A program made the position numbers and the translations under genes. The notes under the pieces are model-generated. The model was not told where the DNA came from, made no database searches, and saw only the letters and a program-made list of their open reading frames with translations. From NCBI GenBank assembly GCA_964244895.1, contig CAXTKV010000085.1:1-20395 (forward strand): a stretch of DNA of 20,395 bases, in the 5' to 3' direction. Source of the stretch: an uncultured Deinococcales bacterium. Lineage in GTDB: Bacteria; Deinococcota; Deinococci; Deinococcales; JAAFIG01. Below are positions 1 through 20,395 of this stretch, in pieces (the stretch's first letter is position 1; every line of letters begins with the position of its first letter).

Positions 1-1
1 T

Positions 2-148
2 CGCATGTATTCATGGGGATCAGCACCACAGGGAACAAAGAGTTGCACAGTAGAGGTTATCAAAACCCAGCCTTACGACAGTTTTAAAGTTACCGTCGTT
101 GGTGACGAATCGACGGGAAATTTCAAGTATTCGACCATCATTAATTAG
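2..148 (+). CDS. 3' end of a CDS entering from the left edge; possibly the C-terminus of a pilin-like or secreted beta-rich protein
   Basis: Open frame 2..148 reads RMYSWGSAPQGTKSCTVEVIKTQPYDSFKVTVVGDESTGNFKYSTIIN*. Noticeably more AT-rich than the rest of the window. The product guess is weak. Confidence 0.5.
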   Translation, partial: RMYSWGSAPQGTKSCTVEVIKTQPYDSFKVTVVGDESTGNFKYSTIIN

Positions 149-155
149 CGCTTAA

Positions 156-205
156 AGAACACCGTCCAGCACGCACTCTCAAACACGCGTGCTAGACGGT
201 GTTCT
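156..205. repeat. ~50-bp palindromic repeat family, copy 1
   Basis: AGAACACCGTCCAGCACGC-actctcaaacac-GCGTGCTAGACGGTGTTCT, lying between convergent stop codons. Confidence 0.9.
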
Positions 206-208
206 CGT

Positions 209-1213
209 CTACTCGAGGTTCACGGGTTGGCCCATCTCGTTCGATTCGTAGCAGGCCAGCGCGACGCGCAGGGCCTCGAAACCGTCCCGCCAGGTCACGC
301 TCACGTCGGTGTCATTCCGAATGCTCGAGAAGAACGATTGGAGCATGGCGGCGTTCGGGTCGCTGCCCCAGTTGGCCCAGGTCACGGCTCGAGGGTTCCG
401 GTTCGAGTAAACCGTCAGGTGCTGCGCGAAGGCATCCACGTCCAGCGCACCGCGTTCCCCCACGACCTCGAGCTTGAGGTGCCCCCATCGCGGGTAAGTC
501 GCGGGGCGCGACCAGGAACAGTCGATGCTGGCAAAGACGCCGTTCTGAAGCGTCAACAGCGCGATTCCGGCGGTGTCCACGTCCAGGTCGGGACGAAACG
601 GGTTGCCTATCTCGGCGTGGACGGACTGGATTTCCGCGCCGAAGATCCAGCGGTAGATGTCCGCCAGGTGAACCGTGTGATCCATAACCGCGCCGCCGCC
701 CGCGAGGGCTCTCTGTGCGAACCAGGCACGGTGGACGCTCGGGTTTTCGGAATGATTGATGCCATTCACGCCGTAGACGCGCCCCAGATCTCCGTTCAGC
801 ACGCGCTGGCGCAGCAGTTCGATGGTCGGATCGAAACGCATCGGGAAGGCCGTCATGAACCGCACGCCCGCGCCCTCGCAGGCGTCGCGCATGGCGAGGG
901 CGCGTGAGAGGCTGACCTCGATGGGTTTCTCGCAAAGAACGTGCGCGCCCGCCTGCGCCGCCATCTGAACGAGTTCCATGCGCCCGAAGTTTTCACAGCA
1001 GACGATCACCGCGTCGGGTTTTTGCTCGAGCAGTTCCTGGTGTGTTGCAAACCGCGCCGCGCCGTGGGTTCTCGAGGCGGATTCTCCGCGCGCCGCGTCG
1101 GGCTCGCTGAATCCGATGAACTCCACGTCGGGATTCGATTGCAGCAGCGTCGCGTAGCCGTCCGCGTGGACGTGCGCGAAGCTCAAGATGCCGACCCGGA
1201 GTTTCGAGGGCAT
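209..1213 (-). CDS. Gfo/Idh/MocA family oxidoreductase
   Basis: LRVGILSFAHVHA N-terminus, HVLCEKP motif, GGGAVMDHTVHLAD motif. ATG overlaps the upstream stop (TGATG); SD GAGGAGG present. Confidence 0.93.
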   Translation of the reverse strand: MPSKLRVGILSFAHVHADGYATLLQSNPDVEFIGFSEPDAARGESASRTHGAARFATHQELLEQKPDAVIVCCENFGRMELVQMAAQAGAHVLCEKPIEVSLSRALAMRDACEGAGVRFMTAFPMRFDPTIELLRQRVLNGDLGRVYGVNGINHSENPSVHRAWFAQRALAGGGAVMDHTVHLADIYRWIFGAEIQSVHAEIGNPFRPDLDVDTAGIALLTLQNGVFASIDCSWSRPATYPRWGHLKLEVVGERGALDVDAFAQHLTVYSNRNPRAVTWANWGSDPNAAMLQSFFSSIRNDTDVSVTWRDGFEALRVALACYESNEMGQPVNLE

Positions 1214-2211
1214 CAGAGCACCTCCTCGAGCTTGACGGTTCGGCCCGTCTGAAGGGACATCCGTGCGGCCAGCGCGATCCGCAGCGCCTCGAGCGCATCC
1301 TGGGGCGTGACCAGGAACGGCGTACCAGTTTCGAGCGCGCTTTTGACGTGCCGAATCTGGGTTTCGTAGGGGTCTTCCGCCAGGATCGAAAGCGGCAAAC
1401 CGACATCGGAAGCACCGTCCAGGGTGACATTCTCGAGAAACGGCCTGATCGTGCTGGACGAGTCAGAATTCCACTCGATCAAGCCGTCGGTTCCGGAAAT
1501 ATCTATTGACGTGCGGAACACGCCTTTCGGGTACGCCCAGCCGCCCTCGATCAGCGCCATCGCGCCGGATTTGAAACGCAGCGACACCAGGGCATAATCA
1601 CCGGGTGCATCTGGGAAGATGGCTCGGACGGATCTCGCGTAGACGCGTTCGACCTCGCCACCGAGCCAGCGCGCGTAATCGAAGTCGTGAATCATCAAGT
1701 CCACGACCATGCCGCCGGATCGGGCATCGTCCAGAAACCAGTTGTCGCCCGCGACCTGCGGCTGGTACGCGGCGCGTTTCAGGCGGATCACGCCTAGATC
1801 ACCGACATGACCGTCCAGCACGGCATTCCTTGCCATGCGGTACTGCGGGAAGAACCGCACCACGTGCGCGATAAACAACCTCACGTTGGCCACGCGGCAC
1901 GCGTCAATCATGGATTGCGCGTCACGGACGCTCAGCGCGATGGGTTTCTCGCAGACCACGTGCTTGCCCGCGCTGGCGGCCAGAAGCGCGTACTCGAGGT
2001 GCGATGGCGTGGGCGAGCAGATGTCCAGCACATCCACATCAGAAAGCAATTCGGTGACGCTCGAGACGACCCGACCACCGACCCGCGAGGCGAGCCTGGA
2101 CGCGGCATCCGGGCTGCTCGAGAAAATCCCGCCGATCTCTGCCCCTGACGCGCGCCAGGCCGCCGCGTGGACGCTGCCCATGCCACCCGCACCGATGATT
2201 CCGACACGCAC
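1213..2211 (-). CDS. Gfo/Idh/MocA family oxidoreductase
   Basis: Rossmann motif VGIIGAGGMG, CEKP, SGGMVVDLMIHDFD. GTG start with SD GGAGG. Confidence 0.93.
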   Translation of the reverse strand: MRVGIIGAGGMGSVHAAAWRASGAEIGGIFSSSPDAASRLASRVGGRVVSSVTELLSDVDVLDICSPTPSHLEYALLAASAGKHVVCEKPIALSVRDAQSMIDACRVANVRLFIAHVVRFFPQYRMARNAVLDGHVGDLGVIRLKRAAYQPQVAGDNWFLDDARSGGMVVDLMIHDFDYARWLGGEVERVYARSVRAIFPDAPGDYALVSLRFKSGAMALIEGGWAYPKGVFRTSIDISGTDGLIEWNSDSSSTIRPFLENVTLDGASDVGLPLSILAEDPYETQIRHVKSALETGTPFLVTPQDALEALRIALAARMSLQTGRTVKLEEVL

Positions 2212-2237
2212 GAGAACCTCCGAAGAGTTGCGGCTCG

Positions 2238-2257
2238 AGTTTATCAGGCGTTAGGCT
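2238..2257. promoter_or_regulatory. Putative divergent -10 elements for the oxidoreductase pair and the ABC operon
   Basis: Minus strand: extended -10 TGaTAAACT (2246-2238). Plus strand: TAGGCT (2252-2257). Both lie in a 98-bp divergent spacer. Confidence 0.5.
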
Positions 2258-2309
2258 GAACCCGGCACCACAACAAAGCGGCTTCAGGCTGCTTCGAGGA
2301 GGGGGAAGA

Positions 2310-3569
2310 ATGCGGAAATCCAGCGTTGTTCTACTGGCAGTGCTGTCCGGCGCGGCGCTCTTGGGTCTGGCCAGAGGTCAGGACAAGTCCAAGATCACCA
2401 TCGAATCGTGGCGCAACGACGACCTGAAGATCTGGAACACGCAGATCATCCCGGCCTTCAACAAGAAATACCCGAACATCGAGGTGATCTTTGCGCCCAG
2501 CGCGCCGACGGAATACAACGCCGCCCTGGACGCGAAACTCCAGGCCGGATCGGGCGGCGACCTGATCACCTGCCGTCCCTTCGACCAGTCGCTCGGGATC
2601 TTCCAGAAGGGTCAGCTCGAGGATTTAAGTGACCTCAAAGGCATGGACAACTTCAGCCCGGTCGCCAAGAGCGCCTGGCAGACCGACGACGGCAAGAGCA
2701 CCTTCTGCGTTCCAATTGCCAGCGTGATTCACGGCTTCATTTACAACAAGAAGATCTTCACGGAGCTGAAGCTCAAGGTTCCAAACACAGAAGCCGAGTT
2801 CTACGCGGCGCTCGAGACGATCAAGAAAAACGGCAAGTACGCGCCGTTGGTAATGGGCACCAAAGACCAGTGGGAGAGCGCCACCATGGGCTACCAGAAC
2901 ATCGGGCCGAATTACTGGGGCGGCGAGACGGGCCGCAAGGCGCTCATTTCTGGCGCGGCCAAGTACAACACGGGCGGCTTCCTGAAAGCCTTCGAGGCCC
3001 TCAAAAAGTGGACGCCGTACCTGCCCAAGGGCTACCAGTCGCTCGCGTACCCGGACGCGCAGAACCTGTTCAGCCTGGGTAAGGGCGCGATCTACCCGGC
3101 TGGATCGTGGGACATCAGCACCTTCCGGGCCGCCAAGGTGGACATCGGCGCGTTCAAACCGCCGCTGCCCGCTGGCTCGAGCAAGTGCTACATCAGCGAT
3201 CACACGGACATCGCCATGGGTTTGAACGCCGCCAGCCCCAACAAGGACGCCGCCAAGACCTTCCTGGAATGGATGACGACCGATGACTTCGCCAGCATTT
3301 ACTCCAACGCCCTGCCGGGCTTTTTCAGCCTGAACTCGAAGGCCAAGATCAAGCTGGCTGATCCGGTCGCGCAGGAATTCGTGTCGTGGCGCGGCAAGTG
3401 CGAGAGCACCATCCGCAGCGCCTACCAGATTCTTTCTCGCGGCAACCCGAACAACGAGAACGACCTGTGGGGCGCGAGCGCCGCCGTGCTGAACGGCACC
3501 AAGACGCCCGCCCAGGCCGCCGGTGACGTGCAGAAGGGCCTGGAAAGCTGGTACAAGCCCGTCAAGTAA
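2310..3569 (+). CDS. Sugar ABC transporter substrate-binding protein (family 1)
   Basis: Signal peptide MRKSSVVLLAVLSGAALLGLARG without lipobox; motifs AFNKKYPNIEV and GFIYNKKIF; SD GAGGAGG; followed by two permeases. Confidence 0.93.
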   Translation: MRKSSVVLLAVLSGAALLGLARGQDKSKITIESWRNDDLKIWNTQIIPAFNKKYPNIEVIFAPSAPTEYNAALDAKLQAGSGGDLITCRPFDQSLGIFQKGQLEDLSDLKGMDNFSPVAKSAWQTDDGKSTFCVPIASVIHGFIYNKKIFTELKLKVPNTEAEFYAALETIKKNGKYAPLVMGTKDQWESATMGYQNIGPNYWGGETGRKALISGAAKYNTGGFLKAFEALKKWTPYLPKGYQSLAYPDAQNLFSLGKGAIYPAGSWDISTFRAAKVDIGAFKPPLPAGSSKCYISDHTDIAMGLNAASPNKDAAKTFLEWMTTDDFASIYSNALPGFFSLNSKAKIKLADPVAQEFVSWRGKCESTIRSAYQILSRGNPNNENDLWGASAAVLNGTKTPAQAAGDVQKGLESWYKPVK

Positions 3570-3596
3570 GTCTTTCTCGAGCCACAGCATCACGCT

Positions 3597-3624
3597 GTAG
3601 GGGCGACGCATGCGTCGCCCCTAC
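3597..3624. repeat. GTAG-type REP palindrome
   Basis: Perfect 28-bp palindrome GTAGGGGCGACGCATGCGTCGCCCCTAC just after the binding-protein stop. Confidence 0.85.
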
Positions 3625-3645
3625 GCACACCGGGACGAACCGATA

Positions 3646-3695
3646 GGGACACCGTCCGGCACGCATTCTCGAGACATCGTGTGGGACGGTGTTCT
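3646..3695. repeat. ~50-bp palindromic repeat family, copy 2
   Basis: GGACACCGTCCGGCACGC-attctcgagacat-CGTGTGGGACGGTGTTCT. Confidence 0.85.
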
Positions 3696-3729
3696 TTAGA
3701 TCCGACCCGAAAAAACCGAGAGCGACAAC

Positions 3730-4629
3730 ATGAGAGCCAAAAAAGCCTTTCCGACCCACATCGTCGTGTTTTTATTGCCCGCCGTGCTGATTTACACGGC
3801 CTTCATGATCTATCCGTTGCTGGATTCCTTGCGGTTGTCCCTCTATAACATCGGGCTGGATTTCAAAACGCATTTCGTGGGCCTGGAAAACTACCAGAAA
3901 CTGCTGACCAACGAGCGCTTCGCGCCTCAACTCGGGAACGCGATTCGGAACAACCTGGTGTTCTTCGTGATTCACATGTGCGTGCAGAACCCGATCGGGT
4001 TGCTGCTGGCGGTCTTGTTGTCCACCCGCATTCGCGGCAGCGTCGTGTACCGCACGCTGATTTTCGTACCGACCGTTTTATCCGTGGTGCTGATCGGGTT
4101 CTCGTGGCGCATGATCCTGTCGCCGGTCTGGGGCATCGCGGACAAGGTTCCGGGTTTGAACCTGATGAACCTGGGTCTCGAGCAGAGCGCACTCATCACG
4201 GTTTCGCTGATCTCCGTCTGGCAGTACGTCGGCATCCCAATGATGCTTTTTTTAGCGACATTGATCGGCATTCCGTCTGAATTGCTCGAGGCCGCGCGGG
4301 TGGACGGCGCGAACGCCTGGACGGTCTTCTGGAAGATTCAATTCCCGCTGATCCTGCCGACCGTGGGGATCGTGGCGGTGCTGACCTTCGTGGGCAACTT
4401 CAACGCCTTCGACCTGGTGTACGCCACTCAGGGCGCGCTGGCCGGGCCGGATTTTCACACGGATTTGCTGGGCACGCTGTTCTACCGCACGTTTTTTGGA
4501 TTCCAGTTGCAACGCGGCGATCCGTACCTGGGCAGCGCCGTGGCGGGCGTGATGCTACTGATCATCCTGACGGGCGTGCTGGTCTACTTGTTCGCGTGGC
4601 AGCGCCGACTGCAAAGGATCGAACTGTGA
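3730..4629 (+). CDS. Sugar ABC transporter permease (MalF-like)
   Basis: FVGLENY motif, EAA loop ELLEAARVDGANAWTVFWKI, multiple TM segments. Confidence 0.93.
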   Translation: MRAKKAFPTHIVVFLLPAVLIYTAFMIYPLLDSLRLSLYNIGLDFKTHFVGLENYQKLLTNERFAPQLGNAIRNNLVFFVIHMCVQNPIGLLLAVLLSTRIRGSVVYRTLIFVPTVLSVVLIGFSWRMILSPVWGIADKVPGLNLMNLGLEQSALITVSLISVWQYVGIPMMLFLATLIGIPSELLEAARVDGANAWTVFWKIQFPLILPTVGIVAVLTFVGNFNAFDLVYATQGALAGPDFHTDLLGTLFYRTFFGFQLQRGDPYLGSAVAGVMLLIILTGVLVYLFAWQRRLQRIEL

Positions 4630-4632
4630 AGT

Positions 4633-4665
4633 GGTCACGGGTCGCGGGTCACGGGTCACGGGTCA
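4633..4665 (+). repeat. Heptamer tandem array (GGTCRCG) x~4.7
   Basis: GGTCACG GGTCGCG GGTCACG GGTCACG GGTCA. Confidence 0.9.
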
Positions 4666-4882
4666 AAGCGAAACCCGTCCCGGTGCGCGGTCTCGAGGTT
4701 GGTTCAGTGCGAACGTCGCGCGAACATCTGTGCCACACGCGCCGTATTTCTGTAGAAGCGAATCTTGTCTTCGCCCTCGAGCGGCGACGATCGTTTGAAA
4801 TGCCGCCTCGGGCGCGACGGATGCTCAAAAATCGAGCCCGACGTTCGCCCGATGCGCGCTCTTTCAGCCGAGAGAATGACAG

Positions 4883-4941
4883 AAGCACCGTGCTGCACAG
4901 TGTTTTCTCGAGCCTCGAGAATAGCGTGTGGGACGGTCTCC
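4883..4941. repeat. ~50-bp palindromic repeat family, degenerate copy 3
   Basis: AAGCACCGTGCTGCACA...GCGTGTGGGACGGTCTC, with an inner TTCTCGAG-c-CTCGAGAA hairpin. Confidence 0.7.
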
Positions 4942-4942
4942 T

Positions 4943-4970
4943 CGCGGCTTGCGGCTTGTGGCCCGCGGCC
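4943..4970 (+). repeat. Heptamer tandem array (YGYGGCY) x4, complementary to 4633-4665
   Basis: CGCGGCT TGCGGCT TGTGGCC CGCGGCC. Confidence 0.8.
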
Positions 4971-4984
4971 AGAAGGCTCCTCCC

Positions 4985-5860
4985 GTGAGCCTCGCCTCGA
5001 GCGTTCCCGCCACCGGAAAGCGCCCCGGCAGCCCGTTGCGCGGCCACCTGGAACACGGCGCAATCCACGCGGTCTTGATCTTCTACACCCTCATTGCGCT
5101 CTTCCCGACGCTGTTGGTGGTGATGAATTCCTTCAAGGCGCAAAAAGCCATCTTCGGATCGCCGTACAGCTTCCCGACGCCCGCGACCTTCGATCCGATC
5201 GGCTATTCGACGGTCTTCTCGAATGCGCATTTTGAACGCTACTTCCTGAACAGCCTGATCGTGACCATCGTGTCGCTGGCGGTGATCCTGACCGTCTCGA
5301 GCATGGCGGCCTTCGCGCTTTCAGAGTACGAATTTCGGGGCAATGCGCTCCTGGGCTTGTACCTGAGCATCGGCATCATGGTGCCGATCCGCTTGGGTAC
5401 GGTCAGCTTGCTGAAAATGATGGTCGGGCTGCACCTGGCCAACACGTTGACCGCACTGATTTTGATTTACGCGGCGGCTGGCATTCCGCTGGCCGTGTTC
5501 GTGCTGACGCAGTTCTTTCAGACCGTTCCCAAAGAGTTAAAAGACGCCGCCCGGATCGACGGCGCGAGCGAGTACCGCGTGTTCTTGCTGTGCCTACCGA
5601 TCGTGCGACCCGCGCTGGGCACGGTCGCTATTTTCAACATGATTCCCGTCTGGAACGACCTGTGGTTCCCGTTGATCGTCGCCAACGACGAGAGAACCAA
5701 GACGGTGATCCTGGGCGCGCAACAATTCCTGGGCCAGTTCGTCAACGACTGGAACGCGGTGCTGGCGGCCTTGTCGCTGGCGGTGCTGCCCGTGATCGTG
5801 CTGTACGTGATTTTTTCAAGGCAACTGATCCGAGGGCTGACGCAGGGCGCGGTCAAGTAA
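4985..5860 (+). CDS. Sugar ABC transporter permease (MalG-like)
   Basis: YFLNSLIVT motif, EAA loop KELKDAARIDGASEYRVF, C-terminal GLTQGAVK. Start moved to GTG 4985 because the ORF-track start (4928) lies inside a repeat. Confidence 0.92.
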   Translation: MSLASSVPATGKRPGSPLRGHLEHGAIHAVLIFYTLIALFPTLLVVMNSFKAQKAIFGSPYSFPTPATFDPIGYSTVFSNAHFERYFLNSLIVTIVSLAVILTVSSMAAFALSEYEFRGNALLGLYLSIGIMVPIRLGTVSLLKMMVGLHLANTLTALILIYAAAGIPLAVFVLTQFFQTVPKELKDAARIDGASEYRVFLLCLPIVRPALGTVAIFNMIPVWNDLWFPLIVANDERTKTVILGAQQFLGQFVNDWNAVLAALSLAVLPVIVLYVIFSRQLIRGLTQGAVK

Positions 5861-5939
5861 CGCGAGGGCAAGGTAACCACAAGGGTTACCCCTACAAAAG
5901 CCTGTTCTGTAGGGGTAATCTTTATGGTTGCCCTCGCGT
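5860..5939. repeat. Inverted pair of GTAG-type REPs (REPIN-like hairpin); probable terminator between convergent genes
   Basis: ACGCGAGGGCAA(ggtaa)CCACAAGGGTTACCCCTACA ... TGTAGGGGTAATCTTTATGGTTGCCCTCGCGT. Confidence 0.85.
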
Positions 5940-6024
5940 CAACGCGTTCTTGGGACTGACTTTCGCAAAAGGTTCAACACCGTCGAATGCTCGGAGCCGA
6001 ACCCGCAAACGCACCCTCGAAGGT

Positions 6025-6393
6025 TCAGGGGCCGAAGCCGCGCGGTTGAGTCTTGCCGTGCCAGTGCAGGCAGTTCGGGCAGATCATGCCGTCCGGGTCG
6101 CGGCGCATCGCGTCGCCCAGACCGCGCAACTTGGCGCGGCGGAAAACGCCATCGAAGAAATCCCAGATGCTTTGCCACCACGCCAGGTTGCGATCCCGAC
6201 GAAGGCTCGGGTCGAAGCGGCTCTGCCACCACTCCCCGAGATCGTGCGGACCGTAGGGAAGGTCCGGGTCGAGACCCGCCAGGCCAGCGTGATCGCTCGA
6301 GGAACCCGAACCGTACGCCCGAGCAGTGATCATCGGGTACGCGCAACGCGGACAGTGCTGGAAGGCGCTCTGAGATAAACCGATCCGACCCAT
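6025..6393 (-). CDS. Small hypothetical protein with split zinc-ribbon (CPRC ... CPNC)
   Basis: Two CPxC knuckles near the termini; leaderless signature TAACGT-N5-ATG. Confidence 0.7.
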   Translation of the reverse strand: MGRIGLSQSAFQHCPRCAYPMITARAYGSGSSSDHAGLAGLDPDLPYGPHDLGEWWQSRFDPSLRRDRNLAWWQSIWDFFDGVFRRAKLRGLGDAMRRDPDGMICPNCLHWHGKTQPRGFGP

Positions 6394-6462
6394 GCGTCAC
6401 GTTACGCACTCGAGCACCGGTAGGTTCCGATGGTCTCGAGAACTGCGCCCGGATTGACGGCG

Positions 6463-6507
6463 CGGTTCAGGCAGTCCGGTTCAGTCAATCCGGTTCAGGC
6501 AGTCCGG
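6463..6507. repeat. 14-bp tandem repeat x3 in a divergent promoter region
   Basis: CGGTTCAGGCAGTC CGGTTCAGTCAATC CGGTTCAGGCAGTC CGG. Confidence 0.85.
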
Positions 6508-6559
6508 ATCCGGGCATTATTTGGCTTTCGGACGCTGAAATGGGTGCTACGTTCTGGGC

Positions 6560-6760
6560 ATGAACTTCAAGCCCTACCGGTCAGCCCTGATCACCTTGTG
6601 CGTTTCGTTGCTCGTCGGAGGCATCCTGTCGGCTGCGCGAGGCAGCGACACCGCGCACCCGAGCGCCCCGAACGCGCTCAGGGCACTTTCGACGATTCTG
6701 GTGCAGTCAGCCGTTACGACCGCCGCTCGAGGCGCGAGCGTCTGGTCGGCGAGCCGCTAA
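6560..6760 (+). CDS. Small (66 aa) membrane or secreted hypothetical protein
   Basis: Basic N-terminus plus hydrophobic stretch ALITLCVSLLVGGILSAA; leaderless signature TGcTACGTT-N6-ATG. Confidence 0.65.
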   Translation: MNFKPYRSALITLCVSLLVGGILSAARGSDTAHPSAPNALRALSTILVQSAVTTAARGASVWSASR

Positions 6761-6780
6761 GCCTGCGGTCGAGAAGACCG

Positions 6781-6898
6781 TTCTTGCTCGTGGAATAGCA
6801 CCTTCTTGCCGCCAAAGACAGCACCTTCGGGCTTGCGGCGCTGACGGGCTACTCGCGCTTCTTGCTCGTCAGACAGCACCTCTCGAGCTACTCGCGCT
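6781..6898. repeat. Mosaic of short direct repeats
   Basis: TTCTTGC...AGCACC unit at 6781-6802, 6803-6825 and 6859-6880; GCTACTCGCGCT at 6848-6859 and 6887-6898. Confidence 0.75.
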
Positions 6899-6938
6899 CC
6901 AGCACGCGAATTGAATCACGCGTTCGAGACGGTATTTT
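6898..6938. repeat. ~50-bp palindromic repeat family, truncated copy 4
   Basis: TCCAGCACGCG-aattgaatca-CGCGTTCGAGACGGTATTTT, abutting the GGDEF/EAL stop. Confidence 0.65.
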
Positions 6939-9763
6939 TACGCTTTCGGGTTGGCTTGCGGTTCGTACTGACGCAAGAACGCTTCGGCTTCCAGCGCAGG
7001 AACCGGACGGGAATACAGGAATCCCTGCGCGATATCGCACCCGATCTGACGGGCGGTATCCAGGTCAGAAAGGGTTTCCACACCCTCGATCACCACGTCC
7101 ATCTGAAGCTTGTGGGCCAGCACGGTCATGGCTTCGATCAACGGTCTGGAGCTGGGTTGGGCGTTCAAGCCGACCACGAAGGAACGGTCAATTTTCAGGC
7201 GGTTGAACGGCAACTGGTGCAGCAGCGACAGGCTCGAGTTGCCCGTCCCAAAATCGTCCATCGCCACGCTGACGCCCAACTCGCGCAAGCGCACGATCTG
7301 CGCGGCAGCTTCAACGGGATCGCGCAGCACGAAGGTTTCTGAGAGTTCCAGCTCCAACCGATCCGGTGAAAGGGTGGTTTCCAGGAGCGCGAAGCGCACA
7401 CAATCCACCAGATCCATCTGGTCGACCCGCAAAGAGGACACGTTGACGGCCACCCGCGCGCGCGGCAAACCCGCCGCGTCCCAGGCGACGATCTGATGGC
7501 TGGCCTGGCGCAGCATCCACACGTCAATCCGTCCGATCATGCCGGTCTCTCGGGCCATCGGGATGAAATCGAGCGGCGGGATCAGACCGAACTCCGGGTG
7601 TCGCCAACGCACCAGCGCCTCGAAACCCACCACCTGGCCGCTCTGGGCGTCCATCTGAGGCTGATAAAACGCCTCGAGTTCGCCGCGATCCAGGGCGCGC
7701 CGCAGGTCGGATTCGAGCTGCAAACGGCGGTGCGCAGCGGCGTTCATGTCCGCATCAAAATACGAGATACCGTTGCGCCCGGCGGCCTTGGCGTGATACA
7801 TCGCCACGTCGGCGTTGCGCTGCAGCGTGTCGGCGTCCTCACCATCCAGCGGGTACAGGCTGATGCCCAGGCTGGCCGTGACGAACAACTCCTGGCCCGC
7901 CAGGTGAAACGGTGATGCCAGCACGTCCATCAACCGGTGCGCGACCCTGGCGGCGTCGCGCGGGTCGGTCAGGTCGGGCAGTACCAGCGTGAATTCGTCC
8001 CCGCCGCGCCGCGCGAGCGTGTCCGTCAGGCGCAAGCAGTGCGCCAGGCGTTGCGCGACCTGACAGATCAGTTCGTCGCCGACGGCGTGCCCCAGGGAAT
8101 CGTTGACCTGCTTGAAGCGGTCCAGATCGAGGAACATCACCGCGACCTTGACGCCGTGCCGCCGCGCGCCCTCGAGCGCGACCTGCAAACGATCCTCGAA
8201 CAGGACACGGTTCGGCAGGCCGGTCAGCGCGTCGTGGTGCGCATCGAAGGTCATTTTTTCGGTCAGCGCCTGCAAGCGTTCCTCGTCCTGCTTGCGCTGC
8301 GTGATGTCGAGCATGATGCCGCGCGCCCACTGGGAATCACCGACCCGGCGCGGCGTGACCAGGCTCCTGATCCAGACGGCCTGTCCGGTGCGAGCGAACA
8401 TCCGGAATTCGAGCGAGTACGGGCGTCCGCTCTTGTTGCCCTCCACGAACTCCTGAGTGGTTCGGTCGCGATCGTCGGGGTGCAGGTGGTCTTCCCAGAA
8501 GTCGAAATCGTTCATCCATTCCTGGGGCGTGTACCCCAACAGAAATTCAACCTGAGGACTGACGAATGTTTGACGGTAGCCTCGTCCGCTACCGTCGTTG
8601 ACCGATTCCCAAAGCACGCCGTTGATCGAGTTGATCATGTCCTCGACCCAGATGACATCCTGGCGCACCGCCGCCTCGCGTTGGCGTTGCTCGGTGATGT
8701 TGGTCAGGATCGAAATTCCGCCGATCCGCCGACCGTCCCGGAGGCGCGGCGAGGACTGAACGCTGGCTTCGATCAGCGAACCATCGGGGCGGAGCAGGCG
8801 CGTTTCGAAGGTTTCGGACTTGCCCTCGCTGCGGCGTTCAAGTCTTCCATAGAGCGCCGTGTGCTCGGTCGGATCCACCAGATCAAAAATGACCTTACCG
8901 ACGATGTCCTTCGATGAGCGTCCGACCATCTCGCAGAAGGCAGGATTCGCGTACTCGAAACGGCCCTCGAGGTCCGTCACGGTCAAGCCCTGGCTCATGG
9001 CTTCCATGATGTGAGTCCCAAAGCTTCGGCTCTCCTCGAGCGCCGACCAGGCCACCTTGAGATCGGTCAGGTCGGTCATGGAGATGACCGTACCGCTGAC
9101 CTGCCCATCGGTCCACCTGGGTTCGTTGCGAATCAGTAAGTAAGAAACCCCGTCCTGCCCAGGCGCAGTGATCTCTTTCGATACGGCCTCTCCGCTGCGT
9201 ATCTGCTCGAGCATGGATTCAATCCCGGCGTGCAAGACGGGCGGGGAAATATCGAACAGGGTCTGTCCGACCAGCTGATCGCGGGTTCTCTTGATCATCT
9301 GAGCGTAGGCGAGATTGGCATACTCGAAGCGTCCGTCGCGATCCAGCACCGCCATGGCGTTGTTGACCCCGTCCAGGATGCTCAACGCGGCGTCCCGGCT
9401 CGCGCGCAGATCGAGATCCGTTTGTTGATCGCTCTGGCTCAGTTCGGTCTGGCCCAGTTCGGTCTGGCCCAGTTCGCGCAGCACGATCACGGCTTCGCCT
9501 TCCACGGCGCGAGCCGTGACCTGGAGCTTGCGAGCATCCAGAAGCTGAAACTCGAGCCGCGCAGATTCGAGCGCCGCAGCCTGGAGGGCTTCTTCGAGCG
9601 TTCCACCGGACATCAGGCTGGATTCGAGCCAGGCACGGGCCAGCGAATCCGCGCGCAGAAGCCGACCGTCGGGCGCGAAGATTGCGAAGCCTTCAGCGCG
9701 CGCCTCGAGCCCATCCCGAGGCTGGGCACGGGTTGTATCGGAATTGGTCGGGTGGTCGCTCAT
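6938..9763 (-). CDS. Multi-PAS diguanylate cyclase/phosphodiesterase (PAS x3-GGDEF-EAL)
   Basis: Three PAS/PAC repeats, HDALTGLPNR, RLTD I-site five residues before an intact GGDEF, FEALVRW, DDFGTG, KIDRSF, EGVET, AQGFLYSRP; no TM segment. Confidence 0.95.
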   Translation of the reverse strand: MSDHPTNSDTTRAQPRDGLEARAEGFAIFAPDGRLLRADSLARAWLESSLMSGGTLEEALQAAALESARLEFQLLDARKLQVTARAVEGEAVIVLRELGQTELGQTELSQSDQQTDLDLRASRDAALSILDGVNNAMAVLDRDGRFEYANLAYAQMIKRTRDQLVGQTLFDISPPVLHAGIESMLEQIRSGEAVSKEITAPGQDGVSYLLIRNEPRWTDGQVSGTVISMTDLTDLKVAWSALEESRSFGTHIMEAMSQGLTVTDLEGRFEYANPAFCEMVGRSSKDIVGKVIFDLVDPTEHTALYGRLERRSEGKSETFETRLLRPDGSLIEASVQSSPRLRDGRRIGGISILTNITEQRQREAAVRQDVIWVEDMINSINGVLWESVNDGSGRGYRQTFVSPQVEFLLGYTPQEWMNDFDFWEDHLHPDDRDRTTQEFVEGNKSGRPYSLEFRMFARTGQAVWIRSLVTPRRVGDSQWARGIMLDITQRKQDEERLQALTEKMTFDAHHDALTGLPNRVLFEDRLQVALEGARRHGVKVAVMFLDLDRFKQVNDSLGHAVGDELICQVAQRLAHCLRLTDTLARRGGDEFTLVLPDLTDPRDAARVAHRLMDVLASPFHLAGQELFVTASLGISLYPLDGEDADTLQRNADVAMYHAKAAGRNGISYFDADMNAAAHRRLQLESDLRRALDRGELEAFYQPQMDAQSGQVVGFEALVRWRHPEFGLIPPLDFIPMARETGMIGRIDVWMLRQASHQIVAWDAAGLPRARVAVNVSSLRVDQMDLVDCVRFALLETTLSPDRLELELSETFVLRDPVEAAAQIVRLRELGVSVAMDDFGTGNSSLSLLHQLPFNRLKIDRSFVVGLNAQPSSRPLIEAMTVLAHKLQMDVVIEGVETLSDLDTARQIGCDIAQGFLYSRPVPALEAEAFLRQYEPQANPKA
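9433..9477. repeat. In-frame 15-bp tandem repeat x3 (ELGQT ELGQT ELSQS)
   Basis: TCTGGCTCAGTTCGG TCTGGCCCAGTTCGG TCTGGCCCAGTTCGC, in the N-terminal linker of the GGDEF/EAL gene. Confidence 0.85.
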
Positions 9764-9880
9764 GGATTCCGGGGCGCAGGGTCAGGGCACAGCGACCGCG
9801 CGATTCCAGTCACTTTAGAGGCAATCCAATTTTTCCCCTGTGACGAACCATCACGCTGACGCCTGCGTTTTCGTGATCAA
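9760..9880 (-). other. Chain of three overlapping mini-ORFs linking the mscS stop to the GGDEF/EAL start
   Basis: TTG 9880..9851 (9 aa), ATG 9851..9810 (13 aa), GTG 9813..9760 (17 aa); junctions TTGA, TGATG, GTGA, ATGA. Confidence 0.35.
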
Positions 9881-10998
9881 TCCGCGGGTTCGTCCTGATT
9901 CGACGGCACGTCCGGCACGAGCTGCATCTGTGCGGGCATGTTCAGACTCATCTGCGGCATCGGGACGCGCAACCCAGCCGCGTCGAAAGCGTTCTTGACG
10001 CGGCGGCGGAACTCGCGCGCGACCGCCCATTGCTCTTTGGGTTGCACCTTGAAGGTCGTGCGGATCGTCACGACCGCCCCCGATAGCGCTTGAACACCCA
10101 TCAGATCGGGTTCCTCGAGAAACTTTTCAAACCACTCGGGATCGTTGTACAACCCGAACGCGACCTGACGGAGCAATTCCAGGGCCTGATCCAGGTTGGT
10201 TTCGTGGGCGACATCCACGTCCGCGACCGCCCGCGCCCAGTCCTTGGAAAGCACGGAAACCGTCCTGATCTCGCCGTTCGGGATGACGTGCGCCGTGCCT
10301 TCCAGATCGCGCAGCACGGTCGTGCGGAGGCCGACGGCCTCGACGCCGCCCGCCAGACCACCCGCGCCGTTGATGCGCACCACGTCGCCGACGCCGTACT
10401 GGTCTTCGAGCAGGATGAAAAAGCCCGTGATCACGTCCTTGACCAGGCTCTGCGCGCCGAAGCTGATGGCCAACCCAAAAATGGAAACGCCCGCCAACAA
10501 TGCCGTGACATCGACGCCGAGTTCGGAAAGCACCGCCAGCAGGGCAGAGACCACGATCACCACCCGCAGGGCGCTGGCCACCACGCCGCGCAGCGTTTCC
10601 AGCCGCACGTTGCGCCTCGAGAACACGCCGTCCGCCGTCAGCTTGGACGCGATCAAGCCCACCAGTTGCAGGGCCACGAACGCGCCCGCCAGCGTGGCGA
10701 CCACGCTCAGGATGCGCCCCGAAAACCAGCTCGAGAGATCCCGTCCCCAGCCGTAGAGCGGTTCGAGTTCCGTCAGGGTCAGCGTGAAAGCGACCACGGA
10801 CGCCGCGATCACCAACGCTGAAACCGACCACAGGATATTGACCACGCGCCGCGCGCCCCTGGCGTTCGCATCCTGCCGCGACCACGCGCCCAGCGCCGCC
10901 AGCCCGAGCGCGTAGGTGAGCAGCACCAGCGCCAGCCGCCCGACCAGCGCGATCACCGCCGCCGGGGTCGAGAGGGCCGCCCGGATCGTCTCGAGCAT
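9877..10998 (-). CDS. Small-conductance mechanosensitive channel family protein (YbiO/MscS-like)
   Basis: ALLAGVSIFGLAISFGAQSLVKDVITGFFILLEDQYGVGDVV, GLRTTVLRDLEG, IPNGEI, REFRRRVKNAFD. ATG 10998 (alternative TTG 11001). Confidence 0.93.
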   Translation of the reverse strand: MLETIRAALSTPAAVIALVGRLALVLLTYALGLAALGAWSRQDANARGARRVVNILWSVSALVIAASVVAFTLTLTELEPLYGWGRDLSSWFSGRILSVVATLAGAFVALQLVGLIASKLTADGVFSRRNVRLETLRGVVASALRVVIVVSALLAVLSELGVDVTALLAGVSIFGLAISFGAQSLVKDVITGFFILLEDQYGVGDVVRINGAGGLAGGVEAVGLRTTVLRDLEGTAHVIPNGEIRTVSVLSKDWARAVADVDVAHETNLDQALELLRQVAFGLYNDPEWFEKFLEEPDLMGVQALSGAVVTIRTTFKVQPKEQWAVAREFRRRVKNAFDAAGLRVPMPQMSLNMPAQMQLVPDVPSNQDEPAD

Positions 10999-11030
10999 CA
11001 AGAAATCCCGTGTCTCGAGGGGGGTTTTCG

Positions 11031-11057
11031 GAAGGGCGATCCCTGTAGTCGCCCTTC
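11031..11057. repeat. REP-like hairpin related to the GTAG REPs
   Basis: GAAGGGCGAT-ccctgta-GTCGCCCTTC. Confidence 0.65.
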
Positions 11058-11100
11058 AAATCGCGCGGGATGCGGCGGCTCGAGCCACCTCGGTATCTCG

Positions 11101-11150
11101 AGAACACCGTCCAGGACACGTTTCTTAAATCGCGTGCTGGACGGTGTTCC
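11101..11150. repeat. ~50-bp palindromic repeat family, copy 5
   Basis: AGAACACCGTCCAGGACAC-gtttcttaaatc-GCGTGCTGGACGGTGTTCC. Confidence 0.9.
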
Positions 11151-11164
11151 TGAAATCCGTGGCG

Positions 11165-12223
11165 TCATGGCTGGGCAACCTCGCCGGGTTGAGTCTCGCT
11201 CTCGAGCTTGCGCGCCAGGACGCTCAGGCGGGACGTGACGCGCTCCAGCAGGTTGGCCTCGACAGAACGCGCCGCGATCTTCAGGGCGCTCTCGACGGCC
11301 TTCGCGTCCGAGGATCCGTGCCCGATGAACACCAGTCCCTTAACGCCCAGCAAGGGTTGCGCCCCGTACTCCGCCGGGTCGAGCCGCGCCGCCACGCCGC
11401 GCAACGCGGGGCGCACCAGCGCCGCGCCCAATTTGGTCAACCACGATCCACCGCTCAGCGCCTCGCGCACCCAGCCGAAGATCAACCGGGCTTCCTGCTC
11501 GGCGGCCTTCAGCACGACGTTGCCGGTGAAGCCGTCCGTCACGACCACGTCGGTTGTGCCTTTGAAAATATCGCGCCCTTCGACGTTGCCAAAAAAGTTC
11601 AGGTCGGGCGTGGCCTTCAGCAAGTCGTACGCCTCGAGCACCAGCGCGCTGCCCTTGCCTTCCTCTTCACCGATGCTCAAGAGGCCCACGCTCGGGTTTT
11701 CGATGCCGAACATCGATTGCGCGTAGGCCGCACCCATCAGCGCGAAACCCTGCAAGAACTCCGCGCGGTTGTCCGCGTTCGCGCCCACGTCCGCCAGCGT
11801 CACGCGGCCTTTGGAATTCGGAAAGTTGGCCACGATGGCCGGGCGATCCACACCCGGAATGCGTCCCAGCCCGAACAGCGCGCTGACCAGCGTCGCGCCC
11901 GTATGCCCCTGGGCGACCACGGCGCTGGCGCGTTTCTCGCGCAGCAAACGCACGGCGACGTTGATGGACAGGTTCTTGTTCTTGCGGGCTTCGGTGGCGT
12001 GATCGACCATGCCGATCACGTCGGAGGCGTGAACCACGGTGATGGGCAGGCTGGCCCAGCCCGCGCCGCCGAATTTCTCGAGTTCGCGCTTAATATCCTC
12101 CTCGCGCCCGACCAGCACGACCGGGATGCCCTGACGCGCGGCCCGCACCGCGCCGTCCACCATCGCGGCGGGCGCGAAATCCCCGCCCATCGCGTCCAGC
12201 GCGATCGGAAGCTCGAGCGTCAC
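11165..12223 (-). CDS. plsX: Phosphate acyltransferase PlsX
   Basis: IALDAMGGDFAP, GHTGA, DVGANAD, LLSIGEEEGKG, FFGNVEGRDI, DVVVTDGFTGNVVLKAAE, GHGSS. Confidence 0.96.
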   Translation of the reverse strand: MTLELPIALDAMGGDFAPAAMVDGAVRAARQGIPVVLVGREEDIKRELEKFGGAGWASLPITVVHASDVIGMVDHATEARKNKNLSINVAVRLLREKRASAVVAQGHTGATLVSALFGLGRIPGVDRPAIVANFPNSKGRVTLADVGANADNRAEFLQGFALMGAAYAQSMFGIENPSVGLLSIGEEEGKGSALVLEAYDLLKATPDLNFFGNVEGRDIFKGTTDVVVTDGFTGNVVLKAAEQEARLIFGWVREALSGGSWLTKLGAALVRPALRGVAARLDPAEYGAQPLLGVKGLVFIGHGSSDAKAVESALKIAARSVEANLLERVTSRLSVLARKLESETQPGEVAQP

Positions 12224-12255
12224 GGCCTTCCCCGAATGATGCGATACGGACTCAT
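12220..12255 (-). other. Putative 11-aa upstream ORF (MSPYRIIRGRP) coupled to plsX
   Basis: ATG lies 10 nt downstream of the -10 TAGACT; its TGA overlaps the plsX GTG (GTGA). Confidence 0.4.
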
Positions 12256-12265
12256 GATGGCAGTC

Positions 12266-12275
12266 AGTCTAAACT
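12266..12275. promoter_or_regulatory. Putative bidirectional promoter with overlapping -10 boxes
   Basis: AGTCTAAACT gives TAAACT on + (6 nt before GTG 12282) and TAGACT on - (towards plsX), sharing the central TA. Confidence 0.6.
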
Positions 12276-12281
12276 ACGCGC

Positions 12282-12638
12282 GTGGACACCAGAAACCGTC
12301 CCGATCTTCACGGCTCGCTGCGGGGTGAACTGTACTACCTGAACCGCGCGGGTTTCACCACAAAAATTGCGCCCCTGATGCGCCAGCGCGGTGATCGCGC
12401 TCAGGTGCTGGTCTGGACGAACCTCGCGGGATTGGAACGGTTTCGCTCGAGCCTGCGCGTTGAAACCGAGGTCGTCAGGATTGCACCCGACGACTGGCGG
12501 GAACGCGCCGAATTTCTCGAGGCCATCGCCGCGCAGGGCGGGCTGGAAGTGGTTTTCGACGAGCAGCACGCGTTCCGCACCGGTCAGGCGATGATTCTCG
12601 TCGAGGCGCAGAAGACGCTGACGGCCTGTCTGACCTGA
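12282..12638 (+). CDS. Hypothetical protein (118 aa), reminiscent of small Deinococcus/Thermus conserved proteins (DUF3234-like, unverified)
   Basis: Protein-like composition (PDLHG...LYYL...LVWT...EFLEA...ACL); leaderless TAAACT-N6-GTG. Confidence 0.75.
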   Translation: MDTRNRPDLHGSLRGELYYLNRAGFTTKIAPLMRQRGDRAQVLVWTNLAGLERFRSSLRVETEVVRIAPDDWRERAEFLEAIAAQGGLEVVFDEQHAFRTGQAMILVEAQKTLTACLT

Positions 12639-12687
12639 GAACACCGTCCGGCACGCGATCAAAAAATGCGTCCTGGACGGCGTTCTC
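12637..12687. repeat. ~50-bp palindromic repeat family, copy 6
   Basis: GAGAACACCGTCCGGCACGC-gatcaaaaaat-GCGTCCTGGACGGCGTTCTC, overlapping the upstream TGA. Confidence 0.9.
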
Positions 12688-12798
12688 GTCGGGGTAGCCC
12701 GTGTGAGCACCGTGTAGGACTGGGCGCGCTCGAGCCATGAACCGATTGATTGTTCTGGGGCCCCAGGACGCGAAAAGAAGATTCCCGTAAGCTGAACC

Positions 12799-14889
12799 GT
12801 GACCGAGACTGAAATTTTCTGGGATGCCTGGGGCGTGCCGCACATCTACGCCAGCACCGACGCGGACGCCTTCCGAGCCTTCGGCTGGGCGCAGATGCGG
12901 GCGCACGGAAACCTGTTCTTGCAGCTTTACGCGCAGGCCAGGGGTCGGGCGGCGGAAATCTGGGGCGCGCGCTACCTGGAATCCGACAAGTTCGTGCGGC
13001 GCATGGGCATCCCGTCTCGAGGAACCGCTTGGGCTGATTTGCAAACGCCAGAAATGCGCGCGAATCTCGAGTCTTTCGTGGCGGGCGTCAACGCGTTCGC
13101 GCTCGCGCACCCGGATGATCTCTCGAATCAGGCCCGAGAAGTGCTGCCCGTCACGCTCCAGGACGTTTTTACCCACATTCAGCGCGTCTACGCCGTGTAT
13201 CTGACGCAGGGCGGGCAGCGCCCATCCGGCGCGGCGCAGAACGACATCGTGCCACCGACGGATTTGCTGCCGGACGTGCCGCCATTGGGCACGGCCATCG
13301 CGGGCTCGAACGCCTGGGTGGTCGGTGGTTCCAAGACGGCCAGCGGCAAGCCGATCCTGCTGGCCAACCCACACCTGTACTGGGCGGACTTCTTCACGTT
13401 CTTCGAGGCGCACCTGAACGTCAAACCATCCGACGCCACCGACTCGAGCGAGCATTTCAGCCTCTACGGCGTGGCGCAGGTCGGCTGGCCGGTGCTGCGC
13501 TACGGATTCAACGACTGGGCGGGCTGGGCGCACACGGTCAACGCGCTCAAGGGCTGGGATGCCTTCGCGCTCGAGCTGGACGGCGAGGGATACGTCCTGG
13601 ACGGCACCATCCACGCCTTCGAGCTGCATTCTGAACGCATCAGGGTTCGCCAGCCGGACGGTGAAATGACTGAAGAAACCCTCGAGATCAGACGCTCCTT
13701 GCACGGCCCGATCATCGGGGAACAGAGCGGCAAACCCATCGCGGCGCGCTGCGTCGGCTTTCAGGTCGCGCCCTTCCCGAAGTTGTTCGAGCAGTACTGG
13801 GCAATGGCCAGAGCGCGCGACCTGACCCAATTCCAGGCCGCCCTGGAAATGCACCAGAACCCGATGTTCACCGTGATGTACGCCGACAGGGACGGTCACA
13901 CCGCGCACTACTGCGGCGGTTTCGTGCCGCGCCGCGCGGGTGGCAGCTGGATGGATTGGGTCGGCACGCTGCGCGGCGATCAATCCGGCCTGATCTGGAC
14001 GGACGTTCACGATTTCAACCAGCTCCCGCGCGTGATCGACCCGCCGTCCGACTGGTTGCAGAACTCGAACAACCCGCCGTGGACGACCACGATCCCGCTC
14101 GCGCTCGACCCCGACGATTTCCCCGCCTACCTGACACCGCGCCAGATCACGCCGCGAGAACAGCGCTCCATACGCATGATCTCGAGCCTTCAGAACAGTG
14201 TCCTGGACGATGTGATCGCCTGCGCCGGTTCGACCCGCTCAGAGACGGCGGATCGTTTGATTCCGCCGTTGCTCGAGGCCGCACGGACGTTCGGGAGCGA
14301 CCTCGCACACCGCGCGGCGGGCGTGCTGGAGCGCTGGGATCGGAGTTACGACCCGGACAGCATCGGCGCAGATTTGTTCTCGAGGTGGTTGCTGGCCATG
14401 CTGCCCGCCAACCGCACGCTCTCCAACTTCTGGGAGCGCGCCTGGGACGAATCCGACCCGATGAACACGCCCTACGGACTGGCCGACCCGAAACTCGCCG
14501 CGAACGCGCTCGAGGTCGCCGCCGCCAGCCTGATCCGCGACGCGGGCACGCTCGAGCGTCGCTGGGGCGATTTCACCCGCGTCCAACGCGGCGAATTTCA
14601 AGCTGAAGCCCACGGGCACCTCGACCCCTTCGGCGTTTTTCGCGTCAGCGGTTACGCCCCGGACGGCGCTGGGCGCTACAAGGTCGCGTTCGGCACGACC
14701 TACGTGGCCGCGATCGAGTTCACGAACCCCGTGCGCGCCAAAGTCGTGCTGAGCTACGGCAACTCCAGCCAGCCCGGTTCAAAACACGACGGCGACCAGT
14801 TGCACCTGTTTTCACGACGCGAGATGCGCGATGCGTGGTTGACGCGAGCGGAAATTGAAGCCAACCTCGAGTTCAAAGAACGCGTCTGA
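12799..14889 (+). CDS. Penicillin acylase family (S45) Ntn hydrolase, glutaryl-7-ACA/cephalosporin acylase-like
   Basis: EIFWDAWGVPHIY, FGWAQ, autocleavage motif G|SNAW (Ser170), LLANPHL, QNSNN, YGNSSQPGSKH.GDQ; no signal peptide; leaderless TAAGCT-N5-GTG. Confidence 0.93.
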   Translation: MTETEIFWDAWGVPHIYASTDADAFRAFGWAQMRAHGNLFLQLYAQARGRAAEIWGARYLESDKFVRRMGIPSRGTAWADLQTPEMRANLESFVAGVNAFALAHPDDLSNQAREVLPVTLQDVFTHIQRVYAVYLTQGGQRPSGAAQNDIVPPTDLLPDVPPLGTAIAGSNAWVVGGSKTASGKPILLANPHLYWADFFTFFEAHLNVKPSDATDSSEHFSLYGVAQVGWPVLRYGFNDWAGWAHTVNALKGWDAFALELDGEGYVLDGTIHAFELHSERIRVRQPDGEMTEETLEIRRSLHGPIIGEQSGKPIAARCVGFQVAPFPKLFEQYWAMARARDLTQFQAALEMHQNPMFTVMYADRDGHTAHYCGGFVPRRAGGSWMDWVGTLRGDQSGLIWTDVHDFNQLPRVIDPPSDWLQNSNNPPWTTTIPLALDPDDFPAYLTPRQITPREQRSIRMISSLQNSVLDDVIACAGSTRSETADRLIPPLLEAARTFGSDLAHRAAGVLERWDRSYDPDSIGADLFSRWLLAMLPANRTLSNFWERAWDESDPMNTPYGLADPKLAANALEVAAASLIRDAGTLERRWGDFTRVQRGEFQAEAHGHLDPFGVFRVSGYAPDGAGRYKVAFGTTYVAAIEFTNPVRAKVVLSYGNSSQPGSKHDGDQLHLFSRREMRDAWLTRAEIEANLEFKERV

Positions 14890-14902
14890 AAGGTGGTGAG
14901 TG

Positions 14903-15356
14903 ATGACCTCCGAAGAACAGGTCTCATCGCTCGTCGGACGCCTGTACGAGATCGTCCATGAACTGGAACGCATGTTTCCGGATCGGAAGTTCACGCCGGA
15001 CGGTCACCTCGTCGGGTCTATCGGTGAAGCGCTGGCAGCCATGCGCTATCAACTCGGACTTTTACCAGCTTCCGCAAAAACGCACGATGCACACGACGCT
15101 AACGGGCGTTGTGTGCAGATCAAATGCGACACAGGGACGCTCGGTCGGAATTTCGAGCGAACCAGATTTCTGACTGGTGCTGAAGCTGAACAAGGACGGT
15201 CAGATCGAGGAGGTCTACAACGGGCCGGGTAAGCCCGCGTGGGAAGCTGCTGGACACATGCGACCGAACGGTCAGCGTTCAATCTCGTTCACGAGACTCA
15301 AACCCTCGAATCAGCACGTCTCGAGTTCCGAGCGAATACCAATACGAGCGCCGTGA
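14903..15356 (+). pseudogene. Disrupted DUF6998-like (putative PD-(D/E)xK-type) gene
   Basis: RKFTPDGHLVGSIGE...HDA...VQIK, then one extra T (15125) shifts the frame to ATQGRSVGISSEPDF, in-frame TGA at 15171-15173, then LVLKLNKDGQIEEVYNGPG...NGQRSISF to TGA 15356. Confidence 0.8.
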
Positions 15357-15367
15357 GACAACATGAT

Positions 15368-15712
15368 TCAGATCGGTAACTGCGGTCTGAACCCGTCGTC
15401 TTCCAGGGCGTGATGAACGTCCGCCGTCAGGCGCTCGAGGTGAATCCCATCGCGTTCCAGCGCGTATTCGGGGCTCACGTCCTGCAAGCGCCGGATGGCT
15501 TTGGCGTAGTTCAGCATTCCGCCCCTGGGACTGTCGTAATGGCGGCGTTTGTGGATCGCAGCGGCCAGCAAAATCAGGCCCTGGACGTAGTTCGCCTCGA
15601 AGGTATCACCGCGCGCTTTGGCGGCGTTCCACGGAACCTCCCAGGCTTCGTGGGCTTCCCAGTATTCGCCCGCGTTGAAGAGTTTCGCGCCCTCGAGCAT
15701 GTCCGGTCGCAC
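15368..15712 (-). CDS. DUF309 domain protein (putative metal-dependent hydrolase)
   Basis: LFNAGEYWEAHEAWEVPW and QGLILLAAAIHK motifs. Start reassigned to GTG 15712, 6 nt after the extended -10 TGcTACGCT. Confidence 0.88.
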   Translation of the reverse strand: MRPDMLEGAKLFNAGEYWEAHEAWEVPWNAAKARGDTFEANYVQGLILLAAAIHKRRHYDSPRGGMLNYAKAIRRLQDVSPEYALERDGIHLERLTADVHHALEDDGFRPQLPI

Positions 15713-15732
15713 GTCTGGAGCGTAGCACCCAC

Positions 15733-15760
15733 GGGCGGGGTACGGGTCGGGGTTGCGGGG
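15733..15760 (+). other. Potential G-quadruplex motif in a divergent promoter region
   Basis: GGG-c-GGGG-tac-GGG-tc-GGGG-ttgc-GGGG. Confidence 0.55.
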
Positions 15761-15765
15761 TCGCG

Positions 15766-15786
15766 CGCGTGCTGAACGGTGTTCTT
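15766..15786. repeat. ~50-bp palindromic repeat family, solo right arm (copy 7)
   Basis: CGCGTGCTGAACGGTGTTCTT. Confidence 0.7.
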
Positions 15787-15854
15787 GAACGCACAACTGA
15801 CCCGTGGGGAACGGTGTCACTGCGATATTCTGGGCGCGTCGGTAGACTGATCAA

Positions 15855-16937
15855 ATGAACGAGATCGCGGCCAGGGAGCGTCTGACGCGGGCTCGGGCGT
15901 GGGTCAGCTTGCGCTACCCGTTCTTCGCGGTGCTGGCCCTGCACCTGCCGGATCGGGTCTCGCGCGGCGCGGACTGGGGCGCGAGGACGGACGGCAGAAG
16001 CCTGGAGTACGACCCGGCCTTCGTGGCGCAACTGTCCGACGAGCAGACGCGCGGCTTGCTGCTGCACCTGGTGCTGCACGCGGCCTTCGGGCATCCGTGG
16101 CGCAGGGGTGCGCGGGACGCGGCGCGCTGGGACACGGCCTGCGACATCGTGGTCAACGGCACGCTGCGCAAACTGACGGGCCTGAAACTGCCACCCGGCG
16201 CGGAAACCACGGATATTGAACTCGAGGCTGAAGCCGTGGAAACCGTCTACGACAGGCTCCCGGTTGACCTCGAGCAACCTCTGAGCGGAGCCACGTCTCC
16301 TCCGTCTCGGGGTTCATCCGACGCGAGCGATCTGGAATCGTACTGGGATGACGCGCGGCAGGCCGCCGCGCAGACCGGAGACGCGCCCGGCGGCATCGCG
16401 CGGCATTACCCGAGCAAACGATCCAGCACCAACTGGCGCGACCGCCTGACGCGCTACCTGGTCGCGGCAACCCGCGATTACGTCTGGAACCCACCGGATC
16501 GGCGCATGATGGCCTACGACCTGATCTACCCCAGCCTGTCCGGTCAGGCCGCGCGCGTGGCCGTCGCGGTGGACACGTCCGGCAGCGTCGGCCCCGAATT
16601 GATCGGCGCGTTCATGGCGGAAGTTCGCGCTATTTCTCGGTCGCACCCGGACGTGACGGGCATCGTGCTGTACGCGGACGCCGCCGTCAACGAAGTGCAC
16701 GACCTGACGCGCGCCCCGCCACCCAGCGTCACGGGCGGCGGCGGAACGAGCTTCTGGCCCGTGCTGCGCGAACTCGAGCGCAGACGAGAGCAACCGCAGG
16801 TGCTGATTTACCTGACGGACGCCCAACCCGAATCCTGGCCGCCCAGACCGACGTACCCGGTCGTGTGGGTCGTGCCGGACGGGGAGCTCGAGCTTGCACC
16901 ACCGTATGGGGAAGTCCTGCGAATCTCGGTTGCGTGA
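15855..16937 (+). CDS. DUF2201-type putative metallopeptidase-like + VWA domain protein
   Basis: PFFAVL, RTDGR, LLHLVLHAAFGH, WDTACDIVVN, MIDAS DTSGS, GGGGTSF.PV, YLTD; leaderless TAGACT-N6-ATG. Confidence 0.9.
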   Translation: MNEIAARERLTRARAWVSLRYPFFAVLALHLPDRVSRGADWGARTDGRSLEYDPAFVAQLSDEQTRGLLLHLVLHAAFGHPWRRGARDAARWDTACDIVVNGTLRKLTGLKLPPGAETTDIELEAEAVETVYDRLPVDLEQPLSGATSPPSRGSSDASDLESYWDDARQAAAQTGDAPGGIARHYPSKRSSTNWRDRLTRYLVAATRDYVWNPPDRRMMAYDLIYPSLSGQAARVAVAVDTSGSVGPELIGAFMAEVRAISRSHPDVTGIVLYADAAVNEVHDLTRAPPPSVTGGGGTSFWPVLRELERRREQPQVLIYLTDAQPESWPPRPTYPVVWVVPDGELELAPPYGEVLRISVA

Positions 16938-16950
16938 GCCACCCGCAGGG

Positions 16951-17047
16951 TTCTCCAGCACGCTGAATCTCGAGTTTGCGTTCGAGTTCTGGAGAAGAAC
17001 ACCGTCTGGCACGCATTCTAAAATTCGCGTGCCAGACGGTGTTCTTC
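16951..17047. repeat. ~50-bp palindromic repeat family, copy 8 (16994-17047), preceded by a degenerate inner-arm hairpin (16951-16995)
   Basis: GAAGAACACCGTCTGGCACGC-attctaaaattc-GCGTGCCAGACGGTGTTCTTC with perfect 21-bp arms, between convergent genes. Confidence 0.92.
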
Positions 17048-17051
17048 AAAC

Positions 17052-17318
17052 TTAATTCGCGCTGGGAGCCGTGTACAAGCCGTTCTTCTCGAGCCACGCA
17101 TCCAGTTTGGCGCGGCTGAAATTACTCATGCTGGCGGCGTCACCGTTGTATTCCAGGGTCGGCACGCTTCGCCTGCCGCCGTTGAGGCTCATGACGTGCT
17201 GCGCGGCGGTTTCGTCCTGCTCGATGTCAATTTCCTGGTATTCCAGGCCGCGCTGCTCGAGGACGCGTTTGGTGACGCGGCAATCGCCGCACCAGCTGGT
17301 CGTGTACATCTTGATCAT
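17052..17318 (-). CDS. Glutaredoxin/NrdH/mycoredoxin-like protein (88 aa)
   Basis: MIKMYTTSWCGDC active site and NGGRRSVPT cis-Pro motif; SD GGAG before ATG 17318. Confidence 0.92.
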   Translation of the reverse strand: MIKMYTTSWCGDCRVTKRVLEQRGLEYQEIDIEQDETAAQHVMSLNGGRRSVPTLEYNGDAASMSNFSRAKLDAWLEKNGLYTAPSAN

Positions 17319-17465
17319 GGTTGTTCTCCGTGTCAGACGGTGGGGTTGATGAAAGGAAACCGTCGGGAAGCGCTGGGATGTCGTCGGAGCCTGCGGCTCG
17401 AACCCTGCGAAGGCTATCACCTCCGGGGGCGCGGTTCGGTCGCGCGCCGTACCATTCCGGGCGCA

Positions 17466-17492
17466 AGGAACACCGTTTAGGACGGTATTCCT
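17466..17492. repeat. Internally deleted mini-copy of the palindromic repeat (copy 9)
   Basis: AGGAACACCGT-ttagg-ACGGTATTCCT, i.e. outer arms only. Confidence 0.75.
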
Positions 17493-17536
17493 GGGTACAC
17501 GGGTTTGTGTGACGCGCGCGCGTTATGATTCCAGCC

Positions 17537-18643
17537 ATGAAGATTGACCGGATCGAATTGCGCGAAGTCCGACTGATGATGAAATACGCGTTCGAGACCA
17601 GCTTCGGCGTCGAGCAGCTCAAACGCGCGCTCCTGGTCAGCGTTCACTCTGAAGGTCTGGTCGGCGTGGGCGAAGTCTCGTGCGGCGAAACGCCCGGCTA
17701 CAACCACGAAGCCACCGACACCGCCTGGGTCGTGCTGCGCGAATTCATCGTGCCCGCCGTGCTGGGCCAGGACTACGCCAGCCCCGCCGACTTCCAACCC
17801 GTTTCCAAGCGGGTGCGCGGCAATTACTTCACCAAAGGCGCGCTCGAGATGGCGCTCTGGGATCTGTTCGCCAAGGCCGCCGACCAGCCGCTGTGGAAGT
17901 ACATCGGCGGCACGAAAACCGATCTGCCCGTCGGGTTGAGCGTGGGGATCAGGAAAAGCCCCGAGGAACTGAAAGCCTTCGTGACCGAACAGGCCGCGCT
18001 CGGCTACAGGCGCATCAAACTGAAAATTGCGCCCGGACGCGACCTGCAATTCGTGCAGGCCGCCCGCGAAGCGCTCGGGCCGGACATGGCCTTGACGGTG
18101 GACGCCAACAGCGCTTACAGCCTCCAGGACATCGAACACCTGAAAGCCCTCGATCAGTACGGCCTGGAATACATCGAGCAACCGTTGCACTACGACGACA
18201 TCGTGGATCACGCGGCGGTCGCGCGGCAATTAAAGACGCCGATCTGCCTGGACGAACCGATTCACCTGGCTGACGACGTGCGCAAGGCGCACCAGTTGGG
18301 TTCCGGCAAGGTCATCAACCTGAAACTGGGGCGCGTCGGCGGGTTCCTGGAATCCAAGAAGATCGCGGAGTTCTGCGGCGCGAACGACATGGGCTTGTGG
18401 TGCGGCGGCATGATGGAAACCGGCGTGGGGCGCGCCCACAACGTCGCGCTGCAAACCCTGAGCGCGTTTAACAGCGCGTCCGACACCGCACCCAGCGCGC
18501 GCTACTGGGACGAGGACATCGTGGAACCCGAAATCACGATGGACGACGGTTACACGCACCCGCTGCCCGGCATCGGGATCGGCGTGAGCCTGCGGCACGA
18601 CAGAATCGAGAAGTTGACCTTTCACAAAGAGGAATATAAATAA
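17537..18643 (+). CDS. menC: o-succinylbenzoate synthase / N-succinyl(acyl)amino acid racemase (enolase superfamily)
   Basis: FETSFG, KLK catalytic motif, DAN, EQP, CLDE, NLKLGRVGG, WCGGMMETGVGRA. Start set to ATG 17537 (TATGAT-N7-ATG, leaderless). Confidence 0.9.
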   Translation: MKIDRIELREVRLMMKYAFETSFGVEQLKRALLVSVHSEGLVGVGEVSCGETPGYNHEATDTAWVVLREFIVPAVLGQDYASPADFQPVSKRVRGNYFTKGALEMALWDLFAKAADQPLWKYIGGTKTDLPVGLSVGIRKSPEELKAFVTEQAALGYRRIKLKIAPGRDLQFVQAAREALGPDMALTVDANSAYSLQDIEHLKALDQYGLEYIEQPLHYDDIVDHAAVARQLKTPICLDEPIHLADDVRKAHQLGSGKVINLKLGRVGGFLESKKIAEFCGANDMGLWCGGMMETGVGRAHNVALQTLSAFNSASDTAPSARYWDEDIVEPEITMDDGYTHPLPGIGIGVSLRHDRIEKLTFHKEEYK

Positions 18644-18702
18644 GAACACCGTTCTACACAATGTTCTCGAGATACAGAAATTTGCGTGCTGGACGGCGTT
18701 CT
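18643..18702. repeat. ~50-bp palindromic repeat family, copy 10
   Basis: AGAACACCGTTCTACAC...GCGTGCTGGACGGCGTTCT, overlapping the TAA of menC. Confidence 0.85.
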
Positions 18703-18735
18703 CGAGTGCCAGGTCAGATCAGACCCGCGCCCGAG

Positions 18736-18966
18736 ATGGATTGCACCGCGAAGGAATTCGGGATAAACGTATCGCTCGCGTTCGTCGAGCAGTGCCTCGA
18801 GTACGCCAGACAAATCGGCGCGACGAACATCGCGGATAAATTCAATTCCCTCAACCCGACCGCCACGCTCGTCCTCGAAACCTTGCGAATCGAACGCGGC
18901 GCGGCTGACTTTTCAGCGCGGCGCGTGACGAAAAACACCGTCCCGCACGGCACTTTTCAACCTTGA
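18736..18966 (+). pseudogene. Possible gene fragment or small ORF between two repeat copies
   Basis: Helical-looking stretch SLAFVEQCLEYARQIGATNIADKF; no clear SD or -10; the 3' end runs into repeat copy 11. Confidence 0.3.
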
Positions 18967-18991
18967 GGAATCGCGTCCCGGACAGCGCACT
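18932..18991. repeat. ~50-bp palindromic repeat family, degenerate copy 11
   Basis: AAAACACCGTCCCGCACG...CGCGTCCCGGACAGCGCACTC. Confidence 0.7.
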
Positions 18992-19061
18992 CGACTCACC
19001 ACGCATTTTGCTTTAGGCCATATACTTTTTTCGGTTCATCAATATCAATAAGGAGAAAATC

Positions 19062-19475
19062 ATGATGCATAACAGGGTGCTTTCTGTTCTCGCCATCCTC
19101 GGCCTCTCGGTGGCGCTCGTCGCGTGTCCCGGCGGGAGCACCGCTGGCGGTAGCGTGGCTGGCAACTGGGACGGCAAGGAAGACTATCCGACCGGTTACT
19201 CCGACGCGTACACGCGCTATCAACTGACCAACACGGGCAATGCCATCGGTGGAACGGTCTCGTACTGCGATCAGGCGTTCGCGGCCTGTACTCCGGCGGG
19301 AAACGTGACGGGCAGCCTGAGCGGCAACAACGCGCAGTGGACGTACACCGATTCGGGCGGCGGCACCACCACAGTCGCCGGTACGTTCAACGGCAGCGCG
19401 TTCTCCGGGACGGCCAAGGCGGTTTTCCAGGACAAGACGACGCAGACGGCGCAGCTCACCATGACCAAAAAGTAA
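19062..19475 (+). CDS. Hypothetical lipoprotein (Gly/Thr-rich, beta-strand rich)
   Basis: Signal peptide with lipobox LVAC; SD AAGGAG; AT-rich upstream region with TATACT (19021-19026); one further Cys pair. Confidence 0.88.
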   Translation: MMHNRVLSVLAILGLSVALVACPGGSTAGGSVAGNWDGKEDYPTGYSDAYTRYQLTNTGNAIGGTVSYCDQAFAACTPAGNVTGSLSGNNAQWTYTDSGGGTTTVAGTFNGSAFSGTAKAVFQDKTTQTAQLTMTKK

Positions 19476-19487
19476 GCCCCCTGAAGG

Positions 19488-19526
19488 AAGCCCGAGGCGC
19501 AGACGAGCGCCTCGGGCTTTTCGTTT
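19488..19526 (+). terminator. Intrinsic terminator
   Basis: Stem AAGCCCGAGGCGC / loop agacga / GCGCCTCGGGCTT, followed by TTCGTTT, between convergent genes. Confidence 0.85.
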
Positions 19527-20395
19527 ACAGGCGCACGACCTCGAGCGTATCGCCCGCGCCGATGTCCGTGTTCGGCGGGATCAGCGCCAGCGCGTTCGAT
19601 TCGACCATCGAACGCAGCACCTGCGACGACTGGTTCTGGAAAGCGGTAACGGTGAATTCCAGGCTGTTCTGTTCCAGCCTGACGCGTTGCAGGCCGAGTT
19701 TCGCGCCGTAAGCCTTGAACGGCGTCAGCGCGCGAGCCATCACGGTTTCATACGGTTTCTCGAGCACACCCCAACGGGCGTAAAACGCGGCCTTGACGAC
19801 CATCAAGAAGACCACCATCGAGGACACGGGGTTGCCGGGAAGCCCGAAGAACGGCGTCTCGCGCCAGGTGCCGCACAACGGCGGGCCGCCGGGTTTGAGT
19901 TTCAGACGCCAGAAGTGAACGGTGCCTTCGGTTTCTAAGAGCTTGCGCACGAAGTCGCGTTCGCCCATGCTGACGCCGCCCACCGACGCGATCAGGTGCG
20001 CGGAGAGCGCGGAATCCAGGCTCGAGCGGATCGAATCCAGGTCGTCGGGCACGCGCGGCAGCACGATGGGCTGGCCGCCCATCTCCTGCACCAGCGCCGC
20101 CAGGCCGTAATTGGAGTTGTACACGCCGCCGTCCGGCAGGGGCTGGCCGGGTTCCACGATCTCATCGCCGGTGGACAGGATGGCGATGCGCGGGCGCTCA
20201 TGGACGGGCAACTGGCCGTGTCCCATCGCGGCGGCCAGCGCGATCTGCGGGCCGCGCAGGATCTGACCGCGTTTCAGGTACGCGCTGCCTCGCTCGAGAT
20301 CCTGACCGCGACGGCGCACGTCGGGCGTGGCGGGACGGTTCAGCAACACGAACGCGCCGTCCCTGGACGTGTGTTCGACTGCCGCGATGCCGGTC
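19525..20395 (-). CDS. moeA: Molybdopterin molybdenumtransferase MoeA (5' part outside the window)
   Basis: VRRRGQD, ILSTGDEI, YNSN, GGVSMGERDFV, KPGGP, GLPGNPVSS, QSSQ.L.SM..SNAL; frame stays open to the right edge. Confidence 0.95.
   Translation of the reverse strand, partial: TGIAAVEHTSRDGAFVLLNRPATPDVRRRGQDLERGSAYLKRGQILRGPQIALAAAMGHGQLPVHERPRIAILSTGDEIVEPGQPLPDGGVYNSNYGLAALVQEMGGQPIVLPRVPDDLDSIRSSLDSALSAHLIASVGGVSMGERDFVRKLLETEGTVHFWRLKLKPGGPPLCGTWRETPFFGLPGNPVSSMVVFLMVVKAAFYARWGVLEKPYETVMARALTPFKAYGAKLGLQRVRLEQNSLEFTVTAFQNQSSQVLRSMVESNALALIPPNTDIGAGDTLEVVRL

Follow-up and report, generated by a model that had tools for sequence, protein, structure and literature searches.

The window analysed here is the whole stretch of 20,395 nucleotides (positions 1-20,395) of contig CAXTKV010000085.1, assembly GCA_964244895.1, from an uncultured Deinococcales bacterium (JAAFIG01). 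Gene and start calls throughout are those of a home-made model of the genome. The locus comprises the following features, given in the order of transcription.

12637..12688, strand not assigned: further copy of the palindromic repeat found in the bridge, upstream of the locus
12266..12271, minus strand: predicted plsX-mscS promoter -10 box TAGACT, 10 nt ahead of the uORF ATG
12220..12255, minus strand: uORF, 11 codons, near-leaderless; its stop overlaps the plsX start (GTGA)
11165..12223, minus strand: plsX, phosphate acyltransferase, 352 aa (Pfam PF02504, E 8e-95)
10998..11168, minus strand: filler (bridge) ORF, 56 codons, with overlaps ATGA (start) and TGATG (end)
11095..11156, strand not assigned: palindromic REP-like repeat with inverted arms, inside the bridge
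11031..11057, minus strand: second, non-repeated hairpin (predicted fold), inside the bridge
9877..10998, minus strand: mscS mechanosensitive channel, 373 aa, long N-terminal form (PF21088, PF00924, PF21082)
9851..9880, minus strand: mini-ORF 1, TTG start, 9 aa, overlapping the mscS stop; SD score -0.6
9810..9854, minus strand: mini-ORF 2, from ATG 9851 (13 aa) or GTG 9854 (14 aa)
9829-9834 and 9812-9817, minus strand: two weak -10-like hexamers, scores 3.3 and 3.2
9760..9813, minus strand: mini-ORF 3, GTG start, 17 aa; its stop overlaps the GGDEF start
6938..9763, minus strand: GGDEF/EAL protein with PAS domains, 941 aa (PF00990, PF00563)

A sequence-only reading of this DNA had described an unbroken translational relay on the minus strand from the uORF to the GGDEF/EAL gene, and all seven of its overlaps (7/7) were found in the sequence. 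Their order is uORF-GTGA-plsX-ATGA-56-aa ORF-TGATG-mscS-TTGA-9 aa, followed by TGATG-13 aa-GTGA-17 aa-ATGA-GGDEF/EAL; alternatively, the junction between the 9-aa ORF and the second mini-ORF can be read as GTGA with a 14-aa ORF from 9854. At the mscS start the homolog alignment begins at the same Met, and for the GGDEF start the only evidence is the gene model together with coding scores that are weakly positive across the first 60 codons. The GGDEF and EAL motifs are both intact in the translation. The lack of a recognisable SD, which had been claimed for both mscS and the GGDEF gene, applies to the latter (score -4.6, no SD); the SD of mscS is marginal (-0.02) and that of plsX weak (1.0). 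As had also been stated, neither mscS nor the GGDEF gene is preceded by a -10 box at leaderless spacing. A scan for sigma-70 promoters and terminators gave nothing useful, and promoters in this lineage look -10-only. The only Rfam match is a weak one inside plsX (E 0.48, far under the family score).

The -1 and -4 overlaps all move the reading frame in the same direction, so that spacer length alone fixes the mscS-GGDEF spacer at three ORFs or none. Since spacer length dictates the number of ORFs, the seven consecutive overlaps, although all present, are not seven independent coincidences, and amount instead to three links of unequal strength. Nor is the locus unique: of 721 consecutive spacer pairs in the genome, 17 form double relays, this one included, and it is also one of five chains with at least six overlaps (5/409).

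The leader has counterparts across the family. With the -10 model specific to this genome, TAGACT scores 5.8 (leaderless median 5.5), and a TANNNT box 6-10 nt ahead of an ATG is present at 18/18 family plsX loci. The usual -10 spacing in the genome is 6-7 nt, and thus the uORF AUG is predicted to lie 3-4 nt into the transcript, with a predicted transcription start near 12258-12259. An out-of-frame leader ORF overlapping the plsX start occurs at nine of the 18 loci, in three genera and with unrelated peptides; the offsets at these nine are -4 or -10, and the phase is identical. Genome-wide, overlaps between a uORF stop and a main start show phase counts of 7/6/24 (p 6e-4). On the plsX tree the uORF geometry requires two changes, a number that fits a single gain in the ancestor of the family and a single loss. 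In a close relative, about 90% alike (the ~90% relative), the uORF has gained 21 nt without a change of frame. We consider it likely, on sequence comparison, that the uORF is functional.

The 56-codon ORF between plsX and mscS had been called a non-protein-like filler, and the description fits: its coding score is -0.58 per codon (real genes, +0.34), Pfam gives no match, and the peptide has no matches in 40 relatives (0/40), its 25 further matches all lying within its own genome. The palindromic repeat that it contains has 891 merged copies genome-wide; the exact-arm pattern occurs at 396 sites in this genome, once in relative G005 and nowhere in the 39 other relatives. The spacer has a predicted fold of -94 kcal/mol (z -5.0), in which the mscS start codon forms part of the stem of another, weak hairpin, and it contains no -10 box. 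Dinucleotide shuffling of the spacer with the gene ends fixed reproduces the relay in 188 of 5000 cases (3.8%). At all 14 family loci where the two genes are adjacent (14/14), mscS starts -8 to +2 nt from the plsX stop, and the ~90% relative retains a start at that stop. This relative is available as contigs and has 11 indels and 463 substitutions besides those listed. Over 9464-11114 its sequence is shorter by 7 nt, which implies one more, unlisted frame-shifting indel in one of the two spacers, and this could break the 56-codon bridge. Overall, we consider it likely that the plsX-mscS bridge is kept by selection.

Genome-wide counts bear out the proposed excess of bridged spacers: there are 131 single bridges, compared with 60-73 in three fixed-end nulls. 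Among frames whose start overlaps the upstream stop, 124/230 stop exactly on the next start, where a phase-matched control predicts 38.6; control frames without a start at the upstream stop do so in 58/346 cases (p 8e-21). Roughly 30% of single bridges (38.6/124) are therefore expected by chance. The excess of exact endings persists when only the most upstream starts are used (68/87). In the phase test, which covers 1552 co-directional spacers of 60-500 nt, spacers with an overlap at both ends are distributed by length modulo 3 as 100/176/75 (p 5e-11), and 131 of the 176 in the bridging phase are open end to end, as against 20/100 and 49/100 for the matching class-0 frames. NTGA occurs at both ends in 114/131 bridges. 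The start is preceded by an SD in 35% of the 131 bridges; among 422 other starts that overlap a stop the share is 9% (p 1e-16), and in direct overlap pairs it is 52%. Leaderless genes are rarer downstream of bridges (12/131) than of other spacers (432/1421; p 3e-8).

Bridge coding scores are non-coding-like (median per codon -0.44; real genes, +0.34), and the peptides are composed of repeat arms in all three frames (41/29/24). Bridging is not repeat-specific, because the full repeat is no commoner in bridged spacers (33/131) than in others (380/1421; p 0.76); the arm motif is found in 107/131 and 987/1421, respectively, and the repeat arms lie at no constant distance from the bridge ends and in no constant frame relative to them. 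Duplication of a target site or start was rejected as a general origin of bridges: clear junction duplication is rare (7/114, with 1.3 expected). A control for the relay counts based on 1-nt deletions was also set aside, since it leaves out direct pairs and is thus biased low. A few of the listed bridges resemble real small proteins.

In relatives, the orthologs of bridged pairs tend to overlap directly (16/28, vs 14/85 for other pairs; p 1e-4), and four bridged pairs are bridged there as well. Bridges join 131/2373 pairs here and 15/923 in the sampled relatives, a ratio of about 3.5; in genus-g2 the count is 2/61, a sample too small for ranking. With the same code, outgroups give 0/202 pairs in Pseudorhodobacter, 0/156 in E. 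coli and 3/194 in Sphingomonas. Because the first two give none, the signal is not made by the code itself, although these controls are small, each class having 2-6 testable pairs. Searching metagenomes with mscS returned 80 loci, all distant. The rho gene is missing from this assembly, but a real loss was rejected: the gene next to it is truncated by the end of a contig, and the absence fits an assembly gap.

The mscS-GGDEF spacer shows no unusual fold (z -0.3), and 301 of 5000 dinucleotide shuffles with fixed gene ends (6%) contain a three-ORF relay. The GGDEF gene follows mscS at none of 11 family loci (0/11), and no clear ortholog was found in the family, the best matches being 38-50% identical and located at other places. 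On this comparison the adjacency is recent and lineage-specific. In the ~90% relative, a listed 2-nt deletion would fuse mini-ORFs 1 and 2, and a listed 1-nt deletion moves mini-ORF 3 off the stop at the GGDEF start. The two hexamers correspond to the 5th percentile of leaderless promoters, and equal scores occur in 16/43 single-bridge spacers of 90-140 nt; they are possibly the GGDEF gene's own promoter. The three mini-ORFs are more likely to represent a chance path than a selected link, and we regard selection on the link as doubtful. The sequence-only reading had also drawn from the chain a functional tie between c-di-GMP and phospholipid synthesis, which finds no support because GGDEF follows mscS in none of the 11 relatives. 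The relay itself is upheld in part: the uORF and the plsX-mscS bridge have comparative support, and support for the three-mini-ORF link is marginal.

Taken together, these results suggest a composite chain, which is probably the right description of the locus: a conserved leader, a selected 56-codon filler, and three mini-frames that are more likely due to chance. One alternative treats the whole 5.3-kb chain as one relay, in which GGDEF/EAL depends on ribosomes that pass through the three mini-ORFs and come ultimately from the uORF. It would account for a GGDEF gene with neither an SD nor a leaderless -10 box, and such targets are indeed enriched in multi-ORF relays (7/32 vs 74/1365; p 0.002, or 0.007 without the plsX locus), a result more favourable to the three-ORF link than the composite description is. 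Two-ORF relays (24 vs about 15-16 expected) and three-ORF relays (8 vs 2.8-4.6; p about 0.05) are slightly in excess, and one further 1-nt deletion, at any of 8/107 positions of the spacer, would leave the relative with a single bridge there, one such indel being unaccounted for. However, this alternative has to accommodate the frequency of the path in shuffles, its disruption by two listed indels of the ~90% relative and the missing mscS-GGDEF adjacency at 11/11 family loci. Moreover, its first link starts with TTG, as do 13/131 single bridges but 143/366 chance overlaps, and a first-link SD is present in 12% of multi-ORF relays, close to the 9% background. We therefore consider a single relay unlikely. 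The opposite alternative, that the plsX-mscS bridge is itself a relic or a chance product, with the old start surviving and mscS using its own weak SD, draws on the 3.8% of shuffles that bridge this spacer, on the share of single bridges expected by chance, on the marginal mscS SD, and on the unlisted indel that may disrupt the frame in the relative. A surviving start would account for the overlap at the plsX stop and for the SD there. It would leave unexplained why, genome-wide, the bridging length phase, open frames and exact endings are all in excess. The plsX-mscS bridge also shows the features of the selected class, namely an ATG start, no internal -10 box and touching orthologs, which makes a relic improbable.

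Two further alternatives concern the fillers in general. They might be kept mainly as ribosome cover that protects spacer RNA from Rho-dependent termination or decay. The presence of rho in 18/18 family genomes is in keeping with this, as is a proposal, made in the available part of a preprint on M. tuberculosis, that overlapping stop/start ORFs suppress Rho termination (bioRxiv 10.1101/2022.06.01.494293). For cover alone it would suffice that a frame extends as far as the following gene. Of the 142 frames that do so, however, 124 terminate exactly at the start of that gene, compared with 58/105 in the control. Cover as the main role is thus rather improbable, and as an additional role it is compatible with ribosome delivery. 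Finally, bridges might be overlooked genes for small proteins or might be produced by the gene calling itself, given that the gene model is home-made and that a few bridges are protein-like. The coding scores, the origin of the peptides from repeat arms in all three frames and the lack of matches to the 56-aa peptide in 40 relatives speak against small proteins; in addition, the start caller is blind to the upstream stop, and two outgroups yield no bridges. At the plsX locus this possibility is largely refuted, and we regard it as very remote.

The composite chain can be explained as follows. Ribosomes probably enter the plsX-mscS message at its 5' end through the leader uORF. Lineage-specific repeats and other DNA would have been inserted into the junctions of overlapping genes, leaving the old coupled start at the upstream stop, and only inserts with an open frame ending on the next start would have survived. 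In passing through the filler, a ribosome would unfold the hairpin and then reach the downstream start or make it accessible, and we propose that open, exactly ending inserts survived for this reason. The 56-codon filler is likely selected because it keeps mscS translationally coupled to plsX, and the peptide itself would be irrelevant. A stronger version, in which repeat-invaded operons are rescued by serial reinitiation on junk frames, multi-ORF chains included, and ribosomes loaded a single time at the near-leaderless uORF drive plsX, mscS and the newly captured SD-less GGDEF/EAL gene via four fillers, seems to us unlikely. If serial reinitiation through fillers at the plsX locus were true, chance overlap paths would wire new genes into operons.

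The selective importance of coupling at start/stop overlaps and the use of the same ribosome are both disputed, according to the available parts of two papers (PMC12548453; PMC7538156). The genome offers a natural experiment in this regard, with around 85 single bridges above chance at junctions where relatives overlap directly. The bridges supply ready junctions to examine with reporters, along with a rule as to which insertions operons tolerate. For annotators, they are a reminder that small ORFs with an overlap at each end may undergo translation and still not be protein genes. Bridging as such has published precedents in MIRU, integron short ORFs and uORF delivery. A genome-wide test of filler bridging was not found among the titles and abstract openings examined.

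The comparison with known systems relies largely on the available parts of the sources cited. In -4/-1 coupling, as described in PMC12548453, the junction geometry, the SD inside the upstream gene and the ribosome-delivering uORFs are the same as here; direct coupling is stated there to fade beyond 30-40 nt, whereas here it would be carried over 60-350 nt by a throw-away frame. In E. coli, it has been argued that coupling does not need the same ribosome; RRF depletion had no effect on coupling there (PMC7538156). Deinococcus deserti has -10-only promoters, and 83 of its leaders begin with AUG/GUG and encode peptides of 4-86 aa, with stops before or overlapping the main start (PMC4007540); the main text of that paper makes no mention of plsX. 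In the present case, unlike in those leaders, the geometry persists across three genera without peptide conservation. The repeats resemble REP/REPIN in being short, imperfect palindromes, lineage-specific and present in hundreds of copies; a search for a Y1 (RAYT-type) transposase (PF01797) gave no matches in the 91% complete assembly. In integrons, short ORFs such as ORF-11 and those of attC hairpins pass through a stem-loop and aid the next gene, and their peptides matter little (PMC8876359); the difference is that here the arrangement is genome-wide and lies between housekeeping genes. MIRU (Supply et al. 1997, as summarized in PMC12548453) is likewise a dispersed repeat between genes, with an ORF that runs through it, overlaps the next start and is coupled to the downstream gene, so that its insertion was proposed to be harmless. 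In MIRU, however, the ORF lies inside the unit, whereas here the overlap codons lie outside the repeat at variable distance; the frame thus appears to be filtered by host selection rather than built into the element.

The sequence-only reading described a minus-strand chain in which a uORF, plsX, a 56-codon ORF, mscS, three mini-ORFs and a GGDEF/EAL gene follow one another with start/stop overlaps throughout. All of its junctions were found again in the DNA, and the three long genes were identified by Pfam as those of plsX, mscS and a PAS-GGDEF-EAL protein. Here, an ORF that opens on the stop codon of the upstream gene and ends on the start codon of the next gene is called a bridge, and one or more such ORFs form a relay. 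Since -4 and -1 overlaps give an identical frame shift, the number of bridging ORFs is set modulo three by the spacer length: the 166-nt plsX-mscS spacer requires one, and the 113-nt mscS-GGDEF spacer requires three. This rule makes the chain less surprising. Dinucleotide shuffling with the gene ends fixed regained the relay in 188 of 5000 trials for plsX-mscS and in 301 of 5000 for mscS-GGDEF. Chains of equal length exist elsewhere in the genome (G000), where 17 of 721 consecutive spacer pairs, this locus included, are double relays, with 8.6 expected if spacers were independent. Runs of seven to eight overlaps at C121:524, C48:10420 and C220:3382 (G000 contigs, all + strand) exceed the present chain counted without its uORF.

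For the genome-wide analysis, genes were called with a purpose-built gene model, and 2373 co-directional pairs of strong genes were considered. Relays occur in 180 of the 1644 spacers of 30-500 nt versus 89.6 in shuffles. Within the 1528 spacers of at least 60 nt, the comparison with shuffled spacers that the earlier reading had called for reveals an excess of single bridges (131, where three nulls gave 59.8, 72.8 and 65.4); two-ORF relays number 24 (about 15-16 expected) and three-ORF relays 8 (2.8-4.6 expected). A shuffle-free test points the same way as the excess: when the pairs that overlap at both ends are sorted by length class, they number 100, 176 and 75, and the frame is open in 131 of the 176. 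Moreover, where a start codon lies on the upstream stop, the frame that it opens terminates precisely at the next start in 124 of 230 cases, versus 58 of 346 frames without such a start. Because only 38.6 exact endings would be expected, about 70% of the bridges represent an excess. The proportion is 68/87 when restricted to genes called from their most upstream start.

An SD motif precedes 35% of the 131 bridge starts versus 9% of 422, and genes downstream of bridges have a leaderless promoter in 12 of 131 cases versus 432 of 1421. The codons of bridges are non-coding-like, and their peptides are mostly translated arms of a palindromic repeat that is present in 891 copies in G000 and almost missing from 40 relatives. 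Within G000, bridged spacers are no richer in this repeat than other spacers, and no fixed offset or frame relative to the bridge was found; clear duplications at bridge junctions are few. As a separate feature of this genome, the hexamer CTCGAG occurs 4.27 times per kb versus 0.33 expected from base composition. Further features of the window are as follows.

4626-4985, + strand: second single bridge, a 120-codon frame with a sugar ABC permease gene on either side
6025-6393, - strand: 122-aa ORF with two CxxC motifs and no Pfam match, between the GGDEF gene and a convergent ABC permease gene
6770-6940, after the GGDEF gene: second, composite repeat family (about 99 blast hits genome-wide), with a degenerate palindrome copy at its end
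9877-10998, - strand: mscS, with an N-terminal extension of about 95 residues as in distant relatives; family orthologs are short
12263-12282, both strands: overlapping back-to-back -10 boxes, a candidate bidirectional promoter; the - strand box precedes the plsX uORF
12282-12638, + strand: 118-aa ORF without Pfam match, its GTG 6 nt behind the + strand box

Relatives, in 400-kb samples, and outgroups were scanned with the same code. Four relatives of the same order contain 15 single bridges in 923 pairs, and size-matched G000 samples contain 24 in 409; in the relatives, the phase-matched class is open in 15/26 versus 3/22 and 6/22. The outgroups, with few testable pairs in each, gave 0/202 (Pseudorhodobacter), 0/156 (E. 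coli) and 3/194 (Sphingomonas). The Sphingomonas bridges lie at loci L247, L249 and L251 of record W02, and peptide motifs common to two of them suggest a repeat of that genome. Among pairs matchable in the samples, 16 of 28 bridged G000 pairs overlap directly in a relative versus 14 of 85 others, which indicates that bridges mark formerly directly coupled junctions.

The plsX-mscS junction fits this pattern in that mscS adjoins plsX in 14 of the 17 loci of family relatives, all 14 having an in-frame start at -8 to +2 relative to the end of plsX at its stop codon. The spacer here contains the palindromic repeat, has a predicted fold of -94 kcal/mol and yielded no -10 box; the 56-aa product has no Pfam family and no homolog among 40 relatives. 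In a close relative of about 90% identity, the start codon on the plsX stop is retained, with compensating indels directly after. Judging from piece lengths, however, one frame-shifting indel beyond those listed lies in either the plsX-mscS or the mscS-GGDEF spacer, so the bridge may be broken there.

The mscS-GGDEF junction is different: the GGDEF gene follows mscS in 0 of 11 longer family loci, and in two of these the immediate neighbour of mscS is a convergent permease gene resembling the one beyond the GGDEF gene here; the GGDEF gene was therefore added recently. The first mini-ORF link starts with TTG and lacks an SD, as is typical of chance overlaps, and two listed indels of the close relative disrupt the three-ORF path unless an unlisted one lies within an 8-nt window. 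In favour of the link, the GGDEF gene has neither SD nor -10, and such targets are enriched among multi-ORF relays. On balance, selection for the three-ORF link seems rather doubtful. The overlaps themselves are real and the relay reading is supported in part; nothing indicates that c-di-GMP is regulated by phospholipid synthesis, the tie that it had supposed.

At the other end of the chain, the uORF ATG is preceded at 10 nt by a good -10 box. G000 promoters look -10-only, from which the host is probably one of the Deinococcota. In 9 of 18 family loci an out-of-frame uORF begins at the same position and ends in a 4- or 10-nt overlap between its stop and the start of plsX; in the remaining 9, plsX itself begins in frame from that position. 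The uORF peptides are unlike between genera. Two changes are needed on the plsX tree (29 rows, truncated locus L022 left out, only three genera as independent units), compatible with one gain at the family base and one loss. Genome-wide, ATGs behind strong -10 boxes divide by phase as 7/6/24. Leaders of this 5'-AUG kind are known from D. deserti (PMC4007540). In the sister-genus genome G005 (L056:1479 region), the plsX uORF doubles as the tail of a 30-codon bridge begun on the upstream gene's stop.

We propose that bridges arise when an overlapping gene pair receives an insertion, which would most likely be tolerated under conditions on reading frame: the old coupled start would open a frame across the insert, ending on the downstream start. 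Translation of this filler would unwind the hairpin, and then either bring the ribosome to the downstream start or make that start accessible. Reinitiation and RNA unfolding are both set out as coupling modes in a review (PMC12548453); for E. coli, one study argues that reinitiation is not the mode used (PMC7538156). The filler may have a further effect by suppressing Rho polarity, and rho is present in 18/18 family genomes. It is absent from the G000 assembly, where the gene adjacent to rho in three relatives is truncated at the start of a contig (C149:7-1167), so this absence is probably an assembly gap.

As far as the accounts of known systems go, the bridges would work like MIRUs, although in MIRUs the unit itself carries the ORF, which is not so here; they would likewise work as the short ORFs of integrons do.
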